Source: Pseudogymnoascus verrucosus
Lineage: Eukaryota
Assembly (NCBI GenBank): GCA_001662655.1
Contig: KV460210.1
Length of the DNA stretch: 64,000 nt
Reading direction: 5' to 3' (one strand)
Position numbers and translations under genes: made by a program. This document shows, piece by piece, positions 1-64,000 of the stretch; positions within the stretch are counted from its first letter, which is position 1; the number at the start of each line of letters is the position of its first letter. The notes beneath the pieces were generated by a model, which ran no database searches, had not been told where the DNA came from, and saw only the letters and a list, made by a program, of their open reading frames with translations.

Positions 1-1296
1 CCAAGATGGCGGTGAAGGTCAAAGATTTTCCGGTTGAATTCTCCCGTCATCATATCCCGTTCGAAGTATCCCATGCATTCGTTCATTACTGTTCTGATCA
101 TGGGCCGCACATGGGGTCCAAGTTGTTCGATGATCTTGAACTCTGCCGGGGTAAAGCAAGTCATTGGCCCGTTTTCTGCGAGTGTCATGCAGGCTCGGTA
201 GTTATCGATGCCATCCTCCGGCAGAAATGATGGGATTTCTGGGCCTGAATATCGCTCCTATGATTGCCAGTGTCAGCAGTTTGCTTCGCTGGGCATTGTG
301 GCACTCATACAGTTGGACGCCAAAGTCTGGCATATGTAAAGGTTGTCTGGTATCCAAAGTTAGCCCCTTGTTCTCCATTTTATAAGTCAGTGATAAGTGG
401 GATTCCATACAGGCCTTGGAGTTTTCGAGAGGTTCCGCTCTTTTGCACATGGCCCCAATATGTCAAACCTGAGTTGCTGAATGATTTCCCACATGCTTCT
501 CTCCATGTCCTCCAACCTGGACCTGCAACGAGGCAAGTGCTCGACCCAGGCCATATAGAAATCCCAAACTTCCTCGGCCAATATGGCATTGTCATCCACG
601 GGACACTTCAGAGTCGCCGCTCGAGCGATACGTTCTGCACTCCAGGACGTCAAGTGCGCCAAAGATAACACTACTGGTTTCTGAGATGTTGAAATCCCTG
701 GAAACCAATAGTCGAAGCAAACTGCAGTACAACGGCGGCGAAGGTCGCCGGCACCTGGTTGAAGTCCCTCGGATCGTAGACGGGGAACCATGTCGGATAA
801 AAGTCTGGAGGATATATCAGCAATGTCCAAAAGGATAGAACGATGCACCTACTGTTAGAAATATGGGGTGCTCTGGTATTTTTTGTTTGTAATTTATACT
901 TGCTTCTTATCAGCCAGACTTGAGCGAGGGCCTGTGAAGTGTGTTATAATATCAATACGGAGCGAATACATAATCATGCTGTAGCCATTCAAGTATTCAC
1001 TATTGTCATTCATGGAAATAAGATGATTCACTCGATGAGATAACTGACTGTCCTGCCATGCCTCTATGAATAATTTAGCTGGACACTGATGCTGGGCTGC
1101 ACTTGCATTTTTAAGAGCTATATCTACAGGAAACAAGCCATGACCAAAAAAACTTATGTGACAGCAGGTGAGAATTTAAAAAAGACAAACATCATCTATG
1201 GTGAGAGAAAACTGCCATACTATCTCTGGTATCCCAAAATCCACCCGGAGAGCTTCGTGGTGCCTGGGGGATTTGATACTTGATAAATTGACCCAT
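1..1296 (-). CDS. Hypothetical multi-exon protein, 3' end runs off the window
   Basis: ATG at 1296 (MGQFIKYQ...). GT-AG introns at about 1124-1220, 849-899, ~370-410 (acceptor uncertain) and 258-310 link ORF pieces 894-1136 and 387-848 to an open frame (FLPEDGIDNYRACM...FDLHRHL) that reaches position 1. No family recognised. Confidence 0.55.
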
Positions 1297-1861
1297 GTGG
1301 CTGATAAACGCGTTATGTCATATTTGTTTATAAAGAGGAGTCTCAGGGATGTCTCAAGAGGGGAACCTCCTCAACTCAAATAGCACCCTAATTCTTGCAA
1401 GTAATCACTGCCTGACTTTCCAACGAACCGCATCCGGCCGTCTTTTGCCCTAAATACTTCGGCTTTCCAAGGTACTGTGTGTGGGTGGGCCTCCGCTTGT
1501 GGTGGACCATTGCAGTTTCCATGAAGTGGAGGAGTTTAAACCTTCGGGGTGTTATTTAATACTTAGACTTCCCTAACATCCTTGGACCATGCATCACCAC
1601 ACTTAAAACCATGCCTTCAAGCATTACCACGAAAGGCATAATCAGCAATTATCATAAACAGCGCTTCGAAGTCGCGACGGCTCTATTTTCCTTCATTCTG
1701 GCCAGCCACAGATCGGCCCTTATCGTTATCGGAGTGGATCTCCTCCCCCCAGCAACGCGCATTGGCGTCATCGGTAAACAAATAGCTTCAAATTCATGTT
1801 CTCAAACTGGAACTGCCGACAAGTCGACCTGCTACAGGACTTGCAAGATTCCTTAATTGAC

Positions 1862-3724
1862 ATGGCCCTGGATCCAAGGTTAATGCCAGGCGTGGCAGCT
1901 GAGCTGCGCTCTATTCGATCTTCCGCGTCAACACCATCGCTTCGGTCGAGGGACGGAAGCATCACGCCCAGCGGCAGCAGAATGGAACCTGGGGGAAACG
2001 TGCGCGTGGTGGTGAGAGTACGAGGGTTTCTACCAAGAGGCAAGCTATTCACGAATTAGTCGCGGGAATTATACTGACGCACCGCAGAAATCGAGAGAGG
2101 AGCGGAATGCCTTGTCAACATGGACCCTGTGTCTCAAGCAACAAAGCTTCTTGTCCCCAACGATACGGATCCGGCGAATTCGAGACTGAAGATGCGCAAA
2201 GTGATGGAAGAGAAACAATTTACATTTGACAATTCTTTCTGGTCGCATGATAAAGCAGATGAGCATTATGCTCACCAGGAGGACGTCTATAACAGTCTGG
2301 GTGAGGAGTTTCTAGACCACAACTTTGAAGGATACCATACTTGCATCTTCGCGTATGGGCAGACAGGATCTGGAAAGTCATACACCATGATGGGAAACCA
2401 AGAACAACCTGGACTTATCCCTCGGACATGCCAAGATTTGTTCCAGCGCATCGAAGCCGTGGACGAGCCCAACATCACATACAATGTCCGAGTCTCATAC
2501 TTCGAAGTCTACAACGAGCACGTCCGAGATCTTCTCGTCCCTAGACAAGATCCCCCGCATTACCTGAAAATCCGCGAATCTCCAACAGAGGGCCCGTATA
2601 TCAAGGACCTTACAGATGCTCCTGTCAAGTCAATCTCGGAAATCATGCGCTATATGAAGATGGGAGACCTGAGCCGAACAACAGCAAGCACAAAGATGAA
2701 TGACACATCATCTCGCTCGCACTCTGTCTTCACAATCATGTTGAAGCAGATTCACCACGACATGGACACGGATGAAACGACCGAAAGGACGGCCCGAATT
2801 CGACTTGTCGATTTAGCTGGATCTGAACGTGCAAAGGCAACAGAGGCCACTGGCACGCGCCTGCGCGAGGGCTCTAACATCAACAAATCTCTCACCACAC
2901 TCGGCCGCGTTATTGCCGCCCTTGCCGACCCCAAAAGTAGCAGAAACGGCGCAAGCAAGAGGAATAAAGACGTCGTCCCCTACCGAGACTCGATACTCAC
3001 CTGGCTCCTAAAGGACAGCCTGGGCGGAAACAGCAAGACCGCAATGATCGCCTGCATCGCCCCAGCCGACTACGACGAGACGCTTAGCACGCTCCGTTAC
3101 GCTGACCAAGCGAAGCGCATCCGCACCCGAGCAAAGGTCAACCAAGACCACGTCTCAGCCGCGGAACGCGAGGCGGAAATTGCCAATATGGCCGAGCAGA
3201 TCCGCATGCTAGAACATCAGCTCAGCATGACCGAGACGCGCAAGAAGGACGTCGGCGCAGAGAAGCTGGCAGAGGAGCGGGTGGAGGAGTACCAGAACCA
3301 GGTTGGCAAGCTGCAGCGGCTGATGGAGGAGCGGAGTATGGTGGCGGATGGGAAGATTAAGACGTTGCAGACGGAGAATGAGGCGCTTAGGTTGCATCTT
3401 AAGCTGGCGCTGGATACGCTGAAGAATCCGATTCCGGAGGTGCCGAGCGTGAGGAGGAGTATATCTGGTGAGGACATACCGCTGTTCAGCACAGAGAGGG
3501 GGTTGGATAAGGAGAATATGGAGTTTGTGGATGCGGGACAAGAGGGGCACGCGGAGCATGTGTATGAGGATGAGGATGAGGGAGATGATCATCATCATGA
3601 GAAGGCGACGGAGATGCAGGATCATATGCAGGACTTGTTGAAGGATTTGGGCATGTTCAGACGCAAGATCGTGGATGATAAGTCGAGGTTTCTCTCGCCA
3701 TTGATGGAGAGGGTCAATCGGTGA
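1862..3724 (+). CDS. Kinesin-3 family motor, short fungal form (motor plus coiled coil, no FHA/PH tail)
   Basis: NVRVVVRVR start of the motor, FTFDNSFWSH, P-loop GQTGSGKS, SSRSH, LVDLAGSER, VPYRDSILTWLLKDSLGGNSKT. One GC-AG intron at 2040-2087. Confidence 0.93.
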
Positions 3725-4006
3725 GGTGTTTGTGGGGGATTTTTTTTACGACTGTATGAATGTTTTTATTGGGATAGCGCTGGCGTCGAAGGGGTGGGGA
3801 ATCGGGTTCTGTGTTGGGAAATGGCATCCTGGGGATAATGGATGTCGTAGGGTGTCACTTCTTAGGATTATGTATGCATCATTGGACTGTAGTTTGAAGC
3901 AGTAGTAGCTTCAGCGGGTTTCATTCTAAGTTGATCCAAGTCCGCCATAAGTTCTAAGTATGGGTATCTTGCTCTATTACGTGCTGTGCTTCCGTAGAAT
4001 CTTGAA

Positions 4007-5853
4007 TCATAAACTTCCAAGCAGCTCCTTTCCAATCTCAGTTATCAATGCTTCGTTAGGGAATGACCCCTTCTTCGACAGTATCGTGTCCTGGGCATCC
4101 AAACTCTTGAGCAGGTCAACCACTTCTCCGTCTTTCCTTGCGCAGTAAATTAGCTGTCCGAGGGCTAACAAGAATCCATTCAATGCTTCATGCGATTCCT
4201 CCTCTGTACGAATAGCTTCTAATAGGGATGCAGCCAGCTCGACTTGGTCGTCTTCTGGCAACGCCTCGTGGTGATCTTCTCTGCGTACCAGGCTGTTTGC
4301 AGTAGCAAGGTTCAAGGCTACAGAAGCAGCTGCAATGCGGACATTCTGATGTTTTTCATCTAGTAAACAAGAGGCAGTAAGTTGAATGATCGGGATCCTC
4401 AAAGCCGAACAATTCAGGATGTGGTGGATGTATAACGAGGAGGAAAACAAATTGCAGGTCAGTTGCAGGGCGACGAGCCTCAGGGCGTATGGAGGGTCCT
4501 CAGCATTGTTGGCATACTCCAGTAGCGGTGCAATAGTCTTGTGGTCCTTTTCTTGGGCATAATACCCGCTGAATCGAGGGTCGGCGATGGCGATGCGGAC
4601 TAAGTCCAGCACGGCAAACATTTTCTCAACAGGCACAGTTGTGATTGATTTCCGTAGAAAGTGACTGAAGGCATCCAGGTCAGGCAGTGTAGACGCCGCG
4701 GCACCCTCTGCCTCGCTGGTGGCTATGAAGTATTTGACTCCTTGCACAGCTGGTAGTCGACCTGCGTCGCCGATCTTTGCTAACAATTTATCCAGCGGTG
4801 GGATTCGTTTGAAGACGATTGGCTTCACCGAGGCCCCTCGTAATTTTGGGAGTTTGAGAGACTCGTGCGGGTGTGCAGGCCACGCCATTACCGTCAGCAG
4901 TTTAACGTTACCTCGCAGCGTATTCACATCTGCGCCAGACCAGCGACGCTCTTCTTTGCCGCTTAGGAACGTGACAAAGGTTGGAGTGGCATTTACCGAG
5001 AATGCCTGCTGCACGCCCATAGCCTTGCCAATGTCAATTTTGATAAACACGCATTTATGAGACAGCTCGGCTGCAAGCTCTGCAAAAACCGGATACAGAG
5101 GTTGGCATGGTGGGCAAGTCGCGGATGTGAAGAACACGACTGCACAGGACTCATGCGCGGAAGCGAGCAGGTCGTTCAGTTCTTTGAGATTGACAGGCGT
5201 TCTGACTGCTTCTGCACGCTGACGGGAATTTAGGTTTCTCGCAGTGATAGCTGTATCATCTTCGATGCCGAGCAGCCCTCCTGTTCGTGATCGATTTTGG
5301 CTGTTTCTAATTGCATCATCGATCGCTGGTTGCAGCAGCCGTCCCATGGGGCTGTTGAGCACGGTCTGGGGCATGTCGGTGATGTGGCTTGGGATACCTT
5401 TTCCGACCAGGAAAGTTGCAAAATCATTTGTGAAGTTATTGCAGTTGTGTCGCCAAAGGTCATACGCCTGAACTGGCATCAGTCTTGATTATGTCTTTTG
5501 AGAACTGGTGAGACAACCGGGGCTCACCTCGAACGTGTAAATCGGCCGTAACGATTCGAAATAATCTTGGATAACCTCCATGGGAAGCTCGGTTTTTCCC
5601 AGTACCATCTTCCTCAAAGGCTTCCCCAGATGGGTCGATCCTGGTTTGACCTGTTTTAATCCGCCGTCGTAGACCTATATGTGTTAATAAGAAGGATGTT
5701 AGAGGGGTAGTCTGGAGCGCAACGCACATATTCCACACCTTCTAACACAATAGACGTGTGGTAGATGGCATCGAGCTGGACGCCGATCAGGCTCGCAGAC
5801 ATCATTCGCACAAGACCTCGAGAGAGATCATACATATAAAGGGAGACTTCCAT
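4007..5853 (-). CDS. PPPDE/DeSI peptidase - thioredoxin - PUL domain protein
   Basis: Exon 1 has VSLYMYDLS and YHTS (catalytic His). Exon 3 has HNCNNF (catalytic Cys), a Trx-like FFTSATCPPC and a helical PUL-like C-terminus. Two GT-AG introns near 5675-5728 and 5468-5527. Confidence 0.88.
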
Positions 5854-6485
5854 GGCGCGTGTTGTTCCAAGCTGGGCGACGATGTAAGAAGAGGGAACGC
5901 ATTGTCTAAAACATAATCCAGGGTCTAACTGAACGAGGAAACGGGGGAGAATGCGGACGTAGAGACTGTAATTTTAACGAACAAGATGTATTGGGTTTCT
6001 AGGTAAGACGGAGATATATAATGCTAGAGGGATATCTGGAGGCAAACGCGAATACGCGTTTCTTAGAAATCGGTCATGGACATGGAAAGTCACATGTATG
6101 CCACCACTGGCCCTTATCGCCGATTGTGGCGGTACAACTATCGTGCGGTCTCCTATCTCCGGCCGGTGTGGTAGTGTGTGGCGTATATACTGTGGCAATG
6201 CCTTACCTAATCCGAATCTCTCGCTGGTTTCGGACTTCCTAGGTTTCAAGGGTACTCCACTTACTACTCTTACTATGGTATCTGCGTGGGTTCGACCAAC
6301 AAACACAGCCCAGCCAAGTCGACAGCCAAGTTCGAAATCTCCCTTCTTGGACAGGGGTTGCCCCAGACTTAATTGGACTTAATTGACCACCCCGTCGACT
6401 TCTCCAAAATACCCCTCTGAGCCAGAAAAGGAGAACACATGTGTTGCTCTCCTTTCGACAAGAAACGAGTTGCTTAATCTTCTCC

Positions 6486-8283
6486 ATGAGACGCATTTCT
6501 GTATCGCTCCCGACCAGAAATAGCCAACGTGATCCACACGAAAAGCTGGCTCGATACGGAACCCCCCCAGGGGCATCGACCCTCAAAACAAAAATTGACA
6601 GTGTCAAAACCGCCTGGATGACGCAAAGTCAGCGCTCGAGGTACATGAAGACGGGGAGCATCCTCCTCTTCATCGTATTCCTCTTCTACTATCTTGCGCC
6701 TAAGGGTGTCCATGTTGGGAGCGGCTCAGGGAGCGGATCAAATGCCGTATCGTCTGGCTCAAATGGTGTATCTAACGCTGAAGGTATGTTCCACGCCCTG
6801 TTTGCGCTTTTATCTGGTATACGGCGGATCTAACACGATTTACACAGTGAGCGCCGCAGGTTCCACGACATGCACGAAATCTAGCGATCCATCAAAACCT
6901 CTCAAGCAATATGTTCTTATGATCGATGCAGGAAGCACCGGGTCGCGTATTCATGTATACCGCTTCAACAACTGTGGCCCGACGCCTTACCTAGAAGACG
7001 AGGCGTTTAAAATGACGGCCAAGGTCGAGGGAGGGTCGTCAGGGCTTAGCTCATTCGACGGCGACGCAGAAGGTGCTGCCAAGAGTTTGGATATGCTCAT
7101 GGATGTTGCCATGGAGTATGTGCCAGAAAACTTGAGGTCTTGCAGCCCTGTCGCAGTCAAGGCTACTGCCGGACTCCGGAAACTGAGTGGTGATAAGAGT
7201 AATAATATTCTTGCTGCTGTTCGTACTCGACTTGAGACCAAGTATCCGTTCCCAGTCGTTGCGGGTAAGGAGGGCGTGGAGGTCATGGAAGGTATGGACG
7301 AAGGTGTTTATGCCTGGATCACAACCAACTATCTCCTTGATAGGATAGGAGGCCCAGATCATATCCCAACAGCAGCAACTTTTGATCTCGGAGGCGGATC
7401 TACCCAAATTGTCTTCGAGCCGACGTTTAGGACCGGAGCTGGTGGTGTTCCCGAGAAAATGGCACCGGGTACCCACAAGTACGATCTTGACTTCGGTGGG
7501 CGACACTTCGAACTCTACCAGCAGTCCCACTTGGGCTACGGGCTTATGGAATCCCGCAACTCCATTCATAAACTTGTTATCAATGGTCTTCTCGCGGAGA
7601 ATCCAGACGACAAGGCTTGGCTTAAAAAACCAATTGTCAACCCTTGCATTGCTCCTGGTATGACGAAAGAGGTCAAAATAGAGATGGATAAAGGCCATGA
7701 CCTTGGCCCGCTTCTTATTGTTAACATGACGGGCCCTTCGTCACCCGCCCCTGCTCAATGCCGCGGGTTGGCGGAGAAGACCCTTAAAAAGAGCTCTGAG
7801 TGCCCGCTTGCACCATGTTCATTCAACGGTGTCCATCAACCATCCCTCGAAAAGACCTTTACAAAGGAGGACGTGTTCATTTTCTCTTACTTCTACGACC
7901 GCACGGCACCACTTGGAATGCCAGAGTCGTTCACATTGAGAGAGATGCACGATCTCACTCATCAAGTTTGCCAGGGAGAGCCAGCCTTTAATACATTCGC
8001 AAGCATCCCAGACGCCGTAAAAGAGCTAAAGGAGCGCCCAGAGTGGTGCTTGGATCTGAACTTCATGATGGCATTGTTACATACTGGATATGAGATGCCA
8101 ATTGATAGAGAGGTGAAGATCAATAAGAAGATCCGAGACTTTGAGTTGGGATGGTGCTTGGGAGCCAGGTAAGACTTCTATATTTATGATACCCCACTAC
8201 AGTATATACTAACTGCGTATAGTCTTCCTTTATTGGCGAAGAACTCTGGCTGGACATGCAAAGTTAGTGAGGTGTCACACTAA
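6486..8283 (+). CDS. GDA1: Golgi guanosine diphosphatase (GDA1/CD39 apyrase)
   Basis: N-terminal type II TM (ILLFIVFLFYYL). Apyrase conserved regions IDAGSTGSR, KATAGLR, EGVYAW, DLGGGSTQ, GWCLGA. Introns about 6784-6847 and 8169-8222; stop TAA at 8281-8283. Confidence 0.93.
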
Positions 8284-8473
8284 ACGACTAGTTATGAGAA
8301 TGCATCATAGGCGTCTGTGGCTTTTGTAATAACCTTGAACTGTATTAATATTGGGATATAGACGATGGCTGCCTCGCAGCCACGTATTTTATAAGTAGAA
8401 GTTTCCTTCATAACGAAGCCTATGCCAGTCCTTTGCTTTTGACCACCGCACGTGCTGTAAACACGATATTCTG

Positions 8474-9599
8474 TCATAGAGGAACTTCAACGGACCCAAT
8501 AACATCGTCAATGACTGCATCGGGGCCCATTCCTTCCAAAACCGCAGCCACTGCATCGATATTGCTGCCCCACTGGACACTTCTTTCCCGTTCAGGCGGT
8601 GTGATACAGATACGATGCGGATATATCTTCTTCGCCGCCAATGTTACCAGCGAAGGCGTAACATAGCGTAGGCCATGCAGTGGCGCCAGTGATTTTGCCA
8701 ATTTTGTAAAGTGACTAGTTGCCAATGGTGAGATCCCTCCAGACACCGCGCGGTGTAGACGAAGAAATGCGATGATGTTCATGATGTAGCCATTTACTTC
8801 GACACTCATAAAGACGTCGTGGCCGGAGCGTTGTAGAGCAACAATATCAGTTGCCGCGAACACTGGGTTCAGCGAGGGCTCTATATGGCCATCGCTCTTC
8901 CTCACAACAGAGGATATCGATTCAGCGTCACTCTCCTGCTCGTCTATGTTTGGATACCCGTCCTCGTGGCTATGGAAATGGGATATGAACATGTGATTAT
9001 TAAGATGTTCAGACAGGCGAGGTCCTTCCCCACCAGCTATCACGGCGATGAACAAGAAGCGTTTTGGGGCGTTTTGGACTGATGTATGCGTGAAAATGCG
9101 TTTAGTACGGATCAGCTCCAGAGCTTGGATCTGGACTGACTTGGGCGCTTCATCGAGGTCCTTGGCGATGATGACGGATGCTATCTTGCGGGAGTCGGCG
9201 AAAGATTCTGAGCGCGGAGAGGAGCGAGAGAGAGAACGGAAGCCAGGAGATGGCTGGAGGTGGGAGTCATGGCGGTAGCGGGCTGGAGAGTCCGCACGTG
9301 GGGAAACAGGGAGGTCTGTGTAGAGGGCGTTATCGAAGTCCTCCAGGGTCGTCTGCTCGGAGCAGTCTACCACCGCGTGGGAGAGCCCAAAGACATTAGA
9401 GGCAATCTATGGATATGTTAGTAACAGAAATGGCACTGTAGAGATGGAAGCTCACAAGCCGCAACTCATGGACTAGATCTTGGACAGAATCGGGGTCTGT
9501 GTCAATGATGCAGTGCTCTTCATTTGTGAGACATAGGAGTGCTGCAAGTTCCAAATCGCTCAAGTTTGAAATCTTGTCGAGAAGTGCCTCTTCAGCCAT
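8474..9599 (-). CDS. MTC2-like protein (degenerate AAA+/MoxR-like with lid domain)
   Basis: LSDLELAALLCL N-terminus, IIAKDLDEAPKSVQIQALEL, FLRLHRAVSGGISP, YVTPSLVTLAAKKIYPHRI. One intron about 9407-9455. Confidence 0.62.
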
Positions 9600-9942
9600 G
9601 GAGCCATCAGGTGTAGATTAGCTGATCAAGCATTGATGTGAGTCTGGCGGTGATGATGGCGAGGCTGACGTTCTAAAACGGTAAGAGGTACGACGATGCA
9701 GGCGAACCCACGAGGCTGTGGCGGCGTCATCGCCTTGGCCCGCAGACCAAGCGAGGCTCAGTGGTACGTATATGTCCACGACGGACCATGATGAATTCCA
9801 AGCTTGAGCTGTTGCAACACAATCACCATCTTTCATTGTCAACTCAGGGCACAGCTATCTGAATCGCTTGCGTATTGCACTGAACTAAGTAAGAAAGCTA
9901 AAAACTATCTCGACTTGAGTCCCTCGACTCCGGCCGCCCAAC

Positions 9943-12357
9943 ATGATGTCCGGGTGGTTTGCCTCCAACACGGCGCTAGATGAGCAGATCGAGCGGGCAA
10001 CGTCCTCCAGCTTGTAAGAACGCCACCGCTGTCCAAATGATTTACATAGCTAATGCGAGTTAGAGAGGATATATCCCTGAATCTCGAGATATCCGATGTC
10101 ATCCGGTCGAAAACTGTGCAGCCGAAGGAGGCCATGCGGTCTCTGAAGCGGAGAATAGGCAACAAGAATCCCAACTTCCAGCTAGGCGCACTTAATGTAT
10201 GCCTCCGATTACCTCGCCAGCGGAAGATAGAAGCTGACGTGTACACCTAGCTCACCGATACCTGTGTGAAAAATGGCGGTTCTCATTTCCTAGCAGAAAT
10301 CGCATCGCGCGAGTTCATGGACAACCTGGTGTCACTGCTTAAAGCCTACGGACCTGCGGCAGTGAATGACGAAGTCAAGAACAAGATCTTGGAATTAATA
10401 CAGACGTGGGCTACAGCTACAGAAGGCCGCCACGAACTATCATATATTGGAGAGGTTTACAGGACATTGCAGCGTGAGGGATATAAGTTCCCACCCAAGG
10501 TGGACGTTGCTAGCAGCATGCTTGACAGTAGTGCCGTGAGTACACCCTCATTATTTAGCTCTTGGGCGCATGTTGACTGTTGTTTATAGCCTCCGGAGTG
10601 GACCGACTCAGAAGTCTGTATGCGTTGCCGAACCGCATTCAGCTTTACGAATCGCAAGCACCATTGCCGCAATTGCGGTAACGTCTTCGACCAACAATGT
10701 TCATCGAAAACGATCCCTCTACCTCATCTCGGTATACTTCAGTCGGTACGAGTTGACGATGGCTGCTACTTTAAGTTGACGGATAAGTCGTCGAAGGGGG
10801 GGGGTTCGTTTGCCATCTCGCCTCCGGCGCCTTACAAGTCAAGAACCTCGCCATTGCAGCCGATGCAGCCGAGAAATGCCAGGATAGATGATGGTTTCGA
10901 TGAGGATCTGAAGCGAGCACTAGCTATGAGCCTTGACGAAGTCAACGGTCAGGCAAACGGAGGTTACGTTCCCCAGGCAAAATTACAACAAAGTTCAGGG
11001 CAGCAAGAACAGGCAAATGGCGGAAGGCCAACCGCAAGCCCTACAAAGCCGGCAGAAGAAGAGGATGATGACCTCAAGGCTGCTATCGCTGCATCTTTGG
11101 CAGACATGGAGGAGCAAAAGCGCCAACATGCTGCAACCTTGAAAGAGTCCTCATCCAACAGAGCATCATCCGCCCCCTTCAAGTTGCAAAAGAACGATTA
11201 TGAGTTAACCCCGGTTGAAGCCGAAAATATCAACCTATTTTCTACGTTGGTTGATAGGTTGCAAACTCAGCCGCCAGGTACCATCCTTAGGGAACCACAA
11301 ATCCAGGAACTGTATGACAGCATAGGCAGTCTTCGCCCGAAGCTAGCGAGAACTTACGGGGAGACAATGAGCAAGCATGGTGAGCACGATCTACCATCCG
11401 TGACTATATCATATAGCTAACTATTTTACAGACACATTACTTGATCTTCACGCTAAGCTCTCCACTGTTGTTCGCTACTACGATCGAATGCTTGAAGACC
11501 GCCTATCCAACACATACAGTCAACACTCCCTCGGAGGATATAATATGCCGCCCCAACAGCGGCAAAATGCTTATCCATCAATCCCATCCAATTTGCAAGA
11601 AGGCCCTGGTGGGGCAGAGAGCTTCTACACAGGTCAGGCACCAGCACAGACCGCATCACCATATGGCGCGGGGCCTCCTCAGCAATATGGCGGATATGAC
11701 AAAATGCATACGGCCACTCCCGGGAACTATCCAGGCCTTGAGCAGCAGCGCGAAAGCTATCCTCAGCAAGCACAACCTCAAAGGACGGGCAGTTGGCAAG
11801 CAGCAAACCCTGCGGCAGGTCCATATGCCCAGCAGCAACAAAATGGGGCTCCTGGTTTCGCTCCCGGCCAGGCGCCTCCTGATCTTAAGCCTTCTGAGCC
11901 AGCAATGAGCCCTCCAACTGATCCAAATGCGGCATTCTACTACGGCTCCCAGCAGCCAGGCCAATCCAAGGAGGCCCCGTCGCAGCCACAGGCACCTCAA
12001 GGGCCATCAGACCCAAACCAGGGCTACTACGCAAGCCCACAACATCAGCATGCAATCCCTGACCCAAATATGTATACAAGTCCTCAACGGGGGCCATCTG
12101 ATCCCAACCAAACGCAATACTCTTCTGCTCCACCACAATCTCAGCAAGCACCACAGGCACAACAAACACAACCCTCACAGACCCCATACCAACAACCATA
12201 TTGGCAGAGTCAGCAGCAGAATACTGCGCCGCCGCAAGCATGGCAGGAACCATCTCCGGCTGCGTCGGGGTACACCCAGTCAGCATTTCCCTCGGCGCCT
12301 CAGCATGCCCCCCAAACCAAGGCCGCGGCTGTTGAAGAGCCTTTGATAGAATTCTAG
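9943..12357 (+). CDS. VPS27: ESCRT-0 subunit Vps27 (VHS, FYVE, two UIMs, GAT-like, Q/P-rich tail)
   Basis: [15 protein letters not shown] start, [13 protein letters not shown], UIMs [12 protein letters not shown] and [12 protein letters not shown]-terminal clathrin-box-like LIEF. Four GT-AG introns. Confidence 0.95.
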
Positions 12358-12760
12358 CGTTATTATCAGGATAAGGAAATACCAGGCGTTATACCAGGGT
12401 ACGATTGTAATGATATCTAAAATGGCACGGTTGTATTTTTAGGCGGGTGCAGAGGGCGAGTATTTATATTTCGAGTGATATATTAACTTATTCCCAAAGT
12501 CAGAGTATGGTGTCACGTGATACATTATCCCCAACTGCTTCCAATATTTTGATCCAACCCCATCCCTTCCTACCCTCTCCCCAACAGCTGAGTATAACTT
12601 CCAGATCTTACTTCACTGGTAAATATTGTTTTCTATTTTCTTACGTCTGAGGATACTCGTATCTTTATTTTGGGCATTGCTCCAGACAGTACCAATCAAG
12701 TTTCCAATTTCATACTATAGAGTCAAGCTTCTCTGTCCGTTTATATCCCTCTTCCATGGG

Positions 12761-15151
12761 ATGGAATCTTCCCAGTTGCGGACTTTCTCGGGGGCATCCC
12801 ATCCTGCTTCAAAGACCATTCCGTTGGACAAGTACTCCAGTGCTGTGAGCCGTGAAGGATCGAAACGCCATCGCTGGGTTCATGATGTTCGAAAAGACTT
12901 GTTGACACTGACCTTCAAACCGGTGGATATCCCTATTGATGGAGGCAGAATTCAGACGCACCTGTTTATGGCCGTAACTGCTGGTAGAGATACGTTGGTG
13001 AGTCTCTCGTCATTGTCTTCGTGGGGGATGGGAGCCGATGCTTTGATTTACCTTCCATGCGCCGTCCGGCAGCTCTAACACCGTGGCCGACAGGAGCACC
13101 TGGATGTCCAGAAACTCGTCAAGTGCTCTCAAGAACATATTGAGCGTGTTCGCAGAGGGTTAATTGGCAGCGGCGTTGAATCTCCTGTTCAAGTTATTGT
13201 GAGGTTTCCCTGCGTTGCCATGCGGTTCCCTGGCGCTCCTTCAATGGTATGTAATCGACAATGCTCCAAATATTTACAATAGTAAAGTCCTGTGGAGGAC
13301 CCCAGCTTTCATTATAGAAATGGTATAAACCCTCGAAATACTAGTCGCTAAATATACTTAGGTTCAACGGTTCCAGCTTAGGTTCAAGGATGACAAGCAA
13401 TATTTCGAGGCACTGAACATTCTGAAGCGGGCGGGGCTTCAAATAAAGGAGTCCACACATGAACCCAAGCAAGATGCTCCATCTCAAGATCGCAATGTGG
13501 CATACAATCGAAGCCTGCCACCATGCTCAACACAACCGCTCTCAGTTGGCCACCCCGATAATCATCAAAAGCCACAGTTTGCTGTACCCAGCTCCGAGAG
13601 CTCTCGAAGATTTACACAATTCATGAATAGCTCATCGATACCTCCCAGATCCGACACCTCAAGCTCTCTTTCTATGAGGCCATCCAGCACCTTCTCTGCG
13701 GATCTGGGCGGCCCAAGGTCGAGCAGCTCCCTGGGGACTTTATACAAAGACGACATGGCATCCGATGACTTCTGTTTCCAACCACCGCCTCCAAGGCCAT
13801 TTTCATCAACATCATTTATGAAATCTAGCCCACCTATCTATGCTTCTCAAATAGAAACGCAGGTAAGCCCAGTAATGGAAAATATATGGTTAACTTGTGA
13901 AGAAGCAACTCTGACCCCATACACTAGCAAAGAGCAACCTTGACGTCGCTTCCATGCACTGAACTCCCCTCCGATATAGTCAAACCACGGAAGAAACAAG
14001 CCTATATACCGGAACCTAGCCTTTCCCTGCCATCCGATGAAGCTCTAAGTACAGGGTACGATGTATTGGAGAGGAGCTCAGAGCTGCCCGACACTAGACA
14101 GCCACTGCGAAGCTCCACAGAGTCGCTAACAGCCCAACCAGCACTGAATGTCTCGAAGATGAGGAGGTCAGCAACAACACAATTTGAACCAAGTCAAAAC
14201 TTGGGTTATAGCAATGAGCCTCTGCACCTGGCGCGACAAAGTTCATTGTCTTTCAGTACCACAAGACCAATGTCAGTTCCAACGGTAGGCGACGACCTTC
14301 ATATAAGCCAGTGGATACCCCCAAAACGTGAACTTCCATTCCCAAAGCGCAGAGAGCCAAAGAAGGCTTTGGAAACTGCCAAGAAACCTAATAAAGGCAC
14401 TGAAGATGGTTCAATGCTTCCACCTGAAAGCACCGAGGCCCCTAGGAGCCTAGCAAACACCACGACACTCCCAAGCAAGCAGGCAGAACAACAAGACAAA
14501 CGAGTGACAGTGCAAAGAACAAACACACCTCCAACTTCGAAGTTATCAACAGTTCTAGAGGTCCCTGACTCAGATGAGGCAAGGCCAACAAATGCACTTC
14601 GAAATTCAGTGTGGCAGGAAGAGCCGTCTCCCCTTGCTTCGAAAAGCGCTGCTATTAAGAGGCCTTCCACAGCCCCTGGTTTGAAGTCGAAAGCAATGAC
14701 CTCTCGCAAGCGACCAAACGAAGAAGCTCCAAAATGGGCATTAGCTAAAAGAGTTAAGATGGTTGACTCTAGTACACAGACGCAGACGTTATCTGGGCGT
14801 GACCACACGGCTGCAATTTCCAGAACCTCGACGATACCAGTGGAGCCGGTTTTGCCGGCTCCAGTTACAGTTCCTGCTCCGGAGCCACCCGCACCACCTC
14901 GTGAGGCTGTTTTTGAGGCTAAAGGGCCGATAGAAGGTTTTCTGGACGAGGTTGGTCGTTTTGTCCCGAAGGACAGCGGTAGAATCAAGCCTGTTGAGCT
15001 ATATGAAGTATCATTCTGGGACAAGGAAAAGGAGGGAGAGCGACAATCCATGACTGAAAGCTGGATATGCGAGCAGATTGATGATCCAGCGTTCATAGAA
15101 ATGTGCAAGCATGTGAATGAGGTGTGGAAAAAAATTGGCTTCAAGACTTAG
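12761..15151 (+). CDS. REC114: REC114-like meiotic double-strand-break protein (putative)
   Basis: Four exons (introns 12998-13093, 13247-13361, 13863-13927, all frame-consistent). N-terminal PH-like region with LDKYSS and VQRFQLRF, long S/P-rich disordered middle, C-terminal helix ICEQIDDPAFIEMCKHVNEVW. Confidence 0.72.
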
Positions 15152-15677
15152 TGTGATTCAGGAAAGATTAGAGGGGGGTATTGTTATCATTTTGGCAACG
15201 AGGTTGGGAGAAATAGCACGCAGCGTCGATCAGGTGCTATTCATTGGGGGTTTTATTGTTATGGGTGCTTACGGTTGCTGGAGATAGATTTACTTGGGCT
15301 ACTTGCTTGGCTGGATATTGTTCTTATACCCTGGGGGGCATCTGAAAAGGGATATTATATAGCAGATTGGCTATATACTAGAGCTAGGATATAGCTTTAT
15401 ATTTTACAGCTAATAATTAGAGAGATTTCTATTTTGTCACATCACCAATCCTCGCCTCCATTACGCATCTGTCTGTTATGTCTTTGATTTCCCCTTCCAC
15501 CAGTAGAAATATACTACAGCATTCTTTCTCAAAAAGCCCACTCTGTTACCACCGAATATTTTATGTACGGGTAGCTATATGCGTTGCCCGACCCGACCTC
15601 AATAATGTGAAGCTTTAAATACAACATCAGGCAGTTAAAGTGATGACATTTCCTCCTTGCTGAACTGATTAAAAAAA

Positions 15678-16817
15678 CTACTCTGGAGTACAAAACCCCA
15701 CTGTGCGCCATTGCCTCGGATTCCCATTATCATCCAACGCATCAAATTCCTTCCAACGAATCCAGTCACTCCTGGCTACCACCTGCTTTGGACCTGACGA
15801 AACCAACCCAATCAATTTTTCCAATACTTTCCGCACCGGTTTAATATTAACCAGCTCCCGCGCCTCAGACAACTTCACCCACCGACACTCCACCAACTCC
15901 TCCACCTGCTCCATCAACTTCTCCATTTCCGCGACCCGAGCCAAGAAATACGTTACTTCCTTAATCCCACCATCAAAACTAGGATACTGCGAGATAACAC
16001 TCATGAAATCCGGTCTCAGCCCCGCCACCGAATCCGGCAAAGGCGGAGAAAATCCAGCCGGCGTGATGGGCGTCACGCGGTCGGGACTCAACCCGGTCTC
16101 CTCGAGGAGTTCACGTGAGGCTGATTCCCAGTCACTATGGTCTTCGGGCTCGGGATGGCCTTTGGGGAAGCCCCAGTATGGGGGCAAACCATGTGGCCGC
16201 CGTTGGTAGATGAGGAGGATGGATATGGTGTCTAGAGTTGCGGGAAGGGACTTGGGGTAATGAAGAAGCAGGAAGCCGTAGCACCGGTCTGTGACTTCGT
16301 CATCTGATGAGGGGGCTTCGGAAGAGGTGCCTGGGTTTGAGGAGGGGGTTTCGCGGCCTAATGTGCGTGAGGAGGCATCGGATAGTGGCTCGACTTGGGA
16401 TGGGAGGGCGGTGTCGGCCATAGTGATGTTGGCCTGGGATTCTGGGATGATTGGATGAGGAGGGGAAGGTATAATTGACTCTTCTGGTGGTGCTTCTGCA
16501 GCAGAAGGCTCCGGACTTTCTATGGTCTCGATAATGTTGCCCTCTTGATGTGGATTCTCTACGGGCTCGATAATACTGTCTTCGTCGACTGGAGAAGGGA
16601 AATCGGTGATATTTGTATACTGCTGTGATGTCAAGGACTCAGGCATGAAGTTCGACCCAACCGATCCATCAGAATAATTGGACTCATCGGCGTCGCTGAG
16701 ATCACCTGGTGAGTCATCGTCGCTGCTGCCGCTGTATGGTGCTATTGGAGAGTTCTGCTGCCACAGCCTACGACGGCGGGGTCGCATTTTGTCTTGGCGA
16801 ATCGCTGGTGTTCTCAT
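15678..16817 (-). CDS. Nudix hydrolase (Ap4A-hydrolase-like) with long acidic N-terminal extension
   Basis: WGFPKGHPEPEDHSDWESASRELLEETGL Nudix box, then KEVTYFLA and QVEELVECRWV. True start uncertain (16817 or a downstream ATG such as 16402). Confidence 0.8.
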   Translation of the reverse strand: MRTPAIRQDKMRPRRRRLWQQNSPIAPYSGSSDDDSPGDLSDADESNYSDGSVGSNFMPESLTSQQYTNITDFPSPVDEDSIIEPVENPHQEGNIIETIESPEPSAAEAPPEESIIPSPPHPIIPESQANITMADTALPSQVEPLSDASSRTLGRETPSSNPGTSSEAPSSDDEVTDRCYGFLLLHYPKSLPATLDTISILLIYQRRPHGLPPYWGFPKGHPEPEDHSDWESASRELLEETGLSPDRVTPITPAGFSPPLPDSVAGLRPDFMSVISQYPSFDGGIKEVTYFLARVAEMEKLMEQVEELVECRWVKLSEARELVNIKPVRKVLEKLIGLVSSGPKQVVARSDWIRWKEFDALDDNGNPRQWRTVGFCTPE

Positions 16818-18840
16818 AAATACAGCAATAATCCGTCAAAAGGATGTCTACGATGGAATGTTTATGTTTGCAATGAGCGGAATAAATATCCAATTAGACA
16901 CTATTGCTCTTTCCCTGCTCTTATTTAGGTCGTAATTGATGAAGCTCTTTGGTATGCCCATCGTCGCTGCCTAAGATGCAATTATTAGAAAGTAGTTATC
17001 GTGATATAAAAGATATTGCGAAAAAAATAATCCTGATTTTGAGATAATATTTGTATTCCAATTTCATATTTCAACACAATTGGCAAAGTCACCCTTATAT
17101 GTTACCCTTTAACACAATTGTATTATTATAGATCATTTCCCCTCAATATCCCCTCTATTCATCGACTATCAGGGTCCACAATCAACAATCATATCCCACC
17201 TCAGCATCTACAGTAGCTGGACATTGCCCACCTCCAGTGCAAGCAGCGGTGGTACCCGCTGAGCTCTATCAAGTGGTGGGCTATGTTAAGAGTGAAAAGG
17301 GGCTGTGGTGGCACAGCAGACGACCTAAGAGACCAAGAAGGCGCAGTTATACGCGCCTGGTAATCAGGACAATCCAATACGCGATGTTCAAGTTTTCTCC
17401 TATACCAAAGCAAGCGAATGGCCCAAAGAACTCTAAGTCCGAGAAAGCCGAGTCAAAATATGTCACAGATGATCAAAACAAGCCAGCGCGAGAGGCGGAT
17501 ACAGCGATTCATTTGGACTTGGATGGAGGAGGACGCATTAAGGTTTTCGGATGGGTCTTGGACTCGGTAAGTCGCATCGCCGCCGTCGTTCCCGACGAAA
17601 GTTGCCATTGGCACAAAGGAGAGGACGGTGAGCTGCAAGCCCGTGATGAGTGCCGTCAGTTCCACCTCGCGTGAAATCCCGTAGGAATGCCTTATGATGG
17701 AGACAAACTGCGGGAATTAAGATGCTGGAGTTAAGTTTATGCCCAAACGGCAATGTTTACCGAGACGGCGAACTAGTGTCTGGATCACCGATACGGCAAT
17801 ATTTCTAAATCGCCGACTTTTTGTCTCAAAGAAATTCCCTTGAACATCATCTGGACCTGCAGGGTGCTAGAAGCGATGCATAATACTGAGGCCAACTAAT
17901 TTAAAGCACTGCAGGCGGCGACAACGGGTGGTGTCCACACCAATGAAGGGTTCCCATCAAGATGAAGGGACAAGCTAAGCCACGGCGCACTGACTGCGGG
18001 GACGCCGCTCAAAAGAAATTATAGTGGCTTTAAGTTCGCGAGCAGCCTTCAAGGTGACCACTGCCACTAAGGTATGCTTTTTTAAGACACAGAGATAATG
18101 GGACAATGGGACAATGGGATAGGCTCCTGGAGTCTACTGTCTAAGATAAATGTTTGGGGCCGGGAAACTAAAGCATGTTTGGCGATTGGTTGACGGGCCT
18201 GGATAATTCTGAGAATACGAGGCCTGCCCCGTCATTATGCTTAAGCTCAACGGGAAAAGCTGCGTTATGTGTCAGTGGTGTTAGGAGGGCGGATCAACTC
18301 CACTAACCCACAGCTTGTTCTCTTAGAGTTATCTGCATTAAGGAGTTCACATGGGAATATTGACGAGGCCGTTGCTTTGACGGCCGGTCCTCCAGTCAAC
18401 CCGATGCCGGAGATTCTGGATATGAACCCCGAGGAGCGGGACGTTGAAACAGCGCCAACCCCAGAACTTGCATCAAACTAACTTGCTGGAGAAGGTGTTG
18501 ACCCCAAGGCTACCACTAACAGAACAGACACGCTCGGCTTCACTAGTCCATCAATCAACACGTGCTGCAGGACAGGCATTGGCTATGGCGGAGTCCAAAA
18601 GTAAGGGATCTGCGAGGTCATACTCTAACTTTATACCAATGCGGACGGAAACAAGCTCTCCAAACCGTCGATTGGGCAACTCTATATCCCAAGATCTTCC
18701 TCGGACCGCAGCACCCCTGCTCATGGAGATTCCGTCCTCACTGCAATGCTTCAACTATAAGTATGGAGGCATTTCCTTCAGCTGAGAAGCATCCCATCAG
18801 GCCCTTCAATTGATTCATATTCTTCAATATAATTATCAAA

Positions 18841-19816
18841 ATGCTTCTCACAAACGCCGCCCTTGTCACTGGCCTTCTTGCCGGAAGCTCTTATGCTGGC
18901 TCCATCCCCGCCAACGTCAAGACCTTCTACGATGGCATCAAGAGCAAAGGATCCTGCAGCAAGGCTCTCAAGACAGGGTTCTATGCTCTAGACGGTGGCG
19001 CGAAGGGTAGGGCGTTCGCCTTGAATTATTGTTCGTAGCTAACAACCCCAAGACTTCAGCTACTGTGGCGACCACATGACCGACTACAACGTCCTATACA
19101 TCCAGGGAAAGAATGGCCAGCTCGCCGATATGGATATTGACTGTGACGGCATCATCAAGAGCCCATACAGCGATGGCAGATGCGAGGCTTCGCAAGACAC
19201 CCAGCCCCAGTCTTCATATATTGAGCAGATTCAGGGATACAACGTCGGAATTAAAGATGTCGACTCTTACATCCACTCTTACGTTGTTCTCGGAAACTAT
19301 GCCGACCAAGGGAAATCTGGTTACACCACTTTCCACCCAACCGACTACGGCATCGAGCCTCTCAGCATCGTCGCCGTTGTCTGCAACAACCAGCTCTTCT
19401 ACGGAGTCTGGGCTGACCAGAACGGTGATGATGGACCACCAATGGTTGGCGAGGCTTCCCTCGCTATTGCCACCCTCTGCTTCGGCAAGAACGCCGTCAA
19501 TGGCGACAAAGGACACAGCGATCTGGATGTCCTCTACATTGCCTTCCCCGGCTCCGACGCCGTCCCCGGCGCCAAGGGTGCCAACTGGAAGGCCTCGACC
19601 GCCAAGGCCTTCCAGGACAGCTTGACTGCCCAGGGCAACAAGCTCATCCAGCGTATTGGAGGCGGCGGCGGTTCCGGCCCATCGCCAACCACTACTGGCG
19701 GCGGCAGCGGCCCAGCCCCAACCTGTGCGTGGGCGGGACACTGCAAGGGAGCCAGCTGCAAGACGGACGATGACTGCTCTGATCCTTGGGGTTGCGTCAG
19801 CGGCAAGTGCGCGTAG
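18841..19816 (+). CDS. Secreted GH75 chitosanase with C-terminal linker and Cys-rich module
   Basis: Signal peptide, ADMDIDCDG, YGVWADQNGDDG, GEASL motifs. Intron 19007-19052 (AAG acceptor). G/S/P/T linker followed by a 6-Cys module. Confidence 0.93.
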
Positions 19817-20204
19817 AGTTATGTAGATATTTGGGATGAAGTATTTAGGATATTTATATATATGGATTTTTGGCGATCAAAATATGTACCATACTCTGAA
19901 CCAATGTGATATGAGAACCGATTACACGTATTAAGGTGGGTGTAGCAAGCGGGTTGCTGCACTTTGGAGTTTGGAAGGTTTTAGTGAATCCCTTTTTGTT
20001 TTTGGACAGGGTTCTCATTACGGTACTATCGAGTAGCTGATGATTTTAGTATAGAAAAAACAATTCTGTGCGGATAACATTTCAAATTAACGGAATAAAT
20101 TAACCCATACTGAACAGTCCCCCTGTGTCAATCAAGCAAGGACGAATCATACCATCCCCACTCCAAAATTTCCTCGCAGTAGTCCCCATGAGACACGCAC
20201 GTCT

Positions 20205-20967
20205 CTACTCATCCTCATACTCATCATGAAACTTCCACCAACCTCCCCCATCCTGCCTCCCAAGCGGCGTAACATCCAACAGACTATTCGTCCCCAAAAA
20301 CCCATCCAGCCCCCTCGCAAACGTCGAATAACTATGATAAACCCCACCCCCCGGCCCAACAATAAACACACTAACCCCGCTCTGCTCCCCCTCAACATAC
20401 GCCCCCTTCCCTCTCTCTCTCAGCGCCTCCGCACTCTCCCAATTCACCATCATGGGCGCCACGGCGGGGTCATTCGTGGCGTGGAAATCGTAGTTGAAAT
20501 CTGAGTCCGAGGATGAGTACCAGGGCATCGTCCAGCCCATGCGTTTTTTGAAGGGGGCGATCAGGCTGTAGGGCGCGCGGGATACCAATACTAGGGTTGT
20601 GTTGCGGGAGTTCAAGTGCTCAAGGTGGGAAGGGAGGTTGTCGGCGAAGAAGGAGCAGCCGATGCAGCCGGTGGTGGAGGGGGGGGTGAACATGAAGTGG
20701 TAGATTATGAGTTGTTTGCGGCCTTCAAAGAGGTCTGATAATTTGAGCTTGCCATTAGGACCCTCGAAGGTGTAGTTTTTTTCAACTTTGACGTGGGGGA
20801 GTTGGCGGCGGAGGGCGGAGAGCTCGTCGGAGGCTTTGGTGAGGGCCTTCTCTTTTTCGAGGAGGGCTTTGCGGGCTTCTATCCATTCTTCGCGTGTTGC
20901 TTCCTGTGGCAGGATGTTAGACTTGGTGGGGGGTAGATGTGGGTTGGGGATAGCTTACTTTGAACAT
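20205..20967 (-). CDS. DUF899 thioredoxin-like family protein
   Basis: MFK exon, intron about 20904-20958, then EEWIEARKALLEKEKALTKASDELSALRRQLP, DLFEGRKQLIIYHFM, CIGCSF, VSRAP, MGWTMPWYSS, YHSYSTFARG, LLDVTPLGRQ. Confidence 0.88.
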
Positions 20968-22047
20968 TTTGAAAGGAGGTTGAAGACAGATCTGTTGCTG
21001 ATATTGTCGTTGTTAAATTGGTTCTCAAGTTAGAATGAGGAGATGAAGATGATAGGAAAAGGAAAAGCCATTGTCGAGGTTTTCCCTTGATATTTATATC
21101 CATCCCAGATATCTCACATCCCGGCTTAACACGCTGCAGCATCCCGTGTATCCTTGATACTCCCATCACTACACTTTCTGGACGACGTCAGAATGAACTT
21201 CCCAGGCATAAAAGGTGATAAATCAATCAGATTACTGATCCTCCATCTCCAATAACCAGAAAACATCTTCCAATCCACACACATCCCATCCAAAACCATT
21301 CACCCGTCTTACATCAAAACGCGGGGTCGACGCGACGGCAGCCTAGCCACCTGACCTCGCGACGAATGATGTCGCGAAATCCAGTGACCCCATGCCGCCA
21401 TAACTGCACCGTCTCAGATAAACCATGGTAACATCCTGCAGGATATCATAATCTACGGCCGTAAGGGAGGGTGCTTAAGTAATTTGGCAGATGGCAGCCT
21501 GGGAGGTCCGGCCAACACAGGACTAGATTTGACCAACTAATCAACCCCCTTTCTTTGGATACGAGCTTTGTCTCTGGTTCTCCTTCGTCTAGCCTATGGC
21601 TGTAGTGTGAGTGGTCACAATAAACTGGCACAGAGAGACATATACCCCAACCTCAAAAGTATGTTTCAGAATATAAAAAAACGCTACACCATCGCTATGA
21701 CAGGGACTCCCTCTCCCAATCCACCCATCTCAACCACCACCAAAGGCACAACTCTGCTTTAAAAAATACCAAGTAGTATATACCCTACTTCCAGAACGCC
21801 CCCCCGCATCTATGCAAGAGGCTCAACTGGATATCACGCACATACGTCCTGCGGACACCCAACCTGCGAGCGAGTGAAAGAAGAAGAAAAACGAAAAAAA
21901 CAAAAAAACAAAAAGCAGTAGGCTCCTGAAAAACCAGCGATTCAAATCAATGTGCCCGAACTGCCGTGCCTTTTCTAAATAAACGACCGTTTTTTGCTTT
22001 GTGTTTGTTGCCTGTGAATCTCTTCTCTTCTCTTGTCTTGTCTTTGT

Positions 22048-23427
22048 CTACTTCTTCATCTCCACGTAGTTGCTAGGGAAGATTCCCGATTTGCCGTTTA
22101 GAGTTCCAGTCCTGCAGTGGTATGTTAGTACGAAACTCCTTAAACTGTATAGGGAGGAACAAGGTCAAACATACCACCAATCCTCCGCCTTCTCCGTCTT
22201 CTTCGTAACCGTAATAACATCCCCCTTCTTAAACCCCAAATCCCCCGGCTGATCCGCATCAAACGTAAACAGCGCCACCGCCTGATCCTCCCTCAACCCC
22301 CCCGCCTTCCCCGCAAACGCCGGCTTCGGCGCCGCCGGCCTCCCCGGCCCAACCCTCCCCGACGGCTGTCTGAACGGCGTATCCTGGTACTCATAGTCCT
22401 CCGCAGTCTGGCTACGTCGCGACCCCTGTCTGCTAGGCGGGTCATACACGTCATCCGCCCAAGTACTCGCGCGCTTCGGCGCCCCGTACGAGTCCCGCCC
22501 GTTATCATTATTTACGCTACCGCCCCGATCACGACTTACGCCCTCGTTGTATGCGGACCCCGAGCGGCCCTCCCACACCACGTCGTCTTGGTTGTTGTCG
22601 TAGACGGGGATGTCGTTGTACATCGCGTCTGTGCTTCCCGCGCCGGCGAAGACCCGCGAGTTCAGCACCTGCATGAGCGGCTGCGCGGCGGGGGGTGGAC
22701 GCACACTTCCTTCCATCAGCTGGGCGGCTGTGAAGCGCTGGCCGTAGAGCTTCTCGTTTGCGTCTCGACGCTCTACGATTGCGGATCCCTCTAGTGAGAC
22801 GCCGGCGAATAGACCTTTGGTTTTCGAGTAACTGAACACGCCTGCTACCCCCTTTAAACTCGCTGCGCCGGCTGCTTCGGCATTACGACCGATTGGTCCG
22901 GCGGCGAGGGACACGTTGCCGCCGAGTGTGAGGGAGCCCTGTTGTGAGAATGCCTTTACGGCCGATGCATCGTTGAGGACGAACACGAAGTCCGTGAGTT
23001 CGAAGCCGATTTGTCCGCCGAATCCCGCACCGCCTAGTCCGATCGCTGAAGGGGCAGACCACGTCCCGTCAGACAGTCGTGCCACCACAATCCCGTTTCC
23101 GTAGCGTGCCGAGCCTAGGAAGCCGGCTTTGAGGACGGTGATGATCGCGAGGCCCTGGGGGTTGGGGTTAGCTTTTGTTTTCACACGCCGGGAAATTAGA
23201 TGGGGGAGCGGATGGAGCGGACCTTTGCGTTTGCGAGGACGCTGGGGGGGATGACTTTGTCGGGGGCGAAGGACTGTCGTGGATCAACGAATGATGCCAA
23301 GATCTTGCTGCATTTCTTGCACTCCGCTGTGTGGTTTGCGGTCAGTTTTGGGGAAACAGCGGGTTAACTGGGGAGGGGACGTACACGCCATAGACGACGG
23401 GAGGAAGTTGTGTATTCCGACAGGCAT
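22048..23427 (-). CDS. YSC84: SYLF(YAB)-SH3 actin/endocytosis protein Ysc84/Lsb3
   Basis: MPVGIHNFLPSSM start, KAGFLGSARYGNG, WSAPSAI, GGQIGFELTDFV. SH3 domain ALFTFDADQPGDLGFKKGD...WW...GIFPSNYV. Three introns. Confidence 0.93.
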
Positions 23428-24158
23428 CGTGAAGGTGTTATCGTACTTCGCGAGGGATGGTTAGGTGAGGTTGCGTTTCCAGGGAGTGTTTGGAGGTGGA
23501 GGATGGTCCGGATAGTGGGGTAGTTGATGAGGCGCAAGTGACGGTGGGTGTGTCTGGGTGGCGAGTGTAACTAGAGATGGTAACCGGCTTGGCTGATTAT
23601 ATACAAATAATGAATTGAGGACTGTCGCTGTTTAATGACGCAGAAGAACAAAATATGAATCTGTGCTGATTATATGTTTCAATGTGCACCCTGTCTGCTT
23701 CCTGACAATTTTTTGGGGGCACCTTACTTAATAGCTTTTGAAGTTCCGCGATCCGTAAAGATGACAGATGATGTAGCCAGCAGCCAGCCACCATTTATTA
23801 AGGGCCGCTGGGTGCCACAACGAGCGACCCATAGCCCGCTGTGGCTGAGCCCCCCCGATCCACGCGGCCAACGACGACCTCCAACTGTCACACTACAGTA
23901 TATCCGGCATATCACTACCTGTACGACCCAGAAAACCCCCCAAGCGCTCACAATAACCCCATCCCACCACGTATACCACACACGCCTAATCCTCGCCACC
24001 AAAGAGGCGCGAGAAGCCGCGACGACCTGACTGCGGCTCCAGCCAACCGCGCGCTTTGAAACAAAGGGATCGATCTTCAACCCCGGATCCAACTCCCGCC
24101 ACTTCACTCACTCACTCAACTCCTCCGCCCAACAACTCAAGTGTCACGAATAGCAGCC

Positions 24159-24534
24159 ATGGCAGAATCCTACGACCGCGAGCGCCAGAACGACAGTAGA
24201 CTCGATGAGCTCTCCGCTAAAGTCAGTGCCCTTCGGGGCGTCACAGTGGACATCTACGATAACGCAAGGGCGCAGGACGTCATTGATAATACCGTAAGCG
24301 CAACCCAACCCAACCTATGCGGATGGCAGGTAGCCAGTGGGGGGTTGATGAGCTAAGCTAATACTCTCTCTGTAGTCCGACACATTTTCCTCCATGGGCA
24401 CGACGCTCAAGGGATCCGCGCAGAGGCTAGGGCGCATGGCGGCGTCGGGGAATAAGATGGCGGCGTTCAAGCTGTCGGGGATAATTGTTGGGACGGTGCT
24501 GGTGTTGTGGTTTATTTGGGGGTTGTTTGTGTGA
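24159..24534 (+). CDS. SFT1: Small Golgi Qc-SNARE (Sft1/Bet1-like)
   Basis: ERQNDSRLDELSAKVSALRGVTVDIY SNARE motif, intron 24294-24375, C-terminal TM (IIVGTVLVLWFIWGLFV*). Confidence 0.8.
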
Positions 24535-24931
24535 GCGGGCGCTGGGGGGTTGGGTTGGTTTTTAAATTAGGGTAGGGAATGCATTGGGGGGGGGGAGGGC
24601 GTCGGGCAGGTCTGATATCACAGGAAGTCAAGACGGGATGCTAGCGACGGAGTTGTAACAGTACGCATACTGTGGCTTGAGAGGGAATACATCCTATGGC
24701 GGAAGGAGCCACGAGACTGTAAGGGAAGGCACAAGCACAAGCACATAATCCAAAGCACATATGTAAAAAAATCATGAAATCTTCATCGTCACGTTCATTT
24801 CTTCACTATATGCTCTATTATGCCCCTTTGTATCCGGAATAACCGCCGGCAATGCTACGTAACTCGCTCTAACATAAAAAGTCACCAACCCCACCCCCCA
24901 TCCCGTCTATCCATGCATCATATCTACCCCT

Positions 24932-26697
24932 CTACTCCCAGACATTGGAGAACAGATCCTCGCTCGCCGCGCCAAACCCAGCTACAGGCTTCGGGGCATT
25001 GTGCGAAGTCTTCGTAACAGGCGCCGCAGGCGGCGCGCTGCTCCAGCCCCCAAACTCCTCATCCACGCTGACCTTCGGCGTGCTGCCCGCCTGGGAAAAC
25101 CCATTACCGCCCGGAACAATACTCTGGCTCGCCAACGGCGGTCCAGAACCCCATCCAAAATCATTAGCCGCAGCCTGCGCCGGCGCGGGCTTGGTCGAGC
25201 TCCAAGCATCATTCGTGCCCATAGCGTCGAAGTTGCTCCATCCGCTTGAAGCTGCGCTCGTAGCAGCCGGCGCGGGCTGGGCCTTAGGTGCGGGCTGCGA
25301 GGCGGTCAGGTTGAAGACTGAGGAGTGGGTTGCGGCGGGGGAGACGACGGGTTTGGGGGGGGATGAGACGGCGGGGGTGGAGAAGTCGAAGAGGTCGTTC
25401 ATTCCGGAGCTTTGGACGGGTGGGGATGTGGGGAGAGCGGGGGCGGCGCCGAAGGCGCCGAAGTCGCTTGTGGAGCTCGTCGTGCGGGAGTTGGCGTATG
25501 GGGTGGGCTTTGCGGCGGGCTTTGCGTCGAAGAAACTGCCGCTGCTGATGGTGGATGGGGGGGAAGATAGGGGAGGTGATCGGTGGGATTGAAGGCTGCC
25601 TAGGCCTGCGAATGCGTTCGGCTTCTGGGCCTGTTGCTGCTGCTGAGGTGGAGGTGAGGTGGTATTGGAGAAACTGAGTCCGCCGAATGCATCATCTAGG
25701 CCACCGAATGAGCTCTGGGGCTGGTGGGATGGAGACTGCATTCCATTGATGGAGCCCTGAGATCCGTGGTGTGATTGTGGTTGTGGCTTCGGAACAGAGG
25801 CGTAAAGAGAGAGAATGGACTGTTTCAAGTCTGGTCTCGACTGCCCCGAGCCTCCAGAAATAGGTGTAGCGTTCGACGAGCGGCTCACAGGAGGCTGTGG
25901 CTCTTGGGCAAAAAAGTCCAATCCGAGTAAGGAGTCAGCAGGCTTCGAAACCTTTGGTGGTGCGGCTGGTGCAGCTTGGAAGTTGGATTGTCTCGAGGAA
26001 GTACCCGGGGTAGAATTGGCCCTTTGTACCGACGACCCCTCACTCGCAAGCAGATCCGTCTGAGGAGCTCGGCGCACAGTCGCGGGACTGCCACCAGGAG
26101 CTGAACCCGGCACTGCCCTCTGCGAAGTCGAGCGCTGGAGGTCCTGCTTCTCCTTCACCAAGTTCAGAGGAATATCATCATCGCCCTCGGCATCTAGAGT
26201 TGCCGGGTCTGGAATCGGCCCATCCATAACCCATCTCTTCGAATCGTACTTCGTGCGGATGAAGTTCTCCATCTTCGCCTCGGATGGGACGTGTCCTGGA
26301 GCGAGCTTGGCCTCCCAGTACTTGTTCGCCCGCGAGTTCCCCCACATCAACACGCTCTGTAGCTGCTCATCGGTCCATGAGTCGAGGTCGACAGATTTGA
26401 CTTTACTGATGTGCGTGCCCATTCCTCGGTGGATGCCCGAGCAGCGGATGCACACGAAGATGCCTAGATTCCAGCTGGCCCATCGCGGATCTGCGAGAAA
26501 GGGGTGTTAGCAATGTGAACTCCCATCTATCCATCTTATCCACCATTGTGTGTACAGGGCACGTGTCCAATTCACGTACGTTTATTCCTCTTGCAGTCGG
26601 CGCAACTCTTGTTCCCCTCCAATTTCAGGAGACTCTTGATAGTCTGCGCATTGCGGGCAGTCCTCTCCGCCGCGGGGTCCACCTGCCTGCGCGACAT
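24932..26697 (-). CDS. ArfGAP, SMAP/Age2 type
   Basis: CADC...HPRWASWNLGIFVCIRCSGIHRGMGTHISKVKSVDLD zinc finger. Intron about 26491-26579. Low-complexity tail ending DLFSNVWE. Confidence 0.92.
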
Positions 26698-27294
26698 TTT
26701 CGAGAGAAATCGTATATAATGTCGATGGACGTCAAGAGCGGTGAATTGTGAATTTGTCTGGAATAACCCAAGGGAAGGTACTCGTTGACGTGATTCGGTG
26801 GTGGGACTCTCTGAAACGTGTAGGCTCTCCTCTCTCTCCTCTTTCTTGTTGTGGAATCGTGTCAAGTGGTATAGACAAGGTACTCTAACTCGGTACTCGT
26901 TAGCCTTGCCCCCTCCCCGATCTTGGAACCTAGTCCAGTTCAGTTTTATGGCTAGGTATCTTTCTTAGGTAGTCGGATTATCCAACTGTGGATTGTAATT
27001 GGCGTATTGTGGGACTTTTGTGACTTTTGTGACTTTCGGACGGATTACACTCCTTCTAGCGGTGTGGCGCTGTGGCTAAAAGAATATTCTTCGCGCCTCT
27101 TAAATGAGGCATCCACTATTTTAGCTCTTTAGTATCCATCACCGGCCCATCAAGCCACTCATCATCGACCAGTGACGACGAAATGAAGCCAAACCAACCC
27201 AAGTCAACACAAATCAACCCTGTTCAAGGATGGCGGCGTTTCGGGGACTGCAAATCCCAGCTCTACTCCCCGTCCTCGTGCAGTAAAAATGACA

Positions 27295-27360
27295 ACAGTA
27301 ATACCAGTAAATACCAGTTAACACCAGAAATACCAGTAATAAGACCAGTAAGACAGAAAT
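27295..27360. repeat. Short degenerate tandem repeat (accagta[a]t units)
   Basis: cagtaataccagtaaataccagttaacaccagaaataccagtaataagaccagtaagacag. Confidence 0.65.
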
Positions 27361-27537
27361 TATCCCCGTCACTACCGGTCACTACTGTCAAGTGCGTCAA
27401 GTCCGTCAAAGTACGCCCCCTAACCACTCTATCCACCCCATCCACTCCTTCCACTCTATCCACCTCAAGCATCCCTTCTAAGATCTCGTAATACTCTAAA
27501 TCCCACCCCGTCTACCCGTCCCCTACCGTCCTCAGCC

Positions 27538-27598
27538 TCACACAAAAACAAACCAAACACACACACAGAAACACACAGACACGGACACACACACACAT
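27538..27598. repeat. Imperfect (CA)n microsatellite upstream of msrB
   Basis: cacacaaaaacaaaccaaacacacacacagaaacacacagacacggacacacacacaca. Confidence 0.7.
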
Positions 27599-27716
27599 CC
27601 TAAGACGAAGAGAAAGTCATTTCCACATCGGGCGATTGATTCCACATCTTTGTAACCACCCAACTACCCAACTACCGAACCCTCCTTCCCTATAAAGTCG
27701 CCTCTCCGTCCCTCTC

Positions 27717-28506
27717 ATGCGCCCCCCTTCCTGGCTCAACGCTGTCGCTCGAACTACGCCATCATCATCGTCGTCCTCCTCCTACATCCCCCTCAGAACC
27801 AGCGCTCCTCGCTCCTCCCTCCACAGACCGCAAACCCACGCCGCAGCAGTACTCGCAAAGCCCATGCCTACGCCATCTTTCCTAGGCAGCCTGTTCAGCT
27901 CCAAAAAATCAACGACTCCCAAGATGACTTTCCCGGTTCAGAAATCGAATGACGAGTGGCAAGCTGTGCTCAGCAAAGGTAGACATACGCTCCCGCCCCC
28001 ACCACCACCTACCCACCTACCCATCCACCCCCTTTCCCCCTTCCCTTCCCACCCCCTCTTAAAACCCACGAAATCGAGAGAAACACCTAAAGCTAACAAC
28101 CTACCTTCTCTACACAGAACAATTCCGCATCCTCCGTCAAAAAGGCACCGAGCCCCCCGGAACCGGCAAATACGACACCCACACCCCCAGCTCCGGGACC
28201 TACACCTGCGCCGGCTGTTCCGCGCCCCTCTACACGGCCTCTCACAAGTTCGCCTCCGGCTGCGGCTGGCCCGCGTACTTCGACAGCATCCCGGGCGCGG
28301 TCGAGAGACGCGCGGATAGGTCGATGGGCGCGACGAGGACGGAGATCATATGTGCGAATTGTGGAGGGCATTTGGGTCATGTGTTTAAGGGGGAGGGGTA
28401 TGAGACGCCGACGGATGAGAGGCATTGTGTTAATAGTGTGAGTTTGAATTTCTCGGAGAAGGAGGTGGAGATGGAGGAGAGGAAGTCGGTGGATAGTAAG
28501 GTGTAG
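27717..28506 (+). CDS. msrB: Methionine-R-sulfoxide reductase MsrB
   Basis: QKSNDEWQAVLSK|EQFRILRQKGTE, CAGC, SGCGWPAY, CANCGGHLGHVF, RHCVNS. Intron 27979-28117. Upstream Ser/Arg-rich extension. Confidence 0.93.
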
Positions 28507-28956
28507 GAAATTTGGGAAAGGGGGTGGAGGGGGGTACTTGGGGACACTTGGGAAGGGGGATTTGGGGTTTTGGTCTGGAGACGGTACGCATGTTTGTCTG
28601 TGTATATGGAATGAGTTTATGAGAACGAAAAGGGATATATAATTCACAGAGAGAGGTAGCCTCGTCGATTCTGCGACACATATACCCTGAGAGGCAGGAG
28701 AATTACCAAAAAAAAACGAACATCATCACATCACGCGATCACTGCAAAAACAGGGTTACATTACCAGGATAAAGTTAGTTAGTGTATTTATGCTTGATTC
28801 TCTTGCCTGCATGCTATGAGTCTAGATATTACACTCCCAAAACCACACCAACAAAAAACGTAACGACGGAAACCTCTTTCTGGCATGATTGAAACGCGCA
28901 GCGTGAAGTGCAACTTTCTCGATTTTTATTTTTCGCCCAAATGGATATGATACACT

Positions 28957-30441
28957 CTATAGCTCATCGTGTCCGGAGTCATCCTCTCCCTCGGCGCCAC
29001 CGCTGCCACTGTACAGCTTGCTGGTAATGGGGTATGCGACGTTCGAGAGCTTCTCCTTCTGCTCCTCGAAGTCCTCAGAGTTGGCGGTACCGGCGTTCTC
29101 CTCGAGCCAGTCGGTGGTCTCCTTAACGGCCTCAAGGATCTGGGGAAATATGTTAGTAAAGCTCCCAAGTCATTGATTTTCATTGAGTCAACTTACGGTC
29201 TCCTTGTCATCGTCATCAATCTTGCCACCAAGTCCCTCCTCATCGTTTACCTGGTTCTTCAGGCTGAAAGCGTAGTTCTCAAGACCGTTACGGGCCTCAA
29301 TGCGCTCCTTGGTAGCCTTGTCCTCATCGGCGTACTGCTCAGCCTCCTGAACCATACGGTCGATCTCCTCCTGGGTAAGACGTCCCTTGTCGTTGGTGAT
29401 GGTGATGGACTCGGACTTTCCGGTGCCCTTGTCACCAGCGGTAACCTTGAGGATTCCGTTGGCATCAAGCTCGAAAGAAACCTCGATTTGGGGAACACCA
29501 CGGGGTGCGGGTGGGATGCCAGTAAGCTCGAACTTTCCAAGGTTGTTGTTGTCTTTGGTCATGGTCCTTTCTCCCTCGAAGACCTGGATCAGGACAACGG
29601 GCTGGTTATCGGCGGCGGTAGAGAAGATCTGGGACTTGCGGGTTGGGATGACAGTGTTTCTTGGGATGAGCTTGGTCATGACACCACCAGTGGTCTCAAT
29701 ACCAAGGGTCAATGGGTTGACGTCCATAAGAACGATCTCCTCAGTTCCCTCCTCACCAGACAAAACGCCTCCCTGCACGGCCGCGCCGAAAGCGACAGCC
29801 TCATCGGGGTTGATACCCTTGCTGGCCTTCTTTCCGGAGAAGTACTCCTCGATGAGGGCCTGGACCTTGGGGATACGGGTAGAGCCACCGACGAGGACAA
29901 TGTCGTCGACCTCCTCCTTCTTGACCTTGGCGTCCTTGAGAACCTGCTCGACCGGCTTGAGGGTCTTCTTGAAGAGATCCATGTTGAGCTCCTCGAACTT
30001 GGCGCGGGTGAGGGTCTCGGAGAAGTCGTTGCCGTTGTGGAAAGCCTCGATCTCAATGCGGGTGGACATCTGGGAAGAGAGAGTACGCTTGGCCTTCTCA
30101 GCCTCACGCTTCAGCTTACCCATGGTCTTGAGGTCCTTGGTGATGTCAACGTCGTTCTTCTTGTTGTACTGCTTGGCGAAGAAGTTGATGACTCTCTGGT
30201 CGAAATCCTCACCACCCAAGTGGGTGTCACCGGCGGTAGAAAGAACCTCGAAGGCGCCACGGTCAATGGACAGGAGAGACACATCGAAGGTTCCTCCACC
30301 AAGATCGTAAACAATGATCTGGCGCTCACCATCGGTCTTATCAAGACCGTAGGCGAGGGCGGCGGCGGTTGGCTCGTTGACAATGCGGAGAACGTTAAGT
30401 CCGGCAATGATACCAGCATCCTTGGTGGCTTGTCTCTGGTT

Positions 30442-30476
<35 letters not shown>

Positions 30477-31141
30477 GGGTGACCTTCTTACCGAGGTAAG
30501 ACTCAGCGACATCCTTCATCTTTCCAAGGATCATGCCAGAGATCTCCTCTGGGGTGAAAGTCTTGGGGCTGCCGTTAACCTCAACGCGGACGTTGGGCTT
30601 GCCATCCTTCTGGACAACGTCGAATGGGAAGTGCTTCATGTCGGCCTGGACGTCCTTGTCAGAGAACTTGCGACCGATCATACGCCTGAGACGAATGTTA
30701 GTTAAAAGCTACGTATAAAGGGTATAATTGGTGGCGGGACTGACTTGACATCGTAGATAGTGTTCTTTGGGTTCGCGGCAGCCTGGTTCTTGGCTGCGTC
30801 TCCGACCAGGCGCTCCTCCTCGGTGAATGCGACGTAAGATGGTGTAATTCTGTGACCTTGGTCGTTGACGAGAATCTCGACCTTTCCGTTCTGCATCACA
30901 CCGACACAAGAGTAGGTGGTTCCCAAATCAATACCGATAACTGGAGAAACACGTTAGTATCCAGCCAGAAGCTAAACGTGGCATAAAAGAGCTTACCAGT
31001 GCCATAGCTCTCTGCTGCCAATGGCTCTTGTTCCGAAGATGCGCTGGCGGTCTGGAGGAAGGCGAGGGGGGTGAAGAGGAGGACGAGGTAGAAGAGGGCA
31101 GACAGGCCCATGAAGAGCCCGCTCTGATTTCCTCTGGCCAT
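28957..31141 (-). CDS. KAR2: ER Hsp70 chaperone BiP
   Basis: Signal peptide, [42 protein letters not shown]-terminal HDEL* at 28957. Three introns. Confidence 0.97.
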
Positions 31142-31384
31142 CTTGAACGGCAGCTGTGAAGCTATCAAGTTGGATGTGTATTTTGCGACAATGGAATTAA
31201 ATAAGCGTTTCTAAAAGAGACCGAAGAGTCGATCCGTAGTGTTTGTCTGTCGAGAGACTCGGACAGGTCGCGAGTTTTAAAGAAGGGGGAGGGAAGAGAG
31301 GATGTTCGTGGGAAGGAGAGAGGGACAAAAGGTTCGGAGACGGAAGTCGCTGGAACTTTATTATTCTCACATTGGCCTGACTGA

Positions 31385-31395
31385 CAAAGTGTCCT
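31385..31395. promoter_or_regulatory. Candidate UPR element (HacA/Hac1 site) upstream of BiP
   Basis: CAAAGTGTCCT fits the Aspergillus UPRE consensus CANRNTGKCCT as I recall it, about 250 bp upstream of the BiP ATG, next to CCAAT boxes (ATTGG at 31371 and 31446). Confidence 0.5.
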
Positions 31396-32223
31396 CTCCC
31401 AAGTTGTCACTAATAGTAAGGTTATGGGCTACTTCAAGCTCTGTGATTGGTCAGTTAGCGAAGGCGTGAGGAGGGATGGCGGTAAGAAGCGCCCCACGAG
31501 AGTGCCGCCACCGGATGTACTGGAGTAGAGAAGGTACCTGATGTGTCTGCAAAAATAGTATTTCAAGACAAGTACCTTTTCTAATCCTTGGTGCAGGGGG
31601 TACAAGTGCACCGTGTCCTGAGTAGCAACTCTAACTAACATACGGCTATTGTACCTGGTGAATGACTCTGTGCACTTCGGTGTATCACTCTGTGTACCGA
31701 AGTGGCTAAAACTCTATATTTCATACTCTGTCCATATCTAAACGGCTTCAAAGTGGCAAATTGTATATTTGTTTACTTCGTTGCGTTGTTTACTTCATAG
31801 AACTCCAGTTCCTCTACTCCACGCGCAACTGAATCAGCTGCTTTCGTCTCAAACAAAAGGAGGCAGGGTGTGAGACATGCAGCAGTAGCTCAACGAGGCT
31901 AGGGATCCCGCCATCCATCTTCAGCCTCGCCTCTAGAGTAAATACAGCAAGGTCATTAAATAGCACAATCCTCCAGGAATCAAGGGGTTCAAGCCACAGC
32001 GGAAGGAAGGGTGGCAGGCAGGAACGAACGAAGGAAGGAAGAAGGCCACAGTTACCAAAATAAAATAGCTCCACAACCCATCAGTCATCAGTCATCAGTC
32101 ATCAATGCCAGACAGACCAGATCATACACCGTAGCACTTCGTCTTGGCACCAACATCACTAATCACTCACACACACACCAAGCATGGGTCCCAACAAGTA
32201 ACACAAAGTGCAGAACACGCTGT

Positions 32224-34980
32224 TCATTCTATCAACCCCGCCGCAATCGTCTCCCCCCCACTCCTCAACACAACCCTCTGTCCCTTCTCCAGCGGCACCG
32301 CCATCTCGAGCTCCACGCTCACCCTCGCAATATTCGCCGGCCTCACAATCCGCGGCTTCTTCTTCGTCACCTTCCCACTACTCTTATCCAGCGTAGCTAG
32401 TAGCTCTGTCACGCGCCCCGCGGCGTGCAGGCGGCCGCGGTGAACATCGATGCCTGAGGGCATTAGGAATTCGAAGGCGAGGACTTTGACTACAAAGGTC
32501 TTGATGCATTGTATTGGACTGGAGGGGCTGCATAGCACGTCCCCGACCTTGAGGTGGATGGGGTCGATGCCTGTCAAGTGGATAGTGGCGTTTTGCCCCG
32601 CCACGGACCAGTCCGCGGTCTCGTTGTCAACTTCGAGGCCCTTGACGTAGCATTTTTCGCCGCTGGGTTGGGCGAGCAGAGCGTCGCAGGTTTGGAGCGA
32701 TCCGGCTTCGATGCGTCCGGAGACGCTGAGGGGGTTCTGAACGCCGCCGCGGAAGATGTCACCGATCGTGAATCGTAGCGGCTTATCCAGCGCGCGTGTC
32801 GCCGGCTCGGAGTTGTCCAGTTCTTCCACCAGAGTTGACCCTGTGTACCAAGATGCCGCTTCCTCTGTACACCTTCGTGCGATGTTGTCCCCATGTAGAC
32901 CCGAGACCGGGATGAAAGTGACGTTCTTGGCCTGGAAGCCTGCGGCGGTCAAGAATGCTGACACCTGCTGTGAGATCTCATCGAAGCGGTCTTGGGACCA
33001 GTTGACGGTGTCGAGCTTGTTGATTGCAATGATGAGTCTTTGAACACCCATGCTGCGAGCTAGTAGTGCATGCTCCTTTGTCTGGCCCTTTAAGCCCGAC
33101 TCAAACGAACCCGTGCTAGCATCGATAACCAAGACGGCGAAATCTGCCTGACTAGCCCCCGCGATCATATTAGGGATGAAATCCCTATGGCCAGGCGCAT
33201 CGAGAATGGTAAAGGCGGTTTTCTCAGTCTCGAACTTATTCGTTGCAATGTCGATTGTCACACCCCTATTTCGCTCCTCCGTTCCTTGATCCAACACCCA
33301 AGCCAAAGCAAACGAAGACTTTCCAAGTTTCTCCGCTTCCTTGCGATACTTGTCAATAGTCCGCTGGTCGATGACATTCAAATCTAACAATAGACGTCCC
33401 ATCAACGTGCTCTTACCAGCATCAACATGACCTAAAAACCATAAGCCCTACACCACCAACCACTCGCAGCAAAACCTACCAATAACCACAAAATTCGCCG
33501 CATTCTTCGCCTTCTTCTTCTCAAACTCCGCCAACACATCCAGATTCTTACTCGTCGCCCTCGGCGTATCATCCATCCTCATCGCCTCCACCCCACTCGC
33601 AATCTGATCCGCCTTCTTCTCATTGCTCGTCTTAGCAGGCGGCTTATCCTTCTTCGCAGCTGCTCCCATTAGTTCGGTTAGTCATCTATGCTCTCCGCGG
33701 AATCGCTGGCTGTGCCGAACCTTTCGACTGTGCCGCTAGCACCTGGTCATCGGGGCTGGGCCCTGCAAATGCGTCGTCAGTGGGCTGTAAATGGGGGTCT
33801 GAGTACGGCAAAGTAAACGCAGCGGATGGGGCCTGGCGGAGGCTTGGGAGGGTGTCCCCGAACATCGTTGCTGCGAAGGCGGACGGCGCGGCAGCTTCGA
33901 CTTCGGGTATGGGCTCGATTGGAGGTGGGCTGGGGGAAGCTGGGACGGAAGCTGGTGGCCGCGATTCTTGCTTATGGGGACTTGAATCTTTGCGCTTCAA
34001 CCCTGTATATTTTCTGACGGTGTTCTCTTTCCCGGAAGCGGTACGAGACCCTGATGGAGCTGTAGAAGCTGAGCTTCTGGCACTGCTCTCATCGTTGCCA
34101 GACTTCGCCCCCAGTGACAAGCCGGCCATAGGCTTTGTCACATCGCTGGCTCCAGCATTATTCTTCTGCTCTTGGGCGTTCTTCTTACGGGCAGCAGCCA
34201 AAGCTTGAAGCTTGGTCATTTTAGGAGCTGCCTCGGGATTCCCACCCATTAAACCACCACGGGGATATAAAGGCTCGATAAAAGTCGTCCGTCTGTCCTC
34301 GGGTACGTTGAACCAGCTCATATCCTTCCAAAAGTCGGCTGGTATAAACGGATTCGAGCAAGTTGTAGGAGGCGGTGACATATATTCTGCAAAACCATCG
34401 GGTTAGCTACAATCCCTTCAATAATCCATGGCAATGAAAGAGGTGACGCACCTCCGGAACCATAGCTACCCCCCATTCCCGCGCCCATGCCCTCCTCAAG
34501 CTCGCCCTGCCGCCAAGCCATATCCCCAAGCTCAAGATGAGAAAATAGTGACCCACCTTTCGCCTTCTTCTTTCCCGTCTCCTTCTTCGCCGTTCTCGAC
34601 TGCAGGAGGTAATTCACGCTCTTCTCAACGTCGTAAAAGTAATGCCACAGCGCCTCTTGTATATCCTTATCTGTAATCCCCGGTACGTCGTCACCGAGAG
34701 CTTCGCGTACCGATATCGTGCCTACTCTCATAGACTCTGTTGGTGGTCAGTCTTAGACCTCACAGGGGAGAAGCGGGGTAGATATGGGAAGGGCGAACCT
34801 TTGTCTTCTTCGCTGAGCTCTAGGGACAGGGGTTAGCAGGGCTCTTTATGGTATGCATGCGGTGGAATGTGAAGGGGAATACCAACCTTCAGCTCCGTCG
34901 TCGGCGTAGTCTTCTCCGCCGTCGTAGTCGTCCATCTCGTCGTCGAGGTCCATGTTCTTGACTATCTTATGGCGCGACAT
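32224..34980 (-). CDS. HBS1: Hbs1/Ski7 translational GTPase (alternatively spliced)
   Basis: MSRHKIVK start, HBS1 N-domain (IQEALWHYFYDVEKSVNYL), Ski7-like segment, GHVDAGKST, RGVTID, DAPGH, NKLD, LRSGGETIAAG. Introns include 34387/33763-34556, 33660-33720 and 33432-33479. 21-nt exon at 34799-34819. Confidence 0.94.
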
Positions 34981-35596
34981 GGTGGCGGTGGTGAGCTTCT
35001 TGCTCGTCGAACTTTGAAGGGATGGTATCTATATGTAAACGAGAAGCAATACAGCAAGTATCTCTTAAAGCAAACAAAAATAAACCCTCGTGAAACTCTT
35101 TGTTAGAATAAATGAATGCCGTGGCACGGAAACAACATGTTGGCAATCCAAGTCGCTTGCCCTTGATAGGTCGTCATTATCCCAGCCACAAAGTGCGGGG
35201 CGGGGAGCCAACAAATTACCCCTCCAAAGGCTCGGCTTCAGCCTTGCACAACCCAAACACCTGAACACAACATAGTATAGCACAACACAGGAAAGAACTT
35301 CAAAATGATCTAAAGTTTAAGATATATTATCTAATTATCACCGAGTTTAATCTAAGAGGAGTGATGCCATATTTATATCCAAGAAACCCAGGTATCCCCA
35401 AAACCGCTGGGGATATCCCCACCAAACGCCTCCCAAAAATCCTCCCTTCTATTCCCTTAAAACCCCATCCTTTCAAGTCATTCCATCCAATCGTTGCCGT
35501 TCCCAGCTTTATTAAGTATATTCGCAAAAAGCAGCCGCAGAAGGATGTTATCTAATCCTTCTATCTACCATTATATATGGGTATAATAGGCAAAAC

Positions 35597-37672
35597 CTAT
35601 GGGGCTCTCGCCCTCAAAAGCTGCAGCCTCCTCTCCGCATCGTCATCTCCCATTGACCGCCGATTCAGCACTGACCGGCCTAGGTGCGATAACGAGGTAT
35701 TCCGCCTGTGCGTCTCGGGCCTCGGGGTCGCAGGCTCGCTGTTGATGTTCCTCGACTGGTCGTTTAGTGTACGAGTGACAGGAAATGAATGCACCCTGGT
35801 CGGACTCGGCGGTGCAGAGATGGCCATGTCGTAGTTGGGTAACGGTTCTGGTTCGTTAAGCGTTGTATTCCGTATCGGAGCCCGAACCGCCGTCGCATAT
35901 GACGGAACCTTGTTCAGCGCGAGCTCGGAGTAGTCGATGTGCTCCGGTGTCTGATGACCGGAAGTTATGGCGGATGTGCGACCACTGCGCACGTCTTCGT
36001 CGCTTGGGTGTCGAGATATCGGGTTGCTTCTCGATGTCGCTCCGTTTGGTGCTTGGTCGAAGTACCCCCCTGCTGGATAGGGGGCGCTGGAAGTGCCGAG
36101 ACTAACAAGGTTGTCGCTGCTAAACGTAACATGGGGAGTGTTGCCTCCGCTACCGTCTCCGCGGCGTCTAAACGCGCCAGGGGTTCCGGGCGCTATACTT
36201 AGGTTATGTAGTCTGCTGGACAGGATATCTGGTCTGACAGCTGTGCTTGACATGCCATTCATTGCTGCAAGATTTTCCGCTGAGCCTGATCGAGAGTGGA
36301 GGTGGAATGGTGTGTTCATTCCGGACGAAGCGGATGGGGTCATAATGCCAGGGTCGATACCGGCATACAATTGATCCATGATATGCTCGCCGTATAGTGG
36401 AGGGGCGTGGGAGTCGATGTCAAGCGTGTGGATATGGTCTGGCGTTTGATCGAGAAGGTTGCCCGCTTCATCGAGGGGTACATTAGGAGAAATAAAGATG
36501 GTGACTGGGAGCGAAGCTCGCAGCTAGTATATATTAGCAAAGGTCATTTTGAGGCACATTGGGGGATAATTACCTCGGAGGTGTGTCCGTCTGGGTTGTG
36601 CAGCGCGATATTGAACTTCACCTTATGCCGGATCTTAATGCCATGCGTCTCGCAATCCTGCAAGCACTTCTTAAGCGACTTGGGGAGAGGCAGTACCTCC
36701 TTCACAACGAAGCCACCCTGCCCTGATTCATCCAACATGTCACGATAGCTCTCTTGCTCATCTATTTCAAAAGCCCAGTTCTCAATATCCCTCGACTTCT
36801 TATGCGATTTATTCGAGAATGCCGGGCCTGGGATGGAGAACTCCTGTACCTCAACGAGGTGGCACTTGATGGTGCCGATCCTCAATCCCTTGAGTAGCGA
36901 CGTAAATTTCATATCCACGGCAATGGACGTTCCGAAAACTATTGCCTTTTGCGGAATTACGATCGAGTACTCGAGTTTGTTGGGCCATATGTTCTCCACC
37001 GTCATGGCGTGCGATAGCTCCAGTGCTGCGGGGTCGAGAGTCCGAATGACACGGACGGACTTGTAAGCGTGCAGGTCATACGCCAACCGCCCTCTGGCAA
37101 TCGTCGCTTTCAACTTGTACTGGATGTGACTGTCGTGAAGCCCTGCCACGCTCTCCGCTGTGCTTCCTGGGATAATTACCTCGAAGGGCCACTCGTAGTT
37201 TGTGGCGCCCAGCGTCACACCCTTTGACGACGATCCAGTGCCGTCTGACCCGACAAAATTCGGCCACCTGTGATTCAAAATCTCTGTAATTTTATCCACC
37301 TTGCCGCTGGAGATTCCTGTCCCCGTCAACCTCGTGTCGTTCCATCTGTAGCACATCCATTAATACAAAAATCCCATAAACCACTGACTTGATTGTTGAG
37401 AAACGTACCCGACTCTGCACTGTCCTGTAAGACGCAAATGCACGTCTTCCACCTTGAGGGGTTGAGCAAGACATAGCACGAGCACACCCCGCAGGATCTG
37501 GCTCGAGGCCTCACTTTCAGGGCCTCTCAGCACGATCACATCAGATTCAAGCCTGCAATTCACCGTCAGTTCGCAACTCATTACGGAAGGAGCCCGCATG
37601 TACCAACCTGATCTCAAACAGCGATGCGCTGTTGCGTCCCGTCACGCTCTGGAAAGGATTGAATACTGGCAT
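35597..37672 (-). CDS. creD: Alpha-arrestin, CreD/Rod1(Art4)-like Rsp5 adaptor
   Basis: FEIRLESDVIVLRG, arrestin N/C domains (YEWPFE, ENIWPNKLEYSI, KIRHKVKFNIALHNPDGHTSELRA), PY-type motifs PPLY, VPSY, LPNY. Three introns. Confidence 0.88.
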
Positions 37673-39129
37673 GGCGAGCAACTTGGTGTAACGACCTGTC
37701 ACCAGAGGCCGCGATGTAGGTGAGATGCTGGGCCTGCCGGCAAATTCATTCAAGCAAACGGATTCAGGCAAAGTTGTTTCAATTCGATTGTGTCATCCAC
37801 TTTCTTTTCATGCGGTACGGTACCTCTCCGATTACGGGTAGTGGCGGTATGGCGGGCGGAGTGGCGAAACCAGAATGCGATAAGAGCGTTTTTAGCGTTA
37901 TAAGATCTTCACAGGATCTCACAGCAAAATTGACAGTACAGCGATATTTTCGTTATTGTTACTCGAGTAGTAAAGAAGGGGATCACGCTGGTTTTGTTTC
38001 TTTTCTTATTTACAAATAAAAAGAATAATAAATTCCAAAGGAGTAAGGCGTCACATATTCGTCATCGGGCTGGGCTTTTTCTATTATATAAAAAAGGCGT
38101 GTTCCTATTCTTAGCCTAGCATTGGCTGACTCCTTTTCTTACATTTTAAACGGGACAGAGAAAACTTTCTTTGGTGGAGTTCAAGGCTCGGCTGCGCCGC
38201 GGCGCGACTAGAGTAGAGTATGTACCGTATACCAAGGGCATATGAGAAAGTCTTTGGCCCTTCTAGTGCCTCGGCAGGGAAGCCGGCAGTGCAATCCACA
38301 GCTCAGCTCTGTTCTTGCTGCCAGCGCCGAGATAGGTATTATACTGCATATATCCGCATATCCGTACATACTGTGCTGTAATGCATGTTGCCAACACATG
38401 ATAGCCAGCTCAAAGCTCGGTGCTTGTTTACCTCGTACCCTTCGTTCCTTCCGTTGTTGACTTTGGGACACCACGTCAGATGGGAATCGACTTAGACCGG
38501 GACCCGTCCTTGCCGCTAACAAACTTATGTAAGGCGTTGAATGTCTGCTGTTGATTAGTCCTTGGCCCCAAAGAGCATTTCAGAGCGGCTCCCAACGCCA
38601 AGTCCGGACTCACGTTATGCTCCCAACGACGCTGCATCGCGCGGCATTACGTGAGAGAGCACGCCGGAGATACTGCACCCACTATCAAACACCTCATACT
38701 TAACTTCCAACAACAATTGATGCATCCTTGTCTCCAGCAAGCCGTTAGATCCGTGAATTGTTTCATGTATCCCAACAATCCCAATCCCAAGCCGAGGATC
38801 CACATGATTACGGCAGTGAAAAGTAAATCTTCAACGGGCCTCGCCCCCCTGTCCAAGAGGCGCCGAGCCGATCGACCGGTGTCACCAGTCCCGGGCCCCG
38901 TTCATGTCGTGTCATATGTCATACCACCAAGGTACTTCTTTTACACGTGCTGCGCACTACGTAAGAATAACGTGCCTGGCGTACCTTATCGATGTCGTAC
39001 GCGTCCATAAAAACGGTGAGAAAATCGTGTCTGTAGAGATCACATGTTGGGTATTTCAGCCGCGTTGCCAACACAGCAGGAACAAGGCAGCACAGCACGT
39101 AATCGATCAGAGATTGAGAACATCAGACT

Positions 39130-39254
39130 GAGAATCACAAGGCGCCGATTCGGAGCGCTCAGTAATCAAAAAAATCTCATCAGAGACTAAAGGTATGGGA
39201 CAGAGAATCACAAGACACCGATTGGAAGCGTTCAGTGGTCAAATAATAGATCAT
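39130..39254. repeat. Imperfect direct repeat, two copies with 73-bp spacing
   Basis: gagaatcacaaggcgccgattcggagcgctcagtaatcaaa at 39130 versus gagaatcacaagacaccgattggaagcgttcagtggtcaaa at 39203. Confidence 0.8.
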
Positions 39255-39573
39255 AAAAATTCTTAGAACCTATGGCTCAAGCCTCATGTCTCATTCAGTG
39301 TCTGTTCCGGTACCATTGGGGTTCACCATGTGGCATTGAGACACGAGGCGTCGTGCGACAGTAACTGATCACTCCAATGTAACGATATCACCACGTCAGC
39401 CGCAATCCAAACACACATCACTGTAATAAAGTATGCTTGTAACCTTGTTCAAACAATCCTGCTTCCATCTGCCTTGCCTTCAGACCATCGATGCCGGGCC
39501 TGCCAGCCCTATAACAGGTTGCAAGGCCTCTGTCTGATATGTGCTTATATTGTAACCGGGAGTAAGTTATGCT

Positions 39574-41730
39574 TTACACAGCAGGCTTCTCAGGGGTGCC
39601 AGCAGCATCAGTCGGCCTACTCCAAGTTCGAATATGACCAGTCTTGCAACTTGTTATAATCGCCTCCTCGGTGAATGTCAGCCAGCAGAGAGGATCTGCA
39701 TCGATGTTTTTGGACTGTATTGGGTTAGATCTTGCATTCAAAGTCTGTTTAGCACTGCACTTACCAGTACAGGGGGGAGTATAGCGACCCGCGACTTTGG
39801 CTCTACAGGGTGTCCGGTCTTCAATCCCTCGTCCGTGTCTGTGGATATGTTGGAATCGGATCTAACCCGGCTCGCTATTGTCGTCTGCGTTTCAGCTCTC
39901 TGAAGCGCACTTGTGAAACGCGAGGAGACGCTGTTTCTGTGCCGCACCGAAGCCTAGGAGTGTTAGAATCCTTGTTCTCAACCTTTGTCACATAGTTGAA
40001 CTTACAGCTTTCGGCCTATGTAACATGCCCACGTTGAAATCCCACAGCAATAGCCTGCAGTCTTCTCCAACGCTTCCGAAACGGTAGTTCCTGTCATCAC
40101 ATCTCCAGGGGTCGAATGCTACTGCTGTTACCCACGATTGATGTCCCTGGCATCGCGCAACGATCATTGACTCGGTCATTGACCATATAGAAACGAGATC
40201 GTCTTGTCCACCCGTGAGGACGTATTTCCCATCAGGCGACCAGCACACGCATAAGAGGCCACCATAATAGCTCGTATAAAGATCCAGGAGCCTAATACAT
40301 AGATTAGCTTGGAAACTAGAAGGATAGGTGATGCGAGCAACTTACTCCTCCTTCAAGTAGTCAATGATCCGGAGAGTGCCATCTTCCGAGACAACCGCAA
40401 GATGCCTGCTGTCTGGCGAAAATGCAAACGCATTAATCCGCTGGTTAGATAATTTCCAGAACGACACCGGATTGACCTTTTGGTTTCTAGAATGGACGGA
40501 TTTCTCGATGTGCAAGCTCTCACGTCCGCCAGCCTCGATGATGGCATCCAAAGCCTCATTGCTCTTTTCTTCTGGAAGAAAGGCGGCCTCTTCCTTCTCT
40601 TTATCATATACAACAAGAGAGCCATCCATATGTGCTGCGAGGAAAAGGTTCTCGGATCCAGGGATCCAGCGAATCTCCGATACGGGAGTTGCATTGATGA
40701 TTCCGTTCTTATTTAGACGTGTATACTTTTGCGAGATTGGTTCATACCATATAATCTCGCCGGTAGAGAAGCCCATAATCAAGTCCATATGAGTGGTGCT
40801 CTTCGTCACGCTATTAATATCGTGGCACAAACAGTGAGCTTTCGTAAACAGTATCTTGGTCAGATGATCTTGCTGTATTGATTTTAGTACCGCTTTTTAC
40901 AGGATTCTTGTTAGTCTTACCTTATTCGGCGAGGACAGATCCAGCCACTGGAAGGCTCGATTAACATTAACAAATGCGAACAACCCATCCGAAGGACGGT
41001 CCGCCAGGCGCTTGGCCAACCCTTCGTTAGTGATCACACGAGATATGAACGAAGAGTTGCTTTTTGCCATGTTGTTCTTCGGCTTCCGGCGTTTCGAGGC
41101 ATCTTTGCCTACTTGGGGTAAAAGCATCGAATTGCCTTCTCCGAACGCCGGGGTAGACGCATGGGATAATGGGCGGGTTAGGTTACTGCTTCGCGGGCTA
41201 CCTGCGCCACCCTCGCTGCTCAGCTCTGCCGAAGCGCGCTCCTCACCTGGGTGCTCATGTATAGGCGCATTCAATCTCGAATTTGCCCTTTGCCTGAAGT
41301 AATATGGCGCTGAATTGCGAGTACTGAGGGATAGTAATGATATCTTTGTCCCGGCCGAGGCCGGCTGGGGATTTGTGGCAAGAGGATTCGGGTTAATAAT
41401 CGGAGCCTCAGAAGGGTGCGGTGGAGGTGTAGCCAGATGTAAATCCTCTTTAAGCACGTATGTCCCTGCCAGGTCTCGTCAGTATTGCCGTCTACATCAG
41501 GTGGCGATGCTGACCTTCTCCGACGAGCAGCTGATATTCAGGTCCTGTTGGGGTTGATAGGATATTGTTCGTCTCGATCATAGGCGGCACCTGCCCAGCA
41601 GCTATAGCTGCATTGTAGGCCGCATGCGTGGGATACCGAGGAGGGGGCGGAAGAACACTATAGCAAGATCTCGTCAGTATGGGGAGCCACGGAGCATTGC
41701 GCCATTGAATGCTTGCGCGACTTACAACAT
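39574..41730 (-). CDS. creC: WD40 catabolite repression protein CreC
   Basis: [11 protein letters not shown] start (5-nt first coding exon), [41 protein letters not shown] repeats ([29 protein letters not shown]), end GHIRTWSRP...AV*. Several introns. Confidence 0.92.
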
Positions 41731-42434
41731 GATCGCTAACGTCTTTTACTCGCCGGCTCGATTGTTGAAAGTGCGATTAGTCCGAGCGATAAGTACGTCG
41801 TCGCCTTGAGCCTTCGCAGAGAGGAGATCGGGGGGTGAGACGTCGAAGTAGAGTGCCTGGCGGCTCAATTGCTTGGATCAATTCCTGACGAGGTAGTATT
41901 GTATGTACAGTACCTTGCCTTGTAGGCGTTTATGGAGGGTCTAGCACAGTGTGGGGTAAGTGGAGCTGCGTTCTCGAACAGCTGGCGATCATTCATGCCT
42001 TCCTGCCGCGAGGGGATCCGTGATCTGACGTTATTATCGTAGGCAGTAATGACGACTCTGCCACTATCGCATCTAGTCCCTATAAAAATACCGGTAAAAT
42101 CTGTGCATAACAGAATTTATTTCCTTGAGGAGTCTCCCATTGTGTCTGCGATATACGCCCACACGTGGAAAACGGGGTACATCGTTTAAAGTCCGGCACG
42201 GGCTTCCGCCGCGTTCGAAGGTGGGTCACAGACAGAGCTGTTGCCCGCAGCGTCCCTTTCGCAATCAATAGATAGGAGTTTCAACTCAAATCAACCTCCG
42301 AAGAAACCAGCAACCATCGACTGAACTGTCTATCTCTCCGGATACTTTTCGCAAGCTTCAGGTTGATCGCAATGATTGCCTGTGAAGACCGCCAATAAAC
42401 ATATCGGTTGCTCGTAGCGTGCGTGGCCGGCTCC

Positions 42435-44392
42435 ATGGCGACAGGTCAGTAACAGCGGAGAAACCCTGCCGCAGCGTTAGATAATTCTTTTTGTATGAAT
42501 AGTAACTGACCGTTTCAGTGCGCATATGTGTCTGTGGCGATGAAGGGACGGGGAAGTCCAGCTTGATAACATCGCTGGTGAAAGACATCTTTGTGACGAA
42601 TAAAATACAATCGGTTCTGCCGCATATCACTATCCCACCAAGCATCGGCACCCCAGAGAATGTTACCACGACAATCGTCGATACATCTGCCCTGCCACAA
42701 GAGAGAAACACGTTACGCAAGGAAATCCGAAAGTCAAATGTTATTCTGCTGGTATACTCGGATCACTACAGCTATGAGCGCGTAGCTCTGTTCTGGATGC
42801 CGTATTTTCGGTCGCTTGGTGTCAACGTCCCCGTTGTGCTTTGTGCAAACAAGTCCGACATTACCGCAAATGGCACTACTGCGCAGGTTGTGGAAGATGA
42901 GATGCTCCCGGTGATGGCGGAGTTCAAAGAAATCGATTCTTGCATCAGAACAAGCGCGCGCGAACATCACAATGTCAACGAAGTCTTCTTCCTGTGTCAA
43001 AAGGCTGTGACACACCCTATCGCCCCACTTTTTGATTCGAAAGAAGGCGTGCTGAAGCCTTCAGCAGTAGCTGCTCTACGGAGGATCTTCTATCTGTGTG
43101 ATAAGGACCAGGACGGCTATTTGAACGACCAGGAGATGCACGCCTTTCAGGCCAAATGCTTCCAGAAACCCTTGTCGCCAGATGATCTCGAGAACATCAA
43201 GCTATCCATAACACGGGGCTCCGAGCGGTCAACTGTGGATCAGGGTATTGATATCGATGGGTTTATACACTTAAACAAGATTTTTGCGGAGAAGGGTCGC
43301 CATGAGACTATTTGGATCATCCTGAGGACGTTCCAGTACACCGACAGTCTCAGCCTTAAGGATAGCTTCCTCAACCCAAAGTTTGACGTCCCCGAATACG
43401 CCTCAGCCGAACTTAGCCCAGCTGGGTACCGGTTCTTCGTTGATTTATTTCTGGTCTTTGATAAGGACAACGATGGCGGACTTAACAACGACGAACTTGC
43501 TGCACTATTCGCCCCAACCCCTGGTTTACCGCAATCATGGAACGATTCCTCCTTCCCTTCCTCCACAGTGCGCAACGATGCTGGTCTTGTTACTCTTCAG
43601 GGCTGGCTGGCCCAATGGAGTATGACGACGTTCGTCGAACCTAAAACTACTCTGTCGTACCTGGCGTACCTTGGCTTTGAACCCGCAAGCTCGCGTGAAT
43701 CTACGACGGCTGCCCTGAAAATAACCAAGGCTCGCAAGAGGCGCCGACGACCAGGCCGTGTTGAACGCAATGTAATGCTGTGTTACGTTCTCGGGGCCCC
43801 AGGTTCTGGAAAATCATCGTTACTGGACGCTTTCCTCAATCGGCCGTTCGATTCGCTGTATCATCCAACCATCAAACCTCGCACTGCTGTCAATAGTGTG
43901 GAGCTTCAGGGCGGCAAGCAATGCTACCTCATTCTGGAGGAACTTGGCGAGTTAGAACCTGCCATCCTGGAGAATACATCGAAACTAGAGGCATGTGATC
44001 TGATCTGTTACACGTACGACTCGTCCGATCCCGATTCATTTTCTCACATTGTCAATTTGCGGAAGAAATACCCGCACCTCGATGATCTTCCGAATATCTA
44101 CGTTGCCCTCAAAGCAGACCTCGACAAGACGACGCAGAGGAGCGAGCAGCAGCCAGACCAGTACACTGTTGGCCTGATGATGAATGCGCCTCTCCATGTC
44201 AGCGTTACATGGCATAGCATTAGCGAGCTATTTGTCACACTGGCGGAGGCGGCCATCAACCCCAGCATCGCCTTCCCAAAGAGCGAGGAGGAGCCTCCGG
44301 ACAGGACGGGCCTGTATGTAGCCCTAGGAGCGACCGTATGCGCGGCGGTCGCGGCAGTGATGATTTGGAGAAGGACAACGGCCGTTTCTTGA
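42435..44392 (+). CDS. GEM1: Mitochondrial Rho GTPase Miro
   Basis: [18 protein letters not shown], two EF-hands ([18 protein letters not shown]), second GTPase GAPGSGKS, C-terminal tail anchor. Intron 42445-42518. Confidence 0.96.
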
Positions 44393-44920
44393 TGATGCCT
44401 TGCGTGAAGCTATCACTTCACCTGGCTATAGTGATACCCCACTCACAGTTTTAACCCGATAATAATAATGTAATCGAACTAGATAAATATAATAAGAAGG
44501 TGATCAGAATGGTGAATTCACCATGAATTGAGCCTCTTCCCGTTTACTGATTGACTCTGTTTTGTTTGTTTTCCCATGTTCTTGCCAGTTCCTGTTCCAT
44601 TTAAGGAGGCGAGGCCTTCAACGCGTTTGTTCGCCAATAAGACAAAAGCACGCTACTCCAAATCAGGCAATCTCAGACCAGAAGTTCCGTCAATTGTCGC
44701 TGCTGCATAAAGATCCTCCTACCTTATTTACTACTATCGCAACTCACTTCCATCTCTCTTTCCTCCTTCCTCAAACTTTGTGCATCTACACTACAATTCC
44801 CTCTATACTCTACACCCCGACCACCACACCACCTTCGTTCCTTCCGTTAACTGAGATACAAAGTCTCCACGACACCTTCCTTGAACTGCGCGACGTGCAC
44901 CACCACCCCATCTCAATATC

Positions 44921-47422
44921 ATGGCTTCTGTTAGTTAAACCCTTCCCTCCCGTCTCTCCTCATACTTCAGCCTCAAAAACTTCACATACCGATACCACGC
45001 CACCTGCAGTTTCAGCTGCCTAAGCTCTCAACATGACTGCAACTATTAATTTGGCTGCACAACAACACCCGCACCACCGAGGCTCTCGAGCCACCCCAAA
45101 ACTAAATGGACTGAGGCTAATCACAACCATGAAGCAGCGTCCTCATACCTACAACAACCAAGGAGGCTATCTTCCCAACGGCGCCACAGCAGGTCACACC
45201 GGCCTACCACAAGGAGCCGCACCTCTTCTTCCGAACCATGGACGTGTCATACAAACCGGGGGTGTCAGAGTGCTTTGCGTAGCAGACGTTCGAGGTGTGT
45301 TCCAATCTGACCACCATCGACGCTAAATACTAACGCCACTGAAGGCAACTTAAGATCGCTGAACGAACTTGCGAAACAAGCTCGCGCCGACCACATCATA
45401 CACACTGGCGACTTTGGTTTCTACGATGAGACCTCCCTGGATCGTATCGCAGACAAGTAAGCACATCATGTGCTTCAGATCGCAGTATCGCATTGCTGAC
45501 TTCGTGTGATTAGGACCCTCAAGCATGTCGCTCAATACTCACCTTTGATTTCCGAACCAATAAAGAAGGCAATTCAGCAACCGGGACAATCAGGACCAGT
45601 AAAGTCCCGCTTCCCAGCGAGCGATCTACCTCTCTCCGAGCTTCCATCTTTCCTCAATGGATCGCTCAAGCTGGATGTTCCAGTCTACACCGTCTGGGGA
45701 GCTTGCGAGGATGTCAGAGTTCTCGAGAAGTTCCGTTCTGGTGAATACAAAGTCGACAAGCTTCACATTATCGACGAGGCGCGCTCGATGCTCCTGGAGG
45801 TTGGAGGTGTTAAGCTGCGTTTGTTAGGTCTTGGCGGAGCAGTTGTCATGCACAAGTTGTTCGACAATGGCGAGGGTCGCACCACCATCGCTGGAGGACA
45901 GGGAACCATGTGGACCACTCTACTGCAGATGGGTGAGTTGGTAGATACTGCAAACCGCGTGTACGATCCAACGGAGACACGTGTTTTCATCACGCATGCG
46001 TCGCCCGCCAGGGAGGGAATTCTGAACCAGTTGTCTGTCACCCTGAAGGCAGACTTCTCAATTTCCGCTGGTCTTCATTTCCGCTACGGTAGCTCTTACA
46101 ACGAGTTCAGTGTCAACCCTACTCTTGACCATTACCGTGGCAAGCTCGCTGCCTCCAAGGCATCATTCAACGACGTATGGGAGACTGTCAAGGGTGAGGT
46201 TCAGCCAGCGATCCAACAGAATGAGGCACAGCAAAATCTCCTCAACAATGCCCTCGGCATAGTTGAGAAGATGCCCACGACTGCCCACGGTGGTAACCCA
46301 TTCGGTGGCCCTGTTGGTGGTTCTAATGCTACGGCTATTGGACAAGTTGACGAGAGTGCCTTCAAGAACATGTGGAACTTCAACTTGGCAGACGCGGCAT
46401 TTGGATGGTTGGTTCTGGAGATCCAGGATGGCAGAATCGGAACCGAAATGAGAGCTCAAGGCTTCAACTTCGCCCACCGTGGTGCCAAGCAACACCCGGC
46501 TCAGGCTAACCAGCAGCAGCCTGCCCAGGCACCGGCGACGGGATCTGGTACTCCTGGAGCAAGCCACGCACTCGCCTCGGTGCCATCTGGACCGGCTCAA
46601 ACTCGCTCTCCTGCAGTACCAGCTGCATCGCAGCCATTCAATGCTCCACAGCAACGTGCGTCAAACCAGCAGCAGCAGCCAAGGGGACCAGCAAGCAACC
46701 CGCCACGCGCAACAGGCTCGCCTGCCCCGTTCCAAGGACAGAAGCCAGCCACCCCGCAACCGGCTCAGAACGTAGTTAACCTTCCTGCTGCCTCCAAGGA
46801 GAATGAGAAGGCTCCCGCAGTTGGTGCCAATGGATCGGCGACCAACGGTTCTGCAGATGCTGCCGCTTCGCCAGTTCAGAAGTCCCAGGATATCATCGGT
46901 CTGTTTGTTATGAACGTTCAAACCGACGACGCCGTTAGGGATCTCTTTGTTGAGGAGGATAAGGCCAAGATCGTGAAGATCGACAAATGGGGCCAGTCTA
47001 ACAAGGTTGTTCAGTTCAAGACAACCGAGGAGAGAGATGAGGCACTGGCACGCCTCTCAGATGATGTCAAGACTCGTTCCATGGAGGATCGCAGCAGGCC
47101 GCTCGTGAAGATTTTCCTTGCCAAGGACAGCAGGGGCACTTACCCAACTAGCCGTGGCGGTGCAGGCAACTGGGGTAGCAGCCGTGGTGGCAGCAACCCA
47201 AATGCACCACAGGCCGGGTATAGAAGCGCAGGAGGCGCTAGCGACAGCGAGAGTGGCCGTGGCGGACGTGGCCGTGGTGGAGCCAGAGGTGGACGAGGCA
47301 GCACTGAGAGGGGAGGGCGCGGCGCTCGCGGTGGAAGAGGTAGCTTCAAGGGCGACGGCAACACCTCACCTACGACATCGGCGCCAGCTGCTCCGGCGAC
47401 ATCGACCGCACCTACTTCTTAA
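44921..47422 (+). CDS. Calcineurin-like metallophosphoesterase-family protein (DUF2433 type) with RRM-like and RGG tail
   Basis: RVLCVADVRG|NL, HTGDFGFYD, VYTVWGACED, FITHASP, SAGLHFRYG. C-terminal RRM-like segment and RGG repeats. Introns about 44930-45133, 45295-45344 and 45457-45514. Confidence 0.78.
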
Positions 47423-47878
47423 GTCTTGCATTCACGATATACCTTTTACCTTGTCGCATTGTTCCACCAACATTCTCGATTCATGATAACCTTAATGGCC
47501 ATATTTCTCTTGTCGTAGGCGACTAGGCATTACTTGTATTCGGGATTCTTTGAGATGGGGCTGGAGTTACCTTTAGCTTACGCCTCACGTTTATCACGTT
47601 GATTGCGATGATAGCTATTACTTTTCCTTCCTTGTATTTCTGAGCATAGTACTCCTCTGCCTCTTTGCAAGCACTGGCGCTGCGTGTATTTGTAAGGTCA
47701 CGCTTTCGTGGTTGCCCATGGGGACGGAGATGAAGATGTGGCATAGAAAAATCAGATATGATACAATTGAGCCTTGTGCTCTATAATACTACTCCCACGC
47801 TTGCCTTGTGATACGCCGTGCCATGCCATTCCTGTAATATACTGTACAAAAATAGAACATAAGTGTGAAGGGATTGCC

Positions 47879-48898
47879 TTACAACTTCTCAACCGGCTTG
47901 ATACCCTTGTGAATCGCAGCGATCCCACCAGTCAAATCCTCCCACCCCTTCCCTGGGACCACGAACCCAGCAGCCTGGATCATGTTTTTCCACTCATCCT
48001 GCCTCGGGAACTTCTCAATGCTCTCAACCAGATACTGGTAGCTCGCCCTATCCCCCGCGACGAGCTGGCCGATCAACGGAATAGCACCAAAGCTCCACCT
48101 CTTATACACGGCCTCAAACAGCGGATTCGTGACACCGCTGAACTCAAGACACGCGAACACTCCACCGGGCTTGAGCACGCGGTAAGCCTCGCGCAGGGCC
48201 TTCTCCTTGTCGGTGAAATTCCTAATCCCGAAGGCGACAGTGTACAGATCCACGCTATTGTCCGGAACAGGGAGCTCCTCCGCGTTGGCGACCAAGAAAT
48301 CGAGGTTCTTGGAGTTGGCATACGGCGTCTCAAGCGAGCGCTTGCGGCCCTCTGCCAGCATGTCGGGGTTGATATCCGAGACGGTGACGCGGGTGTGGGG
48401 GGAGTGGTTCACGTTGTGGGCGTGGTCGAGCATGCGGAATGCGATGTCTCCCGTGCCGCCGGCGATGTCGAGGATGTTCCAGCCTTGCGAGGGGGAGGGG
48501 CCGGTGGTGGGTGTGAGGGAGCCGGAGTTGGATCCGGGGTTGAGGGAGCGCACGAAGTGGTCTTTCCAGAGGCGGTGGATGCCGAGGGACATGAGGTCGT
48601 TCATGGTGTCGTAGGAGCTGGCGACGGAGGAGAAGACGCCGGCGACTAGGAATTGGTTAGCGGAGAGTTGGTGGAGAGTAGGGGAAAAAGTAAGGGAAGG
48701 GAAGGGCGTACCTCTCTGTGCCTTCTCATGCTCTGCAACATTCTCGAAGCCGAAGTGAGTATATTTCTCCCCGTTCTGTTGCGGGTTCGGCGACCCTTGC
48801 GCCTGGCGGGATAGAGTTGATGCTGTGAAAGTCCGTGAAGGTGCGGTAGCCCTCAATGCGGACCTTGCCAAAGGCCTACATAATGTTCTTGAGGCCAT
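47879..48898 (-). CDS. COQ5: Ubiquinone C-methyltransferase (UbiE/COQ5), mitochondrial
   Basis: Presequence, THFGF, YDTMNDLMSLGIHRLWK, LDIAGGTGD, YTVAFGIRN, YQYLVESIEKFP. Intron 48646-48711. Confidence 0.95.
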   Translation of the reverse strand: MASRTLCRPLARSALRATAPSRTFTASTLSRQAQGSPNPQQNGEKYTHFGFENVAEHEKAQRGTPFPSLTFSPTLHQLSANQFLVAGVFSSVASSYDTMNDLMSLGIHRLWKDHFVRSLNPGSNSGSLTPTTGPSPSQGWNILDIAGGTGDIAFRMLDHAHNVNHSPHTRVTVSDINPDMLAEGRKRSLETPYANSKNLDFLVANAEELPVPDNSVDLYTVAFGIRNFTDKEKALREAYRVLKPGGVFACLEFSGVTNPLFEAVYKRWSFGAIPLIGQLVAGDRASYQYLVESIEKFPRQDEWKNMIQAAGFVVPGKGWEDLTGGIAAIHKGIKPVEKL

Positions 48899-49294
48899 TG
48901 TGCTCCTCAATTCAGCGTTGAATCTTTTTATGTCTGGAGTTGGCTTCAAGCAAGGCTACGCTACGGAAAGCTTCCCAGCGCCAAGAATAAGTTAAAGTCT
49001 CCGAGCAGCCCCGTTGCTTACGTAAGGATGCATTGTGCTGTGCATGGACCGCAACGCGGGAGCAATCCTTACGTAATCCGTCCATTGAGTTACCCCAAAA
49101 CAAAATGGACAGGCCGCACCAGAGCGAGTCGGATAGAGGCGGCTTAGGTCGGTGTCCACGCTTCCCCACGGTCTGCCGGCGAACAAGTGAACATCGACGT
49201 TGAGGGATCCGCTCTGGCTTTGAGGGGAAATCTACGAGAGGAAATAAATGTTTCTCGGTGGCAGACACCATGCAATAATCCTCATCTTACAACC

Positions 49295-50775
49295 ATGAAT
49301 TCCCGTATCCCAAGAGCCTGTTTGGCGCGTGCTGGCCGCTCATTATCATTATCGTCAGTCTGCCGGGTTGCCCCACGACGATGCTTCTCGAGAGCCCCTC
49401 AACGATCGGGCGAGCACAAGGATGATCGACTGCGATTCCCTGGTGCACTGGAGGCCAAATTTACCACCGACTTGAATTTCCATAACCCGAAGGATAATGA
49501 CGTTATATCGTGCTACAGGGTCATGGACAGCGAGGGCGTCATTGTCGACAAGACCTACAAACGAGACTTCAGTGATGAAGAGGCGGTAAAACTGTATACG
49601 GATATGTTGGGAGTGAGCATAATGGATCTTATTTGTCTTGATGCTCAACGGCAAGGTGTGTAGACTGCTCATCCATGGGTCAGCTTAAGTTCCATGACAG
49701 CTAACTCCATGTCCAGGTCGTATTTCATTCTACATGGTGTCCAGCGGAGAGGTAAGATTCCCACACAACTCTGCCATCTACAAGTCTAACCCGATCACAG
49801 GAAGGAATCGCAGTGGGCTCCTCCTCCGCCCTATCCGTCGAAGACGTAGCCTTCGCCCAATACCGCGAAGTCGGCTTCCTGATGCAACGCGGCTTCACCT
49901 TCACGGACGCCATGTCCCAGCTCTTCGCCAACATCAAAGACCCCGGCCGCGGCCGCAACATGCCCGTCCACTACGGCAGCACCGCCCTGAACGTGCACAC
50001 CATCTCCTCCCCCCTAGCCACCCAACTGCCCCATGCTGCTGGCGCCGCATACGCCTTGAAGATGCAGCACTTGAGCAGCCCTAAGTCCACTCCACGCATC
50101 GCTGTCTGCCTCTTTGGCGAGGGCGCGGCGTCAGAGGGTGATTTCCATGCTGCGTTTAATATTGCGGCTACACGCGGATGTCCTGTGCTCTTCATCTGCC
50201 GCAATAACGGGTATGCGATTTCCACGCCGACGGCGGATCAGTACCGTGGCGATGGAATCGTCAGCCGTGCTGCGGGTTACGGTATCAACAGTATCCGTGT
50301 CGATGGAAACGATATCCTCGCTGTGCGAGAAGCCACCAAGAGGGCCAAGGATCTCTGCCTCGGCACATCCGACGGCGGCGAGGCGAAGCCAGTCTTCATC
50401 GAAGCGATGTCCTACCGCGTGTCCCACCACAGCACATCCGATGACTCCTTCGCCTACCGCGCACGCGTGGAAGTCGAGGACTGGAAGCGCCGTGATAACC
50501 CAATCACGCGGTTCCGGAAGTACCTCGAGAACGAGGGGCTGTGGGACGATACGAAGGAGACGGAGGCGCGGTTGTCGATCAAAAAGGAGCTGCTGAAGGC
50601 GTTTTCGGCGGCGGAGAAGGAGAAGAAGCCGGAGATTTTGAGTATGTTTGAGGATATCTATGAGGAGTTGACGCCGGAGCTGAAGGCGCAGAGGGCGGAG
50701 TTGAAGGATATTTTGGAGAGGTATCCGGATGAGTATGATTTGTCCGAGTATGACAAGGGGAAGGACTCGTTATAG
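49295..50775 (+). CDS. Branched-chain 2-oxoacid dehydrogenase E1 alpha subunit
   Basis: Presequence, QRQG|RISFYMVSSGE|EG, QYRE, GRNMPVHY, SSPLATQLPHAAG, TPP motif GEGAASEGD...NN, HHSTSDDS. Two introns near 49656-49717 and 49752-49800. Confidence 0.94.
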
Positions 50776-51097
50776 GAGTAGAGATGGGGTATATATTATA
50801 AGTTGCTTGACCGAATAAACATTACTACACAATTTTGGACGAGGATTATAGTCGCGTATATACTGACATTCGGCTGCTAGTGAAATCTAACACTGCTCTA
50901 CAAAATCAACGCTATATCCGCATAGGTAAATCTAACATCGATATAAAAAATGCAACGCTGTATCCACGTAGATATTCCCTACTCAAGACATCGATGCACC
51001 AGCTCCAAGATATGGCTCTCGCTCGCTATACCCAAGCTATCCAAACACCCTAACCCAACGCCCTGCTTCAAAGACAAGACAGTAAAAATAAATCAAA

Positions 51098-52885
51098 TCA
51101 CATCCCCTTCCCCACCTTCACCACCCCCGTAACAACCATCGACCCACTCCCCACCTCAACCCTCCACCCCTCCCGAATCAACATCCTACTAACCGCCGGC
51201 CCAACCCTCGCCACTCCCCCCTCACTATGCGTCCCCTTCCCCGTAATAATCTTATACCCCCCATGACCATTCACTCGATCCCCCAATCCCACCCACCACG
51301 ATGTCACCTTCTCCCTCGCGATCCTCACCGCGTCCGCGACGCCAATCCCGTGAAGATCCAGCTGTGACGCAGTCGACTGCCTCGCGGCTGTCGCGTTCGC
51401 AGTAGCAGACGTGGCGCTCTTAGCCTTCGCGCCGTAGTCACGGCCGACAGAGGAGTAGTACGCCGCGGCGCCGCCCATCAGGGGGTCAGACTTGCCTCTT
51501 TTGTAGGCGGCGGCGGCTTGGTTGTAGGCTCCGTTGCTGAGGGCCTTGTAGTCCCTGCCATCTGTGGCGTAAGCAGAGGTCTGTTGCGAGCTTTGCCCAT
51601 TGGCGTAGACTGCGTTGTGGGAGTTTGGCTTCAGCTTGCTCTCTGAGGGGCCGGAGAGGTCGGGGGGTGGAAGGCGGAATTCTAGTTGGATGGGACTCAT
51701 GGGGGATTGTGTACCGCTGCTGTATGGTCGGGATGTGAGAGCCCTGACGAGGTCGCGGGGTGATGAGTGAGCGGAGGTGCATATTTGGACGATGGCTAGG
51801 AGCCTCGTTATTGGGATGGCGGGGTAGTCGTGATTCAGCTCCAAGGCTTTGAGATGCATAGAACTGTCATTATCGTCGAGTCCGAGTTCTTGGTGGGCGT
51901 CGATGATGGCATTGAGTACTGGCGGGACAAGAGTGCCGTGCTTGTGATATAGTGACCCAACCTGCTTGGTTGGCATGCCGGTAAGGTTTGAAATGGTCTC
52001 GACATCGCGTCTGGCGCTCTCCCACTTGCTCTCAGCAACCTCCGGACGCGTGTCAGAAGTCGTCGAGACATAATTTTGCGTTGATGGTTCCTGTCTCTTT
52101 TTCCGATTCCGACCCTTCTTCTTCACGGGTGGGATATCGCTCTCCTCGTAGAACCCATCGACCCCCTGTCGCCGACCAAGGTTTTCTTCAAGGTAAACTT
52201 GGTTCAGCAGCTCTTCCATGGCTTTCTCGGTATCGCTCTTGCACATCTTGAGCGTATGCTTGATATCATACGGCTTCAGGCCTGGGAAAGTCTCCACGAG
52301 CACAGCCTCCTTCGCAGCAAGGTCCATCCCCTTGAACTGGGCATCATAGCTATTAGCCTCGCCCCCCGCGGCTCTATCTTGCGAATTCTGTCGACCCGCA
52401 TCCCTCAAATCCTCCCCCTCGAGACCAAGTGTCGCAAAGCCCTGGCTCAGCGACGTATCATCCGTCGTGCTACTCCAAGCAAACGTGCTATGCCCCTCAC
52501 TGTTATCCTGCGCCACAGCATCCGCCCCATCTCCCACTACCGCACCACTACTCCCACTCGGATCGAACCCCATGGACTCCTCAACTTCAGCATCCTCCGC
52601 CAGCATGTCAAGGCTCTTGCACGCATTCTCTAAGTTTATCGGCAACGAAAGATCGTAATCGTAATCTGACAGGATGGCCAGGAACATCGATTCATCCAAT
52701 GGTGGGCAATAGTGCGGCTGTGCGGATAAACTGTTAGCACAAATTATACGCTTTTTCCACTCCCCTACAAAGCGATCTAGACATACCTTAAGCTCGGCAA
52801 TGCGCCCCTCCTCCCCCATCTGCTCCCAATTTTTGCGCTCCTCCTCCCCCATTTGCGCCCAGCTTTTGTACCTCTCGGGCGCCAT
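51098..52885 (-). CDS. CUE + DUF1771 + Smr domain protein (Cue2-like)
   Basis: CUE-like LVETFPGL...AMEELLN, AAAAYKRG...AAAYY, Smr LDLHGIGV...IITGKGTHS. Probable intron 52718-52786. Confidence 0.85.
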   Translation of the reverse strand: MAPERYKSWAQMGEEERKNWEQMGEEGRIAELKVCLDRFVGEWKKRIICANSLSAQPHYCPPLDESMFLAILSDYDYDLSLPINLENACKSLDMLAEDAEVEESMGFDPSGSSGAVVGDGADAVAQDNSEGHSTFAWSSTTDDTSLSQGFATLGLEGEDLRDAGRQNSQDRAAGGEANSYDAQFKGMDLAAKEAVLVETFPGLKPYDIKHTLKMCKSDTEKAMEELLNQVYLEENLGRRQGVDGFYEESDIPPVKKKGRNRKKRQEPSTQNYVSTTSDTRPEVAESKWESARRDVETISNLTGMPTKQVGSLYHKHGTLVPPVLNAIIDAHQELGLDDNDSSMHLKALELNHDYPAIPITRLLAIVQICTSAHSSPRDLVRALTSRPYSSGTQSPMSPIQLEFRLPPPDLSGPSESKLKPNSHNAVYANGQSSQQTSAYATDGRDYKALSNGAYNQAAAAYKRGKSDPLMGGAAAYYSSVGRDYGAKAKSATSATANATAARQSTASQLDLHGIGVADAVRIAREKVTSWWVGLGDRVNGHGGYKIITGKGTHSEGGVARVGPAVSRMLIREGWRVEVGSGSMVVTGVVKVGKGM

Positions 52886-53957
52886 AGATACAACAAGATT
52901 ATGAATAATCAGAATATTAAACTCGCATATCTAGTCGAAAGGAAGAGAAAGCGGAGATTCGTATGCGTATGTGCGGTCTTCGTAAATAAGGCTGCCGTCC
53001 ATGTTCATGTTATTGTTTATTCTGGGACAGAGTCATTGGTGGGGGTTTGGGTTAGATGCGCCCGCATTATGACATTTTAATGACCAAACGCTAAAAAGGA
53101 CCCTTGCTAGCTGGAGGGGGGAATACGCTAACCTACTCTGTCCAGACAACACCAGTGAGTGAATACTACTGATTTATTACTCATATAGACATGTGTGAGT
53201 ACCGAGACCTTTATCTGCGGCGAAACATCCCGTCAGAGCCGTCGAGAGAATGGATCTCTCGATTTAGAAAATCCTACATCCTTTGTCCGGCAAAATGAGT
53301 GGTTACAGAATGAGCCAAAATCCGACTAGCCATTAAAGGAGGCGGCTGAGACGGATTCATGGTTGTGTAAAGATGAGGTAGACAACGGGATGTTTGAATC
53401 CAGGGGTAATAAGAGCTACACAACAAAGGGGGATGATTCACCAAACACATCCCCCCTCATACACAGCACCAAACATCCCCACCATGCGACAAACCAGTAT
53501 CACATCAAAAACCGATCAATTCCCCTATCTATCTAAGCTAACCCATCCCAACAAACCAGCATCCATCAAATCAGTACATCAACTCCTCATCCTCCCCTCC
53601 CCCCATCCATCGATCCATCCCCAACGCCTAAAACTTCCTTTGATGCTATCTTTCTTGGCGTCCCCTCCTCCTGAAAAAACGGGAACGTCATATCTCATGC
53701 CTATCATATCCGGGGGAAAGGGTTGCAAAAAGAGCTCGATAAATACATATTTCCCATTCATTTCCGAAAAAAACGTCATAAAAAAAAGGAAGTAACGAAG
53801 ATAAAAAGACGTAGCCACACCTCAAACGATTTATGCACATTCTCTTTTTTTGGTGGGATGTCCGCTTAGAAAAGGGGCGCATCATAGAAAGCTGGTAAAA
53901 TTAAGTGGACCCCTCAAACTCGGAGAGGGCCCAAAATTCGGCACTACTTTTGTTCGT

Positions 53958-56900
53958 TTAAGACAGATGGAAAGCACCCTGTCCCTCCTTGATAGCAGTG
54001 TCCATGCGACGCTTCATGACTTCCAGATCGGTATAATCAGGCAGCTTGAGATAGTTGACGCACGTCATAACGCTAGGGAGGTAGTCATCCGAGGTGTAAG
54101 GTGGTTCGCTTGGCTTGCAGACAACAGTGAACAGCGGCGTGAGGTTTTTAAAGCCTGTGCTTTCTGTCAGTAATGAAAAGGGATACACTTCATGTAGGAA
54201 GATACATACCTCCAATAGGAAGCTTCGGGCTACCCGTAGTGAATTGCAAGAAATCACGACGCTGTGTATCGCTCAACTCGCTCATAGTCTGGAGGAGGTT
54301 CTTTACACTCTTGCTGTCCATATTGAAACCGTGGTCGGCCTTGATCGAATCCATCAATGCTGCAATCGTAATTAGTACAGAACAATAATAATATGCATAG
54401 GGGCAAAACATACTCTCCAAAGACCAATCCTCATCTACACGACCAAACAGCATAACCAGCTCGTTCGGGGTAAATGCGCTCAATGCCGAGTACGGGAACA
54501 CCTGCGTGAATCCAGTGCGGAACGCGTCGACCTGTCTCTGTACGCCACTTCCGAGAGTCATATCAATGACCTTCTCGAGATACAGGTCTACATTGTCGAT
54601 AGTGACTGCTGTGTGTGATCCATTGTGAATGAGTTCGATAGTCGAGTACCCAGGCATCGTAAAGTCCAGTCCAAGCTCGTCAATGCGCACACCAGCGACC
54701 AGAATATTCTCAGCAGCAGCGACCTTCTCAGCCGCAGTAAGGCTACCATTCTCATCAACAGCCTTCTTCGCATGCACAAACTTCTTGATCAACTTGAGCG
54801 AAGCCGCCAACTGCGCATCGACGGTCTTGACAGCTCCAAGACTAGGCGTTACGGTTGTAGACTCATCTCCAATTCTGAAAAAGGTAGGATTGAATGAAAC
54901 ATCAATAATACGAGAATCAATCATGGACCTAGCCACAAACTTGCCAAGCATCTTAAACAGGTGCAGGATCTTCTTGCCATTCTCATGCTGTGCCTGCTCC
55001 TCAGACATGGGCGCTGGGAAGAGACCGCGTAGACCAAAGGCATACTCGTCACTATCGTTGCCCTCGGTTTCACGCCACAACTTGAGCTTCTTCTTGGAGA
55101 ACTCCTTAGACACCGTCGAATAAAACTCCAGCGTAGGTCCAAGTCCCGTTCCTACCTCGTCGAAATATTCGACCTCCAGCATGCTCTGGGAGGCACCGTA
55201 GAGCTCCATAACCTTCAAGGCAGACTCGAGAATCTTGGAACGCGAAATGCGAACCTTCTGGCGCTGCAATCGCCCAAGGAATGGCCGCTCGTCTCTATGG
55301 CGATCGCGGCGGGATTCATCCGCAGACTGGGCATTTTGCCAGCGCGTCATGGATCGGGCGTACCCAAACGACGTCGATTGGAGGAACAGATGTCTCGTCT
55401 CGAATGGGAAGAGGAACGGGTACAAATGAGCCAGATCTTCGCTCCAGCTAGGCAGACAATTGCTCGCTACAATAAGCGGCTCTTCAAGCTGGCGATTGAG
55501 CTTCGCGGTGAGCTTCGTGTTGACGAATTGAGACAGGGGCTCGACATTGAGCTTCAGCGTGTCCTTGTTCTCGGCCAAAACGTCATCGATGTTGGCGTTA
55601 AGAGCATGAAGGATGTTCAAAAGCCTCAGAATCGAGGAAGTGGCTGGGTGCTTGTCTAATGAAGCTGGAATTCCAGACGCGGTTGTCTCAGCAGCCTCGT
55701 TTGCCTGTATGAAGGAACTTGGTTCAGCTGGGGGTGGTCCTGCAACACGCTTGAACTTGATCGCGTGGACGCCCGACCAAACGTTGCGGCTTGTCTGCTC
55801 ATCAATATGCCCGGTAGTGCTGTGGACAGCTCTGTAGATTGTAATCTCATTAGAGATAGGCTTGTCGTCGAGGCTAAACTCAATGTGCCAATCCTGAGGG
55901 GTGGCTTGGATTGCCGCAGCATAAGACATCGGTCTGTTTGATTGGGTTGGAGTGGCAGCGGCAGGTGGTGCGGATGTAGCTGGCTGCGCGGAAGATGGGC
56001 CGTGTGCGGCTGCTGAGGCGGACGGTGCTTGTGCAGGCGTGGCTACCTTGGTTCCATCCTCCTTTCTGGCTGTAATCTTTCCACCCACTGCAACCTCGAG
56101 GTTAACAGCTCCAGGATCCTCACCATTGTCCTCCTCCATCTCTTCATTGAGCTCGCCAACAATTGCATCAAGGGCAGCGCTATCATCTATCTCATCGTCT
56201 TCCGAGAGCATTCTCTCATCAGCACACTCAAGGGCACCCTGCAAGCTATCATCATCTTGCTGAGGGGGAGGTGGCGGAGGAGGAGGTTGATCCGTCTGAG
56301 ACTGTCGGCGGCGACTAGAGCGGCGGGCAGACTTTTCTTGCGGGGTTCCAGTTGCTGATTCCGCGGCCGATGCTGGAGTTGCAGTTGGCGCAGTCTTCGA
56401 CTTGTGCCTACGCGAGCTTCTAGAAGCAGCGGGAGGTGGAGGAGGGGCAGCGTGTCCAGCCATGGCAGCAGCAAATTGACGCTCTGCCAGTCTCGAGGCC
56501 GCGCTAGGAGGTCCGTAAGGATTGGCCATGCCCGCTGCGGCAAGAGCTGCAAGCGCACCGCTCAGTCCATCACGATGTCTGGAGCTCCTTGAGCGCTCAG
56601 AGATACTGATGCGAGGGCGCAAGTAGTCGTCAAGGGCCTTGAAAGTTGCAATTGCATGGATAGACACCATAATGTTGCGGTATGCACGAGGGATATCGGA
56701 GTCATCATCCGCAACGAGCTTCAAGCGAATTTGCTTCGCAAGCATAGATGCGGCACTGCTCCTATTGCCATCAAACGTATTCTGGTGAACAGTGACGACC
56801 TCGAAATGCTCAGTACGGCTAAGCAAATCTTGCAGCTTGTGAATGAGAACACTGAACGGTGTGGCTGGAGAGTCCGCAGTCGCCGTCTTCGGCTTTCTGT

Positions 56901-59732
56901 TAACAGTTCGGCCCATAAACACCTCAAGGAACGCCGATCTAGCGTCATTGGCAAGTTCCTCATCAGGGTTATTGAAGACTTCCAAAAGCACACGAACGAC
57001 TTCAGAGTTCAACAGCTCCGCGCTCGTAACACTCTCCAGCACATCACCATCGAAGTACGCAGCCAGTTGGTCAAACAGCTCAACGCCATTCCCAAACTGC
57101 TGGCGGAGGTAGAAATCCTCGATCTTGACTGCCAAATCCTGCAAGTTCGAAAGAATCTTCATCGCCTTCTTCTTCATAATCTTGCTGTTCTTCTCGTTCT
57201 CGTGGACCTCGAGGAACTTCTTGGCTCGCTGCGCAATAAGCTGCTGCATTGTCGTCACCCCCTCGGGCAATGAAGGGCGCTGGCCGTCCAATGACACGCT
57301 GGATGTCCTAGAGCTTCCATTGCTCGCCGATCTATCATCTTGAGGGTCATCCATGTCAACATCATTGTCGCCATCTGAGGAGTTATCGTCCTCATCTCTA
57401 TCATTTGCGACCGCTGGTTCAGCCGGAGCATTGTCCGCGACTGCACTTGTAGCTTCCGCCTCGGCATTCTCAGTAGTTTCACCTGACTCGGGCTTCTTAT
57501 CCTCTCCCTCTACAGGCTCTGCAGACTGAGCAAGTTTGGTAATCTCAGTGATGACGCCCTCGCGGTAGAACTGGTAGCGATACACATCATCCAGACGGGT
57601 AAGGAGCAACTCCGCGGCTTGAAGAGCCGAGTTCACCAAAGTTGGGTGATCCTGCTGAGACAATATAGCAGCCAAGAACGATGCGTATGGCAAAGTTCGA
57701 AGGGCCTCCATAATAATATCTCTATCCAGTGTAGACAACATCTTCAACTGTGCCGTGAGAACCTTCTGGCGAACACTGAGGTTAACTGTGCTCGAGAACG
57801 CATCTGTAAGCGTGGGGAACAGGATGACAGCAAAGCGCTTCAGTTCCTCCTTGCAGCCTTCGAGAAGTTCAATTCGCTTCTCGTTCAGCGACTTCTTCCG
57901 CGACGATGTGCCCGATGGCTCAGAGGCAATCGCAATTTCGAATGCATCATCCATAAACGAAGGCAAGTCTTGCGGCACGCCAGGAAGGAGCTCGCAGATG
58001 ACATTCAATGTCTCAATAACCTGCTCTCGGGGTCTGTGGATCAGAGCCTGCATAATGACAACGCTGTCTAGCTTAGAGGCGACGTCGTGAACGCCATTTG
58101 GTGGTGATACACCCGTCAAAATCTGATATAGCGTCTCAACCACATTCATCTTGAAGAGTTCCGCGGAGAGAGTGGGGCTTGCTTTCGCTGTGAAGGCCAG
58201 AACCCTAAGGAACTGAGTGTGGATGCTTGGACCAATCAAGTTGGTGGTTCCTGGCAGGAGAAGGCGCAGAATAGCTTTCAGGAGATCGCTGCTCACAAGC
58301 TCCTCGAGCTTGGCCGGTTGATATCTGAAACTCTCCACGACTCGAGATACACACAGGGAGCCCTGCTCCACAACCTTCTGATCATTGCTGCTAAGAACGT
58401 TGAGCAAGATAGGCATAACATCGCGAATAACCGGGAACGAATCCTCTGGGATATTTCGGCAACAGTTTGCAGCAGTAGTAACAGCAGTCCTTTGCGTGCT
58501 CGTGGCAAAAAAGTCGAGGTAGGTCAGGCAGGCCGTAAGTCCACCTTCACGAACAATGGAAGCCGGATACTCGACCGAGATCTTCTCCAGAGTGCTCAAA
58601 GCCTGCTCTGCTAAGTCGATATAATGGATTTCGAGGAGTTTCTGACAAAGAATCGGCACCGCACCGCCATATACGACGTTCGCTGTGCTCGCTGGCAGAG
58701 CCTCCATAAGATTGGCAATGCATCGACATGCAAGAAGCATCATCTCCGGATTTTCCTCTCCGAAATCCGAGGGCTGCATCAAGGTCACAAGCTCCTTGAC
58801 AAATGCGTCAGGAGAGAAGTGCCCAGACAGGTTATCTTCCGTAGAAACCAGCAGGATCTCCGACAGCTCTTGAAGTGCGATAAGTTGCATGGAAGGATCT
58901 TCCTTCTGCTTTAGGTTGCTCAGAATCTCGCGCAGCCTTGACGACACACCAGACATCATGCCGCTGAGGGCCCTTAATGTGTTCGAGAGGCCATGTGGTG
59001 GGCCTCCTGGGCCGCCAAACCCTCCAAACGGATCATCATCTTCGTCTTCTTCATTGAATCCGCGCGGCAGATCGTCATTGTCATTATCATCACTGTCATC
59101 TTCGTCGTCGTCATCCTCATCGGCAGGCTCTACATCATTGCCCTCGTTGGGGTCCGTCTCGGCTTCGGCATTTTTGTGTTGCTTCTTCGACTTTCGTGGT
59201 GCGGTTGGTGTTGCCGCAGCTGCAGCTGCCAAATCTAATAAATATTACATTAGTACTGTAGTAGACAATTCCTCGATCTGTGTCACAAACCTGGGTTGCT
59301 CTTCTTGTTCCTATTAGACTTGCGAGTTGCTGAGCTAGCCGCGCTTCCTCCTTCATTCGCTGGGCCAGCAGAGGCTCTACAACCATTGTCAGCATATCAC
59401 ACATACGCCAGCGCAACCACCACCAGTGTCACTAACCCCGGACTCGACATGACAGCTGTAGATTTTCCCTTCCTCTGCCTCGTAGGTGGCGCCGCTGGTG
59501 CAGCCGTAGTCTCCTGTTCCGTCGTCCTCTGTCGTTTCTGGCGTCGTTTCGACTTTGCAGGTTTCGCAGGTTCGGGCTCGGGAAGTGGGCTGGCCTCACG
59601 TTCAGCAGCCTTGCGTTTCCTCGATGGGCGGGTTGTGGGAGGAGGTTGGGATGGCGTGGCAGCACTAGGCGGGGCTAGATCGGAGGCAGTAGCTGCTTGC
59701 CGGGCGGACGCACGAGTGTTTCTGGCAGACAT
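53958..59732 (-). CDS. UFD4: HECT E3 ubiquitin ligase Ufd4/TRIP12 type
   Basis: ARM region (LLACRCIANLMEALP, IDLAEQAL), KLTAKLNRQLEEPL, GRLQRQKVRISR, EVGTGLGPTLEFY, FTTGSPKLP, catalytic LPSVMTCVNYLKLP, GAFHLS*. At least four introns. Start codon uncertain. Confidence 0.94.
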
Positions 59733-59855
59733 GAGTGACTTGTTCTATATTATACCCGACTCTGTTCCCAACTTCCCACGGCTACTGCAGATGGCAGCCC
59801 GTTGGAGGTTGAGGGTGAGCCAAGTGTGATCTGGAGTTGTGGTGTATGGCTTGTG

Positions 59856-59881
59856 GAGAGACAGAGAGAGAGAGAGAGAGA
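59856..59881. repeat. (GA)n microsatellite upstream of UFD4
   Basis: gagagacagagagagagagagagaga. Confidence 0.85.
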
Positions 59882-60556
59882 CTGCCGCGGAGTGTGGCTT
59901 GGGAGAACAAAAGAAGAAGTGGCGAGGGAAGATAAAGATGGCGCGAGTATGTACCTGAGGGTAGAATTGAGAGAGGAAGGGGTCCCAGAATGGAAAGCGT
60001 CAGAAGTCGGTTCGTTCTCGTCAAAAACCGAAGGAGCAACCGATCTCGTGCGCTGCGAATGCGTGCGTTCCTGTGCCATCGATTACGCCATTAGGCGGGA
60101 TAACAAGAAAGATCGTATAATGGGTTAAGTGATGGTAGAGATTTACAATAGAGAGAACATGCAATAAGGTGGGAGAACAAAGGATGCAGGCCCTGAATAA
60201 TGAAGCAGGTGGTGTGAATTTGTTGGGTGAGGGGAGGATGTTTGGGTAGATGCCGAGAGGTTCGTTTGAGGCGAGTTAATGTAAGTGCGGTTATGACAAA
60301 AGTGGTGCACATCAGCCACGTCCGTGTCCCAGATGGCCACCGCACCGCACTCTCTGGTTCCGTCACAGTAGTGGGCCAAGTCACTATTGGCGCTTGCGCT
60401 TGCCGCTTGCCGCTAACTAGCGTTACACTGATGACTGGGGGTTCAGAGGCTTACCCTTGTCTCACAGTGTGCAGGTAGATCGAGCTCGTGATAATGAGCT
60501 CATGTCTTCTATTTAAGCTTTAAGAACACAATTATGCATATATGAACAGACATATG

Positions 60557-60825
60557 AAGTGGCAAGAAGGATATATTAAACAGGGGCACAGACAAAGGGG
60601 CACGGAAGGCTCCCCATTATACTTCACACAATCACATTATAACACCCACAGAACAGCTCCTGTCTCCTATTTCAGCATCAAGTAGATAATTATACAGATA
60701 TTAACAGAAATACAAAGTGGCAAGAGGCACATATGTACAGGCACAGACACAGGGGCACATAAGCTCCCCATTACACATCACACAATCACATTGTCAACCT
60801 CAGAGTAGAAACAGCTCATGTCACA
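60557..60825. repeat. Imperfect direct duplication, about 110-bp copies about 158 bp apart
   Basis: aagtggcaaga...ggcacagacaaaggggcac...gctccccattatacttcacacaatcacatt...aacagctcctgtc at 60557 recurs with substitutions from about 60715. Confidence 0.8.
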
Positions 60826-61096
60826 ACAAAAATCCTTTAACATTGCATCAGAATCGAAGGTGTTCTACTACGAACGTGGTATCTCATATCCTAATACTCT
60901 ACTGTACATACTGTACAGTCCAGTCCACCTTTTGGAATTATGCAAACCCGAAATATCCCGCCTCCTGCGGGAATGTCTCGCCATGTCTCACCTCCCCTCT
61001 CGGTGGGTATAACTCAAATGGACGACAAAGGCGCTGCCGCTAATAAAATCGCGCCTGAATATGAAAATGTTGGTGTAAAGTTTGGGGGGGGGGGGT

Positions 61097-61260
61097 GGTG
61101 AAAGTTGGGATGAAAAGTTAGAGCGAAAGTTGGGAGTGGAAGCTGGAGTTAAAGTTGGGTAATAAGCTGGTGCGAAAGCTTGTGTGTAAAAGTTGGAGGT
61201 GAAAGTAGATGTGAAAGCTGGGGCGAAAGATGGTGGTGTGTGAATGTTGATGTGAAATGC
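61097..61260. repeat. Degenerate 11-13 bp tandem repeat (gtgaaagttgg-like)
   Basis: gtgaaagttggg, atgaaaagttag, gcgaaagttggg, gtggaagctgga, gttaaagttggg, gcgaaagcttg, gtaaaagttgga, gtgaaagctggg, just after a G14 run. Confidence 0.7.
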
Positions 61261-61272
61261 CTGGCCGGGTTA

Positions 61273-64000
61273 TCACTGCCCGTAGGCAGCCCAGGTGCTG
61301 TGTGCTTCGAGCAATTCTGTAACAATGCGTTAGTACGAATGCATGTAGCCGCCAACATATGGATACCACTTACTTTGTAAAACCCAAACCTGCCCTCCCC
61401 GATCCTCACACGCAAATTGCAAGCCACTCCCATCTACGAAATCGAGTATAACACTGTTGGGGAGCTCCTCAGCCTCCATATCAGGGATAGCCGGTGTGCG
61501 GAAATCACTGAGGTGGTACTTCTTCACTCCCGCCGCCTTGTCTGTTGACTTACCCGCCTGGGATTGAGTCAGGATCAGGAAACCTTGGGAATCGAGGCGC
61601 ATAGCACGCCTCTTCCAGAGCAGGTTATCCGGGAACTGCACATTGACATCGCCCATCTCCACCATAGTGGTGGCGGGACCAGACATGCTGGAGTAGTTTG
61701 AAGGGCTCATGGAAACACCCGTCGCAGGCGGCTCGGACTCTTCCCTAACGGTGGGAGACATGGCGTGGGAGATCGTCTTGCGGCTAGACGAGAACGAGGA
61801 TGACATGCGGTGCAGCATTCGGCTTGTGCGGCTGGCCTTTTTCTCGCTGTTATCTTCGCTCGTCGAGGGTGACAGTATACTCGAAGTAGGGGACATAACA
61901 TTGCCAAATTCGCGGCTCGATCGGCGACTGCTGATCGAGAGCGGCCGTCCCGACGAGCCTTGGTGGATAGAAGACGGCCTCGACGGGGAGCGCATAGACA
62001 TCGCGCTGGAAATAATTCCCGGCTCGATAGTCATAGACTTGCGGCGCTCAGCAAATGAGTTTCGGGTCTCGCTAATAAGCTCTTTGACGACTGTGATGGA
62101 AGACCTTCGCTCCTTCTTAGCTGGCGTCAAAGGTAGCTCTTTGTTCTCTATCGACTCCTTCATTGGAAGCTGGACTGGAGCTGGCTTGAATTTTTGGTGA
62201 TCAATCACAAGAGGGGACTGTTTTAAGGAAAGGGTGGTGTAATCCGATGGCATATCTGATTTTGCGGAGTATGGCTGGTTTGGATCGCGGATGATGCGTG
62301 CTGTTACTGAGATAGACTCAGGGCGAGCTCGCGTGGTGTGTGTGTTTGTTGGGGAAGAGTTGAATGCATCCGTCCTGTTCTTAATGGAGTATGAACGGTC
62401 GCGATTCTTAAATTGTTCAGGCGAAGAATCACGGGACATTGACGGTGAAGGCGACTGCCTGGTCAAGGAGTTTGCTCTCTCCGCAATTGATGGCGACTTA
62501 GAGCCTCCAGCACTTTGCGATTTCCGCACAGCAAAGAATGTTGGAGTTGTGCCGACAGTGGGTCCAGTGCCTTGCGGAGCCACAGGGGTTCCGGTTGTGC
62601 TAGACAGCTTCTCCAAAGCCTTGATTCTTTGCGAGATTCCAGATCCAACGTTCACCTTCTTAATGACCGGCGATGACGATGACTGCTGGCTAATCCGGTT
62701 GAGATACGCTGACCCTGCTGATACCGATCGGGTGGGTTCCAGTTGTGGTGTCAGGTGTTGGTTATCCTTCTTCGACGGGTTCGAGAAGGCACGGGAGAAT
62801 CGATCAGACACACTCGGGCCCTTCTTCGCATCTCGTGGAAAGGCTGGAGTCATTGGCGACTTGGCAACTGATATTGGCTTCGCCTCCTGGACAGTGGCTG
62901 ACTGCAGCTCATCCATGAAAGCTTCGTTGTTTAGGAAGTCAACTTCCGAGTTAGGCCGGCTCTTTTGCAAATCCGTGCGAATTGGCTCCATCAAAGCTCG
63001 CCGCCTTTTGGGCGATTCGCTCCGTGGGACTCTTTCATTGCCATTGGATTTAGCTGCATTTGTGCCATTATTTGACTCTGTTGCAGCGGAATCCTCAGGA
63101 CTTTGTGATGAAAACTTCGACCTAGGTATTTTCATAGGAGCTTTCACCTCCGGCAGAGATTCATCTCCAAGATCCTCTGAAACCACAATCTTGCCTTCAG
63201 TCTCCTCATTCTGTTCCACCTGCACTGGTATGGCCGAAATTTCAGTCGCGAAGTCTGTAATAAATGCAGATGGCGGCTTGTCTTCCTCCGATACCTGGAT
63301 CTCTGGTGCCAATTCCTTGGCTGCTGGTTCAGGGTGAGAATCAACGACGGTAGTGGTTGCTGTTTGCTCAGTTGGTAAGTCAGACTTCACAGGGTCTTCC
63401 TCGACCACGAGTGCTTCTTCAGGTACATCTGGGACAACTACTGTTGGCACCTCCTGTTCTTGGGCCTTGGGGGTCTCTGGAATGACGGCTGGTGTCTCCT
63501 GAGCCTCAGCAATGATTTCCTTTTCAGGCACAGCAACAGTGTTGTCAATCTCTGTCGGTGGCTGTGGTAGACTCTGTTCAACGTGATTTGACTCGTGACC
63601 ATTGTCCGAAGTGGTATCATCATTTTGGCTCACATCTTCCAAGGCAGCAGCCTCTTTATTCACAGTAGAGGCTTGGATTGTCTCATCGGTCGAATCCGAT
63701 ATCGACGAGGCTCTAGTCGACTCTGCTGGCTCCGAAACCGTAAGTGGTGTCGCAGGATCAGAGCCATTAGCCGTCGCATCAGATTCAGTGGCGCTGGTGG
63801 TAGATGCTGATAATGGATTTTCTGATTCCTCCTTGGTATCATTTGGTAAAGTCGGTGTAGTTTCCTCCTCCCTAAGCTCCTCAGCGACAGCAGGTGCAGC
63901 CTCGGCAGAAGGGGAAGCCTCAACAGTAGGAATAGGCTCAGCAACAGAAACAGGCTCGGCAGCACCGGCAGGTTCAACTGCAGGAGCAGGCTCGACCATT
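61273..64000 (-). CDS. Large low-complexity conserved fungal protein with C-terminal PH-like domain (5' end outside the window)
   Basis: 889-codon open frame: acidic E/P/A-rich start, S/R-rich middle, FMDELQSATVQEAKPISV, GDVNVQFPDNLLWKRR...SVILDFVDGSGLQFACED. Terminal intron about 61317-61373; stop at 61273. Confidence 0.8.

Follow-up and report, generated by a model that had tools for sequence, protein, structure and literature searches.

Alternative 3' splice sites within the SKI7/HBS1 gene of a Pseudogymnoascus-like mould as a very probable source of a long Ski7-like protein and a short Hbs1-like one

The production of Ski7-like and Hbs1-like proteins from a single fungal gene was previously described, the closest case being that of Aspergillus nidulans (Marshall et al. 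2013, PMC3597508; this paper and those given below by PMC number are cited for the parts of their text that were available). In it, as at the locus studied here, a single Pezizomycotina gene has one intron with two 3' splice sites just upstream of motif S3, called the Patch 4-like motif below; both sites were used according to RT-PCR, the Ski7 motifs are on the long form and the GTPase is in both. The alternative splicing event was also reported as conserved in A. fumigatus (PMC7491326). Likewise, in Lachancea kluyveri alternative 3' splice sites are employed, the proximal one leading to Ski7 and the distal one to Hbs1 (PMC3597508). An earlier note on this DNA started from the premise that in many fungi one SKI7/HBS1 gene makes two isoforms by alternative splicing, for which the A. 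nidulans work provides RT-PCR proof (PMC3597508).

In this study, we report the analysis of a window of 64,000 nucleotides, in which a SKI7/HBS1 gene of six exons occupies positions 34980-32224 of the minus strand. It is very probably the single SKI7/HBS1 gene of a Pseudogymnoascus-like Leotiomycete mould, from which alternative acceptors produce a long protein of Ski7-like type and a short, Hbs1-like one. Given that the same event is in print for A. nidulans, this main finding is an ordinary one and its mechanism is already known in Pezizomycotina. The gene of A. nidulans differs in having four introns, of which the second is the alternative one (PMC3597508), whereas here there are five, the third is alternative and a micro-exon lies upstream.

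Gene organization and splice signals

According to Pfam, this one gene codes for both the N-terminal domain of HBS1 and a translational GTPase of the eEF1A/eRF3-like kind. Its features are given below, together with the support found in the four runs of RNA contigs described in the next section.

34887..34980, minus strand: exon 1, ATG start codon at 34980-34978; joint 34819/34887 in 4/4 runs
34799..34819, minus strand: exon 2, a 21-nt micro-exon; joints 34736/34799 and 34819/34887 in 4/4 runs
34557..34736, minus strand: exon 3, HBS1 N-terminal domain (Pfam HBS1_N, E 2.1e-19), in all forms
34551..34556, minus strand: common phase-1 donor GTGGGT, used in both joints (cgaaag/GTGGGT, one codon base, G, staying in the exon)
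34446..34451, minus strand: second, downstream phase-1 donor GTGCGT, adding 35 residues to give an 817-aa form
34387..34556, minus strand: proximal intron, 170 nt, with branch-like GCTAAC (34407-34402) and acceptor AG (34388-34387)
33763..34386, minus strand: toggled Ski7-like segment of the long form only, 624 nt or 208 codons; RNA contigs in 4/4 runs
33860..33895, minus strand: SKI7-like motif AAAPSAFAATMF, its columns A, P, S, F and A invariant in alignment A1
33728..33775, minus strand: Patch 4-like motif DAFAGPSPDDQVLAAQ, into which the distal acceptor cuts after FA and before GPSPDD
33763..33780, minus strand: branch-like CTGAC (33780-33776) and AG (33764-33763) of the distal acceptor, each overprinted on coding sequence
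33721..33762, minus strand: stretch of 42 nt in both long and short forms, G-PSPDDQVLAAQSK, from the frame and RNA contigs
33660..33720, minus strand: intron 4, 61 nt, donor aaag/GTTCGG; spliced in 4/4 runs and also kept in record 14 of run X3
33480..33659, minus strand: exon 5, a lysine-rich linker, from the frame and RNA contigs
32224..33431, minus strand: exon 6, translational GTPase (Pfam GTP_EFTU) with P-loop GHVDAGKST; stop codon TGA at 32226-32224

Pfam recognized the GTPase part as GTP_EFTU (E 8.4e-50) followed by D2, D3 and eEF1A_C, and assigned no family to the toggled segment or to exon 5. The toggled segment is largely disordered. Among the matches listed, the closest proteins were HBS1-type proteins of Pseudogymnoascus, with 97%, 89%, 88% and 85% identity across the segment. 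The products are 782 aa long via the acceptor at 34387 and 574 aa via that at 33763, both in frame and with a common stop codon.

The proximal acceptor sequence (GCTAAC...TTTTGCAG) has its last base at 34387, while the distal one (CTGACGACGCATTTGCAG, last base 33763) is located within the open frame (TDDAFA/GPSPDD). The distance between them is 624 nt, that is, 208 stop-free codons. The positions and common phase that the earlier note had assigned to the donor at 34556 and to these acceptors all hold, and so do the open segment, with KLQALAAARKK at 34213-34181 and PSAFAATMF within 33895-33860, and the short-form junction ...KKAK-G-PSPDD. In addition, of the 54 AG dinucleotides in the exon, 21 would keep the frame, and a branch-like CTRAY placed 10-30 nt upstream was found only for that at 33763 (at 13 nt). 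From the sequence alone, the case for an alternative acceptor is moderate.

Conservation of the internal acceptor was studied in 57 distinct contexts of metagenome orthologues, that of the window included. The earlier note had suggested that a CTRAC...YAG signal just before PSPDD might be conserved, and the orthologues agree with this: the AG was at the same codon-straddling place, between FA and GPSPDD, in 42/57 contexts and a CTRAY motif was situated 10, 13 or 16 nt upstream of the acceptor in 30/57, but the AG was missing in the remaining 15/57. The four-fold codon before the acceptor ended in A in 42/57 contexts (74%), compared with 25.5% of 2781 background codons, and this ending was kept even where the residue differed (GCA, TCA, ACA). 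The acceptor AG is kept in place and therefore the synonymous A is forced. Motif and AG being kept at synonymous sites in the orthologues, the proposal that branch point and acceptor are overprinted on the codons of TDDAFAG is upheld, and the locus offers a clean natural case of a branch site and an acceptor within codons, with a forced synonymous A across many fungi. On the donor side, a phase-1 GTNNG followed the HBS1_N motif in all 29 loci with the AG, the corresponding figures for phases 0 and 2 being 15 and 17, and aaag or caag before GTGGGT was kept in phase 1 across Leotiomycete-like loci.

With respect to its content, the toggled segment carries the Ski7-specific motifs. The stretches A.PSAFA.TMFG and AFAGPSPDDVV.AAQ were conserved in alignment A1, and the SKI7-like motif aligned with ARPSAFASTL in chain 9g8m_E, an isoform of human HBS1L. 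[quoted passage not shown] When the toggled segment was compared with the Protein Data Bank as a single sequence, there were no matches at E<=10. A profile search at the same threshold retrieved only the human HBS1L isoform 9g8m_E (0.037) and yeast Ski7 (8qcf_L, 0.52; 8qca_E, 3.6), all of them weak matches.

RNA junctions and the two main isoforms

The RNA evidence was taken from Logan contigs of four runs (X1, X3, X4 and X15) belonging to three organisms and four studies, so that it is RNA of relatives and not certainly of the strain of the window. The RNA label of the runs is uncertain and their type was judged from GT..AG joints; given that each predicted intron was seen as such a joint in the contigs, the runs contain cDNA. 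It must be noted that junction contigs were placed at 80% likeness and that their shorter side has only 27-30 letters, fewer than the 31 of the bridging rule.

The distal joint (33762/34557), which skips 794 nt with GT..AG borders, was found in 4/4 runs, at depths of 6.9, 54.5, 52.3 and 345.7. The proximal joint (34386/34557) was found in 2/4 runs: X15 has it at a depth of 316.4 with a shorter side of 30 letters, and X3 shows it only through a loose end at 34557, 28 letters long, of which 24, compared by eye, match the start of exon 4 in the window. Added together, the two branches roughly equal the common downstream contig in depth (316+346 vs 605 in X15). In X1, the run nearest to the window, the distal joint was present and no contig covered 34247-34460, the region of the proximal junction. 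No proximal joint was found in X4, where a long contig reads straight through a shortened intron. As for the second donor, GTGCGT, record 17 of X3 runs from 34585 to 34452 and continues with the same 28 loose letters as the junction at 34557, and this donor is the one used by the annotated proteins P0001-P0003.

The two junctions that the earlier note proposed to seek in RNA, 34557/34386 and 34557/33762, are thus both present in spliced contigs of close relatives and, together with the conserved signals and the Ski7 motifs, they support its claim that the locus makes a long and a short isoform by alternative splicing. By RNA contigs and conservation, the alternative acceptor is not a matter of chance. 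It could be argued that the distal junction reflects noise in splicing, at an AG that is in frame by chance, and that the long protein alone matters, since the exon offers 21 frame-keeping AGs and an intron of 794 nt is long for a filamentous fungus. This is highly improbable, as the distal joint appeared in all runs with a depth at least that of the long branch in 3/4, the AG and its branch-like motif are kept at synonymous sites, the short form resembles canonical Hbs1 and, in L. kluyveri, the short form supplies the Hbs1 function by complementation (PMC3597508).

According to the mechanism proposed, the donor at 34556 is joined in the pre-mRNA to either the nearby acceptor at 34387 or that at 33763, 624 nt further. 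Use of the proximal acceptor gives the 782-aa protein, which combines the HBS1 N-domain, the 208-residue segment, with its SKI7-like motif and complete Patch 4-like one, and the GTPase; by homology this protein may act as a Ski7-type adaptor that connects the cytoplasmic exosome with the Ski complex. Use of the distal one gives the 574-aa protein without the segment, by homology an Hbs1-type partner of Dom34. The exosome/Ski and Dom34 partners, and the role of each isoform, are those predicted by analogy with other species.

The locus need not supply the Ski7 function if the genome has a further, separate SKI7 gene, as is the case for Saccharomyces and Schizosaccharomyces, two yeast lineages in which independent duplications are documented (PMC3597508). 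We consider this very unlikely: a single gene is found in most ascomycetes (PMC3597508), and conservation of the segment, its motifs and the alternative acceptor is not what one would expect of redundant features. Moreover, the Pseudogymnoascus proteins with a Ski7-like segment (at least five, among the 120 matches listed) have both HBS1_N and the GTPase, save P0064, which is a partial record without the N-terminus. The Pseudogymnoascus proteins among these matches are all orthologous to the present gene.

The two-isoform reading matters for annotation. Each of the four public Pseudogymnoascus gene models examined predicts one long protein, via the downstream donor or intron read-through. The Hbs1-type form is in none of these four models and, therefore, the proteomes predicted for the genus lack a core factor of ribosome rescue.

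Retention of intron 4 and a possible third protein

The earlier note had further proposed that retention of 33660-33720 would lead to a stop at 33686. The stop is borne out by the sequence, since the kept intron reads GSAQPAIPRRA and then TAG (33688-33686), 11 codons after ...AAQSK; in RNA, a contig with the intron was found in one of the four runs, X3, but not in X1, X4 or X15. The contig concerned (record 14, 119 nt, 33632-33750) has a depth of 90.9 and is unbroken through intron 4, while the spliced joint in the same run has a depth of 75. By bin arithmetic, introns 1, 2 and 5 have zero cover in X3, and because of this both DNA contamination and general pre-mRNA were rejected as the source of the intron-4 cover.

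This retention and the conservation of the resulting tail are hints of a 331-aa form without GTPase. Tentatively, and at somewhat less than even chances, use of the proximal acceptor with intron 4 kept may give rise to a functional Ski7 of the HBS1LV3 type, conserved in Pezizomycotina. [quoted passage not shown] Such a third product would extend the two-isoform reading and does not replace it. Retention in X3 is selective for intron 4, and precedents exist in human HBS1LV3 (PMC5389692) and in the truncated form proposed for two basidiomycetes (PMC3597508).

The tails themselves also speak for this product. In nearly all loci, a stop is reached 1-16 codons on when the donor is read through, although kept introns commonly have in-frame stops and the intron 5 control stops too, at a median of 9 codons. 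Of 46 distinct tails, 38 have K or R as one of their last three residues, compared with 12 of 33 for intron 5, and the tails are hydrophilic and basic, with 16% of hydrophobic residues against 37% for intron 5. Differences at codon positions 1/2/3 after the donor hexamer were 0.44/0.42/0.73 (pairwise, 15 distinct Leotiomycete-like sequences), compared by the same measure with 0.67/0.75/0.65 in the intron 5 control and 0.15/0.18/0.48 in the preceding exon, although this periodicity test comprises 4-6 codons of related sequences. In close relatives the tail is conserved at least as well as the exon (P0125, exon 71% and tail 10/11; P0130, exon 66% and tail 9/11), and distant loci keep the position of the stop after a CGN codon while its identity varies among TAA, TGA and TAG. 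The possibility that the conserved tail is part of a longer exon with a later donor was discarded because no in-frame GT precedes the stop.

Against the third product, it must be considered that retention was seen in 1/4 runs, with zero intron-4 cover in X1, X4 and X15, the last of which is from the same organism as X3, and that the short contigs do not link retention to the proximal acceptor. The premature stop lies about 1.4 kb ahead of the normal one, and such a stop would be expected to trigger nonsense-mediated decay. In addition, the 28 truncated database proteins examined, P0073 included, look like products of intron-blind ORF callers and not of transcripts; no transcript-derived truncated protein was found among 27 examined (best 120 of 295 matches), which start inside exon 3/4 or arise from intron read-through.

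The chances are about even that the retention is unproductive, either from slow splicing at a weak donor (GTTCGG) or as a regulated poison intron that cuts the output of both isoforms; the conserved start of intron 4 would then be a splicing signal at the RNA level. Retention differs between X3 and X15, two runs of one organism, the donor does not fit the usual fungal GTRNGT, GTTCG being kept in most loci, and most fungal intron retention has been described as non-functional (PMC3597508). However, an RNA signal leaves unexplained the third-position variation, the basic and hydrophilic make-up of the tails, and a stop that keeps its position with changing identity.

[quoted passage not shown] Were the intron-4-kept form real, the accepted picture in which fungal Ski7 always keeps the GTPase would change, and a tractable fungal model for the vertebrate-type GTPase-less Ski7 would become available; if the three-protein reading were true, a truncated exosome adaptor might be an ancestral feature of SKI7/HBS1 or one that has evolved repeatedly. 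No GTPase-less Pezizomycotina form in print was found in the available parts of the papers retrieved by a literature search, which missed some relevant work.

Comparison with known SKI7/HBS1 systems

Within the filamentous ascomycetes, the Aspergillus-like loci have the donor about 25 nt after the HBS1_N motif, whereas here it is 70-94 nt away. L. kluyveri differs in being a budding yeast with one intron, and its two functions were separated by complementation, while here the roles are predicted (PMC3597508).

In plant HBS1/SKI7 the SKI7-like motif is also toggled, with the Patch 4-like motif immediately after it and mostly in both forms, but a cassette exon is used in place of alternative 3' sites and the protein contains a zinc finger (PMC6143672). 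For Cryptococcus neoformans and Ustilago maydis, a GTPase-less Ski7-like protein was proposed from an annotated intron that is not removed, as would be the case for intron 4 here; these are, however, basidiomycetes in which the Hbs1 form results from exon skipping, and the mechanism was left open by the authors (PMC3597508).

Human HBS1L V1/V3 and zebrafish Ski7 are similar to the present case in that Hbs1 and Ski7 come from one gene (PMC5389692, PMC7924785). The vertebrate Ski7 shares both motifs (RxxxFxxxL / A+PShFAahL, and PFDFxxxSPDDIVKxNQ) and stops a few residues past the Patch 4-like motif, as the form with intron 4 kept would do here (PMC5389692, PMC7924785). It differs in that it arises from an alternative exon and is never joined to the GTPase, whereas the main long form described here carries the GTPase and the GTPase-less form is hypothetical (PMC5389692, PMC7924785).

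Gene structure and encoded products

The SKI7/HBS1 locus comprised six exons, which were joined by coordinates on the minus strand. All coordinates of the earlier note were correct once this strand was read and the exons were joined.

Exons and alternative donor of the SKI7/HBS1 locus
34980-34887, minus strand: exon 1
34819-34799, minus strand: exon 2, a 21-nt micro-exon (ELSEEDK) between two short introns, both joints present in 4/4 runs
34736-34557, minus strand: exon 3, HBS1_N (Pfam E 2.1e-19)
34386 or 33762 (start) to 33721 (end), minus strand: exon 4
33659-33480, minus strand: exon 5
33431-32224, minus strand: exon 6, EF-Tu-type GTPase domains (Pfam E 8.4e-50)
34451, minus strand: intron start of an alternative phase-1 donor (ggag|GTGCGT) located 105 nt downstream of the first, used in run X3 and in proteins P0001-P0003

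With the donor 3' of exon 3 (cgaaag|GTGGGT), one base of a codon stays in the exon. This donor can be joined to a proximal acceptor (GCTAAC...TTTTGCAG, ending at 34387) or to a distal one (CTGACGACGCATTTGCAG, ending at 33763) located within the open frame (TDDAFA|GPSPDD). The proposal of one donor with two frame-keeping acceptors was borne out, the products being proteins of 782 aa (84.5 kDa) and 574 aa (62.5 kDa) that differ by exactly 624 nt, or 208 codons. This toggled segment matched no Pfam family.

An alignment of the window's segment with eight orthologue sub-stretches (A1) revealed five conserved blocks, two of which correspond to published Ski7 signatures. The block A.PSAFA.TMFG matches the SKI7-like motif, and AFAGPSPDDVV.AAQ matches the Patch 4-like motif; in the published reports, the former reads A+PShFAahL in the metazoan consensus and RxxxFxxxL in human, and the latter PFDFxxxSPDDIVKxNQ in human and ENFxxxSPDDIIQxAQ in yeast (PMC6143672, PMC5389692, PMC7924785). 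The A1 profile was compared with 177,635 sequences of the Protein Data Bank (E<=10) and gave only three matches, all weak: 9g8m_E (E 0.037), which is a chain of a human HBS1L isoform in exosome complexes, and two chains of yeast Ski7 (0.52 and 3.6). All three align over exactly these two motifs, while the single toggled-segment sequence gave no match in the same database. The distal acceptor splits the Patch 4-like motif; the short form retains GPSPDDQVLAAQ, without the phenylalanine part of that motif and without the entire SKI7-like motif.

The protein search with the toggled segment yielded 126 matches at E<=0.001 (120 listed). Among the matches listed, the best were Pseudogymnoascus (Leotiomycetes, Thelebolales) proteins with 97%, 89%, 88%, and 85% identity, followed by other Leotiomycetes and then by Sordariomycetes, lichen fungi and Aspergillus/Penicillium; HBS1_N and the GTPase were found together in nearly all of them. 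The four public Pseudogymnoascus models (P0001-P0004) are each a single long model, and the Hbs1-type short form appears in none of them; the result is of practical value for annotation of the genus, which is without this form. Relative to the window's open frame, P0001 has frame errors affecting both the GTPase and the C-terminus.

Use and conservation of the two acceptors

For four runs labelled 'RNA?' (none is recorded as RNA), Logan contigs were placed on 32000-35200 at 80% likeness. X1 is from organism A, X3 and X15 are from two studies of organism B, and X4 is from organism C. All five ordinary introns showed exact GT..AG joints, and therefore the runs contain cDNA. It comes from relatives, not certainly from the strain of the window (7/23 placed X1 pieces were >=99% alike).

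Both junctions predicted by the earlier note occur in these contigs, the shorter side of the junction contigs being 27-30 letters, below the 31-letter bridging rule. The distal joint (33762/34557, 794 nt skipped) was present in all four runs, at depths of 6.9, 54.5, 52.3, and 345.7. The proximal joint (34386/34557, 170 nt skipped) was found in X15 at a depth of 316.4, and in X3 as a loose end of 28 letters at 34557, of which 24 letters match the start of exon 4 by eye and which encodes EYMAPPPTT, as in P0002 and P0003. It was absent among the contig joints of X4, and in X1 the site had no contig cover. The long:short branch depths were about 316:346 in X15 (roughly summing to the common downstream contig, 605), 102:55 in X3, 25:52 in X4, and 3.4:6.9 in X1; contig depth is a poor measure of amount by the tool's own warning, and these values suggest that both forms are abundant.

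Conservation of the internal acceptor was examined by scanning metagenome contigs with A1, which matched 591 stretches, of which 99 were confirmed and 80 kept (31-84% identity). Of the 80 loci, 74 carried PSPDD. When 57 distinct contexts of 75 nt (the window's included) were compared, AG lay across the same two codons in 42, and in 30 there was a CTRAY 10, 13, or 16 nt upstream, over varying residues (TD, TN, TE, AN, and others); the sequences are related, and the counts are not independent events. The codon preceding the AG site is GCA, TCA, or ACA, so that the residue may vary while the third base stays A, in 74% of contexts (42/57) versus 25.5% of 2781 comparable upstream four-fold codons. 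In the window's exon, 21 of 54 AGs are frame-keeping, and only that at 33763 has CTRAY 10-30 nt upstream. In addition, the HBS1_N motif was present in 40 distinct loci, 29 of them with the AG, and all 29 carried, past this motif, an open-frame GTNNG donor in phase 1, compared with 15 for phase 0 and 17 for phase 2.

AG was missing from the usual place in 15 contexts (L022, L032, L053, L058-L064, L066, L067, L074, L075, and L080). In L060, L061, L063, L032, and L067, CAG, GAG, or AAG ends directly before the proline codon, two bases past the usual AG (L053 has CAA there), which suggests that in these lineages the acceptor has moved by two bases with a change of phase. About 10 further contexts have AG at neither place.

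The proximal intron itself varies among relatives. Record 17 of X3 (depth 32.6) reaches 34452 and continues with the loose letters also found at the 34557 junction. The corresponding donor (34451) is thus used in X3; it is also chosen in P0001-P0003, where it adds 35 glycine-rich residues and gives 817 aa, and a second phase-1 donor lies at a similar distance in at least six Leotiomycete-like loci (L001, L002, L006, L008, L010, and L014). In some relatives this intron is open and in frame. The long X4 contig (record 20) continues from exon 3 through the intron into exon 4, 95 intron nt being replaced by 27, so that 102 nt remain, a length divisible by three. Straight read-through is also shown by P0004 and the ORF-called proteins P0131, P0140, P0176, P0181, P0196, P0211, and P0191. 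Some relatives may therefore make the long form without any proximal splice, as an exitron-like variant. In the window itself, the kept 170-nt intron leads to a frameshift and a stop after 177 aa.

Within the 3' untranslated region, 34 nt (32067-32100) near a short tandem repeat (GATGACT x3) are skipped by contigs of X4 and X15. The skip has non-canonical ends (AG..TC) and looks like a between-species length difference rather than an intron.

Retention of intron 4

The earlier note had also proposed that keeping intron 4 (33660-33720) would give a GTPase-less product. The stop holds by sequence: retention adds GSAQPAIPRRA followed by TAG at 33688-33686 and, combined with the proximal acceptor, a computed protein of 331 aa (35.7 kDa) ending 13 residues past the Patch 4-like motif. 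At the RNA level, retention was seen in one run of four. A contig of 119 nt from X3 (33632-33750, depth 90.9) is unbroken across the intron, the spliced joint having a depth of 75, and in this run introns 1, 2, and 5 have the bin depths predicted for zero intron cover. However, bin arithmetic indicated that intron 4 had zero cover in X1, X4, and X15, the last being the other run of the organism of X3, and contigs cannot connect retention with the proximal acceptor. The kept-intron transcript should be a target of nonsense-mediated decay, and we give about an even chance that retention is unproductive or regulatory.

That the retained intron encodes a functional GTPase-less form is a more tentative reading, to which the tails nonetheless lend several features. 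In nearly all loci, read-through past the donor (mostly aaag|GTTCG) comes to a stop 1-16 codons on, although early stops are frequent in kept introns. The tails are basic, with K/R in the last three residues of 38/46 distinct tails versus 12/33 in the intron 5 control, and hydrophilic (16% hydrophobic residues versus 37%). Over four codons past the donor hexamer, pairwise differences at codon positions 1/2/3 were 0.44/0.42/0.73, compared with 0.67/0.75/0.65 in intron 5 and 0.15/0.18/0.48 in the preceding exon, in a small set of 15 distinct and related Leotiomycete-like sequences. In close relatives the tail is conserved at least as well as the exon: identity is 71% in the exon and 10/11 in the tail for P0125, and 66% and 9/11 for P0130. 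Distant loci keep a stop at the sixth codon, its identity varying among TAA, TGA, and TAG. The truncated database proteins examined (27 of the 120 matches listed from a separate search for such proteins, plus P0073 from the toggled-segment search), however, are ORF-caller products and not transcripts. A literature search that left aside the 2018 PNAS survey by the Marshall et al. group found no truncated form in print for Pezizomycotina. The coding-like, selectively retained intron 4 is the only truly novel lead.

In L031, L036, L040, and L041 the frame continues (...AQ.SK) into the linker, so that a few lineages have lost intron 4 or never acquired it. The P-loop intron, intron 5, is missing in about a dozen loci.

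Relation to known SKI7/HBS1 genes

Taken together, it is highly probable that this gene combines two-acceptor splicing with a Ski7-type long and an Hbs1-type short product. One donor is joined to either of two acceptors, both of them used, as shown here, with the distal signals overprinted on codons. By homology, the long protein would connect the Ski complex with the cytoplasmic exosome via its two motifs, and the short protein would act with Dom34 in ribosome rescue.

Marshall et al. (2013; PMC3597508) report only one SKI7/HBS1 gene in most ascomycetes. In their account the gene of L. kluyveri uses alternative 3' splice sites, its long form complementing ski7 and its short form hbs1, RT-PCR in A. 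nidulans showed use of both alternative sites, and a truncated form was proposed for two basidiomycetes. Conservation of the event with A. fumigatus is listed by Hurtig et al. (2020; PMC7491326). The main inference of the earlier note, an alternatively spliced SKI7/HBS1, was right, and the mechanism is known in the same subphylum. The observation is confirmed and its interpretation supported, and the locus is a further example of a known alternative splicing mechanism.
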